A DNA stretch of 64,000 bases from Yuukianura sp. NJ FZ-2021 (lineage: Eukaryota): assembly GCA_046563655.1 (NCBI GenBank), contig CM102285.1:9176001-9240000 (forward strand), written 5' to 3'. Each line of letters starts with the position of its first letter. The first letter of the stretch is position 1. Positions 1 to 64,000 of this stretch are shown here, piece by piece. Below the pieces are notes generated by a model, which did no database searches, had not been told where the DNA came from, and worked only from the letters and a program-made list of their open reading frames with translations. The translations under genes were made by a program, and so were the position numbers.

Positions 1-3000
1 CTAAACAAAAGTGAATAAGAAGCGATGGGAAGGGGGCCCTTGGAGAGTCACCTGTTCCTTAAGGGTGGAAGGGCCCATCTGCCCTTGTTCTTGGAACCGA
101 TTAAGCTGGAATTCATCGGGGATGAACGGGGGAAGATTTGTTTGAGGCAGAATTATAATTCGAAGCCGCGTTGAATCTCCCCTCTGCTTATGAATGATCA
201 ATTTCCGTTGTCCTCTCCACCTGTCTTCGGATCCGCCTTGGTGCTTTCTGCTTACTTTTCTTCAGTTTCACCCTCTGCTTCTTACTTTTATTCAATTTCA
301 AGTATTAGACTTACAACTAAAAACTAAATTTTTGATGAATTTTCAACGAAAGTTTCGAAATCGAAAGCATTGATTTAGTTTTGCCAGACTTCGAAGAATT
401 CAGAAAGAACCAAAGCTTTTTTTTTATCGAGATGATCGCATTACTTTCTCCGGAGAGGACGCCACCATTCCATTGAATTGGCATGGATGTTTAAAATATC
501 TAAAAATCTAACCAAAAGTTAATTAATTGAGCATTGTTCTTTTTTGTTTGCTTTTTAAATGTCTCTGGAGGTCATCCAGAACTCCTGCTTCAATTCCTTT
601 GTTTAAGTTGAGAATGAAAGCGTTGAGCAAATCCCTGTTCCATTGAGTACTCCACCCCATTGAGATAATTGTTTCCTCTGACGATGTTTCATAATTACGC
701 AACTGTTGAATCCTATTGTTAGCTCGTGCCAAAGTTATTAAGCGATCAAGTCATTGAGTTCTGTGTAAGTCGTTGGTTCTAGACGCTGGTGAACTGCTCA
801 AGAAGCGGATGCCTCCACGGTGTCGTGGGCGCGGTGCCTAGCAAAGGGTGAAGAAGATTCAGGTGAAAATCTGCCAACCTGAAAAGTTCACCTGTACTTT
901 CTCACCTCATGGGACACAGCAGAAGGAAATGAAGGTTACAAAAAAAAATGAAATGATAACCTGCACCCTCCGCCACCATCGTTTCGCCCAAACGCTTCAA
1001 AAATTTTGAATTTTGAGGACACACTTGAGGAATTTCGAAATTCTAATTGTTTTCTTCCACTTCCTCCAGCTAGATTTCAACCAACTATGGCCCGGCACGA
1101 GCCAAAAAACACCTTGTCCATTCATTCCTCGTTTGTGAATTAAACGCCATTTCCAAAAATTATGAAACCAACTTGCCATAGCTTCAGTGTTTCATTTTTC
1201 AGTTGAGAATGCTAGATAATCCTAACTTCTGCTAAATTAGGAAAACTGACCTTTGACCTCTTCCAAAATTACAATTTTTTGGATGAATTCAGAGTGGATT
1301 CGGGTGTTGTTGTTTGCGCCAAACATCCGGTCTTTTGTTATCCATGCGCAGTTCATTTTTTCATAAAGAACATGGAGATGCTCAGATTTTTTAAAACCGT
1401 TTGAATAACAATAATTTTCAAAAGCCTCCTATTCAATTCTGGTTGTACAAAGCGCTTTAAATGCATAGCATTTTAAAATCCCACCACCACCTGTTTCTCC
1501 TATTTGATCACCACACCAAAAGCATATCTTCGCATTCCTTCTACCATCAAGATTTATTTCTAATTGTACATTTTTGTGCATTGTGTTTATTTCAAAACCA
1601 TTTTAGAGCGTTTGCATCATAATGGCACAATGCACAGATTTCCTGACCAAGGTCTTTAGAAGTATGAATCATTCATTGTTATGCAATTTGAATCTCTTGA
1701 GAGAGACCTTAGAGATCTGTGATCAAAGAATGTCATTCCAAAGGCATTCCTCGGAGTGATCTTTCAGTCTGAAGTTAGTAAAGTTGTACCGAATTGTGCC
1801 ATATTGTTATGCTGCTGTCAGAAGGAGGTTGGACGTCTATTTTTCCTTTTGTTTACTCACCCAATGTTTGTCTTCCCATTGCCACATGTACTTTGTCATT
1901 CCTCACTTGGACTAATCAGGCACGGGACTATGGAAGTCCCACACCCAATTTTCATTTTAAATTGAGTCCTCACTTCAGTTGGAAATTCAAACTGAAGCAA
2001 GAGCAGGTTCTTTTCAACCTGCCCTGCACAACATGAATATTTTGTGGCCTTGTTGCATGATCCAATGGTATTGATTTCTGGAAGGGAGAGGGAAGGAATT
2101 AGACCTAATGGAACTTTTAGAAAGAGAAAATCCGGTAGGGATTTTGGGCAGAAAGTCAGTGAAAGCCGGAGCTTTCACTTGTTCCGTTCGTCATGTTAAG
2201 GTTAGGTTCAACTAACATGCTGCAACATTTTAGTATTCATGGGATTCAACTTTTCCCTAGGCTTGTGGAGGGGAAACTAAGGATTATGAGGGGGATTTCC
2301 TCAAAATCAAATGCAATCATCCTAATAACTTTCTCTTGTCATCATCAAAACATGAAAAAGAAAATGAGCATTTGTCATTCTTTTGGAACTCCATTGTTTT
2401 CTTTTTGGCAAGTTCTGCGGTGAAAGCAATTTCTGCAAAACCTTAGAAAACCAATACCTGTAAAAAATAATATTAAATTTATGTATTTATTTTTTATGTA
2501 GTTTGGACAGAATAGGCAGTTGCGTCATATTTTTCTGCTGCCTGAGGACTATTTCCAGTGAAAAGACAGAAGGACATTGCCAATTCGTTGACACAGCACT
2601 TCCAGAACTTCCAATTATGAATGAAGCTGTTGGGCAGATGGACTAGGGAATTGGGCAAAGTTCAATGAGGCTTCTGTTTGTCTCTCGTACTGAATTATTC
2701 CAGTTTTGTTGACCTAACTTTCCCAGTGGACATCTCTGTATGGCCTCTCTATTAATTTAATTTGTCTTCTGTAAGAAAAATTCTCAAAACGAGATTTCAT
2801 GAAACAAAAATTGATGCACTTTTGTAAAATGTAGTTTAGTGGCTGCAACAGTCGCTCTTGAGTTAATCAAACCAAAAATTTGAAGCATATTAACAAATGG
2901 GGAGTGCCAGCAGTCAGAACATTAAGAACGCTGAAAATGAGAACGAAGATTCATGTCAATGCTAAATTTAGTAAGCTGCATTTGGAAGTCTTCTTAACGG

Positions 3001-6000
3001 CCGGCCTGAAACATGGTCGATTGAAAAGCACCCGAATTTTGTGAATATCCAGCGGTCATTTCGTTTTGATCAGATTTTGTTTTGTGACATAAAATCCGTT
3101 TACTACAATTCAAAATAACATTCATTTAAAAGACACCGAACTCCAGTTTTCAATTACTTAAGTGGCTTGGTTTACGTTGAAGTTTGCGTTAGAGAAAGTT
3201 ATTGACTTTCTCCATTTTGAGACCCGAATGCTAGAAAACCTGATTGTGATCTTCTGAGCAGCCGTGGAGAACCACGCCCTTCAGCATTCAGTGGAGAAGC
3301 TACCGTTATGCTTTCACTCGCTATCGATCCAGAAGTCCTTCAAAATTACTTCTGCTTGCACAACTTGTAGTCATAAAGTCACGTAACGCACTGGAAATTC
3401 TTCATTTCCTTTTACCCTGCCTTCAAAATCAAAAAGAATCAAGAATCAAATGCATCATCAAGCACGTTCTACTCATGCTGTAGTATCCAAAAGTTCAATA
3501 TAAGTTCCCGTGTCTGTCAAATATTTTCTACGCTTTTCATATGTTAGAACAAGCCTTTAACTCTTGTGAGATGAAATCGCTCAGTTGATTTGAAAGGGAG
3601 AAAGCTAGAAAGGAATTTATGGCACTCAAGCACGTGCGAGCACCAACTTCAATCCTTGTCAATTCTCATAATTGTAAAAATCCCATTGAAATGAAATGGG
3701 TTTGTGTCATTTTGAGTGGGTAGAGCAATATTTCAGGGTTTCATGGAGTGAAAGTAGGAGAAAGTACGCACACCCTCCCTCTCTGACCCTGGACCACTGT
3801 AGTACTCTTATAGTAGTAAGGGGGAACGTAATCAAATTCCGGACGCTTCTAATGAAATGCTTTCAATGCATGAGTCCAACCCTACTCTCCTTCCCCCAGA
3901 TTCCAATCTTCTGGATGAGCCTTGATTTGAACAAAACTTTTATTAGGAAAAATAGTTTCGTTCCGAACCCAGGCTGACGTCAGTGCTGCAGCTCCAATGT
4001 CGCTGGTCGTAGCAAACCAAGAAGAGACAGATGCATTGTAAATGAAAAGCTAAATCCAATTGAGTCAATTTCTGGATGGGGAAAGTGACGGAGCACCTGT
4101 CTTATTAAGTTAGAAGAATTCCCATAAAACAACAACTAATGAATTCGACTAACAAATGTGACATGTTCCAAGTCGAGCAAGCTCTAAGTGCCTAGGTCGT
4201 AAAACTTCAAAGTTCCATTAGTCTGGACAGTGTTTCGAATAAGCGATTTTCAATCTGTCAGAGAAAGTTGCAAAAAGCAGAACCTTTTTAAAAAAGCTTT
4301 CCTCTTTTCCTTTCTAAATTTTTGAACTGATATTGGCATTCTAATTAAAGCAACTATGCAAAGGCTGAGAGAAGTACTAGGCATGTTTTTCAGTTTGGAG
4401 GTCCCTTGTTCTCAAAAATGAAAATCAATATCACATTTTAAGAATTCAGCTCGAAGTTGATTATCTGTACGAACAAAATCGATTGCCTACCTTGTATCTG
4501 CAGTAATCAATAACAAATTCAATTTACACAACTGCTAAACTCTGAGTAACTTTATCACAGGATTTCCAAAATACAAATAGAAAACGTTTTGAAAAAGCCA
4601 TTTTCAAGTTCGACAATTTTTAATTTCTGAAATTTTCTCTTTGAAAACAGCCATGAGAACGAGACAGGTTGAGAATTTAAAGAAAAGGGTGAGAGCCCTT
4701 GGAGTTACCTCACAACTGAAACGACCTGTATTCACCTAGGCCTTGTGATCTTCCCACAGGAGATCTGACAATCCTGCCTATTATCCTAATTGAAGTTTTG
4801 GAACTGATCTGGCATCATCATTCAAAAGTCTATGCACCTGCCCATGCATCTCACCCTGATTCACTAAAAAACTGACAGAGAAAAGAAGATGATCAAGCAG
4901 AAAATGAGAATCCCTTCGTTTTCAAGTCCCAATTAATTGTTACCCTTCAAGGGCTCACCTCTCACAGTAACCTGAATCTCGGAAAATGAAATGACAAAAT
5001 CTAATCGAAAAATTGTTCAAAACGGCCAAAGTTTCCCAACCCCCAATTGTTAACTCTCTAGAAGTTTTTGAAATTGATTATAAGAAAGTGTAAGGGTTAG
5101 GGTAGGGGTAGCCTTGGAATTTTGAATTCCCATTACAAAACTTTCCAAAAAGTGACTTTTACACAAAGCAACCCATTTTAAAAAAGAATCAGGAACAGAG
5201 TACATACTTTGGCCCTTAAAGTGACTTGAAGGGGGTAGTTTTGTGTAAGTGATGATGATGAATTATGGATCGAATTCTAATGACAGATGGACTTAAGGTA
5301 CCTCTCCCAGGGCTACCCAATTGTCAACTGTACTTTCTGTACTAAGGGACCACATGGACTTCAGGAACTTCAATTCCCTTAGCATCACACATGTTCAGTG
5401 GGGAGTTACGCATTTGCTTACTTTAAGGTATTGCGTAATAGTGAATCAAAATTCCGTTTAAAAAAATACCAGTTCTAACCGATTTCAAAAATTTATTGTT
5501 AAAGTTACAGCTTCTACAATCCAGCGTATTCCGATGTCCAGAGAAAGCATTTCGATTTTCGAAACAAAAATTCAAAGCTTGGCATTGTTCAGATTTGTCC
5601 ATCGCGAGACATTTGTTTTTAGATTGCAGCGTTCAAAAATTGAAAACGATTTTGCGGTGTTGTTAAACTTTGAAAACCTGAAGTTTTTGCCTCTTGTTAC
5701 ACGTTCGAATTTTTGAAAATTTCGAACGAATGTTAAAAATTTTGAACCAAAGTGATTGAAAACAAGTGCTGCCAGACCGAACTTGACAGTGACAGTTGGT
5801 ACTTGTGAGGCTAATTTTGGTAAAAGTCATATAAATAATTTAAGGCCTTCTGCTGCTACAGATGTGGATTTTATTTCAAAAAGTACAGAGAAATGACAGA
5901 TTGAGGTTGTTTTGGCTTCCGAAATTTACATTGCGCTTTGGAACAGCAGCAGCAGAAGGTAAATTTTGAAATGAAATTAAGAACTTAAATCCTCAATTAA

Positions 6001-9000
6001 TGAAAACAGAAAGAAATAGACCTGATTTGAACTCTGCTTTCTGTTCGGTTGTCGTTTACTGTGAAGCACCATTTTGCAACTTAACTTGTGTTTCTCCTGC
6101 TCAATGGGCAGATGTAGAATTTTATAAATTCAGCGCAGATGCACTTTTAGATTCATTGAAACTGTATGGCTTTACTAATGTTGAAGCGTTTTTCCAGTGC
6201 ATGGGACAGCAGTTGTCATCGAGAACAATTGTCATTTGTTGTAAACCTACAGATTGACTCCCCTCCCCCTTCAATTGGTCTAAACTTCGTTTGAAGGCTA
6301 CTCGGGAGCCCTTTAGTACACATAATCTTCCAAATTAAAGTCTCACATGTCCATCCTCCATGGTGACCTCTATGACCTCCCGTGCTTAAAACTGCAGCCA
6401 ATTTTCAACTGTAGAACATCCATTCGTTTCCTACTTTCATCACACTTTTGTGACAAATGTTTTTGTGTCACTCCCGTTACCTCACTCCACGCTACTTTTC
6501 ACTCGGCTGCTTTCAAAATTTCCAAAAGTCTAATTTTTCAGAATTTAAAATTAATGAACACTATTTCAGTATGGGAAAATGCGGGAAGTTGTGGCCTGTT
6601 CGTGTCATGTCATGTCAAAGCGGTGTCATAATAATACATGGGTAGAGGAAGGAGGTCCAACTCCTTGCCTTTCTCGTTCAAATGAAAGGCAAGAAGGTGA
6701 AGTGGCTCTTTGTGTAAGAGGCTCTGAATGACTGGGTGGAATAAATCGAAGGGAAAAGTTCATGGAATATTTAAGGGCGCAAGGAATTGAAGAGTGGAGC
6801 ATATCCAGGGATGGACTTGAATTGTTGATTGACCTGCCACATTCACTTAAGTGCTTTCTTTGGAACTTGGGGAAAGGGAGAAAGTCCAGACAGGGTATCA
6901 TGACACGAAAGGACTTTAATTTTTAATCCGGATCCGCTAACTTTCTCTTCTATTTTTATATTTTTTCTCATTATTAGTAGAAAACATACATGTTAGTTCC
7001 TAGTAATTACAATTTTCTGCGAAACAAAGGTGCTACAAAAAAACAAACATCAAAAACCTTCACCCCCTGCCTGGAAAGATGGACGATGCTTAGTTTGGCA
7101 CTTCACATGCAGAGACACTTTCGCAACTTCAAAAGTTGTTGTTGTGTTTTCTGGCGACAGAAAGTTGAAAGAAGTGGCGTCGAAATGTAACGTTTGACTT
7201 ATGGCTTCTTCTTTCGAAGAGTTTCTAAGAAAATTGAATATTGAAATTGAAAAGTCAAATTCGTGAATCCTTTTGTACTAAAGCAAGGAAATCACATCAG
7301 AACCATCTGTAGGCAAAGGAAAACGGAAATGGTGGGTCAAAGGTCACAGGGTTACGTAATTTTGAAAATCATGAGCCAGCATATACATTGTGCACGACAA
7401 GCTCATGAATTTGAATCCATTTTGTACCGGCTGTATGGCAACAGATTGTGAAACAGAATTAATGAACCCCCGCCTGAATTGAATCTCAGGTTTCGAACTC
7501 ACGATTTTCCAAAGGTTTCCTGACATTTAGAACAGCATTGAACTGCCACGTTTTCAAATTTTGTAGCCAGTATACTTTACGTTTTGGATCAAAAGGGGAC
7601 AGTTAATTAGAACGGATCAGAGAAAGTAACGTGATCAAGGGATTCGAAAGTAATGAGCATGGGAGGGGGTCGTCTTCATTAAGGGACTTGGAGAGGCCCC
7701 TTAAGTCCCTTTGGCTCTGGCTTCATTTATGATGACCCGCGGTTGTCCTGGAGAGCAAGTGACTGGGGTGGGTGAGGTCGCGTGGCTTCGGTGGGGCCGG
7801 AAGACTTTTATTTGAAATGGGTCACGTGCTGAGACGCCGTGCTTGTCCAGCTGACTTTCCGTCTAAAAGCTTTCTCTCCGCGTTCATAATTTCCCATTTC
7901 CCGGAGAATCCGCTTTCTCCCCAACAAACGTCTTGTATGGCTTTAGCATTTTGTTGCTTTTGGAATAATGAAAGGCAAATCCATGACTCAGGGGCTGGAA
8001 ATGCTGTGCTCAGCACGTGCCGGACTTCCGATCCGACCAACTCCCGCAAATCTACTGGCGGCTACTGCCTCAGAAATTAAATGGAGACAACGCCGTTCCG
8101 ACTAAAAGGAACATTGTGAACACTTGGACCGACTGAAGCTTACTTAATGAAATGAAACCTGAAAACATCATTAGATTCTGTTGTTCGACGAATTTAAAAA
8201 TTCTACACAAACTAAATTGCCAAACGCAAGTTTGAAATAAGTAATCGCAGCTTTACGCCTTTTACTGAATTTCTATTTCGAATCATGTTAAAAACCATTC
8301 GAAACCAGTTTTTAGCTGAGGATTCAATTTTCTGTTTTGTTTTTTGAGTTTTTGTGAAACAGGAAACAGAAATGGCTGCCGCTATTTTAAAGCTTCTTTG
8401 GCGTGATACGGAGGAGAAAGCAGAAAGTGGGCGGAGTTGTGGAGAAAGCAGCGTAGAAAATCGATAAGGCAATGAGCCAAAGCCCTACCGCATATTCTCA
8501 CTCCCCCTCCTTCCATTTCATCTTCCGAGACAACCGAGTCCACCCCGCCCCCACTTTCACTCTGCTCCCTCCCCACTGTTACGCTCAATCCCTAGGCTTC
8601 CAGGCACATCAAAAGTCAACAGTTCGAAGTACTTGACTGAAATGGAACTTCGTTGCTACAACCCCGAACTCCCCTCCCGCCGTTTCCTCCGAACATCCAT
8701 TTTCCCCGACACAGAAAGAACCGAAACCGGAAACGTCTCCAGGGAAATGAAAGTGAACGAACGGTCGCCTTAATCTCGACATAGGGTCGCCCAATTCCCC
8801 GAACAGGGGGAAACTGTCAGGAGAATGCTTCTACTGCCGAGGACGTCTGTTATGCAATATACTTGTTATGCTGGAAGCTCCGACGAAGAGATCAGATCAC
8901 AGTATGAAATTGTACTCTGCAACAAATGTTTAGGCTGTCGTGGTTCGGAGAAAAAGCAAGCAGAGGAGGAGAAAATCAATAAGAATCCGAAGAAGAGACC

Positions 9001-10342
9001 GAAAAATTTTGACGAAATTTCTCTGAAATTTGTGACAAGTTATTTCGGGTGTCAAATTTTGAGGGAGCCTTTCCGCTGGAAGCTGAGAGGAGCCCTTGGA
9101 ATCTTTGTGGCCTGCTAATGAGCATTAGACACACATGTACACTTAGCAAGTTTTCAAGTGCTGGCACCTGCAAGGGCCAAGTAAGTCGCCTTGGAAGAGA
9201 CAGCCGAAATCAGGCGAGACCGCAGACCATTACCGCAGTGCTTTGCCTCCTCATCATCCAGTAGTCTCCCCAGTACTTTTTCAAATAGTGACAAATCTTG
9301 TCTCAGTCGGCACCCTCAGCTTCCCCTCTCTTCTTCCTTTCGGTTGAGGCCAGCCGTGTGTGGCTTTTGCTTATTTTTAAAACAGCTTCTGTTCACTTCT
9401 GCCTCTCACAGAATAAAAAATTAGTCAACTCGTACACATGTTCACAGGGAGTTTGGGATCATGGCAGAGGGAGTATATTTTTGAATAGCCCTTGAAAAAA
9501 TACTGAACTGTCCGGAAGAGTGAAAGCGGAAACAAAGCCAACTTGGAGGATTTGAAGCATTTAATTTGCTCTAATGGGATGTTTTTCTAAAAATCTAAAC
9601 TAAAGTCGGAGAGTGAAAGTCGGATGTCAGATGGCTGAGATTAGAATCGGAAGAAGGGGAGATTTGTATTCAGTTCCGGGGCATTTGGATTTCTGTTGCT
9701 TGCCATTTTCTGGATGAATCAGATGAACATGGGATGAGTATTCATGACTATTGACTTTCCCATGGCCACGAATCCTCCCTTCTTGGTTGGATTTACTCCA
9801 TCATCCGCAAACAAGTGAAAGTGAAACAAACTTTTCAGAGGACAAGAGAAAGCAAAAAGTTCTAAAAGCAGAATACATTAACATTTTTTTCCAAAATTTT
9901 CAGAGTCAATCCTTACTGAAAAGTGTTTGGAGGTGCTGATTTCTCTTGGAATTTGAATTTTATGTACTTTTTTGAATACTTACTTTGTGTTTTTGTATGT
10001 TTATATTTTAATATGTTGAAGGATGATGTGCAAGTAGGAATGTGAGATGGCTGGGAGTGGAAGCTAATATTTTTGCAGGTGGAGAGACGAATGATGTTGA
10101 AATTGTTTGAGAAGGGAGTTTGTCTAACTGATTTGAAGGAAGGACTAATGTACTTTGTCCCTCATGTGTAAACACACTTGATCCTAAGGAATTCATGTCC
10201 AAAGACGCAGGAAGCAGCAGGTGATGAGGCAATACTGCCCAAAATTCACCTGACTCTGTTTGAACAAGGTTTTATTTAAACAACAATTTTAAATCTAATG
10301 TTTGTTTCGTAGAATGTATTTGATCAGTTTGGCAGAACAGGC

Positions 10343-12097
10343 TCAGTCACAGACCATGTCGTCTCTGATTTCCGCAAGAAGGTGTTGAGTCCCAGCGTCC
10401 AGTTCTTGCAACACAACATTTCAACAGAATTTTCAATTACAATTTTTAAAAGACCAAAATTTTGACTTTGAATTCATAATTTTTGAAATTTGAAGAATCT
10501 CGTATTTACGGATTTTTCCGGTTTCCTCTTCGCATTCTAACACTTCCGAGTACGCAGTGTCCTTCCGCTCAATGTTGACCAGTACTTTGAGATCTGTTTG
10601 AACAAAAATTCAAAAGAAATTATCAAAAAGAATCCGAAGAACGCAAACACATAAAGCGTTAAAAAGCTAACCACAAACAAAGCTTTTTCCCATTTCCAGA
10701 AATTGTTTCAAATCTGCATCCGAAATAGAGAAGCAGTGTCCGCTAGCAGCAATTTGCTCTTCTTTAATTCGGACAGAATAAACTGGATATTCCCCAGTCA
10801 TTGATCTTCCATCTTTGTAAAACTGAATCCTCGACTGGTAGAATTTTGCTTCATCTGGATCTGCCAGTAACCAAACCCAGGCGAACCAATGTCCTGGTGA
10901 CTTTCTATTTAGCATGAAAAAGAAGTCATGGGAAAATGCCTGGATCCACTTTGGAATCCAATTGTAAGTGAAAGTTGCGTTATGCTTCCACTCAGGACGT
11001 GGTTTCAGTTCACTAGTTTCCAGAATGATTGTCGAAAGGAGTTGCGCTGAACGTACTGGCCAAAGTGGATGATGCTTCTTCAGATGATGTTTCAGCGAAT
11101 CGTAGTTGGGGAACCAACGACGACAAACACCAAAAAGACATTCCACTGGAATCGACTGAGCAAACTCCCGTTCAGAATTTTCAAGTATATTTTCTAGCTC
11201 TGAAAATCGTACAAACTCAGCTTATTGTCTGTGAATGTATTTTACGAATTTAGACCTTGTGCTTTTCGGTTAATTTTACCGAGACTGGAACATCCAAAAT
11301 CCCCCGAACACGCATCGAGACTTTGATTTGAGAGTGGCGGATTGGATGGATTGACCTCAATTTCTACCGTGACCTTGACAGCAAGTTCGTAATCCTGATC
11401 ATTAGAATCTCCTATAAGATTTTTCATGGTTGCGTCGGTGACATGGAAGCTGCTTTTGTCCTCGATAGATTCTGCATCCCATCCACGAAGCCTGTACGAC
11501 CGAACGGGATACTTCCCAGACAGAACATCTTTTCCTTTGACGAATCGGATATTGGCAAAAAAGCAGTTTTCATCTTGAGCGTTTCCAAGAATCCAGACCC
11601 AAGCATACCAATCTCCTTGAGCTTTCCGGGTGACCATGAAAACGAAGTCTTTATCAAAGGCATGGATAAATTTTGGTGACCAATCAGTATCTTCGAAGCC
11701 AATGTCACTACTGTTGAGGATGAATGATGTAGTGATGCAAGGAGTTCCGGAAGGACGCCAATGGTCGAAGTGGTCGAGGAGTAAGTGATGCTGAAGTTGG
11801 TGATAGGGAATACACTCTGTGCAAATCCCGATCAAAGGGCAAGGGACTTCGGTTGAAGCCTTCCACTTTGGAATTGGACCTACTTTAAAACAGTTTATGA
11901 TTTTTTTGGAGAAAGTATTTCTTAATAAGTTAATAGTAAAATTGGCACTCGCGTTTGATCATTTTACGATACTCAGTTGCATCAACGATTTCTCCATTGC
12001 TTGTCTTTTCGTTGACGCTGATATCATCCGGTTTTGTCTGAGCTGTGGCGCAGACTGGTGGCGGGCCTCCAAAAATTCTACGAAGGAAACTGATCAT
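10343..12097 (-). CDS. RING-less Siah/Sina-like protein with two tandem (zinc finger + TRAF-like substrate-binding domain) modules, ~470 aa, 5 exons
   Basis: Exons 12097-11953, 11882(or 11879)-11280, 11199-10672, 10593-10510 and 10404-10343 join in phase. Two C-x4-C-x12-H-x4-H fingers (CPLIGICTECIPYHQLQHHLLLDH; CLFGVCRRWFPNYDSLKHHLKKHH). Each is followed by a W-x-PK-x-I-x-AF..F.FM..RK..G.W.AWVW.L segment that aligns by eye to the Siah substrate-binding domain. AATAAA on the minus strand at 10271-10276. The first and last exons are less certain. Confidence 0.75.
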
Positions 12098-15000
12098 GAC
12101 GCTTATTTCACGTTGTAATTTTTTTACCAATACTGAATAGGGTTATCGCGCTTCACTGTTGATGGATTTGTCAATAATTAAAAGTTTTTCAAAATTTTTT
12201 TGGTGAGAATTATTAGAATTTTGTTTTTGTTGTTTACTTTTCACAAACTTTCTAAATCAACGGTAGATTTTATACAAAGTTGACACAGCGATTCAAAAAA
12301 TTACACAACATCAAACGCTGTAACTGTAGCAAAAAAAAAAACTCATTCAAATTAAGCATATTTTTGATGAATTTTTAGTTGAGGACACGATATTCGAAAA
12401 AGCAAAAATATATTTTCGATTTGAACAAAAACTGAATAAAGAAAGCCAATTTTACGAGTTGCTTTTGTTTTGCTTCTTTTTCATCATTTTTAGTATTTAT
12501 GAAAAAATTGACTCTTGCGGATGTGCATCCCATTGCGAAATTGCTTTTTTATTTCAATCATCTCTATTTTTCTATTCATAAAAATAGGACGAACAACCAT
12601 TGACAGGAAGTCACCACCCACTAGAATCATGGTCACAACGGTTGAAATTTCAACAAAAATTTGAATCCTCACTTTTTATCCACCTTGTATGCAATTCTGA
12701 TTTTCGCACGGTCCAAAGTCCCAAGTCAGCCCAAAACCTTTGATTCAAAACCACTCCTGAGCCTTCTATTTTTGTTGAATAACTCTTTGCAGCAGTTTGG
12801 AGACAGTGATTGTGCATTAGGTTGAGGCTCTTAACCCCTTCTGTAATGCAAAGGATGACCCCATGGGGGCAAGTCATCTTATTTTGATCAATTGTTCAGA
12901 GATTTGAGAAGTCAGTCACGGAATAAGGATCTACTCTCTGGGAATTGCCATGTAGAGCTCTCCAACTGATTTTTCACACCTGGGAGATGCTCATCTCCCC
13001 AAGTGAGACATGGGAACAGCATTCAGCATTTCTACAGCATTACATTTACAGCATTACAGCATTTCTAGTCAGTCCACCTGTGAAGAATCAACATGAATAC
13101 AATCTTAGCTCCCATAACATGAATAGAATGTTAGTTCCCATTAGAAGTAACTACAATCTCCACAAAGTTACAATTTCCATAGCCACTTTGGACATGAACC
13201 AGTCTTCCCCACCTGGGCAATTGCCAAACGTCATAAAGTCTCGGCGTACCTGTGGAGAACCACTTCAGACAGATCAATGGACCTGATCTGGAGGATGCTG
13301 GGAATGGACCATTATGTGGACACATAACATAAGAAAGAGTGACATCCAGGGCTGGGTCGTGTCTTGGCATCATTTCAACTGACTTTGGAAATTGAATTTA
13401 TATTGAGCAACACTTGGGAGAGAGGGGCCTTAGTTTTTAAGTGGGAGGGAAGCCAAGGGCCCATCTGCTACAAATTCTGTGAAGTTTCTTAAACATTTTC
13501 AAAGATTTAAAAAGAAGAGGGATTGGTCCGAATAAGGACAGAAAGTCCTTTAAACAAACATCCTATTCATCTTCTCAGCCAAATCAAGCGGGTGTCGTTC
13601 CATTTCTCACTCACTTTCCAACACCACCCACCCTCTAAATTCTTCTAACTCAAGAGGAATTCCGGATTTTCAACATTTTCAAACACATTTTGAAAACAGT
13701 TCTAAGTTTCCACTTTTACCAATTTTTCTAAATTTTAGGTTTTATTTCAAAATTAACGATATTACTTTTCGTACAATTCGGCAGGTCGTAGCAAATCAAT
13801 ATTTTTGGAGTTGATCTTGTCTGTGTAAGAAAGTTTTAGCATTTTTTTGTTTCCCACGGTGTGGAATTGGCAAAAATAATTTGCAATTTTTTAGTTGCAA
13901 ATCTGATTGCAAAAAAAGGAGAAACCAATTCATTGTTTCAGAATTTCAGTGAAGCTTGACGAACAGTAATGTTCAAGGTCTTTTGTTAGTAAAGTTCCTT
14001 GAAGTGGATCCTTATGGTAGGATGAAATGATCATTTGGTGGATAATAAGATCTCCATCCTTAGCACTTATGGTGGTTCCATTGTGGTTGAAGTTTCGATT
14101 TCATTGAAGGTCAAATCCAACCATTCATGACGCATTCTAAGCAGCAGAGTCTCGTGAATGAAATGTTTAAAATCAGCAACAGTCGCTTTTCGAAAATTGC
14201 AGAGTCCGTCAGTGTTTTTTTCTTTTGAAAAAATACTGAACAATGGCCGTGACTGCTAAAAATGGCCAGATGCAATCTGTCATCTTCGGACACAAGCTGG
14301 CAAAAGTTCTTACGATAACTTTACATTATGTTCTTTCGTTCAATATGTCTCCACCACATTACTTTTTAAAGGCTTTGCACAAAGAAAAGCTATGAAGAAA
14401 ATGAATGAAAGTGATCTTCGCTGCCTACTTCTGTTGTTGTTGTCAAATCCTTCTTTCAAAAAAGTTAGAATTTGAAAAAAGAAAAAAAAAACGAAGCATA
14501 TGCTTCTTCGCTCCGAAAAAACAGGCAAAGGCAGATGTGATTTGATGCTTCTTTGATTTTTCTGTCATTTGGTGTGCTTACTTTAAAAAAAAACAGCTTC
14601 GTCTTCGGTTGAGTCGTTTTCGTTTTTGCTTTTAAATTCTGGAATTCGTTATATACACAAACAGATGACAATTTTTAGCGCCTACTGTTTCATCCTCCTT
14701 TATAAAAACTGTCTTCTAAAAAAATCTAAATCTTCCAAATATTTTCGGTTTAACTTCAAGTTCCAGATTTGCGCGACTTCTAGGAAGATTTGTGTTTTAG
14801 CAGGAGCCAGTCTGCGTTAAGTCAGGAAAAAATCTAAGGAAGTTTCTCTACTTCTATGCTCTAGAATTTCAATTCCTGTCACCTAAAAACCATCAATTTC
14901 CTTCCTCAGAATTAATCGTTTGAAGCCTTAGCCAACTTAAGAATTTTAATAATATTGTCAATGAACCTTCTCTCTCATGACTTGGCACTTTTCGGACGAA

Positions 15001-15858
15001 AAAGAAAAAGTTTCAAAAGCTAAATGGAGATTTTTGTTATTGAGAAATCCATCTTCGCCTCCCTGTTTCTCCTTTTAGGTTAATGATAGGCCTTAAAAGA
15101 ATTTCAATGAAATTGTGTAATCCTCAAAAATGTGAAATCTGAATCCAAATTACACGAATTTCTGAAAGAATTTATTTGCAACCGTAAGATTAACTCTTAA
15201 AGAGCAGACAGAACTCGGAAGAAGAAAAAAGTTATTGCAAAAGCTGAACGCAATTTGAATTATTTTCGTTTTAAATTCACTGCATTTTTTATTTTCAAGT
15301 TTTTGATGAGTAGCCATTCTTTCGAATTAATGAAATGTCTAACTGAAATTGTAGCTACATTTTTGAAATTACAAATATTTTAAAGTTTAGAGCAAAAGGA
15401 ACTTCTACTTTAGCTTAAATCTTTTTGATTGATTTCTAGCATAAGTCTTAAATTTTAATGAAAATTGTACAACATTTTTTGAGAATCATACAAAGCCAAA
15501 TGCAACCCAAAAACAGGTAACTTTCTCCCACTTTCAACTTGCCCATCCATACAGTCCCACATTTTTCAAAATTTTGAATTTTTTTAAGATTGATGTCTGA
15601 ACTTAATTCGAAACAGACCAAAAATCTTGTGCCAATTGAACTCATTCACTTCTTATGTACAAGTTAACTGGGGTTCGGTTGATGGTTTGCCATGCTTCCC
15701 TCGTCAGTTCCACAATCCATTTTGGAAAGTAGCACATGAACGTAGGAACACGCCTTAAACTTAGCTTCTTAACTATAACTCTCTAGGAAATGTACAATTG
15801 CTAATAAATATTACAATGCATCGGTACAACAATAAAATAAATTCAAAACAAAACTAAA

Positions 15859-15865
15859 ATCACAG
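15859..15865 (-). promoter_or_regulatory. K box (CTGTGAT, miR-2 family seed match) in the putative emc 3' UTR
   Basis: Plus-strand atcacag reads CTGTGAT on the minus strand, ~140 nt downstream of the emc stop. Confidence 0.4.
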
Positions 15866-16004
15866 TCAACAACCAACGGAAAAACTTTCAAAATTCTAGG
15901 AATCTCCAACACTTTTTTTTAAAGAAGCAAGACTTCCACTACTGCTGATGCCTCGAAGCGTCGTCGTCAATTGTAGCACATACACGCACAACTTTTTTCA
16001 ATTT

Positions 16005-19000
16005 TTAGCATGAGACATGTCTCGAATCCAACTCTCCTGAAGGTGATTTGTCAGAGATTTGCGGGATCTGTAACACAAAAAGAATGAAAATTTAGTTTTT
16101 TTTCTTGTGAATCCCCTTTAGCAAAATTACTTTTGAAATGTAAGATCATTTAGACTACAAAAGCAATCAGAGCGAAGCGAAGAGTCTGTTTTCGTTTTTT
16201 TAAGAACTGTAAAGAGCAGTCATTAAACAAGGAACAAAAGAGAGTTCCTGTGGCGGTTTTTAAGAACTTTTTGAAAGCTGACGTTTAGAAATTAAAAAAT
16301 ACCTTGCAGAAGATGCGGAGAGAGATCAGCAGAATAAGTTAGACAACAGCACCACTGCCTTTTTAGAACTAAAAAGACAAGAAAAGAAAACCAAAATTAG
16401 AAACTGAGTTTTACTATTATAGTCAAAGCTAAAATTTGCAGAAAAAGAGTTCCAAAGTCCAAAAATTCGTCATTTCAGTAAAGTTTATGAACTCAAAAAT
16501 TCCAAGTTATTGGAATTTAATCCCAACCCAGGTGTATTGCTGATGTAATTTAGACACTTAACAGGCCATAAGAGTAGGCGCGTGGAAAGCTGATATTAGT
16601 TTAAAAAATCCCATTTAGTTCTTTTGTACTCCCATGAAAATCTTGATTTAAAAAAATCGATTTCAGAAAAAAAAAAACAACTTATTACAGTAGTTATCAA
16701 GTCTTCAATCAGAAGAGAAACATTTCCTTCACACTCCATTAAGTCCAAGGACCGTGTGAATTTAAATTGTAAAAAGAAGTTCTGAAAAGGACCGCTCGTC
16801 ATCCCCTGTGCGTTTCTTTTTTGCATTTCATGACAGATTTGTATCTCTGAACCATAATTTTGAAATGAAATTCTAACTGTCATTTCTAATCTGATTTCGT
16901 TTTAAAAAGTTCTTTGAATATACAGAGTCTAAAACTGTTGTTGTTCTTTGGAAGTCACAGTGGATGATCTCATTGTTCCTCTATTTGTGTTTGAGTGCTT
17001 TGACTTGGTGGTGTGATGTTTTCACAAATTCGCTAAAGTGTGATTAGGGAATCCGGGTGGTCAAGTGCAAAAGTCCCGGGAAGCCAGTTGCACTAAAAAG
17101 CCCAGTATTTATAGTTTTCTAACAAATGTTGCCTCTCGTACTTTGTTCATTGCAAGTTGCACGTCACCAAACTCATACCCTGCTAAAATCGTAGCTGTTT
17201 CGCACTTTTAGTGTACGGATCAATGTGCAAAAATCTTCTACAGTACAATGTGCAAAATGAATCTATGAAATTTCATACACAAATAATGTCATCATTGATG
17301 TGATATGAGCCACTTGAGGGGAAACACCCGGCTCACTTTAGTAGTCAATTGCGACTCGTGACTGACGATGCTAAAAAGCTAAAGTACATAACTTCCTAAC
17401 ATACTTGTCGAAGTAAGCCTTCCAAGTGCAGAGCTGATTAGTAATCATAAAATTTAGGCAATAGGTGTTGTCGTACTTGTGTTTGTACCAAGAAATGCCG
17501 CCACTGCCAACATGTACTTGTACTTCCATAATCATAATCATGTATTGACTCAGACAAGTCGCACAGTGACTACATGAAGTGAGCAGGTGTGCTTGCAAAT
17601 TGTTATTTCGCACAAAGTGAAAGTATCTAATCTGCGCATAACTAAAAATAATAGGGCCTAGTGCTTAGCTTTTTAGTGCAAATGAATTTTAGCGTTTAGA
17701 AGCTAAGCTTCAATGACCTTTGTGCTGCTCTGGTTGTAACTTTGGAAGTTCGGTGGTGCAGAAAGAAGAAAACAATGGGAAACGTCTTGTAAATGGCCAT
17801 TAAAAAACAAAAGAATTATGGTCCTCAGGCCTGTCTCCTACCAATTCATTACTATGTGTCATCCGCCCAAAAATCTGTGCGTACTACCAGCTTCCAAAAA
17901 TTGTACCACTTCCCCTAGCTTTTGAACTTTGATTTTTTCGTTTTGAAAAAAAGTTGCATCTGGCAAAGTACGAAGAAGGCTTCCGTAGTACCAACCGTTC
18001 GTTCTACAAACCGCACAACTTCATCCGGATTAGAAATCTAAAGTGTAGGGTTGAAAACCCAAAATAACAATAAATGCTCCTAAAGCCAACAACATGTGTG
18101 GAAGCACAATTGGATTTTCTAAGACAGGAAACCACGTGTGTGTGTGTGTCTTAAGACCAGTTGGCAATGCATCATCAATTACTATGAATCATGCGTGTTA
18201 TAATTTTTTCAAAATTATTTTTGAAAAATACTAAATTTCTTGAAACAAAAATGGAACGAAAACATTTGGAGCCTAGATGCCATGAAATGAAATTTCAAAA
18301 TCAACCAAAAAAAATCAGTCCCACTCCTAAGTTACGTTCGAAGTGTTCTTTTAGTCATTTCGTTTAGTTATTATTGAAAATAAATTTTTAAGAATGTACA
18401 AGCTAAGCTGACAGAGTTTTTGGTTAGGTTAAAACTAAATAGCGAGTTAGACTAAACTGAAGTGTTACAAAAAGTGCTACTGTTTGAGTCTATTATCTTG
18501 TTGAGTGTTTACCTCCTGAGATCCGCAGTTGAGGGATGAAGTGATGTTATTTGGTGTGGAAATCTGACTTAGGGGCGTTCGGGTTGAGAGGTGATGAAGG
18601 TTTACACTAGAAACATTGTTGTTGTGGTTGATACTTGAGGAGGATGAGGGATGACCTGATGATGCGTCCATTTGTGACATGTCGAGGTCATCTGAGGTCA
18701 TGTCCATCGACGGGATGAGGGGTACACGCGGTGAATTCTGAGGGAGACCGAGCGTTTGTCGCAAATCCCGGATGTAGTCGATGACGTAAGTTATCACTTC
18801 GAGTTTTGACAATCTGTAAAATCAAAATCGAATTTAGTCAAAATTTCAAATTTCTTAAAACTTGGAACGACTTTACTCTAATTTGCTCAAAAACGAAAAT
18901 TTCTCCTTCTGAAAGTCTCTACTTTCTCCTGAATACAAAACTGAAGAAATTTTTTTCTCGACACTTTAATGGAAGATTTGAAAGTTAGGAAATTTAAAAA

Positions 19001-19193
19001 CCGGAAAGGAATTTCCAACTTACTTTTTGTGTTTTGGCATGAAAGGAACAATTTCCTGAAGCTTGGTCAAATAAGCTTTGATTTCCTCATTCTCTTCTTC
19101 CTTATGCTTGGACTTGTGAATTTTGGCGTCAGCGGATCTGATTCCCAGAACATTGTTGTTGGCGTGATGCGAATCCAAAATTTGTGCCTTCAT
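16005..19193 (-). CDS. emc: extramacrochaetae (Id-family HLH protein without a basic region), 177 aa, 3 coding exons
   Basis: Exons 19193-19024, 18813-18513 and 16067-16005 with GT-AG introns in phase. Protein MKAQ...EIKAYLTKLQEIVPFMPKHKKLSKLEVITYVIDYIRDLRQTL...RTPLSQIS...DSRHVSC* matches the Emc/Id HLH signature. Confidence 0.96.
17088..17681. mobile_element. Possible degenerate non-autonomous DNA element in emc intron 2
   Basis: 14-bp perfect inverted repeat TTGCACTAAAAAGC (17088-17101 / 17668-17681), with weaker inward similarity and internal GTGCAAAA / CTAAAAAGCTAA repeats. No target-site duplication found. Confidence 0.3.
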
Positions 19194-19451
19194 TTTGATA
19201 CTTTCTTTTGATTTGACTTCTTGTTAAAAAAATCTGCAAAGCTGCAACACTTCTTCAAACACAGATCGTTCCTTTTCACTGATTGAGAATTCACTTGCTC
19301 AACTTCAACTTTGCTCTAGCTCGTCTGAACTGCAACTGAAACAATTTCTACTCTGTTGTGTGTTGAAATCCCAATTGTTGGTAGCTTTTTAAGCTGAAGC
19401 TGACTCGACTGCAACTGGGCGACTGTTTCAGCTCTAACGTTGGGGAAATGC

Positions 19452-19458
19452 TTTTATA
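19452..19458 (-). promoter_or_regulatory. TATA box of emc
   Basis: TATAAAA on the minus strand, ~260 nt upstream of the ATG, followed ~30 nt later by an Inr-like ACAGTC (~19421-19426). Confidence 0.65.
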
Positions 19459-19788
19459 TGGGGATCTGCGACGAGGTTCGATGGGGAGAGGTGGCCTTTG
19501 AGTTGGGCCCTCCCCTAGTTTTCGTAGGCAGTTTTCGTAGTGGGCAGCTGCATTCTCAGCGATGGATTTGGGATTCTGCAGAATAGGGTTAGGTTTAGGC
19601 TAAGTTAACCTAACTGAAGTGGTGGCTTCGGTGGGACCCTGTGTGCCGACAGGGAAATTTACACTAACAATTGACACAAGGAAACTCTGACTTACTGCCC
19701 ACAAACCATGACGCTTTCTTAGCCACCCGCCTTTTGACGCTTTCATCTCCAACCGATTTCAATTCTAAAAAATCAAAACTAAAATCAC

Positions 19789-22700
19789 TGTGGGAAAATT
19801 TTCACAAAATCTGGTTCGCATAGAAAATGTAAGTTAGTTGTAATTTAGGAGAATTTGAAAGTCGTTCGAAATAACAACACAAGTAACGCAGTAAAAATCA
19901 CTTGGAAAGTAAAAGTTGAAATGTCCAATTGGTTTATTTGCTGAACCAAAATGGAAATCTTTCTCCCAAAACTTTCCTTAGTTTACATATAATTCTAAAC
20001 TAAAAGCTTATGTGTATGTCGTTACTAATTTTTAATACAATCGTGATTCGATCTGAAGTTTAGGTTATAATTTTCGTTTTTTGAAACTAATTTTTCAAAG
20101 TCCGTTACAAAATTCCACGAACAAAGCGTTTGTAATCCTAGACAAGATTTGTAATGATCTTCTCAAAAATCCTGGTCCATAAAATCGATAAGAAAGTGTT
20201 AAGAGTGGCTAAGAGGGCGTGAGAAGTTGTGCCTAGCTTTACAAAAACCAAAGTCATCAACATTTTGGAACAACTGCTGACACTTAACAATTGTGTAACT
20301 AACTGCTTACAATTTCAGTGTAACCAACTGTACATTTTACAGTCTGTTTCTGTTAACATGTGAGTCTGAGCCTCGTCAACCTTTGACCCTCCAGAATTAG
20401 ACATGGTTATGACAAGAAGCACTCTATGTTTTACACATCCCTTTGACAGAATCCAGTTCTGACACAAAGTCAGAGCTTTTCAAGTTGCTAAACCAAAGCC
20501 AGGCGTCCTTTAGGCGTTGGCAAACAAAAGTGACGCAGATTGCACAGTTGTGCACTGATCATTGACAGTTGGATGACATTTGATGGCAAGATACTTTAGC
20601 AGCAGTGCAGCCATTTGGGCAGTTTTGGAATTTCAAATCAACTTCAAATTTCAGAATTTGATCAGAAAATTATGAAGCAGTTGGTTGTCCTAGTTTTATT
20701 AACCTAACTGTGCATTCTGTGCTGGACTTATGAGGAGTCCAATTCCATACATTCACAACGGAAACCAGATGTTTCCCCTCTTCTGACTTCTGGTTCTTCT
20801 TGTACTTCTTTTGGATTCAGAAAATACTTGAGAAACGCTGTTCTGGACAAGACATGCTTTTCAAAATGTTAGAATTGGAACACTTGGGTCTGCTGCTTTC
20901 CGACTTTTCGTCAACTGATAATAGTTTCTAATGACTTGGAGTTGTGACCTTTGCTTAAGGAGCCCTTAGAACCCTCAGCTGCTTTAAGGGCCCACCAAAA
21001 CCTAACTTTCCCCTCGGCCTCCGAACTTATTCAATTCAAAGTTGAGCGATAACTTGACATCAATTTCTCACAGCTAAAAGGAACTGCTCTTAGGCGAAGT
21101 CTATTTGTTTATTTTAAGGGTCACACGGCCCTTGTGAATAAAAGTGTATGAAATTAAATAGGGCTGATGTTGAAAGGTAAGGGGGACTGCTGGAGGGTGC
21201 TCTCCATTCATACGTTGACTAATAGACTGTCTCCTGGCTTCGGTCCTTCACCTTCTGCGTTCCCGCTTATGCTTTCACCGGTTCAGATTGATGAGGACAA
21301 ATAAAAGCAGGGAAGCAGAGGGCCCTGTGACCCTTGGCGTTGTGGAGGGGAGCGGGAAGGACTCCCGGTGTTGTGATCCCTCCGAATGAGACCTGTGGGA
21401 ACCTTATGGGAACTCAAATCAAAAATGTATTCTGCCAAAAAATAAAGTTCTCACGCTCATTCGGGAAAGCAGAATCCATATGCTCCCTGTCAGGAATGCA
21501 AGTTTAAGGGCCCCCTGTCCCCATCCCTTTCGTCCAGATTCAAACACCGGGCACTTTTCCCAGCCTATTAGCTTCAACCTGAAGGGCTCTCACACTTTGG
21601 ATATGATTATAGGGACAGATGATTTGTCTAGAATTGACACTTTAGTCAAATTTAACTTCACCATAACTTAAACGCTACACGGAAAAGTGTTTAATTATAA
21701 AAACGAAATTTTTATTTGAGTTAGCTTTAGTTCAAGGTCAACCGATCCGATGATGTTCACATCTGCATTTTTTTTTATGTTTTTTTAATGCTGACCTTTG
21801 ACCTTAGAAACTAGTCAATAAATTAACTGATGTCACACCTATCGTAAAATGACAGTTGAGCATGTTTCGAGGTTTGTCTTGAAGAAGCCCTTAGAAAGAA
21901 AAACGGGTTACAAGTTTCAATTTTTCACTTGAAAAGACTTTGACACTTAAGATAAGATTAGAAAACTCTACCAAAGATGTATTTTTAAACTTTTAAAAAA
22001 GTAGACTTTTCTTGAAAAAATACACGTAGATAGTAGTTAGGACGCACAGCCCTTTTTGTTGTCTTAAAATTCGTCATTGTCATTTTCCAATCGGAGGTTG
22101 AGCATTCAACGGAGCAGAAGAAAGAATAGGTTAACCTCAGAGTTACACATTCTTGTCAAGATCCCTCAAGATCTTGCCTCCAGATTGTTCCATGTCTGGA
22201 ACACTCAAAACTTTGTTAAGGAACGCAAGGGGACCCTTTAGCTTACTATTTTGTAAGTTGAGAGTCCAGGGATGATGTGGGAGTTGTCCCTTTAAAAAGG
22301 CGTCTCTAAATGGATCTTTACTTTTCACCTGTTAAAGTGCCTTGGCATAGTAGGAACATAGGCGTATAGAAGGGCTCTTTGTAGAAGATGTCTCTGAGAT
22401 TTGATGATGGGCGACAAGCCCTTGAAGGGGACCCTAAAAACTTAACGCCCATTTGAAGGACAAGAACTTTTAGAAGGAGGGGACTTGAAGGATTCGGTTG
22501 GACTCTTGTCTGTTGGACACGAAATTGGGCTTCTCACCTTCCATTGTTATGAAGATCATGATGAGCCATTCCACCTGACTCTGAACAAGAATTCCGTCTG
22601 GATGGCGCCAGATCACCAAGGGACCCCTTAAGGGCCCCTTTTTACCTTCAAAATCAAGTCTGTTACTTTACTTAAGCTTGAACTTAAGTCGGCTTCCCCT

Positions 22701-25700
22701 TTATTCCCTGGCTCATTGTTCTCACGGAAAAGCATTTCTACTTCAAGTACAAATAGAACCTCAAAATAATGCCAAATTATGAACTAATTACTGAAGAAAC
22801 TTGAGAGTGAAGAATGCTGTTTTCTCAAAAACGTGATTTTGAAATGTTTAGAAAATCAACTGAAACTTAAAAAGTTTGTTTCAAGAGCGAAACAATGGAG
22901 AAGGTAAAGTGCTCTTCTAGAAAATGGAAGTGGATTGCCTTAATTGGAGAGGGCCCTTATGTTTCCTTTGATAAAAGACGCTTCAGCAATTCTGTTATTC
23001 CTTAAACTTTCCCAGGAATTTCATTCCGAAATTACTACAAATAATTTAGTTACTACTAATTTTCTGAACTTTCACCAAAACTGCTAGTGAGTGAAAGCTA
23101 CCAAGGTTCAAAAAAATATTTTTACAAATGGCGTTTTCCTGTGAGAAATACAAAATGCCGAAATTTTCTTCATTTTTCTACATCAACTGTCCAAATTTCC
23201 CAGTTTTGAAATGTTGTTGTTTTGAAAACGAATAGTTTTTCTAAAGATGCCAAGGGGCCACTACCCTTAGCCCACCCTCCAATTTCCTTCTGATCAATAA
23301 TCATAAACAAGAAGAAAGTGAAGCTGGGTGGGGCCACGTCACAGTAAACAACAAACCCGTATTTAGCCCTACTAAAATAAACTCCAATTAAATCCAAAAG
23401 GCTTCTTTTACTCTACAGGGTATTAAGTTCCACTTTAGAAAGTTTTGTGGATGATCTTCCATAGCCAATAATTAAACTCCGTTTAATTAACTCAAACCTT
23501 AGCTTTAGCTTTCTTAACGATTTCTCTTTTGTTTATGACCTGGAGGTCAATTTGGCAGAAGTTGAGCGTGTCCTGTTCAAGGGTGCAGAAGCCCTTCACT
23601 TTCTTACAAAAATTTAAGGAGGGGCCCTTCGCTCTTAACTTTCAGCTCTTATTTACTAATTAACAGCGATTCATAGGTTCACCTGCTCTCCAAGGACCAA
23701 ACTAACCTAACCAACACAGAAACCAAGGCGTCCTGTAGCCACTAACTTAAGTGTGGACCACACCCAGTTTGAAGGCCTTTTCATCTGAGGATCCTTTTTC
23801 AAGGTTTTTGAGACGCTGGAACAAGATCCACTCCTAAGTCACTTCCATATAAAGTCTCCCAGGTTACACCACCCAGCGACTAAGGTTTCTTGGCATCTCA
23901 GAATCTTTGAATCCCTCAAGAGTCACTACTCACTTCATCGGAGCCACGGATCTTATTGACACTGTTTTCGGGATGTCAACTAAAAGGAAGGGTGAAGACA
24001 TTGATTTATCTTGGCATCCGAGTTGACAATTTCCTTTTGGACATGGTGCCCTCACTCCAGTTTACAAATGGACAGAAATAGACGTGTCCTTAGAGCCCAG
24101 ATTCACAAAGTCATTGACAGGCAGAGTTTCACATTCTGCAAGGTTTCTGCTGTCACTTCATTTGAGCCAAGGGACTTCGGAGAGGACAAAGGGCCCTTTG
24201 ACTTTCCTTCATTTCCCGAGAAAAGAAAAAGGAAACCTCTATTTTGACCATTTAACAAGAACTTCATAGTTTTGTTATGTCATGTCAAAGGAGGACGGGA
24301 GTAGTGGACGACAAGGGGACCCTTAAACTTGCAGACCAATTATACTCACACTACCCTTGGTCGGTCCAGTTCAGTCGATGTCATAAATTTTGGAGCCCTT
24401 AGAACCATTTTTCAAAATGAACTTTTTCAAAATTCTGTGAAAAGAAAAGCAACCGGAAATTATCCGCTCACTTCCCAACAAAATCCCTCAACGCTTCAAT
24501 TACTAAAAGTTCAAGAGGAAATGGTTTTTTGGACGAATTGGATTTTCTAACAAGATTGGTTTTTGAAGTCCAATTTTTTTGAAAAAGAATCAGAGCAAGG
24601 TTGCTTTCAAGAACAAAGTGACGACGCTCCCTCCATAAAAATCCGAAAATCATTTCCGAATTGGCATTAGACCATAAAATTCAAACGCAAAAAAATCAAT
24701 AGGAAGGTTTGGTGCTGAAAATAACATGAAATGAATTATGGGTTCCGCCCTCGGTACTTCACAAAAATCTGCCCACACTCGTGACTTTTAAAAGATTTTG
24801 AACAGCGCATCTTCTCAAAACTTTAACCGAAAAAGCGTTAAAAGACAATTGGAAATTCAGAAGAGCCCTTTTAAACTACTTTTTGTTCTTTCAGAAAATT
24901 ATGAATAGCTCAATTATGATTCATTAATTTCCAAATTTCCACCTGTCCTGTCTGCCTTTTAGTTTCAAAAGCTTTAGGCGATGACGCGGTCCATTGTCTT
25001 TTCGTATCTTCGTAAGATGAGTAGATGATGTCAGACTAAACAATTTTCTTAACGTCCAGCCATTTCCTATTCTAGTGTCGTTTTTTATTGACTCTACGCC
25101 TTGGTCTTTTCAAAAGAAAGAAAAATGATCTTCTTTTTTTTTAGTTTGAAATTTTGAAAACGGAGATTCGAAATTAGGAAGCTACCGTTCCGGAGGATTT
25201 GTTCCCTTCGGTATTTTGTTATAATAATGGTCAAAAGAGCCTCAAGAATCAAGTCCATGCCGAGTTCGTGCTCATTTTCTCACTGACAATGACTTATTGT
25301 GCATGTCCATCAACATCTTACAACCACGCCCCTGTTATGCCATAGTTTGTAGACTGGACTACACAGTTGATGATGCATGGAGATGCACGTGCAGGACTTA
25401 AGATCACTTCAACCTACGTGAAGGACTTTAAAATAAAATAATCAAGGGCCCCCTTAAGTACAGCCCTTGGAAAAACCCAAATTTGTAGCATCTCTATCTC
25501 TCTGGCTACACAAATGGAAGACACCGAAATGACTTTCTTCTGAGCTACCAAATTAGGATTCGAGCCTAATTTACACTGTTTTTGTTCCTTCTTCATTAGT
25601 CCAAGCCCTATAGAATTTTGGTAATGTTTAAATATGGAGAAACTCATTAGATTTCATGAGAAGGCAATTTCAAAATGTAGCATTTTAGGCTCTAACTTTT

Positions 25701-28700
25701 CCTTGGAGTTAACTGCGTCTCTTCGTCTGCTTCTGACTTAATCAAGACACGGTTTTATTTTAAAAGTGGTGGTTGGTGATGGTGTTGCTGCAAGGAAATG
25801 GGAAAACGTGTGTGAATACGGAACGAATGCTTAATGGTAATTACTTGGTTATTTTCGGTAGTATAAGTTCATGTCCTACATTCAAAATCTCTGTCCTGCA
25901 TTTTCAAATTAATGCTTGGTCACAGGAGGGCATTAAATCAAAGTACGGAAGGCGTTTTACGACGCTGTATTTTTTGTTTCGAAAATTTTCATATTCTAAA
26001 ACAATCCAAAAGTCATTAATCCGAATTCACATTTTTTTTTTTGAAGATTCGAAGATTTTTCCGGAGAAAATGGATTTCACCATTTCACAAAAAATTCGCA
26101 GGAAATCCTGTTGTAAGTTCGTATAAAACGAAAACGGGAAAAAAATTGAAATCAAAAAATTAAATCTCACTTCCTCTGCAATAGAATCAGAGATCACTTG
26201 TTTGTATGCGAGATTATTTGGAACTTTCTACCCCAACCAACCCAACAATGAAATTCCAGGGATTTGTTAATGGTTGTGGATTGTGGTCCAGAGGGATTTA
26301 TGAATGCAACAGGAGAGTGTATGCAATTGGACAACAATTGACTCCAGTGTCACGTCCATCAACGAGGTAGGAGCTGCTCATCGAAGCGCAACACTGTTCC
26401 ACCGGAAATCACTTCCCATTCACAGAACTTACAATCCTCCCAGCATAACTATTTTTAGGCAGTTGATCTTGGGCGTTGTTCCCTTAAATAGCTTTCAAAG
26501 GGAAACGACAGAGACAATGCATTCAGAGGAAGTGACCTCACCCTCGCCCTCCATTAAAACACTTGCCTCGCTCCATTCAACACTTTTCACTTCATTTCAG
26601 AGGTCACAAAAACATAACTTCAAAGTTTGTTTTTGATCTTGTTGATATTTTGAGGCATTTGGTTTTTCGCACTTTCAATGTTTTCAGTATGCTTATGGCA
26701 TTTGGGTTTGCTGTTGGATATCTTTATCGAATTTGGATTTCTCATAAATTTTTGCGAAGTATTTTCCAACTAAACGACTCAAACATAAGTTATGATTAGG
26801 CAGTAGCAACAAGTTACAAACTGTATGCACCTTGCGCGACTTTATTGACTTTCGTATGGTTGGCTTTGCCTCATTAAAAGTAATCTGACTTGTTAATATT
26901 TCCTTCTAACTTGTAAATCAACGTTCAACGTAAACGCAAAAGTTGCTTCTGTTAAAGTTTTTGCGTCTTTTTCTATTTGTAGAGATCATAAAGTGGTGAG
27001 GGGTGAGATTTATTCTACGCAAACTAAAAAAGTATAAAAGCTGTCATCGGAGATCTTACGCAGGATTTCAATTAGCACTAAATCTCTAGTAGAGGAAACA
27101 TTAAATAAAATTAGTGGTGACAGTGGTGACACTGGAAGGCACTGATGCTTCCCATTACGATGTCAAGCTTCGAGATTTCGCAACTCCATCCATCCTTCTA
27201 GTACGATAAGACCGATTTTTTCACGAGATGCAAAAGTTTTTAGAAATCTGACACTTCCAAAGGATTACAGTCACAATTTGGAAGAAATTCTGCGCTTCAT
27301 TCCATTCAACTTGCTTACCGTGATTCTTTTTACAACTTTTTTCAAAACCTTCATTTGTTTGAGACGCCACATATGATCATCACCTAAACTGAATTTTTTT
27401 TTTCACAAGCTAACATTGGAACTACGAAAACAATTTTATTTGACGGTTATTCTAAACAAAATTAAAAATCAAATCATTTTTGTTAATTTTTTAGTTTTAG
27501 TTAAAAAAAACTCTAGGAAATGAAAAGTTTCACACGGGAATACATCTTTAAAATTAATTGGACAAGTCTGGGAGTCAAGCGTGGGAAATTAGGCCAAACG
27601 ACTAAAACATTTTGTTTGAGAAAGTTCCCTGGAGAAGTTTTTAATTTCTTCACCTTCTGATGACCACTTAGGGTTTCTTCAATCTAAACTTTCTCACCAA
27701 TTCCAATTTACACCTTTAAAATGTTGGTTTTTCCTCAAAATATTGCATGTTTTCGTTTTTAAAAATGAACAAAAGAAAGTCTTCTGTTGAGCATAATTTG
27801 TCTAGTACTTTGTATTTTCTAAGACCAGTGAAGATGGAAGCTATGATTTATGTAGCCACAAATTAAAGTTTGAAATTCCTCAGAGAGGATGCGTGAATTG
27901 AGGCGTTTGGAGGTGGTAAGTCCCTCTTCTTCACGCTCAATTTCCCAATCTCCTTCATCTTCATGAAGTTGTCAAGAATTTGCAATCTTCACACCCAAAA
28001 CCGCTTTTGCTCAAAACGTAAATCCTCAAAAAATTATAAGATGGGAATTATGGCCACTTAGCTCAGTGTGTGTCTCACGACTTACATTCTAAATCCTCAG
28101 CCTCACAAGGATCAACGGCCTCTGCAGATCCAAGTGCATTATTAAGACCAACAATAACATAAAGAAAGACTTAAAACAAGTCATGAGATTTCCTTTTGTT
28201 TTCTACTCATACTAAAAAATTTCTAAAGCTGTTCCTCATGCCGTTAAACAGTAAAAGATCATGTCGCCCCTTGGCAATTTCCAACACCAAGGAACTGCTG
28301 TCTTTGGATTCTGAATCCCATTGCAATCTCGAAAGACATGACAATTGGAGATCTGTTGTTGTCACTTGCCTTGAAAGAAGGCCTTGGCCATTCCCCGTTC
28401 CTTAACTCCTTGTTTGTTATTGTTGAAGTCTCTATTCTGGGTATTGTTGGTTCTAATAGAATTGGGATGGCTGCTGTTCATTAATCTTATTTTGAGAGAT
28501 ACACTGGGGCAGAGTGACAGAAAGGATTCGCTGGAAGATGCGTCTTCCTTGAAGGGATTGGCCTACTTTTGTTATGCTATGGAAATGCCTTGAAAGATGA
28601 GTGAAGGGATCAGAGTGGTAGCTAAAGGGTTGAATTCGGTCGAAATCTCATCAGTGGACCTTAGACTTGTTGGCGTTGCTTTGAAAGTGTAAGCTCTGAC

Positions 28701-31700
28701 ATGGATGACACATCCTGAGCGTTTCGGAGAGAAGCATTGCAATGCTATTGTGTTTCTGGTTGAATATGATCTTTGGGAAGCTACAGCAGGTGGAACAGTG
28801 GAATTTCAAGTGTTTTGATTTCCAAAAGCAGCAAACGAGCATCTGCTTTTGCTTCTTACAAAAAAATAGACTCGATTTTTTCTACGAATTTTTAATTTTT
28901 TTTTCAAATCGATGACCTATGCCAATCCCGAATTTAGCAAGTTGCGGCGCATTAGCAAGATTTAGCAAATCCAGAATTTAGTAAACTAAATTCTTGAATG
29001 ACTTAACATGCTAATTGTTTAGCGACCTAAGTAGCTGGATTTGAACAGTAATTTTTTCTTAACAAGTGGTTAGCGCTTAGACTGTTACGAAATTTCCATG
29101 TACAAGGTGCATTTGGTTCACTTGCAACATGTTAGCATGTTGAAGCTCTTCAATTATTTTTGACTCTCAAACTGCTTTTCGTTTCGGACCAAATCATGCA
29201 ACCAAATTCATTTGACGGTTTTACAGTTAGAATTAGAGAGGAAAGGCATCAAGGAATGAGGGATGATTACTATCATTTTGAAGGGACAATAAAACAAATA
29301 GGAACTGAGGTCAGTCTCTACCAAAGGAAAGGTCAAGGAAGGCAGAGAGGCTCTCTCAGCCAGCATACGGTATTAATATGGGCCAAGAATCCAGGACATG
29401 ACTATTATTCACAATTTGAAAGGGCTAGCAGATGCGCCTTTTGGTTTTTCAAACAGAACATAAATTGGATCAACCTCCTGTTCTGATTCACCTGAGTTCA
29501 TCATCATCTTTCCCCGCGTTTCTTCGGATCTTCAGATCTAAGGGTACGAGGGCCCTTAAGATTTTGAGTTCAAGTGAAAATTACATCCCTGGAACCCTTA
29601 ATACCCTCTCGTATCAACCCTTCCACCCTCTTTGTTTTCTTCTCCTTCAAATTAAGTGAGGTGTAAAAGATTTCCAAAGGAGATTAAGACCAAGATTTGA
29701 AATCTCTATTTAGGTCACGCCAGTTGATCTACGCTACTAACGCCTCCTCCAACATCAAATCCCATTCCTAACGTTAAGAAAGTAAAAACCTAACCTTATA
29801 GCCTATGATTCCTGTCTAAAGATTTATCTCCTTGTCTTCATCACTCTCAAATTTATTCGGGCGTTAGTAAATGGGATCATAAAAGACTTGGGAATTGAAT
29901 TAGAGTGAAGAGCCTATCCTATTCGTATGGTTCCACACCCTCAAACATCTTCAAATTACAAAGAGAGAGAATTTGAATTACCTATTTTTAAATTTCAATT
30001 CAAACATGTAATTGTAATTGGTGGCTCTAAAATTTTTATAGTGTATTTTAAATTTCAAATCTATCATTACCCTAAACTAAAATTTAAAATAGGGCAAACA
30101 CTTTTTAAACGGTTTCTTTTTAAAAACATTTTTGAAAGCCGTAAGCTCTGAAACTGAAGCCTAAAAGTTTTGTTTTGGGTAGTGAAAGCACGAGGACTTA
30201 ATCCATATGTCAATGATGTTAAGCGTATGTGTGTAAGCAAGGCACGTGACTAAAGATCATACACATCAACTTATTATTCTTTTTACAAAAGCTTTTTAAA
30301 AAAGAACTTTAGAACGTAGAAGGGCATAGGGTAACAATTAACAATAGATTTTGAATTGGTTTTAGATGAGCTTTCTCCGCGTGGGAAAGAAAGCGTCACA
30401 CGTGAGCAACCCTGTGCCGATGTGAATACGCCCTACGCTGTGTTCCCACGAGACAGAGACCAAGGGCAACCCTTGAGCTGTAGTTAGGTTAGGTTAGGCT
30501 TTTGGGGGTGAAAGTTGCTCCGAAAATTCGGTTTTAAGGGTTTAATCACCCGGGCATCACGCCGAAATCGGAGGGAGAGGGTGCATTTGCCTTAAAATGC
30601 AAAATGAAACAAAGCCAAAACGACGCGTCGCGTGCTCCAAGCAAAATCCGGATTGACATTGACCTAAACAAACGTAATTCCAAAAATTTTGGAAAATTTT
30701 TGGAACAAATGTTTTTGAAAAAACAGACATTTGTATTTTCAAAATTTTGGATAAAAACATGTTCGGGTCATGGGTCATTTCATTTGATTGACATTTTCGG
30801 TCCCCGATCTCATGGATTTTGGTAAATCTGTGACGAATTGTGTAAGATTTTGATCATTTTTGAAAAGCAAGGGTTTTTTAACAACAAAAAGAATCTTTTG
30901 TAAAGTAATGGAGACACCCCTTGTAGTGGTTTCTTTGTTTGAAATCAAAAGGATAGTTTCTCCCTTCAAAGATTTCTGTCAGAACATCATCAGTTACCCG
31001 CATAAGATTGAAAGGAGGAAGAAATTCTGAAATTCTTTTGAAAATACCCACAAAACTGTAATTTCAATTGATAAAAACTCAATTGAATTGATTCTAACCC
31101 AAAAGAGGAAGTGCATTTTATAGTCCATCGTTTACGAATGGTTAGGTTTCCTTGAAATTGAGAAGTTTAAGGGGTCGGTACTTTAGAAATTACTGTTTTC
31201 TGAAAAAATATAAAAGATCCAGAATCCTGAATTGGGACAGATTTCAGATTTCAATTAACAACAGATCGTGATTCGGTGATTCGTGAGATTTAAAAAAATC
31301 CTCAGCAATTTTCGTTTTTTAAAATCTGTTGTAATAGAAATTCTTAGTCAAAAATAGCTTGCGGTACCTTGTACAAGTACCAACATTTGTAATTGTAGTG
31401 ATGTGGTCCTTCAGGAATTGTTTCCATAAACATCGACATGTACTTGTACATGGCCATGGATTGCATTCATCGTGGGAACCCACCTGCTAACCCTACGTTT
31501 ATGAATTCAAATCCTTTGCTCCCAGAATTATTCCTGGTTGGTGGTGGGTTGTTTCCTTTGCTCTTACGTAGATTCGGGTTTCGTTTTTTGTGGTTGCCCC
31601 ACGGTGACCAGAGATTTAGAGTCTAAAAATACCTGCACGAACTAAAAATCTGAGCCTCCAAGATGTTTTAAATGGAAATTGATTCGTCCAATTTGTTTTG

Positions 31701-32654
31701 TGGAAGATGCATACATATTAATCCACATCCTGCTTCTCAATGGACCCTGAACAAAAGAATGGAGGCAGGTGGGAGTTGGAAATCCAAAAAGACAATGGAT
31801 TCTTATGTTGATGTGACAAAATTTCAGAATGAATACTAGAATCTTTCAAGTTGAAAGGAAGATCTACATTCAAGAAGCACCAGAGCAGAAAAATATCATC
31901 ACTGTAGCAGTGCTTTCTATTCTTTTTCTAGTTCAAGAAATAAAGACATTCACGCCCAGGACATTTACCACTACAAAACTAAGAATATTCTGCACTCATT
32001 CACAACAACAAAGTGGTCCAAGTCCTCAGAAAGACTCAAACTGCAAGAATGAAGTTCATTCACAATTTTAAAAGTAACCAATTTAAAAATTATAAAAATT
32101 CCCACAGTTGAAATTAATTACCAAAAACTTTTTCAGCCAGTAAGTTGGTGACTTTAAAGTTCGAGTGTAATCACAGTCAGTCACAATATAGTTTGCTCAA
32201 AAATGGAAAAAGCGATCCCGTCTTTCATAACCACTTCATCCATTATAAAATTTCCAAAAAATTGCCATTCTGTTCCATAAGACCACTTGCTGGATTTTTT
32301 TTCAAAGAAAATCGCCTTGTAAAAATTAAAATAAATAGTACACAGGATGCCTAGATGCGTTAACTTTCACCTCTGCAAAATTCTCCACACTCAAATCGCG
32401 TTGGTTTTTCAGCCGGCGCGCAAAATGCATATATTCAAAAATCAAAATACATGTAGCATAAGTATGACAAGTTGCAGTAAATATTGCGAAAATCATTTCT
32501 ATTCTATGTGAGCAACGAACGCCTCTTTACTTAACTCACAGGAAGTTGCTTGTGTTAGTTGGTGATGGAACTAATGAAATGGAAACAAAAGGAACTTTGC
32601 AGAAGTGTTTTTGCCAAGTATGGACCACATAGAGCCTAACATCTTCCGTGGGAA
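19789..32654. promoter_or_regulatory. Cluster of Su(H)/CSL consensus sites (YGTGRGAA) upstream of emc
   Basis: 13 exact matches found by eye at 19789, 20218, 21065, 21394, 21448, 22719, 23140, 27580, 30380, 30443, 31471, 32099 and 32647. Confidence 0.6.
22595..22609 (-). promoter_or_regulatory. Mad/Medea (BMP/Dpp) activating element GGCGCCA-N4-GNCV
   Basis: Minus strand reads GGCGCCA TCCA GACG. Confidence 0.5.
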
Positions 32655-35600
32655 AGCACCTGCTGGAAGTAATGGATTTGACGAGGCATTGGAATGGCTA
32701 TAGAATTTATCCCACAGATTCACCTGAGAACTCTCCCACAGAATGAAGCTGCTCAATTTGTTTAGATTTCCCACCCATTTCAAAAGCCCTTTGGACCACC
32801 ACAAGGTCACAACAACATCCCAACAGGTCAACAGGTTGAGAATCCCATTCACACAACAGCCATTTCCCCACGTAGATCAAGTAACAAGATCTCACAGAAT
32901 GAAACGCAGATCTTATAAGGACCCCTTAAGTCCCCAACTTCTGCTTCCGTCATCTTCAGAGTTCAAAAGGGCCCTTTGCAGTCTCTAGACCTGCGACAGA
33001 CAGGTGACAAAATTAGTACAACGGGATTCGAACCCTTCAAGGCCCCCGTTTTTCCTCAATGAAACTAACCAAAAGAAAGATGAACAAAAAGAAAGAGAAA
33101 ATTCGGTGTAAAGCTATAGTTTGGAATTTAATTTCAAGAATTTTGAAATTAGTTCATAAGATTTTTCTGATTTTAATTAATTTCTGGAGGCATTTCAAGG
33201 GCTGCTGTGAGACCAAGTGCGTTTTAGGATTGTTCTTTTTTAACAAAAGAGAAGGGTTGGCGTGAACTTTCTAAGTACCCAGGGCCCTTGAAGTGCATTA
33301 TAGCACCTGCTCCCATAAAGTCGATGATTCCTTGGCATTGTTTTTAGCAGTTGAGGTTGAAACAGTACTGATTGGAATTACCGCCCACGACCTTATACGC
33401 AGAGAGGTCACTTTACACTTGTCCCCTTGGTTTTTAGGCCTATTCACAGGTGGGCCTACCAAATCCCGGCGCCATATGCTGCTGAGAACGTCTCAAACTC
33501 CAGACGCCTTAAGAAATAGCCCTTGAAGTACCCTTCGAAAGGCCCTTAAGGCTCTTCTTCGATCCCAACAACACCGAAACTCTACTGCTGGCTCACAGAT
33601 TTTGAGTTTAGGATTCAATTTCCAAATAAATCGGAAACTAACTCCGGTTCTTCTCCTGAACCAGTTTTTCAACACCATGCACTTTAGAGTCATTGGTGTG
33701 TCCAAGGAAGGAAATCTCTCACTTAACTTCATTAAGGGTCCCTCTTTTTCCAGGGACCCTTGAGCCACACACAGGCCGAGAGTTGGCGACCCTGGAAAAG
33801 GAAACAATTCCGAGACATGTGTGTTTTGGTCTCGTTTGGAAACAGAGATCATGGAGGCCGATGGGATTCCAAGTCAAACAAGACGTAAAACATACGGTTT
33901 GGTTACGGGGCGCCTTCTGACACATCCAACAGCCCGTCTCCTGAAAATTACGAGGACACAAATTGCCATTTGAACCTTGATTTCCGAAGGACCCCTTAGA
34001 GTCACACGGAAGGGCTCTAAGTGGTCACTTTGCTCTAACAAGAAGACCAATTCTTAGGCAATTATCAGCCTAGGTTGTAAGGGCCCCCTTAGAAAGTGTT
34101 AACGTGTTTTCAATTAACGCCATCCCAATCAGGTTCACTTCCGCTTAAGCGCCTAACGATCTAATGCTTGCAAGTCGTAAAAGTTAAGCTCGACGCTTTT
34201 GACATATTACTTTTCTGGCACTCCGAAGCTGCGGTCATGGGGCCCTTAAGTGCACTTCTTTTTACTTTTGATGATCATTTGCCCAAAGTGTTAACTGCTT
34301 GTTATGACTCAAATCACTGCTGCGGTTTAAAAAAGTTTCTAAAGCTGGAGCTTACGGGAAGAGGAATGGAGGGAGAGGGTAGAGATCATGGACGAAATTA
34401 ATTATCCGATCTGAGGGTACTTGGAAGGGGGTAGTTTTTACCCCCTTTGGTACTTAAGGCTCTGATTCTTTACTGAGGACCCCTTACGTGCTTCCATTGC
34501 TCACAACCTTGTTTCTCATGTTTCACTTGCTTCTTGAATTTATTTGGTTTTGATGGTAATGAGTAAAAGGCTCCAAGGAAGGAAGATGACAATACACCTG
34601 CTTCATAAGCTGAGATTGATGATCTCATGATTGAAATCCATCGATAGTACACAAATGTATATAATATATATAATAATATACAGCATATAATATATAATCT
34701 GTAGCCCCTAACACACCTGTGTGTCCTCCAAAGATCATCTGCAGATCTGCAGACTGAAGATCAGAACTTGTTGCTTGTGAGATGCGTGAGGAACTGGATT
34801 GGTTCTACCTTGTCATTAAATTTTCAAGTTTTCCTTGGGAAGTGGCCTCTAAATGCAATTTGCAATCTTTCGCAAAGGTGTGAACTACATCTCTGTCGAA
34901 AATGTACGACTCGAGGCACTTTGATTTGTGCCTTGCATGATGCTTCAAGCAGCACAGATTTTTGAACTCTAAGTGCATTAGAATGTCAAAGCCTTGAAGC
35001 CTGTTCCTCGGAATTCTTTTGCTATTGAGACACACCTGAATTTTGGAAGATTAAAATCTGATTAAAGCTTTAAGTTTTAGAGATTCACGGGAATTTTGAT
35101 TCAAAAGCTTGAAGAATCCCAGAGGACATCCTTTTAAAATTCTTCTTCCGCAAGCTTATTAGTGCTGTTCTCAGAAGATTTTTTCTGGTTGAAAATTTCT
35201 TAGGAAGATCACATTTACCTGATCTCATCTTCCTCATTGGAAGTTGCATTGTTAGAGTAAATCTCTACCTGTTCTGAGCACCTGTGCAGGCCTTAAGGCA
35301 TAACAAGAAAACAATGCTGAATTACGCAAACACGTCAAATCATCAGGAAAAAAAATATCTGCTTGAAAACAATCAATAATTAACAAGAAATTTGACCAAA
35401 AAACCTGTCTTATTATTCAAAGAAAAAGAAAATCGCCGTCAATTCTCGAAATTTTTGGATGTGGCCATCTTCTCTACTCCAAATTTTTTAGAAAAGTCAA
35501 ATTGAAGCAGAAAAGCATGATGGCATCATTGGAAATGAAGATCTATTCCTCACGAACATATCTCTTGAAAGTCCATAAATCATAAAACTATCTGCTCAAT

Positions 35601-37570
35601 CTAGATTTACAAAAGGTGTAATTTCCTAAATTAGTAAACTGCCTGTTCCTTATTATGGAGATGTAGAAGTCAATAAGCTCATCTTCAAAGTCCCAATAAA
35701 GTCAGGCCCATTTTAAGCTTTTACAACTTATTGTGTGGTCCTCCAATCTAATAATAACTCACCTGTACGCACCTATAACTTTTTGAATTGATTGTTTCTT
35801 GTTTATGGAACGATGAATTTTCAAAATGATCAACTAAAGATGATGTCTAATGCCTTCCCATAAAAAATATGTTTCCACTTTTGGTCCGGTGCCATTAGGA
35901 GATCTTTCCTTTTCATCATCATGAGCATCTCCAGCTTAAGTAAAAACTTTCTTTATTGTAGTGACTCTCATTTCGGACGTAGCCATTTTTGGACTCGGTC
36001 TCAAAAACTCCCAATTTCCAAATTCGGACAGCAAGCCAAAAAGTGTTTTGTTTAGATTTGAGACGCTTGACGCCTCGAGTTGACGCTGTGACCACTTAAG
36101 GTAGTGCCTTCGAACCATCATCAGGTTACGATAAGCTAAGGTTAGAAACCTTAAAGTCCTTTAGGTACATGCTACGTTAAGGTAAAAAGTAAAACTAAAC
36201 ATTGATCTGGTGGGCCCAGGTGAAATTAAACCGGACTTGTTATATTACGCCAAATTGTTCATCCTGTTTTTCTTTATTCCTTTGCTTTTTCCAGAAAATG
36301 AACATTTCAACTTTTAGACATCGACGACCTTGCAAGGCAAGCCAGTTTTTGAACTACCCTTGAATGCTCATGCATTAATTAAATTGTAAAAAATCTTGAC
36401 TTTTAACATCTCCGCTGATGTCTGAAGTAGAAGGATTTATGCTAACTTTTCACAAAAAATACAACGAATTTTTGCTTAGAAGTACTATGTATGCTCACTT
36501 CATTTCAATTTGGGTGACTAAACGATGACTTTGAGGAATGAAGTCGTATTGTTTATAGCTTGCTTTTCTGCGGTTTTTGGGACGTTTTAAATTAAAATTT
36601 GTTAAGCTTGAGCAGAATTTTGTTGCGTTTCTTTAAAATTTTCACCTGCTTCGTATTTCAAAGTACATCGAATGCTTCAGTGACTCATGCCAAATGTTTC
36701 CATGACTCAAATTGAGACTCATCAAAAAAGTATGCCAATTTTCTGGAACGAGTGAAAAAATTGACAGTTCAAAGGGTACACCCTGGGCCCTTGCAGTTCA
36801 AATTCAAAAACTTGCATTCAGAAAAAGATGTTTTGAACATTTTTGTTACAAGTTTGCGATGGGTGTAAACTAATTTACGTTGGACTTTTACAATCTCTTT
36901 TACTGTTATGTTGGTGTACGTGGATTGTGGGTACTTTGGAAGATAACTGTTATCCCTTGAGGAAGATTTGGAAAGTGAGCAATTAAAGGGACCCTTTGAC
37001 AAAAAAGTTTAAACTTGAAGTGCCCTTGTGGACGCCTAGGCATCTTTAGCCTGCCCTTAAAGTAACAAGGACACAACTGGAAAGAACAGAAATTCTTAAG
37101 GGCCCAACAGGCCCTTGAAGACAATTCCATGCCCATGTCCATTCCTTGTCGCTTGAACACGACAACAACATCGCTGGAAATGGTCATTCAGAGATGAGTA
37201 ACTAATGGACCATTTAGTCTCGGGAAGTCTCTCCTTCCAATGGACGAATTGTGCGAAGCAACTTGATAAATGACTCGGCACTTGCCGTTAAATGCGGTGA
37301 GGAAGTGGCTATTTCAGTTTTTGAAAATGGACAGTACAACGAATCTGAAATTTCGAGAAAAAAAAGACTGATTTTTTTTTTGTGATTAAAATGCTTTTAG
37401 GCAACCACTGCCACTTTGCTTTTGAAAAGAGTCCGTGACCAATTACTGCATTGTTCCTTGCTTTTTAAAAATCCGAATTCAACCCTACCCTGTCAAATGA
37501 CTAAGTCGTAAGTGGAGACACTCTAAAATTGTCATTTTATTTCAAAAATCAAAAGTAAGTATTTAGTTTA

Positions 37571-37608
37571 GTGCTTTCCCCTCCATTGATTTATGGAGGG
37601 GAAAGCAC
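37571..37608. repeat. Perfect 16-bp inverted repeat with a 6-nt loop
   Basis: GTGCTTTCCCCTCCAT-tgattt-ATGGAGGGGAAAGCAC. Confidence 0.9.
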
Positions 37609-38035
37609 ACTGATCATCGTATAACTACAGAAAATAACTTCTAAAAGTTGGAATTCAAGAGAAATAAAAATTCCACAACAGGCTGACTCAAAAACTCCAT
37701 TTGAAAATATTTGGCTCCACTCATTTAAAACTTCTACGTGAAAATAGATTCAAATTGCAACGAAAAGAAAAGTGAAAGTAGAAAAGTGATTTGCGTTCCC
37801 ATTTGTACTAAAAGTAATTACCAAAAATCGGAGTTTCGTGGATTTGTTTTTCAAAAAGTTGGTTTTATTGAGTTTGTATGTGAAATTGATTGTGGTTTGG
37901 AGAAAGTTAGGTTAGTGAGGTTAGGTGATCATAGGTTGTTTGTTGTTTGGTTGTGGCTGTTAAGTGGCTACAAATCCAAATCCTGTTGCACCTCCTTAAG
38001 ATTCTTAGCACGTCTTCCAAGGCTTTCTTGTCTCC

Positions 38036-38052
38036 GGCGCCAGGCAGACGCC
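38036..38052 (+). promoter_or_regulatory. Mad/Medea (BMP/Dpp) activating element, readable on both strands
   Basis: Plus strand: GGCGCCA GGCA GACG. Minus strand: GGCGTC TGCCT GGCG. Confidence 0.5.
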
Positions 38053-38850
38053 CATCCACCTGTACACAAAACAATGGGCTCAATGGACAGGTCAACTCAC
38101 GACCTTCCATCCCTCTCACGACTCTCAAAACAACAAAAATGCACACAGATTAAACACAACTTAAAGCTCAAGTCACACCTTCAAAAAACTCACAATTTCA
38201 AAATACTTTCAAGCATTTCAGGAAAAATAAAACTTCAATAACAATAAATATGGTCGAAATTTGAAAATTTGAAGAAATCGATAAATTCAAAATTTGAATT
38301 TCCTCAAAAGCAATAAATTTCCAATTTTTTTTAAAAACTTCCCCGGAACAGAATTTCTTGCACATGAAAAACTAGTCAGTGTTTACAAAAATAATATTAC
38401 AGAGACAATTGATAATTGAGTGGCGTTCTTGCTAAAGATATTAAAAAAAAACTCAGTTTGAAAAATTTAGTTTTTAGAAATATAGTACACACCATTTTTC
38501 GATTTCATTAATAAGAAGTTAATCGAATTGTTGTTTTTGAAAATTCGAGTAGAATCTGGCCTTGACAATATGAAATTGCATTGTTGGCAATTTCAATGTT
38601 CCATAAAAACGCTTATGAACGTTGCGAAGTTATTTGTTTCTTTGCGCGCTTCGTGACATTAGAAGGAATTAATGACATTGAACATGCGCTCAAGGTCAAT
38701 GGCAATTGTTCTAGAAGATGTCTATTCAAGCCTTCCTGAAAAAGTTTTTAGTTGAGAAGGTTCTTGCGTTGCAGTAATTTAATTCAGAAAAGCATTTTAG
38801 TCGGATTCTACGTTCTTGAAACCAAGGGAAAGTTGTCATCATCAAGAAAG

Positions 38851-39928
38851 ATGCCTATTTTACAAATCGCTGTGCTGGCGCTTCTGGTCAGTGCGTTGAA
38901 CTCTAATTTCAATGTATCACAATACAATTGATGGACGATGCGTTAACTTTGTTATAGGCAACAGCAGTACGTGGGACGGACCAGCCGAGGTCGACTGTGA
39001 AACCAGCCGGAGAGGGGTCAAGAGCTCTATTTGGGTGGGGGAACAATGGCGGCGACAAAGAGAGCGGTAAATGCCAACGTTTGATTTTAACTGAATTCGA
39101 ACTTGGAACTTTTAAATTTGTAATTTGGTAATGGTTGCAGTAAATGGCATGGTTTGCCCTGGAGTTGGAAAATTCGCTGTCAAAAAACAGGCAAAAGACA
39201 ACTGTCGACGGTACTTCGAATGCTGGGAAACATTCAAAGAGCCACAAGGGATGCATCTTTGCGCAGTTGAGCAAAGATTCAACCGAATCTCCAGAACTTG
39301 TGTTCCCAAGAAATACGCTAATTGCGGATGTAATTTTTTAAAATTGTATGCCGTAACTTTAACCTAACTATAATTGCTTAACTTTGTTGCTTTGTAAACT
39401 AACTTGCAGGGTGTAGGACTGAGGGACGGTATCGAGACAAAACTTCGAACAAACATTTCATCCAGTGTTTTCCTGGAAATATTGGAGTTCGTTATAAATG
39501 CAAGGAAGGACGGTACAATCCGGACAAACAGGGATGCAGTAAGGGCACCGCTGTTCCCAATGTCACCGACGTCACCGTGGACGTACGATATGATCCACCC
39601 GCAGACATCATCCAGTTCATGAAGGACTGGAAGGAAGCTGAGAAAGATGAACTTGTAAGAATTTAATTTGAAATTCACCATCAGATTTAGATATGCAGCT
39701 TCAATCTTCTCAGGAGCTTCGACTGCTGTAAAATAAGTTTCGAGTTTTCAGTAGCTGCTTGCAGCTTGTATGTACTACATGTAGTATATTAAAAATTAAT
39801 CGGTTTTGTAGGCAGATACAAAGAGTGTGGACAAGTCAATCGAAGGCGAAATGAAACCTTATTCCGATGATGAGGATGACGAATCGAGTGAAAGTGAAAA
39901 GAACAAATTTGTTGCCGAGGAGGAATAA
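38851..39928 (+). CDS. Secreted chitin-binding protein (peritrophin-A/CBM14 type; one 6-Cys and one 4-Cys domain, acidic tail), 5 exons
   Basis: Exons 38851-38886, 38958-39066, 39141-39329, 39410-39654 and 39812-39928 are in phase. Signal peptide MPILQIAVLALLATAVRG. CBM14 pattern CPGVGKF...NCRRYFEC...LC....RFN....TC.......C. Tail SDDEDDESSESEK. Confidence 0.85.
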
Positions 39929-42900
39929 CCTACGGAAGAATAAGATAGTCATGAAGATGACTTTTATTGCCCAAGAATTGTCGAAGATTCCAAAAAATTT
40001 TAATTACGTTTTAATAAAAATCGTTTTAACAAGGGTGACCCGCACCTTGCACATTTAACTATTAAACTAAATTGAATAAAAAATTGAAATGAAACTATTC
40101 TGTCCACAAAGTGTTTGGAAATTTTGGACATTGCGCTCATGAATGTTCTGGTAGAGAGATTTGACCTCGCGTATTAAGTTGTACGCGGATCTTGCAGTTG
40201 CGAAATGCCAATAAATCAATTGCATCTTCAATGGAATTCTCAGGTGCCTAATGAGTTCCTGTTGACGAAATTACGCTTCTGTAAACTTGTAATTCTCGAA
40301 ATACAAGAAACTTGATTCCCGCATCATCAGGAGTCACGCAGATCATTTCCAAATTATTTTCTGAGGCATATTTTTTCTGCAATTTTTTCCTCAATTTAAT
40401 CGTTTTCCTCGTGTTGCAAAATGGAAAGTGAATCTTCAAGGTCTCTCAATCTAAAAAGTAGAAAAAGCATTTGTCAAAATTAGCTTATTTGTCAATTTTA
40501 CGGTTCCGAAAAAAATATAGAATTTCATGGACCTTCAGAAGTTGTAAAGAAAAAGTGACAAATTGACCAAGTAAAATTGAAGGTCCTACTGGAGCGTAAG
40601 GTGATCCATTGGTGTATAGAACCAATTTCCTGAATTTCTTTGTTCAAAATAAACCCAATTTAAGACAGATCACATTTGGAGATGAAGAAATAATAGGGAT
40701 TAAGCGATCGATGAGTTTTGGTCCAAAACTTATGTGCATCCAGTATGGAAATTTTTCTTTGAAAAGGAAATTTTCCGATTTTTGAATAACATTGTACTCA
40801 AAGTAACCTACTCAAAGTAGGCTAAGTTTTCAAAAGCTAAAAGGGCCCCGAATAACCATAAGGTAAATAATGTCATTAAGCCCTGATTACTTCTCAAAGG
40901 AACAAGGCCACTAAAATTACATTCTAAGGGCCCTCAGGAAGGATATGGATCATCTGCCTAGTCCTCACTAACATGTTATAGAAAGCAAAGGAAGTTTTAA
41001 ACGTGAGGATGTATGGATTCCAAGGAAAATGGCATTTGGACACTCTGTAATTGTTTGTTTCTTCTTCGAATATTTTGACAAACAGGGATCACAATGAGAA
41101 AACTTTTCTCCTCCAAAGTTCCTTTACGCTCGCCCGCCTCTTGCCCCTCAAAAAACCTACGAAAAAGAATGAATCGTTCTAAAATTGAAAGCTCTGGTTA
41201 ACTAATGCACATTTAACCGAATAATATCAATGTAAGCCAACACATACCTTTTCCACTTTGGAAACAGGATGGACACAATGGACACAATTGCCAATTGTTG
41301 AGGTTGTAAGGATCTCCTTCGTTTTGGAGGTGGTGAGGAAAGCCTTCGTCCAAGTACCTCCTTAAGGGGTCATCTTCTACGTGCTCTCTGAATAAGTCTT
41401 GTTACTCATTCACGGCCTACATGAGAAAATGTTCTAAGACGAAGGATTTCCAAAGATTTAAGTCCAAGCTCAATTGTCATCTCAATTGTTACCAATATTA
41501 TTTTGTTATTTACAGCAACTTTTGAGGGGAAAACGAGGCAACAACTTCCTTTCCCTTTTTCTAAACATTCAACCACCAGCATCCATCTTCTTTTTTCAAA
41601 CTTTGCCTCCCAAACCGAATATTGGGAAAGATCTCAGTAGCAGCTGCTGCAGCATCTTCTTTTGCCAAACACTTGAAGAATTTGAGGCTGCTGAATTATT
41701 GGGCTTATCCTCTTCTTTTCTTAATTCTTTCTGGAAACGATCTTGGCCGCCCGGCCTTCAAAACGGAAAGATCTTCTCTGTAATTGTTTAGGAAAAGAGC
41801 GAGAGAGAGCTTGGACATACCTAGAGAGATTAGGTTTACAGATTCGGATTTAATCCTCGTTATGCCATTATGATGCCAGGAATTTAAAAACTTAGGAAAA
41901 GATCTCTGCGTCCTCAACTGTTTCATGTTCCTCCGTGGTCCTTGTAACTAGATCTCCTGGGGAAGCGTCTTTTGAAAGCGGGCATTGAAGCGTTCCTCAG
42001 GTGGCCATGGACTAACTGAATCTTGTACTTGATCAAATTGTTCCATTTGTAGTTGTTCTTCATCTCACATTTTCTGTAAGGGAGGCTTTAATAGACAATA
42101 TATGAGCAACGGAGGAACAAAATAGACAGATTAGCCTCAACAACCACTCTGGTTTACTTTTATTGGCTTCAAGGAGGCGTCATTTGACACTTCCAAGAGC
42201 CCTCAAAAGCAAAATATTTGTGTGAACCAGATTATTTGATCGGTGAAAATGATAGGACTACCTTAGACTAATATCGGGTTTCATTAGTTCATAATTAGTT
42301 AATGGATCAAAATTATACCCGAAATTTGAAATGTCGTGGTTATTTAATCTCTTACATCTGCTTGTATGCCGAATCTCTAAAAAGATTTACCTGTGAAGTT
42401 GAAGAAACTGCTTTCTCTTTTTCCACCTTTTTAATTCAAACCCATTGAAGAAAGCATCCTGCACCAGCAGGCCGATTTCTCATCCGTGATTCAAACCTAA
42501 AAATTTACATTACGTTTGGACCAAAAAATAAAATAAAACGTTGCTCTCAAAATTATGTTCTCTTCTCATAGTGAGTCTTTCATTAATTTGTTTTTTACCA
42601 ATGCCCTTTGCTCTGAGTTGTGAGCTAACTAAAAGTTCAAATTTGTCCTAAAAATAGGCATTTTAAGAAAAATTGTGAAATCGGCAGGAAAAGGAAATGG
42701 GACTTTTAGAAATTGAAGTGTAATTTTGAGCACCTTGCACTCGACAAAATAAGAGTCTTTTAAAGGAAACGCATGTTTTCGTTTAAAAGTTTAGTTTGTT
42801 TAGTTTTGAGATTGACGGAATGATAGAAAAAGGAACAGAAAGTAAACAAAAGCGAAGAAGATCTTACGATCCTCTCAATATAACGACGATTCACCAAAAC

Positions 42901-43113
42901 CCAAATATTACTTGCCCAAAAACCGTGTTGAATTTACACTTGGCTTTTGACAGGTCACAGGTAAGATCATTTGACCCTCATCCCTGCTCTAATGGACACT
43001 TGATCTCACAAGAGAACTTATTAAAATCAAAAGCTCTCTCGGCATCACTTGAGCAAACCACTTACTTCTTCTACCTTAAACCTAAACTTCGGTCGATACC
43101 TTGGCTTTAGGAA

Positions 43114-43269
43114 TACCGTAAAACTTCCAATAAAAGCCGATCTCCAGTAAAAGCCCCGGCATCTAAAAAAAAACCGGGAAATTAGAATTGGCCCGCAATA
43201 CAGGCCGGGTTTGGACTGGAGGCGCGAAAAATAAATTTTGCCCGGGCGTGTATTAGAAGTTTTACGGTA
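43114..43269. mobile_element. Tc1/mariner(pogo)-type MITE, 152 bp plus TA target-site duplication
   Basis: TA|CCGTAAAACTTCCAATA ... TATTAGAAGTTTTACGG|TA: 17-bp TIRs with one mismatch, flanked by TA. Confidence 0.85.
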
Positions 43270-43713
43270 AGTTAGGTTTAAAATGGGGAAGGAAAAACAC
43301 CTTTTAAAATGAAACTCAATTCAAGTAATTGAGCTTGAGCTTAGACCTTATAAAGTAACCGAAGTAACTCACGGCGCCGTAAACCTTTCTCACTTCACCA
43401 TAACTTTTAAGTGCTCAAAGCTCAGCCTTCACAATTAAGAATTGAAGGCTCTTCAGAAACTGTGGGAGGTCAGTAACGATCTTACACAATCATCTTCTTC
43501 TGACACCCCTTCCTGTAGGTGGCACTCTTAAAATACACGTTAACGTCATAAGTTTCAAAATTTTAGTTCTTCAATTTTTATAGGCGAAGGCTCCAAAGGA
43601 CCGAAAATTGAAGAAATCTTTAACTCCCTTGGAAATGGAAACGCCTCTCCTACACAAAAAGAAAATTAAGAAGTTTTGATTCATGAATAAACTTCTTGCA
43701 AAGACGATGTAAA

Positions 43714-43920
43714 TAAGTATCGTCAGATCAATTATAGAGAATTCCCACGCCGGATATTGTTGACCTAGACCTCTGATATTGCTAGAGGTAACTTGAGGTC
43801 AAAGAGCATTTGGCATTATATTAATATTAATGCTAATATTATATTAATTAATATTATTAATATTAATATGTATATATTAATAAATATTAATATATACAAT
43901 ATTAAAATTAATTAATTTTA

Positions 43921-43952
<32 letters not shown>

Positions 43953-44811
43953 TATTAATTAATATATTATTAATAATATTAATCCTCGCGGCGTCAAAAA
44001 TCCATCCCCGAATTGTGGAAAAAAAGATGACCTTGACCTTTGACCCTGCTAGAGGCCACTCAAGCTCATCAAAATCGGATCCCCGCATTCCCCTTTCGAG
44101 TCTGCCCATCCGTTTCCGTGATGTAAATGGAGCATAACCTTGACCTATGACACCAATAGAGGTCACTTAAGGTTAATCCAAAAACTGATTTTTAGTCATC
44201 TGGTTTGTAGTTACTCATTAAAAAGCTGCAAGGTCACAAAGTTGTTGTCTCAATGCGATGAACACCTTTTGTAAGGGTCATTTTTTTGATTTCCGTGAAA
44301 AAATGTGCTTGACCTTGACCTTTGACCCGGAAATTGGCCACTTCCGGTGAAACCAGAGACCGATTAGTCACCTCTGTACCATGTGAAGGTCATATGCGAA
44401 AACAGGTTGAAAATCGGTCCTGTGGTTCCTGAGTTATAAACGCGCGTAGAATGAGCGACGCCATTTTGCAACTTTCATCGTCTATATCTCCAGAACCGTA
44501 GGTCAAAGGTCAAGGTCACCTACAGCAAAGTTGTTCCCCTCAATGAAATGAACAACTTTTGTAGAGGCCATTTGTCCAAATTCCGTCGAAAATGTACTTG
44601 ACCTTGACCTTTGACCCGGAAGTTGGCCACTTCCGGTCAAACCGAAAACCACTTGTCCACCCCTGGACCATGTGCAGTTCATCTGTGAAGACAGATTGAA
44701 AATCGGTCCAGCGGTTCCAGAGATATTGTGGCTAGTATAGTCGGACGGACAGACGGACAGACGGACAGACGGACGGCCATTACGATCCCTATAAGTATCT
44801 GACGATACTTA
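43714..44811 (-). mobile_element. Non-autonomous Helentron/DINE-1-like element (true ends lie a few to tens of bases outside these subterminal repeats)
   Basis: 15-bp perfect subterminal inverted repeats TAAGTATCGTCAGAT (43714-43728 / 44797-44811). Hairpin TAAGTATC-tgac-GATACTTA at 44792-44811. (GGAC/AGAC)n microsatellite at 44743-44774. Internal ~285-bp periodic units, each with TGACCTTGACCTTTGACC (44028, 44310, 44599). Confidence 0.8.
43816..43983. repeat. AT-only low-complexity tract with (TA)n and ATTAAT repeats inside the Helentron-like element
   Basis: Nearly pure A/T, with (AT)n at ~43921-43943. Confidence 0.9.
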
Positions 44812-45254
44812 ATAACGAAATTAGAAGTGGATTCCCTCAAAGGATGCGCTTGTCTATCACCGTGTTTTCCACGAACGCAGTGAGACACACCGGGAAGAAC
44901 GTAATAATCAACTCCCAGTTCTCACACCAGAGAATGTGAACTTACACCGTACCTGCACAGGTACGGCGACATATTGTCACAGTCATGGCCGAAAATGAAC
45001 TGTAAGATGGAAGATATTAAAGCCCAAGTTAATTTAATTTTAGCGTTACATTTTAATCACATTGGCATTTAGGAAAATATTCAAGGTGATGGCAATGCTC
45101 ACTTTAGAGGTGGATTAACAACATGGGGTTCATTAGGAATCCACTGGAACCTTAGTTAAAGTTGCCTCCTTCAAACAGGGAGTTCATAAATAAATAAGGT
45201 TCTTAAGTATTTCATTTATAAGTAAAATTCCTAGAGGAGGAGTTGGACGTCTTG

Positions 45255-47259
45255 TCAGGAAGTCGTCGGTCTCGGTCGTAAAATCAGTTTACCAGTTTCA
45301 TCACACGACATGTTGAAATCTGCTAGCACAATCTTCGTCCTTGTAGTTATTATTGTAGTGGCTACTACACGCTTGTGAATTCCAGTGAGGAACAGTACAG
45401 CTAAAAACAACGAGAACAATTAGTGAATACCAGGAAAACACATTGCGTAAACAGTAAAGATTGATTAGTATTCTCACCTAGAAATAAACTAGAGAATAAG
45501 AAGAAGATATGGTTGAACAGGGAGTCGAGGAAGGATACTTGCGTTGAGGATGTCAACGGGTCATTGATCCACTGCCAAGCTCCAATTGCAGTACATGCTG
45601 ACACAACCACCAATGTTATTCTCCAGCGAATCGTTCCAGGTCGCAGACATGTTATCACTTCAGTCAATCGCCGCTCAAAAGCCTTCAAGTCTGGAAACCA
45701 AAAAATAAAACAAGTCATTCAACCGCAATATCCTGAAATTAGTCGAAGTTTTTATTTAAAGACATGTTAATTTTAAATTGCTTAATTTAAAAAACTGCCT
45801 GGATAATATGAATGCGCGGAATATTAAAATAGTAATGTTAAAATGTAATTTACAATGGTAAACTTTATTCGAATTCTTTTAGAAAACAAATCAAGCAAGG
45901 TTCCCAGCCAAATCTTTTAGGATAAGCGTCGTGGCAAAGCTGAAGATTACTTACAAAGCCAACAAGCCAAGAATTAGTGAGGTGGAGAAAAGAAGCAAGT
46001 GGTGCAGTAATTTAATGATAATTTTAACAAGTGTAAATTAATTGTTACCAGTATCAGTCTGTTTACTGGAGAGATAGGGGAGAGGAGAAAAGGTGAAGGA
46101 ATGACCGGCAGCAACTTCTCCATTATTGTCAACTCTTGTCACTGCATCGACCATTGTTACAAAGTCCTCTCTTGTTGAATCGTCTTCAGTAACTCACTGA
46201 GGAGTCGATCGAAAATTACACTTTACTGTACTACACCAATCCAAATAAAAGAATAATCATTAGCAATCAACAGCCAACGGTAATAATAAGTAACAAAATA
46301 TGGTCGTACGAGAACTAAACTCATCATCGTTCGTGCAAATTGGAGGTCTCCCAATGTGCCAATTGACCAAGTCAGATTAAAATACACAGTATGTTTTTAG
46401 TTTCCAAAAGTGTTAAAAATTTTTTCTTATAACGATAGTATGGGTAAGTCACTCGAAAAACGAACAAGCAAAAATTTGCAGGCGCGACAAAGACAAAACG
46501 AAACGAAAGATGCGAAAAGAAGGGGTGCAAATTTTTTAAAAGCAAATGTTCCAAATAACCGGCAATGTGTGCAGAAACACACGAATCGGTTTATGTTATT
46601 AGCGAAGCAGTGAGCAAAGCTGCAATTACGTTACTGCAGAATTCCCGTTAGAGGTTAGATCTACTAGAACGTAAACACGTTGTGGTTAAAAGGATGGTTT
46701 CCGAGTTGTCTGACATTGTTCAACTAAAGGACAACCGAAAATCGTCAAGGTCAAGAAGAAGAACAATGTCACATGGTAATTTCGCAACGATCATAAAAGG
46801 CTTCAGCACTTATGCACAAGCCATGCAGCCATTGTGTGGCCGGCCACTGCGATTCGTTTAGTCTAACGAAACAAAGACAGGATTGGCTTCTCTTGACCTG
46901 ACGAAATCGAAGGAACAGGTCTGGGACCAAGACGTGCTTCCGCCACAAACTTTTGATGCTGAGAAATCTAATCCTTAACAAAACCACGGGCAAGACTAAA
47001 ATATAAAACAAAACGTGTTGAAGGGTTTGACTTTCTTATAGCGTATCTAAGGCATACGGCTACAATAATTCTTTCACAGTCAAAAGTTTTGCGCATCCGG
47101 TATAAAGTCGTGATCCAAGTCAATTCCTTCCATTTCTGACCCCCACCCTCAAAACACATAGAATTACAAATAATCGATATTCAAAAACGTATTATTAGAC
47201 TATGAAAAGTAATTAAAGTAATAACCATTACCCTCACAAGTCGTTTGCTCCAGGGACAT
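45255..47259 (-). CDS. CNEP1R1: CTD nuclear envelope phosphatase 1 regulatory subunit (NEP1-R1/TMEM188)
   Basis: Exons 47259-47232, 45690-45478 and 45400-45255. Protein [22 protein letters not shown]...RWR...GAWQW...GIHKRVVA...[17 protein letters not shown]. Confidence 0.95.
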
Positions 47260-48293
47260 TTCCTGTACGCCTTATCAAACGTAGTCTGCTCTCATTCACG
47301 GCCGGTTTTCATTCGAAGTGTATTCCTTATCGTTTTATCACGGGTCTGAATGAACGATGACAGATTCGCGTTGGCCAGAATCGAATTGACGCAATCAAAT
47401 AATCGATCGTCGTAGAATATAGGTTCCCAGCCCTCGTTCTAATTCCCGTTACTTTGGTATGCTTTACGTAAAAAACGAATTAGCACTTAAGAAACGTTAA
47501 CGTCGCTTCCGGATGATCCGAAGGATGGATTATAATTTTGCAAAACTTTGACCAATTACAAATATATTAAAATCGATGTGGATATTATATTACTGTTGAC
47601 AATAATTAAAAAACTGTAATAAAAGTCAACAACTGAAATCAGCTGATAAAATCAACCAATTTTGATGATTTTCATTTTTGACTTTAGATTTTTTTTTTTT
47701 GAATTTTGTGCGGTTTAACAAAAGGACCCTCGAGCACATTGCACTTTTGACAGCCAGAGATGGGCGTATTTTTGAAAGGCGTCATAATTAATTATAACTA
47801 CAAATTATAATTAATTACTATAATAACATTCTTTACTATTACTCAGTGTATAATAATACTTGAATGATTATTTCTTATTATTCAATTTATGTACTTTACG
47901 TTGTGGCAATGTTGTGTGTGTTGGGTACTGGGCTAAACTAGTACAAAGTTAGTTCCCAGTAGATGGAAGCACGCTGTTGGCGTTGTTCCTCAAGATAAAT
48001 TCATAGTTTTTGGATTTTTCAGAATCGTTTGTCGGAATTATTACAATCATTTAAATATTTCTAACCAAGATACAATTCTATACGATAATGGGGTTTCATC
48101 TTGGCAATTCACGTTTATAAGAAACAAGAAACATTATATTATAAGACAAATTAAAACGAGCCTAATTGTGAAAATGGAAATGAAAAAGTGACATTGAAAT
48201 TGCAAAACAAACTTCTTTTCTTGAAATACAGATGATGCAAAATGGAATTGCGCAAACTGATCCCAAATACTCAAAATACTGACATGGTGGTAA

Positions 48294-48308
48294 GTTGCCA
48301 CTGGCAAC
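48294..48308. promoter_or_regulatory. RFX X-box upstream of DNAAF6
   Basis: Palindromic GTTGCC-ACT-GGCAAC (fits GTNRCC-N0-3-RGYAAC), ~245 bp before the ATG, with an extra half-site ATAGCAAC at 48312-48319. Confidence 0.7.
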
Positions 48309-48553
48309 GCAATAGCAACGCTCTCTTTTTAAAACTTCGATCAAACAAGGTCCAGTTTGTTGTTCTCTGGAAAACCCTTCTCCGTTGGTTCTGGAACGCA
48401 TACGCAACTGCACTTGCATGAATCATAATAACTTCTTTAGTCAATGAGTTACACTCTTGGATTTTGAAATTGTCTTAACTTCCAGAACACAACGAGTTTG
48501 AGGAGACCAATCGTTCCTGTGCGACATTGAAAGAGTTTATTAGAAAGTCAATC

Positions 48554-49387
48554 ATGGACAGTGGAAATCTCTTCGACATTCGGGCATTGGCTGCCCTACT
48601 GAAGGAAAATGACTCTGACGGAGAAAGTGACAGTGAAACTACGAGATCCGATTATATCAGTAAGTTTTTATTTTTAAACACAATTTAAAATTAAATTACT
48701 AAAAACAGTTTTGGAATAAGAATTTCATGTCTACGTTATCATGTTGAATCTCAAGATCCTGGTCTTATCGGCACGTCATCGCTTCTACAAAAGTCATCCA
48801 CTCCAGAACATACTAAAAACAAAAATGCTCGACTAGAAAATAAGGATCACCCGGACTCATCTTCAGACCAAGCGGAAGCCAGTTCAGGAAATTTCAAAAT
48901 TCCGGACTTTTCAAACGACCCGCGGACTCGCCCAGAGGTCAAGGTTCAGTTCCAACAAAAAGTGTCAACGGAAGATGTCTACCTTGGGGTAAAGCTTTCA
49001 ACCAATTCTAAATATCATTTTCATAGTAAATTAGTTTTGAAATAAGCAGACATTCAATGCTACCCCAAGCTCCGCATCCTGTTCATGGCTTATTGTAAAA
49101 ATCGAAATGCCGGGAGAATCTGACTCTTCAGACTTCCAGTTGGACTTGAAAGAAAATTGGATTGAACTTCAATCGCCGATGTATGCTTTGGTCTACGTTT
49201 TGCCACATCGCATCAATCCACGCGTAACTATTTTAAAGTTAACTGCTCTGAGCTAACATAACATTGACCTAAAGTCTTTTTACTTTTCAAGGCCGGAAAT
49301 GCAAAATGGAATCGCGAGACGGATACGCTAACTCTCACCTTGAAAATCATTCGAGACTTGGATGCCTTCAACCAAGGTTTATACTGA
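48554..49387 (+). CDS. DNAAF6: Axonemal dynein assembly factor 6 (PIH1D3/Twister)
   Basis: Exons 48554-48659, 48756-48988, 49050(or 49047)-49223 and 49292-49387. Motifs DIRALAALL, NPGLIG, DPRTRPEVKVQFQQKVSTEDVYLG, PSSASC.WLIVKIEMPG, LPHRINP..AKW....TLTLTL..IRDLD.FN. Confidence 0.88.
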
Positions 49388-49947
49388 AAGGTTGTGTTGA
49401 AAATCTTTACTGATATTGTTAATTAATCCGTCTCCCAGGTGTGAAATAAAAAAATAAATCCGTAGCGAAAGGGTTAAATAAAAATAAATCACATTTTCAT
49501 AATTTAAATTTGGATTAGCGTTTTTCGACAAAAAAAAACGAGTTTTACTTATTTTTCTTTTCGTAAATTGGTGTTCGCTTCATTGTCTCCGTTGCTTATT
49601 CAATTGGCTTAGTCGAATTGTGACCTAAATTAAAAATTTCACCCAAAAGCTTATTCATAATGTGAAAAAAAATTTTTTCGGTAAAACAGAGCTGCAGGAA
49701 ATAGTAATAACCTACAAATACACTTTTGACCTTCGAAGAAAATCTAAGTAATATTTACAATTACTGCGGATTCAACACAGTTTTGGAGCACGGCACGGCT
49801 TTCAACAGTTCCGGAAAATACATATCAACTAACCTTCGCCTAAAACACTATATAGATTCCAGTTTCGACTTGAAAAATATTTTTGTGTACAATTAAAACT
49901 TGAAGGACGCAGTGCGTACTGAAGGATAGACCGATGCTGGATGCTGG

Positions 49948-50766
49948 TCAAACATTGAGGCCTAGTGACTTGACCTTGTCCAAAATTATCTTTTGTGTTT
50001 CTTCTGGAAGAACCTTGTCCAAAGACAAAACTTTCCAGTCAACAATTGATTTGTTTACGTAACGCGTGATGAGTAGCGCATGATCCGCTCTGCTCTGCCA
50101 GACAATTTTGTCATAAGAGGTGGCTACAAAATATAACAAAATGTAGAAACTGGCTTCACGCAATCAAAGCTTTCACGCAAATGTTGAAACGGAAAGCCAT
50201 CAATTTAGACAAGTTCAGATACACACAGAAATTTCAAGGCCTAGACTTACTGATAAAGTCAGTGCGCACACCTTGACTACCAAACGTAGGTTTGCACAGA
50301 CCCCGTGACAACCCGGACAGGCGCAGATCCAATTGGAATGCATCTGGGGTACAGTCCTGCTTCAAAGTATGAACCACTTTCTGCCCGGTTTCATCCACAG
50401 AGTCCGCTTCCGTCACTATCTTATAACTTGGAAGTGACAACCAGAAATTGACTCTGAGATTCATATTTTTCAGTTCAGTTTGATTTTTAGCTGCCCGACC
50501 TATCAAGACTTCGTAATATGAACGATACAGATGCTCGCTTCCCATTGAAACGTGGAAGTAATCCGAAGGATGTCCAAAAAACTGTTGCAAAAAATAGTTC
50601 AATTTGCAACATAAATGCCTGCTAGTCTAAAATTTAAAATGTTCGTAGTACACACCCAAAGCGTAGGAAGCGCCGCAACACTATTGATGCTGTTATAATC
50701 GGCTTCAGTAAAATTCGTTTGCGCTACTGCAGCTGAATCCAACAAGTCACTAAAAACTGGTTTCAT
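49948..50766 (-). CDS. Uncharacterised, probably secreted protein with a lipocalin/calycin-like C-terminus
   Basis: Exons 50766-50656, 50581-50251 and 50123-49948 are in phase. The C-terminus WKVLSLDKVLPEETQKIILDKVKSLGLNV resembles the lipocalin SCR3 plus helix. The frame stays open upstream through a hydrophobic stretch (IYYFTFIRVIVTTTAFFSL), so the start may lie near 50914. Confidence 0.55.
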
Positions 50767-51268
50767 TTTGAGGGAAAAAAATGCTGTGGTTGTTACTATT
50801 ACACGGATAAAGGTGAAATAATATATTTCTAGGCAAGCTTTTATTTGAAATAGTTTTAGTGACTTCTATTAATTGCAATTGTTGAAAAGAGAAAGAATTT
50901 ACTCAACTGGGCATTGTTCCATTGTTTCGATTTACAATGGAAGGTTGTAATTTAACGTTAAGCAACTACGTACTTATAGAAACTATAGGAGTTATTTCCA
51001 GCTTAATAATCATGAGTTCGAAAAGTGGCCTTACTTTATGCTCATTCTACTCAAAATTGAAATAAGTAAAATTGAACCATTAATAAGTAGTACAATTTGT
51101 GCCAAACGGTACAAATGGAAAGGAATTTTGTATAGGGAAAGCAGTGAACTTTGAAAGACAAGGGTCAGGTTTTATTGATTGTCCGATGTATTATCATAAT
51201 TACGCTCATGACACTGACACTGCGATGTGTACACTTTCAACTTTCCAGATCTTCCAAAATGTAGCAGT

Positions 51269-52146
51269 TTACCAAAGATGTTTCAATGCAAATCGAGTCG
51301 TAGCCAATCCAAGCATAATCATTCCGACGATTCCGAACGTTCCTCGTGCTCTCTTCCGCGGATCACCGGTGTAGTAGCCCTTTGCGTATGAAATTCTGCC
51401 CGCAATCCAGATGATTCCGCCCAAAGTGCTAGAAATGATCAAAATAATTTATATTTTACTTTATGTTTAAATTTATGTTTAATTGAAATATAGTTTTTGC
51501 TGTTACGAAAAGTATGGCATCTCCAGTCCTCCAATGAGCAACATCAGCAGGAACTGTGGATAGTTCTCCAGCGTGTTCTGATGAGCTCGCTGCACACAGT
51601 TGAAGGCGACATTGTCAGCTGAATACATTGCTGCAAATTAGAAAAGTAAAGGTATAACATTAATTTTTCGTTTCCAGTTTTTAACACAAAGTTTTGGCAA
51701 ACTATTTGAAATTGTTACTTGCCTGGGTAAGGAACTTTATGTTCAGCTCTCGCCTGTCCGACTCGGATCGCCTTCCAGGTAAGCAGCATGACTGATCCAA
51801 TCGCTGTCATGACCACGAATCCGTAGCCTGATGGAATAGCACTCGTGTAAGGAGGAGGTATGACTGGCATTGGCTTCAGCGCTGGAAGAGCCGCTGGAAC
51901 GCATTTGGAAACGACTGCTTTCGGAACAGCCGAACCGAGACAAGCGTCGCAACTGTTGGCCACTGGTGGAGTCACGGCGGTTGGAGATGGTGGTACCGGC
52001 AAAGACGCAGGCGCAGGCGCTGGGCATGAGGGTGGTGCTGGACAGCACAGCGGCTTAATAGGTGGGCAGCATTCCTGGACTGGCGGTGGACAGCACGGCT
52101 TGACTGGTGCTGGAGGTGCTGGAACTTTTGGGCCTCCGCAAGACAT
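51269..52146 (-). CDS. MGST3: Microsomal glutathione S-transferase 3-like (MAPEG family) with a ~100-aa Cys/Pro-rich N-terminal extension, 235 aa
   Basis: Exons 52146-51723, 51630-51507 and 51428-51269. Motifs YGFV...[36 protein letters not shown]...[17 protein letters not shown]. The first intron is GC-AG. Confidence 0.93.
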
Positions 52147-52315
52147 TTCAAACTACAATTGACCTGGACTATACAACAAACCGAAAATTTGGAATTTAGA
52201 TGCGGACGATTTTGATGTGTCTTCGCTGACCTCTGAAGTAACACTGAGAAGCTGCTCTGTCAAATTTGTTCTCGTTAGTTGACAAATGTTTAAACAATTA
52301 TAGTAATATTGTTTG

Positions 52316-52329
52316 GTTACCATGGGAAC
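52316..52329. promoter_or_regulatory. RFX X-box upstream of the MGST3-like gene
   Basis: GTTCCCATGGTAAC on the minus strand, 170 bp upstream of the ATG. Forkhead-like TGTTTAAACA at 52287-52296. Confidence 0.7.
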
Positions 52330-53140
52330 AACATACGAACAAATTGTCTTGAGATCTTCTAAAAATAAAACTCAATTATCCTAAAAAAGCGAAATAAATC
52401 GTATTGCATTGACTTCCATGTATAGTACATGACCTGTCAAATTAATTTGCAGCTATTTGTGCGTTTTATTGTCTCAACTTAAAGAATCCCTCGGTGCCTT
52501 CGGTTTTTCTGTATTATTTACATAAATGAAGTATTAACTTAATTAGTATATTAGTTAATCATAATTACTTCAAACAGTATTATTTTATTCTAATGTTTAA
52601 CTCAGTTTATGTATTGGTAAGATGCATCTTAGGATCTTCGCATAGCATTTTCCTGTTAAATATTAATAATCCAGAAACGTGGTAACTCAATGTGAACTCG
52701 AAAACACGACACCATAAATTCACCATAATATATTATCATGTTCTATTAAATAATTCATTTTGCTTTGTATTAATTTCAAATGACTGTGTAAAATATTTCC
52801 AAAATTATTAAGGTCATTAATAAGTTTTTGTTAATTCTTCACGAAGACGCAATCATAATTAGTAAAACCCGAAGTAAACTTTCTGTTGTAGACATTCCAC
52901 GCAGTCTGTAAAGTCGAGCGACAACCTTATAAACTAAAACAGAAAAAAGATATGAAGTTTTGTACAAATTTTCCTTGACTGATTTTTTGATCCCCATTCA
53001 TTAACATTATTAAAAAGTTGCTGATATTTTTTAGGAATTAAGTTTGAAGAACAAGGATCAAGTTTGGAATGTTCGTTAGGCTTTCAAATATTGCGATTAG
53101 TTGTGATTAAAAGTTTAGGAAATCCAAAGTAGCAAATAGC

Positions 53141-56100
53141 TTAAATAGCAGCATTGAAGATCACGTTTCTCAATTGTGCTGCTGCGGATGTCGTCTCCCA
53201 AATATGATCAATGATTTTTTGCATTGGTAAGATTTTAGGAAAGTCTCTAGTTGCTGTTTTGCTGGCTTCATGGAGAGCCACAACGGCCTTGTGCAAATCA
53301 TCTGCCTTGGCCTCAACTTCAACCTTGACATTTTCGTTAGAAAAGTTGCGATGAATTGTGTCTCCAGCGAAGAGCATTTTGTATGCCAACAGAATAACAT
53401 ATTTCAAATGTCCATTGAAAATTCTAGGAGGATCGTTCTGATGTACAGAAGATATGAATGTTGAGATTGATTGAGACAGGAGAGGAGTAATGGTTCCAAT
53501 TTGTGCTGAATAGAATTCAAGAATTTGTTGATCTCTTGAATTTAGTAAACTAATTGCTTCCGTGACCTTTGGATCTTCTGCTGGAGCTGCAGAAAGCGTC
53601 ACATAGTCATAGTCTTCTTGTCCTTCATCTACTGTAGTTTGAGGAATGGCTGTCACCGATGCTGCAGAATTGGCTCTCTGTGATTTACAAATGTCAAAGG
53701 TTATCATTTGAATTAAACCTTTAATTCAAAAATTAGCAATCTTACACTTGTTTCTGACTCCTCAAGTTCTTGAAATATTGCTGTAGAATTGAGGGCAATG
53801 AAATTGGCAATTTCCGTTGCATCGTACTGAAGACTACGGGCACACAAAACCAATTGGTCTAAAGCGTCTCCCGTGTCTTTTTCGTCAGCCGAAACGCTAA
53901 GTCTGTCTACAGACCAAAGGTAGGCTTCCAGTTCATCAACATCTTTCTGAATTATTTGAGAAGCATTGGATACTGGGGCCAAAAGCTTCTGCAGTCGTAT
54001 CACAAGGGTGTCTAGTTTCAATTTTTTAGCGTTTAGAACAGCGCGGCCACAGAAATCGCCAAAGTCCTGAAAATTGTAACAAAAAATCAACATTTCAAAA
54101 AAGTTTCAATTCAATTTGAAATTTTGATAATCAAAAATTGAATTTACCTTAACGCCTAAGTTGAGCCGAACGCAGCCAAACCTAAGATCAGGCATAATTT
54201 CATTCAGGTTCTCCTTCAGTCGCCATTTTGGTTTGACAAAATTTAAAATTGAAGTTATTGCAGTAACTACTTCTTGGCGCAGTTTTTCACAAATTGTAAC
54301 TGCTGCTTTAGGACAAAGTGGTAAAATTTTGACCTCCAATGAAAGTGATGATGATTGACTATGCCTATTAGACTCAAAATTAATCGAACTTGCTAGAGAT
54401 ACTCTGGATGTGTCATGGGTCAAAGGCCTTCTCATGCCTGTCACAATGTCATGACCGCCGTGACATGATAAAGTCTCCGTTGAATCACACACTGACGCTG
54501 CTCTGGGCATGTCATAACTGGTATCAAAGGAAGAGGTACTCAAAGATGAGCTTCGGAGGGAACCGTTAAGTCCTGGAATCGAAGGTGGAACATCGTAGGC
54601 CTCAGAAATACTATCATTCTTTGAACTCACACTACAAATACTGCCAGCATTTTTTAGGCTTCCAGCATTTCTTAAAATGACTCCAAAATGTGTTTCGATC
54701 GAAGCATGCGGATTTGATGAACTGCTGCTACTTGCTGTTGAGGAAATACTGGATCGCTTGGACGCGTCTCTGCGTTGATTGATGTAGGAAGCACTTGATG
54801 GAGGCCGATATTGGACGCGGTCATATTTATTTTCAAAGACACTGACGCAGTTCTTTATGTCAGAGCGTGGAGTGTCATAAAGGTCAATGCTCTCCTTGGA
54901 ATCGCTGTTCGGAAGAGCTACACAACTGCGACTTCCGGACATGGATGACGACGAGGTCGAATTCGCTGAACTTGGCGGGCGACTAGTTAAGGCTGATGGC
55001 CTAGGAACGTCATAGTCCAACTCTGCTGGATTTGGCTTTGGTTGCGGTGGAGCCGATTTTAAATTAGCTTCTTGAAATAATTTTTCTAGTTCTCGTATAG
55101 CTTCATCGTTGGAATATATTGACGAATCTTCGGTGTGGGACCTGACTGAAACTGCATTTGATGTGAATGGAAATGATCGCTCTGAACCGGAACTTGTGCT
55201 CTGACTCGATGTGGACGATGAAGAAATAGATGATGCTCGGCTGCTACTTCCAGCCGATCCGAGCTTCAACGCATCACTTCCATGTTTTCGTGAACGCACC
55301 AATGAGGCTGAGGCGTAAATTGGCAACTGACTCTTCGGAACGTCATAGAGATCTAACGGATTTACTTCGACAGGAGGATTATAGCTTTTCGGGACATCAT
55401 AACTCGGGATAGCGTCTTCACCCTGCATAATTAACAATTCAAAAATTAGTTACCGTTGAAAATCTACAATTCAAACAAATTCCACGATACAACCAATTCA
55501 AAATCTAATATGGTTTTTAGATATGTGATTGTTTCCTGACAAAAATCTTACTGAAAAGTGAAAGTTTTCGGTTCGAACTAAGAACACTTTCTGAATGGGA
55601 ATTTCCGGTGAATCAGAGGTCTTTATGAAGGGAACCAGGAAGAATAACAAAAGATGTTTGGGATATATTTCCTTGTTTGCTTCCTGATTTTAAAATTTAG
55701 GGTGGAAACTCAAAGGGCATCTGGATATAGAACCCGATTTCGGGTATTCAACTGTTTCTAAGAACACAACCGTCCTGGTCTTGTCCTTTCATCTGAGGAA
55801 ATACTTCAACGCTCTCATGCGCCAAAATATCGATCTCTTACTAACTTCTGTTCAAATCCTGCTCACGTCGCTGAGTGACAAGTTCGGTTTGGTCAAAATC
55901 CTAAATTCCAAAACTAAATTGAAAACGTTTTCCTCTTAGAACAAAAATGCTTCGTTAAACGCGCATGATTGGACAATTCCTTCATTAGTTATGGTGATGG
56001 ATTACAAGCAGAAAGCTGACATTTGAAGAAACGGACCCGGCAAAAAAAAATGACACGTTCGCTTGAACTTACAACTAAAAAATTTATAACCATCCAGAGA

Positions 56101-57473
56101 GTAGCGGCGTGCTCAAAAATTGCAAAATGGTGTCAAAATTATTAATGCATTAAAGTTGTTTACTTGATACTCAAAGTAGACAATAAGGCACTGGATAGGT
56201 GACAAAATAGCAATTAAAAGTCGTAAGACTATTAAAAATGGTTATAATATAATATTAAGTATACACTTCAAAAACCTCAACAATTTCGTTGTTCTTCCTT
56301 CTGTGTTTTCGGTTTAGTTTTAGATATAGCCAACCTTTTTTTTTAGAAAACGAAGCGACATTCTTAGTCTTTTGTTTTGGAAGATTCGTGTTTCCTCATA
56401 AGTTTACTGGAATTAAAATCAGTATTAATGTAGGTGATGGCGTCAGTGACTAAGACTGTGGGAAGGATTTCTCCATGAATTCTAAATTCAATGCTTAACT
56501 CATAAATAAATCAAGGTTAGACCATCAGGAAAAAATAAATTAATCATTAACCACGAGTATGAAGTATTAGTGACTAATAGTGTTGCCAAATTAAGAACTA
56601 TGACGAATGATCATTGGAAGTTGCATCTTAACAACATCATCTAAGAAATGAGAGATATGAACTTACTTGATTCTGATAATCGTGTTCCAGTAGTTCTAAA
56701 TAATTCCCAGGACAAATTCCCTGAAACATTAAAAAAAAAGCACTTTTATCAAAATGTAAGCAATAATAGTTAATTTCAAGCTCAATAAATCAAGGATTTA
56801 TTCTCCTTCATGTGCCAGCTTCTCACTTTTTTGAGTCAGCGTTGGCATTGTATGGTAAACAAAAGTTGTGCTGAAGTGTTAAAACAATATAAGGAGTACG
56901 CACTGAGGCGTGACATTTTTGAAGACGCGTGACACCTCCTTAAGAGGTTCTCAAATTTATTTAAATTGTAAGTGTGAAGTGGACGTAGTTCGTATTCCAG
57001 TGGACACTGGTTAAGTACCACTTGCATCCATTTTAAGCAAAAACTACTTACTACAACATGTATCTGCGAGCTTTTAAAGTTTAATTTCAATTTACGTTGA
57101 AGTTCTAACGCATAATTTATTTCATAATGACGAAAAACTGCAACAACCTAACAAAATTGCAAGAGTTAACTTCCTCATCTTAGCGCCTTTGGTTTTGGCT
57201 GGGAGTAAAACTTGGCTTTGCGTTGAATGACATTAAAAGAAGCGCACAATTGTTGCAAAATTGGAGAAATTGTAAACTTACGCGTTGGCCAAGCAAACTA
57301 CAGAGCCACCAACCGCGTTGACCTTGATGGTCGAATTCCAGAACCTGGAGGATGTCGCCTTTCCTAAAGAAGAGCTCGTTCTTGGCTTCTGGCGTATTGG
57401 TGTAAAGTGCTCGTGCCAATTTTGGACATTCGGAGTCACCGTTGCTAATTCCAGTTCCGTCCATGTTCACCAT
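53141..57473 (-). CDS. p130CAS: p130Cas / BCAR1-NEDD9 family adaptor
   Basis: Exons 57473-57282, 56720-56667, 55422-54148, 54066-53746 and 53677-53141. SH3 domain (LARALYTN...ELFFRKGDIL...GWWLCSL.G.RGICPGNYL), six YDxP motifs, a serine-rich region, the YDYV Src-binding motif and a C-terminal FAT-like domain. The start codon is uncertain. Confidence 0.93.
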
Positions 57474-60400
57474 GGTGCTCAAGGCAGCAAATGGAGGAGG
57501 TACAATGGTGGGTAGTGGGCCGAGGGTGGGACGCCAAAGTCAACAATAGGTGGGGCAGGAGGAAGTCAAAGGAACTGCGTCTTGGGTTTCCTTTTTCCAA
57601 GGCATCAATTTCACTTGACACGGATTCTTGACAAGGCCCAGGCTGGTTGGTGAATCAGTAGGGCGTTTTCCAGGTTAATACCCCCACACAAACCGATGAT
57701 GACAGCTTTTGTGGTGGGTAATTGATTTGTAGTGGGCAAAATAACTTGAATCTCCTCAATTCAATTGCAGTCTTAAGCTTGATTCGAGTTGCAAAAGTTG
57801 CAACTTAAAAGGACGCCAAGTCTATAAACTGACGCTTTTCAGAAGGAACTGAAAGTTGTTGAGTTGTATAATCGTTAGTTTTGATACGAATGTGTGGCCT
57901 TGTTGCAAATCGTAGAAATGATTGGCGGCCAGGCAGGATCCAAGTACTTGAGATTGTGCAAATTTTAGCAATACTGAGAAATGAGTAACCTGAAATTAAA
58001 TTCAAAGAACTTAAGATTAATTGGCGTAAGCATAATAAGGATAAAGCTCTCAAGGAGAGTAGAAATGCTAAGATAACTTCAACTTTTTTCTGTTTAGCTT
58101 GGCTTGGCTTGTTACTGTTGACGCTCTGCAGCTTGCAGCAATGCTAGCGCTGCTGAAAGGATTTCAGATTATTTTTGGCTTCCAGTGGTCGGCCTAATCA
58201 AACCAGCGTGTGAAACTGACGCATCGAAGACTTACAAAGTACTTTTAGAATTTTAGACTTCAGCGATTTGTTTGACTTATGGCCGGATGACGCTTATGGG
58301 AACTTATCTAATCAACTGGGAAGTTGGACTCCAATTGTGGATTGGAATTCCACAATTATCTTCAATACTTTAACACCTCTTTGTTCACTTGTGCAATTTT
58401 ATCTTCCAATATTTCATAGGAGACGTTGGCAGTTATTTGAAAACAACAACTAGAAATTCACTTCCAAAATAGGACAAGAACAAAACACGAGAAAGCGATT
58501 AATCGTAAATTACTTTTGTTTTACAACACTTTAGTTTAGACACCGTTTTATAGACACGAGAACAAAAACTTTGGCAGAAAAAAAAATAGCACTTTGGCCT
58601 CTCAGAGTTGGCGTCAAAAACATCAAGGGTAGTTTTGTAACTTGTAAATTGCAGAGAATTTTTCAGGAAACTCTACACATTTAGGTTACAATTTGTACTA
58701 AACTTGCAATCAACCTCAAAAACATTTTTGTGTCTCCGTACTGAAGAGTTCTAGGAAGACTTGAATTAGGTTTTAAAAGCAAACATTGGGAAATCGAGGC
58801 TGTTTTCCAAAGTCAACATCTGCAAACGGAACAGCTTTCAATTTCCACTTTTGAGCAACGCAAAATGATATCTTTTGCAAAAACACACTTTCAGCTTATT
58901 TGAATTTCTAAATGTTGAAACTAAAAAGTAAAAAGCTAATAAACAAGTTCACTTTCTGGCAGATTTCAAGTCAAACTTGCTTCCTCTCATCCTCTCCCAC
59001 TACCACCCAAGAGAGATTTAATTTTTGTGAGAACTGTTAGTTTGATGTTTAGCCTTAAGCGATAATTCCACTTGAACCTGAATTTTAACTTGCGAAAAGA
59101 CAATTTGCAAAAATAGTGGGTAGAAATTACCTTGGGTATCTCGTATCCTCAACAATTCTACCTTGGTCCGAGCTGTCTCCTGACTTTCTGTCAAGTCCGG
59201 ATTTCCATACAGAACAATTAAAGGTACCTTGCAAAAAGTTTTGCAAATCACGTAGGAAGTTTGTGCAAAGTGCATAAACGGATTCTGCGTAGTAAGTTGT
59301 TCCTTGGAAGAAATCAAGCCAAGGAAAACTTGCCACATGTAGAAGGTGGGGGTGTTATGTTGCTGGTAGCGTCACTTGACAAATTCAATTGTTGTAGCAA
59401 TACAATCGGCAATTAGAAGGTGTAAAAGTCCAAGGAACCTGCATTTACACACAACACCATCACGTCAGACCACTAACTAAATCTTAAAACTGTTTTGGCT
59501 CACTTCTGTTAAGTGTCGCGCATTCAACTGCACTTGAATCTCTCATCATTGCGAAAATGAGGGTGAGAATGAATTGATGAGGCATCGCAAGAACGTCACA
59601 ACTGAACCGCTAGAGTTATGAGGGATGATGATGCTTATGGATGGCATCATCTTCGTCATTCTTCAAGATGCGACGTCCACTTTCTTCTGGAGATAAACTC
59701 GGAATGACTTCAATTTTGTTTCCAAGCCGGTTGGATATACGAGGGGAAGGTTCCGTTCCTAAAAGGTTTTGAGTTTGGTTAATGCTCTGTCTACGGTGTA
59801 AATGATTATTAGGCTTAGCCTACTATAGTTTTTGCTGTTACAACTTACGACTTACGACTAACAAGGCAAAAATAGGCGGCGTCTTCTCGTTAAAATTTTG
59901 GAAGTTTAGGAACCACAACTTTCGACATTGTCTTCCCATGACTCAGCGACAAGGCAAACAGGATCAGGCATCTTCAACTGTACAGAAAACAGAACGGAAA
60001 AAAATTAGTCAAGGGATGAAGATGAAGATGAGGAAGAAGGGGTAGAAAAAATACAATAGAACGATAAGTCAATTGGATCAAATGATCCAAGACGTTGTAG
60101 TCTATACAACGCCAAGTCAAAGAACCTGGATACAAACTTGTTGCAACCAAAGTCCATTTGTAACTAACGAAGTGAAGGTCAAAGGGCTCCTTTTGAGAAT
60201 GAATGTCCCTTCAAGGGAGGGCTGGTACTTGGAAAGTGTCAAATTACTCTTAAGAATCCTCTCTCGGCAGATTAAGAGACCTTTGACACTTCACGGTCAA
60301 GTGGAAAATGAAATGCAGAAACCCAAGAGCAACAACGTTAATGAACCAAAGTGGATGAGTAACAAAAACGGAAAAGTAAATTCTGTGAAAGTCGGTGAAA

Positions 60401-61040
60401 TTTGAGTGAGACGCCTTACTTTTAAAAGTGATAAATTACAACTTGTCCCAAAATGGTTCTCTCTTTCTGGTTAGTTTACACTTAATTGATGTACGTCTAC
60501 ATTTTAAATCAGAAATTCCACTTTAACTTTTAACCAAAAACCACAGAATCCAAACGAGGAAAGTGTAACAAATGAGTCTGTTGTTTGTTTTAGCCAACTT
60601 GAGGAAAAACATATTTTTGCCAAACTTTCTCTTCTGAAACAAAAAATTATCACAATTATGCCTGAGCAAGTGAAATTAGGAATTGAATTTATTGATGAAA
60701 ATTAAATCGGTTCCTTACCAGAGGACAACGGACTGGCTCATTACAAAAATGTAATTACTGAATCCATGTGGTAAACTTGTGATAATACAAAACATTTCGG
60801 TAACACAAGAATAGAACAACATAGATACTAACAAACTAATTTTTACAAGTTATCTTGAGAAACAGATTCTACCACATAAATTTTAGAATACAGTCTGTAA
60901 AGTAGGACGTAATCAATCCGCAACACAGACAGAAAAGAATATGAGCGTATCGGCGTACGATAAATATATCGATCTAAAAAGATGGAGTTACGGCGAATAA
61001 TTATCTAAATAAATCGGTTAAATTATTACATAAGTTAGTC

Positions 61041-61771
61041 TCAGTCGTCCGCGTAGTTAAGTCGTCTCTTTTTGGCTCGTAGGTCCTTTTCAATCTCAAA
61101 CTCTCTAAGATCAGTCCTCTTCAAAAAGTCTTGGCGCTCCAAGTACCTGTGAAAAGAAAAGTCAAAGTGGGTAAGTACTTTTGCTAATGACTTCATGGCG
61201 TTTGTTCACTGATGAAGGAATGGAGGTTGACTTACCCGTTCTTGCTTTTGATCTGCGTCTTCAGTTCGTCTTCGATTCCTTCTTTTTGTTTGAACGCTTG
61301 CCAATCTTGCTTTGATTTTTCTAGCGTGCCTTCTTTCTTAAGTAGTTTCTTTTGCTGAAGAGCTCGGACAACTGTAGACAGACTGCCTTTCTTTCCTAAA
61401 ATAAAAAATTGAAATGAACTTTCAAAACTTAGTTTGGCTTAGCGTTGAAATTGGATGAATGCATGAATACTCGTGCAGCACAAGTATTCATGGAAGCACA
61501 AGTTGTACTGTACTTCCTTACCAATCAGCCCAATTTTCATAGGATCACCGCTTAGAAATGTAATACCCCCTCGACCTCGCCTTGGTCTCTGAGTTGTACT
61601 GGATTTACTAATACTAGGACCAGTGTTATTGCTATTATTGCTGGAATTGCTATTTTCTGACTTGTCGCCAATTGACGGAATAACGTCATCCTTGTCGTTA
61701 AGCGATGTGGATGTGTCTTCTCCGCTAATTGATGGTGCTGGTGAGCTACACGTAGAACTCTGCTCGCTCAT
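61041..61771 (-). CDS. BCNT-C domain protein (CFDP1/Yeti/Swc5 family), short form of ~170 aa
   Basis: Exons 61771-61522, 61395-61236 and 61146-61041. C-terminus GTLEKSKQDWQAFKQKEGIEDEL....KNGYLERQDFLKRTDLREFEIEKDLR. The 5' end is uncertain. Confidence 0.88.
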
Positions 61772-63058
61772 TTCAGACGTACCTTCGAAATAAACCAATA
61801 CAATAACTAATTAAAGACTTTAATTTATGTATTAATTTACACACTAAAAATAAGGACAGAAACAAGCAGCAGCCCCTCAGCGATGATTAAAAAAACTGAC
61901 TGACCGACCAATGAGTTACTTCACTCATCAGCTAATAACTCCGAGTTATGTTAACACATATATGGGCATTCCCATCGCCGCAAAATGTATTTTAAAAGTA
62001 AAACTGAAGACAATCAATTTTTAACAAAAATTTTATTAATATAATAAACTAAAAAAAATCACAGTTAATTACTCAACTTTAATTAATTACTGACGCCGGG
62101 TGAATTCTGCGTAATTAATTAATTCCAGTTCCCTTTCTTTATTATATGCATAGGCAAATTCAAAGTTCCCTCGGAGTTTCTAAGGTAAGATCACAAATGC
62201 AATGTATGGGTGCGCCAGTTTGTCCGACCCAATCAAGATGTTATGTTATGTGTTATGATATTTTCCATGTTGTGTTGTACATTGCTCTTTTCTTTATTTG
62301 TTTAGATTGATAATAATTATTAATAAGTTAGTATTAGATTAACTATTAATCTAACACCGGTTTAACTATTAAACCGATGTTGCATTAGTTGTATCTAGTG
62401 ATTTAATCAAATCACCAACACAATATCAAACTGCACTGAAATATTTCTAATAACCAAGCTACCATTGGCAAGTACTATAAATGGGAAGCGATTGCAATAA
62501 AATTCGTCAGAGGTTTTCAATGAAACCAATCTGAGATGTAGAATGCGTAAATAAATACTTGCGACCACTTGGTTGATGGAACTTTTACCCTCCCCGACGT
62601 GGGTGATATCAACAAGTTTTTGATAAATGTTGAATACAATTCCGGTTTTCGTCAACCAAATTTCCCGCACCCTGTAATGTCCTCTGTGTTCTTAGAATTT
62701 AATTTTTATCCGAAAAAGACAACAAGGCATAGCCAAGCCAGCCAGCCGGTTTGGAATTGGACACGTCACGTCAATTTCTGAATTCGCTTCTTTAGCCAAT
62801 TTTTTTCTGTCATTTCACTAATCAATAGCTTCTTCGTTATTCTGGAAACACTTGTTGGAAAATCTGTTGGATATTTTAGGTGAGTATAAGAATTCGCCAT
62901 TTTTACTATTTTGCAGTGAGTTCCTGCGTAATGACTGTCAGTCGATAAAAACACACACCGGCATGAGATCTCCCTCTTTAGCCTTAAGTTTAAAGATGTT
63001 TTGATTGTATTTGACACTGACAGGTTGAGAAGAGGTCGACTAGAGCTACTACACTCTA

Positions 63059-64000
63059 ATGATGTCTTCGGCAGTCGTCGACCTGAGGGTGTTATTGTTG
63101 GTTCTACTGGGAATCACCGTTGGAATCTCTGCTGTACCGGAAGTGGTCAAAATCGAAGGACTGACTATCCAAAATGCTGATCGAATTGTCGATATTTCGT
63201 CTCAACTGGTTCAAGTTACAGATAAGCTGAAATTTGAAAACACGGGAGCTTCGCCAGTCAAATATGTCCTATTTACCACAGACGCCACAATGAAGGATCA
63301 CTTGGCTTATATTGGAGCGACCACAGGGAAGGATATTGCGCTAGATGTTAAAGTTGCCAAGCTTGCCGATAAGCCGAATCTACTGGTTCATAAAATACAA
63401 CTGAGCAATCCGCTTGCTGTTGGCAAAACTGTCGACATTGAAGTCGAAACCGTTTTCACGAAATTTCTTACTCCCTTCCCCAGCGAAATTACGCAAAAGG
63501 AGAAGCAGCTTGTCAAGTACATTGGCAGTCACTACTTATTTTCGCCTTACAAAACATCTAAACAAACAACCAAGGTTCTTTTGTCTTCTAAAAATGTGGA
63601 AAGCTTCACCAAGCTAAAACCGTTTAGCCACACAGACAACACAATTACGTTTGGACCTTACGAGAGTATTGCACCGTTCTCCACGAACGAATGCGTTGTA
63701 CACTATGAAAACAACAGTCCCTTCCTAACCATTACCAAAATGGAGCGTACAATTGAGGTTTCTCATTGGGGAAACATCGCTATCGAGGAGCACATCGACA
63801 TTTTGCACACCGGAGCAAAATTGAAGGTATGGAATTTTTCCTGGAAAGATGAACTTTCTTTAACATATGACTAAAAAACATTTTCCTTTACTAGGGATCG
63901 TTTTCTCGCTTCGACTACCAACGCGAGCACAATTCCGGAGTTAACTCGATCAAGGCTTTCAAAACCATTTTGCCAGCGTCGGCAAAAGATGTCTACTACC
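63059..64000 (+). CDS. RPN1: Ribophorin I (oligosaccharyltransferase subunit 1), 5' part; runs off the window
   Basis: Signal peptide, then [40 protein letters not shown], intron 63827-63894, then [11 protein letters not shown]...[14 protein letters not shown]. Confidence 0.97.

Follow-up and report, generated by a model that had tools for sequence, protein, structure and literature searches.

A cysteine- and proline-rich N-terminal tail on a predicted springtail MGST3, probably elaborated from a trait of its clade

Few membrane enzymes are smaller than those of the MAPEG family, which usually have little beyond four helices. Why would one of them carry a long tail rich in cysteine and proline? 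This question is raised by a gene in the window analysed here, i.e. a stretch of 64,000 nucleotides from Yuukianura sp. NJ FZ-2021 (contig CM102285.1). The original prediction saw in it an MGST3-type peroxidase and its cross-linkable substrate joined in one chain, expressed in sperm or flagellated cells under an RFX X-box. We ask whether the gene is intact, whether its tail is translated, how far the tail is shared by relatives and what it may do.

On the minus strand, a three-exon MAPEG/MGST3 gene runs from 52146 to 51269 and gives a product of 235 aa. The sequence reads an ATG at 52146-52144, and the spliced coding sequence of 708 nt has a single stop, at its end. Exon 1 (coding part 51723..52146) holds the Cys/Pro-rich tail (residues 1 to about 107), TM1 and the first part of the basic loop. 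Exon 2 (51507..51630) encodes the MAPEG core, and exon 3 (51269..51428) closes with the stop TAA at 51271-51269, which is followed about 95 nt later by an AATAAA polyadenylation signal (51171..51176, same strand). Intron 1 (51631..51722, 92 nt) has the boundaries GC-AG (CAG/GCAAGT ... TTGCAG). Splicing at these sites gives ..VPYPAMYS.., which matches the relatives; use of the GT two bases further would shift the frame. Intron 2 (51429..51506, 78 nt) is GT-AG. Pfam was scanned exon by exon with the gathering score of 23.4 as cutoff, which PF01124 (MAPEG) exceeded in exon 2 (36.8 bits, E 5e-9) and in exon 3 (25.5 bits, E 1.6e-5). Exon 1 alone matched nothing in Pfam, up to an E of 1. Hydropathy by Kyte-Doolittle, scanned at 1.5, marked TM1 and TM4 only. 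The core motifs QRAHQNTLE and GRISYAKGY are intact, as had been claimed, both by direct reading and in the alignment, throughout which FNCxQRAHQNxxE and GRxxYxxGYYTG (with Arg) are kept. The best named matches are all MGST3 or 'GST 3, mitochondrial', from Folsomia, Orchesella and Allacma. It is on these matches that the assignment to springtails rests, since a search with ribophorin I gave close matches of at best 84% and, beyond them, arthropods at about 50%. In a tree of 41 rows (MGST1, MGST2 and LTC4S rows left out), the window protein nests within arthropod MGST3s. From these features, the gene is intact. We read its product as a membrane glutathione transferase/peroxidase of the MAPEG family, an MGST3 paralogue specific to springtails, with a predicted activity and a catalytic core that would work like that of other MGST3s.

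About 95 extra residues precede the first membrane helix, in frame and inside exon 1, in agreement with the roughly 100 residues that had been noticed there ahead of the usual MGST3 start. Counted up to the TM1 anchor GYGFVV, the segment has 106-107 aa, among them 11 Cys and 33 Pro. The standard MGST3s that we compared have about 4-15 aa before this anchor, mostly without Cys. Translation returned both the number of cysteines and the three octapeptide-spaced CCP motifs of the original prediction: the units KPCCPPPV, QECCPPIK and PLCCPAPP occupy residues 16-39 (52030..52101, minus strand), with CC pairs at residues 18-19, 26-27 and 34-35, a spacing of 8 residues and a Pro after each pair. We shuffled the tail 200,000 times and obtained at least three CCP in 312 shuffles and three evenly spaced CC in 50, while at least three CC alone occurred in 13,568. 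The CCP pattern exceeds compositional chance. One CxxC (C66-C69) is also present. TRF found no 24-nt DNA repeat beneath the CCP units, and only two trivial repeats of 6 and 9 nt.

The tail is predicted to be intrinsically disordered. In an AF2 model of exon 1, residues 1-107 have no secondary structure (pLDDT means of 49-66 in 10-residue blocks), and a helix follows at 108-136, which is TM1 (block means up to 91). No hydrophobic segment was found in the first 100 aa. Sequence relatives of the tail are scarce: an exhaustive phmmer search with it gave 16 matches, of which only one, the orthologue described below, spans the tail, and a search of the ESM Atlas with residues 1-100 gave no usable match. 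A candidate WW-binding PPPY just before TM1 was dropped, being absent from this orthologue.

We then used this orthologue to assess whether the tail is coding. It lies on a metagenome contig (L001; protein P0002; 5,276 bp) and was retrieved, along with a springtail clade bearing other tails, when orthologues with the extension were sought. It also has three exons and a similar N-terminus, with start and frame kept; its intron 1 lies 6 nt earlier and has a GTATGT donor instead of the GC one. In exon 1, the amino acid is unchanged in 45 of 64 aligned tail codons, and the differences by codon position (14/10/40) are biased towards the third. With the NG86 method, 78 aligned tail codons gave dN 0.226 and dS 2.05, hence a ratio of 0.11, which is a rough value since dS is saturated; dN of the core is 0.089. 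Identity reaches 116/129 in the core and 51/78 aligned residues in the tail, where the alignment leaves 28 window residues in gaps. All six window cysteines that align are kept in the orthologue and the remaining five fall within indels. The orthologue lacks two of the three CC pairs as well as the CxxC. By this comparison, the tail is genuine, conserved coding sequence. The metagenome scan also returned two other loci (L002 and L003), which were set aside as chance matches to single octapeptide patterns: the DNA there is unrelated and GC-rich, and stops lie close by.

Translation would start at the first AUG (52146), giving the tail of about 100 residues. The upstream sequence contains an initiator-like TCAGT (52243..52247, minus strand; the Inr consensus is TCAGTY), which lies in the best-conserved non-coding block relative to the orthologue, where its counterpart is at 616-620. 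If transcription starts at its A (52245), the 5'UTR would have 99 nt (52147..52245) and no upstream ATG. It includes an in-frame TAG at 52155-52153, two codons before the ATG; the orthologue has a stop one codon before its own. It is extremely unlikely that the tail lies outside the main protein, i.e. that a downstream start of transcription or translation yields an MGST3 of normal length (about 143 aa) from Met93. This internal Met is common to the window, L001 and a relative on a 4.7-kb contig (P0003), its nucleotide context is kept in L001, and another relative (P0014) has a similar KPM right before TM1. P0003 is itself called from the equivalent position (MKTMPVIP..), so that some species may have a form without the tail, or start internally. 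The region of exon 1 is also GC-rich, and its other frames are likewise long and open. Yet purifying selection acts upstream of Met93 in a frame-specific manner, both the start motif at the N-terminus and the cysteines that align are kept, and 14 database relatives have their tails inside uninterrupted ORFs. In addition, three out-of-frame ATGs stand between AUG1 and Met93 in the window, and one in L001, which argues against leaky scanning. These ATGs are not depleted (3 versus 2.4-2.9 expected in the window; 1 versus 1.1-1.6 in L001), and we rejected leaky scanning to Met93 as the main route for this reason.

The next question is whether such tails are peculiar to this gene. In the 41-row tree, 16 extended proteins form one clade (support 99/96) among shorter springtail paralogues. 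Their tails span 51-167 aa and all have at least one Cys, which in 13 of the 16 first occurs within nine residues of the N-terminus. Eleven members are encoded by uninterrupted ORFs on contigs of about 0.9-1.3 kb; since introns occur in both genomic loci, transcripts are the simplest reading of these contigs. The clade includes Folsomia candida XP_021966114.1 (187 aa), Allacma fusca CAG7833624.1 (197 aa) and Orchesella dallaii CAL8100484.1 (196 aa). These paralogues share with the window protein the MAPEG core, a disordered tail (56-68 aa) before TM1 and a Cys near the N-terminus. They differ from it in the tail itself, which is rich in Ala, Ser, Thr and Lys, has 1-4 Cys and cannot be aligned with the window tail of 107 aa, 11 Cys and 33 Pro. 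Most tails of the clade are of this kind (rich in Ala, Ser, Pro and Lys, with 1-4 Cys), six having a single Cys, and the Cys/Pro-rich version is restricted to the window and L001. This makes the CCPP form a local elaboration, and the proposal that the tail is a fused substrate module loses its footing. The tail is thus not unique in kind, being already general in one branch of springtail MGST3s, and its Cys/Pro-rich variant is what is new. Disordered tails are probably an old trait shared by this clade, judging from the tree. Their sequence would drift fast while a Cys close to the N-terminus stays, and in the lineage of the window and the metagenome orthologue the tail would have turned Cys/Pro-rich, with the CCP unit present three times in the window. 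The original prediction invited a search for a paralogue of normal length; in Folsomia candida, shorter MGST3s of 163 and 157 aa accompany the extended one. A whole-animal proteomics study of Folsomia lists two MGST3 gene IDs (PMC12295829). By accession order they resemble the shorter paralogues, although this is a guess and their mapping to P0004, P0019 or P0078 is uncertain. A literature search found no paper on the tails of springtail MGST3s.

What could such a tail do? The tail and the TM1-TM2 loop are at opposite ends of helix 1, and in solved relatives the glutathione site is on the side of the loop, so that the enzyme could not reach its own tail. Both termini of MGST2 are lumenal and its loop is a cytosolic lid over the active site (PMC7979937); in MGST1, GSH density is on the cytoplasmic side (PMC5554250). 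The closest solved structures are human MGST2 (PDB 6SSR) and LTC4 synthase, relatives by MAPEG fold that were matched by phmmer with the clade member P0014 as query (E 2.5e-9 and 3e-5). They belong to another subfamily and have no N-terminal tail, and the reports on their topology conflict, the opposite one being reported for LTC4S in the same source (PMC7979937). Tail and glutathione site would lie on opposite sides of the membrane, and hence the tail would not be a substrate of its own enzyme.

From these analogies, we favour as probable that the tail is a disordered appendage for Cys-based tethering or sorting, with reversible S-acylation as the likeliest chemistry and disulfides as the alternative. 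Its cysteines would be S-acylated like the Cys pair at the C-terminus of human MGST3, which shares that side of the membrane; should this side be the lumenal one, they would form disulfide bonds. Human MGST3 (O14880) is of the same subfamily and has the same core motifs, and its terminal Cys pair is outside the helices and on the face of the N-terminus. Both residues (Cys150 and Cys151) are described as targets of S-palmitoylation and are also succinated (PMC4192685 and PMC9087339). The resemblance has limits: the human pair is C-terminal in a protein of about 150 aa, whereas the window protein has its cysteines in a long N-terminal tail and none at the C-terminus. Among invertebrate MGST3s, most lack Cys at both the N- and the C-terminus, which implies that terminal Cys are not required for the enzyme. 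The clade-wide, fast-evolving tails that keep a Cys near the N-terminus point to a Cys-based layer of control or localisation, which one lineage inflated to 11 Cys and which may parallel the palmitoylated C-terminal pair of vertebrate MGST3.

The side of the membrane decides between the two chemistries. Net charge is 0 to +1 before TM1 and +2 to +3 after it in all 16 clade members. The positive-inside rule and the topology measured for MGST2 together place the tail in the lumen, a compartment without S-acylation; the palmitoylation and succination data on human MGST3 and the topology reported for LTC4S (PMC7979937) place the termini in the cytosol. We consider it unlikely that the tail is lumenal or in the intermembrane space, with disulfides stapling the subunits of the trimer, or linking trimers or partners, as a means of stabilisation in an oxidising compartment. 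The charge pattern and the lumenal termini of MGST2 (PMC7979937) fit this reading, as do the N-x-S/T sequons in 4 of the 16 tails and the six single-Cys tails, which in a lumen could pair between chains only. On the other hand, a net-positive N-terminal tail of 51-167 aa would have to be translocated without a signal peptide, the terminal cysteines of human MGST3 act as free thiols open to acylation and succination (PMC4192685), and the topology given for LTC4S (PMC7979937) speaks against a lumenal tail. The clade provides a natural series for studying the sidedness of MGST3 termini and the effect of modifying terminal Cys.

The original prediction also allowed, as a side option, for a palmitoylated or metal-binding tail. 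Palmitoylation is among the readings that we favour; binding of metals is very doubtful. Equally doubtful is the broader view of the tail as a thiolate appendage, metallothionein-like or redox-buffering, that serves metal handling in a soil springtail. Its disorder without ligand and its 11 Cys, with three CC pairs and a CxxC among them, would be expected of such an appendage. But exon 1 matches nothing in Pfam at E up to 1, the CxxC and two CC pairs are missing from the orthologue, and the very high Pro content, like the single-Cys tails of other clade members, is a misfit for a metal cluster.

In mammalian sperm, GPx4 and SMCP form the mitochondrial capsule; SMCP, keratin-associated proteins and proteins of the Mst(3)CGP type are Cys/Pro-rich, with CCP-type units. 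The window protein is similar in combining a low-complexity Cys/Pro-rich sequence with CCP-type units and an enzyme that reduces lipid hydroperoxides. It differs in enzyme mechanism and in having the tail across the membrane from the active site, and no homology of sequence was detected. The original prediction took the likeness as functional: expressed in sperm or ciliated cells under RFX, the peroxidase would cross-link its own Cys/Pro tail into a lattice, as a one-chain analogue of GPx4 and SMCP. We regard this as highly improbable. The non-random CCP pattern agrees with it, and so does the composition of the tail, which we take to be like that of structural Cys/Pro proteins. Nevertheless, searches for homology to structural Cys/Pro families (SMCP, KAP and Mst(3)CGP type) in Pfam at E up to 1, by exhaustive phmmer and in the ESM Atlas gave none, and the tails of 14 of the 16 clade members are not Cys/Pro-rich. 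To our knowledge, MAPEG peroxidase chemistry is glutathione-based, and we know of no redox centre in these enzymes that accepts protein thiols. The four-helix topology, with the findings of PMC7979937 and PMC5554250, puts the tail and the glutathione site on opposite faces, and a self-cross-linking peroxidase is for that reason not borne out. Finally, the reference genome of Folsomia candida, from a strain described as parthenogenetic (PMC10087712), has an intact clade member, P0004. Opposite faces, no homology found to structural Cys/Pro proteins and a clade member kept in a parthenogenetic strain leave the sperm or flagellar role unsupported.

The promoter was the other ground for a role in sperm. 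As had been noticed, an X-box-like RFX palindrome (GTTCCCATGGTAAC) is present upstream (52316..52329, minus strand), 170-183 bp from the ATG, and fits GTHNYYATRRNAAC without a mismatch on either strand. The whole window has two X-box sites (three strand matches, versus 0.37 expected), and three strand matches arose in 3 of 100 shuffles of the window. In L001, the sole match with at most one mismatch (508-521; one mismatch) is placed similarly, 224-237 bp upstream of the ATG. At this tolerance 0.93 matches are expected in the 5,276 bp of that locus, at least one was found in 102 of 200 shuffles, and scaling gives a chance of about 0.05 for a match within 300 bp. MAFFT, run between the window and this one orthologous promoter, did not align the two X-boxes. 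The forkhead-like site of the original prediction is a palindrome with the forkhead hexamer core (TGTTTAAACA, 52287..52296), 141-150 bp upstream of the ATG and 20-29 bp past the X-box; it is present but weak, failing the stricter heptamer RYAAAYA. In L001, two such heptamers follow the X-box-like site, 12-25 bp downstream, so both loci have forkhead-like motifs just past the X-box. In Drosophila, Rfx is linked with ciliated sensory neurons and not with sperm, which weighs against the sperm reading, and a literature search found no paper joining MGST3, RFX and cilia.

A broader version, in which the tail evolved into an SMCP- or KAP-like CCP-repeat module, driven by RFX and forkhead factors in ciliated cells (sensory neurons or spermatids) and coating an organelle membrane, strikes us as very unlikely. 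Anchored in the membrane, the tails would make up a coat that is disulfide-linked or heavily S-acylated. If true, a Cys/Pro cross-linked membrane capsule would have been invented independently here, on the basis of a glutathione enzyme. If the X-box is functional, the gene would be an unusual instance of a detoxifying enzyme within the RFX regulon. The same upstream region has a longer ORF of 72 open codons, with an ATG inside the X-box, which ends at the TAG before the start codon and was treated as chance.

Judged from its sequence, the MGST3-type gene of the window is most likely a functional springtail-specific paralogue. It occupies three exons on the minus strand, from 52146 to 51269. 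Exon 1 (52146-51723), whose translation is P0001, is followed by a 92-nt GC-AG intron (51631-51722, donor CAG/GCAAGT), exon 2 (51630-51507), a 78-nt intron with GT-AG boundaries and exon 3 (51428-51269). The spliced coding sequence of 708 nt gives 235 aa with a single terminal stop, and an AATAAA lies about 95 nt 3′ of it. Exons 2 and 3 each score above the curated Pfam threshold for MAPEG, and QRAHQNTLE and the second conserved core motif are intact, as the original prediction held. An orthologue on a metagenome contig, L001, likewise has three exons and encodes 208 aa (P0002). Its intron 1 (1082-1225) has a GT donor placed 6 nt earlier than the GC-AG intron of the window. The peptide VPYPAMYS across this junction is unchanged despite the shift and the donor change, and the difference resembles intron sliding or donor turnover on a small scale.

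In the window protein about 107 residues precede the first membrane helix (TM1), against about 4-15 in ordinary MGST3s, and they include 11 Cys and 33 Pro. The three CC pairs of this tail are spaced exactly 8 residues apart, in units that include PLCCPAPP. The original description of some 100 extra in-frame residues with 11 Cys and octapeptide-spaced CCP motifs was accurate in every detail. When the tail was shuffled 200,000 times, three CC pairs were common enough (13,568), but three CCP motifs arose in 312 shuffles and three equally spaced CC pairs in 50. The CCP pattern, which shuffling seldom reproduces, is therefore not explained by composition. TRF detected no 24-nt repeat in the DNA under the CCP units.

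We tested if the tail is coding by comparison with one genomic orthologue, L001. The MAPEG core is identical at 116 of 129 positions and the tail at 51 of 78 aligned residues, with 28 window residues in gaps. All six aligned window cysteines are kept in L001, the remaining five falling in indels. An orthologue carrying the extension, which the original prediction had suggested looking for, thus exists. Codon differences in the exon-1 tail number 14, 10 and 40 at positions 1, 2 and 3, a pattern like that of the TM1 part (9, 4 and 29), and 27 of the 45 identical exon-1 tail residues are encoded by different codons. Nei-Gojobori estimates for the tail are dN 0.226 and dS 2.05, a ratio of 0.11 that is rough, as dS is saturated; the core has a dN of 0.089. 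These patterns indicate that purifying selection acts on the tail in the MGST3 reading frame, so that the other open frames of this GC-rich stretch are of no concern. The N-termini are also alike (MSCGGPK in the window, MATCGAPK in L001). A 94-aa genomic exon-1 read-through from another relative, P0136, called with no Met, contains TCGGPKV, which resembles SCGGPKV of the window; the CGGPK start motif may predate the pair formed by the window and L001.

The open reading frame has its first ATG at 52146, and an in-frame TAG lies two codons 5′ of it. The non-coding block best conserved between the window and L001 contains TCAGT (52247-52243 in the window, 616-620 in L001), a putative initiator by its consensus. 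With this initiator the 5′UTRs would be 99 nt (window) and about 127 nt (L001) long, without an ATG in either. Translation could instead begin at Met93, an internal methionine just before TM1, which is conserved together with its context and from whose equivalent point a relative on a 4.7-kb contig, P0003, is called. However, the stretch between the two starts holds three ATGs out of frame in the window and one such ATG in L001. As these intervene at about the number expected by chance, leaky scanning to Met93 is not favoured.

Exon 1 and the family find their best matches in MGST3s of the Collembola Folsomia candida, Orchesella dallaii and Allacma fusca, together with proteins from many other contigs. 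The window is accordingly taken to come from a springtail absent from the protein collection. With the Folsomia protein as query, 164 relatives were obtained at E ≤ 1e-10, and at least 14 of the 120 listed (P0004-P0017, 179-296 aa) are long at the N-terminus. These 14 join the window protein and L001 in a single clade (support 99/96) of a tree of 41 core sequences, and the window protein and L001 are sisters (99/91) within it. Shorter springtail-type paralogues (16-25 pre-core residues) surround this clade and lie in turn within arthropod MGST3s. All 16 tails are 51-167 aa long, net positive (K+R > D+E) and contain at least one Cys. The first Cys falls within residues 1-9 in 13 of them (exceptions P0008, P0014 and P0017) and is the sole one in six. 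The tails are otherwise not alignable and mostly rich in Ala, Ser, Thr, Pro and Lys. This distribution indicates that the tail is a feature of a springtail clade and not a one-off fusion. The tail is old, as the named members of the clade belong to both Entomobryomorpha and Symphypleona. Eleven members among the matches listed are uninterrupted reading frames on contigs of 0.9-1.3 kb, most simply transcripts because both genomic loci carry two introns; if so, the tails would be present in mRNA. Searched exhaustively with HMMER, 1.84 billion representatives yielded 16 hits. P0002 was the only one to match the tail, the other 15 matching from residue 89 onward, and hence the Cys/Pro-rich form is confined to a narrow lineage. 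The Allacma tail is intermediate, with 4 Cys and 10 Pro. An ancient disordered tail would have become Cys/Pro-rich in the window/L001 lineage. We found no published description of springtail MGST3 tails (subscription journals were outside our coverage); the literature found on MAPEG in springtails gives counts of GST genes only. Separately, six shorter paralogues (P0019, P0022, P0024, P0026, P0055 and P0125) share an N-terminal motif, about 25 aa long and including (L/F)(L/F)GGSC(L/I), which has its own conserved Cys; P0078, P0062 and P0029 carry GGSAL there. More than one branch of springtail MGST3s thus carries N-terminal cysteines.

AF2, run on exon 1 with the clade alignment, predicts residues 1-107 to be free of secondary structure (pLDDT means of 49-66 over blocks of 10 residues) and places a helix at 108-136 (block means up to 91). 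The first 100 residues contain no hydrophobic segment, and the tail is thus predicted to be disordered and to lack a signal peptide. The solved structures nearest to the clade, queried with its member P0014 and not with the window protein, are MGST2 (E 2.5e-9) and LTC4S. The N-terminus and the TM1-TM2 loop lie at opposite ends of helix 1. In MGST2 this loop is described as a cytosolic lid over the glutathione site, with lumenal termini (PMC7979937), and in MGST1 the glutathione density is placed on the cytoplasmic face (PMC5554250). By analogy, the tail is on the membrane face opposite the active site, whatever the absolute orientation.

This is the main structural argument against the enzyme proposed originally, a peroxidase that cross-links its own tail in sperm in analogy to GPx4 and SMCP. 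The mechanism of MGST3-type enzymes depends on glutathione, which also speaks against it, as does the fact that 14 of the 16 tails are ordinary in composition. Moreover, a clade member is intact in the Folsomia reference strain, described as parthenogenetic (PMC10087712), and the literature searched contained no paper joining MGST3, RFX and cilia. No positive evidence was found for the sperm cross-linking system, which is unlikely. We favour a role of the tail in cysteine-based tethering or sorting. If the tail is lumenal, as would agree with the MGST2 topology (PMC7979937) and with the charge pattern of all 16 proteins (net 0 to +1 across the 15 residues preceding TM1, +2 to +3 across the 18 that follow it), its cysteines would form disulfides. 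If it is cytosolic, as would agree with the reported S-palmitoylation and succination of the C-terminal Cys pair of human MGST3 (PMC4192685 and PMC9087339) and with the topology reported for LTC4S, opposite to that of MGST2 (PMC7979937), they would be S-acylated.

The predicted upstream X-box was confirmed: GTTCCCATGGTAAC (52316-52329), 170 bp from the start codon, is palindromic and fits the X-box consensus GTHNYYATRRNAAC perfectly. The window has two such sites against 0.37 strand matches expected. The second, GTACTTATAGAAAC (50970-50983), lies about 300 bp 3′ of the MGST3 stop and is probably due to chance because it is AT-rich and not palindromic. In L001, the sole site with at most one mismatch in 5.3 kb sits 224-237 bp upstream of the ATG. 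With 0.93 sites of this kind expected per locus, the probability that one falls within 300 bp by chance is about 0.05. In the MAFFT alignment the two X-boxes do not lie opposite each other. The forkhead-like site, also predicted, stands as the core palindrome TGTTTA/TAAACA with nothing beyond it, and in L001 two RYAAAYA heptamers occupy a comparable position. Both loci present X-box, forkhead-like site, TCAGT and ATG in this order, which is suggestive within a single comparison. In Drosophila, Rfx and a forkhead partner mark ciliated sensory neurons and are not known to mark sperm. Upstream of the MGST3 start, its frame stays open for another 72 codons (52153-52371, minus strand), spanning an ATG within the X-box and closed solely by the TAG at 52155-52153; this is taken as chance because it is not conserved in L001.

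Other genes were observed in the window. A p130Cas/CAS-family scaffold gene (53141-55449, minus strand; CAS_C E 5e-29, weak Serine_rich), with a long exon packed with YDVP-type motifs, is the upstream neighbour of the MGST3 gene and ends some 1 kb before its start. Ribophorin I (OST subunit 1) is represented by its first exon or exons at 63044-63874 on the plus strand (Pfam E 2e-66); the nearest database protein is 84% identical, and arthropods are at about 50%. Two adjoining, mutually similar long reading frames (10667-11958, minus strand), one with weak Sina/TRAF-like and C2H2 matches at E about 2e-4, both below Pfam cutoffs, are possibly a tandem pair of SIAH-like genes.
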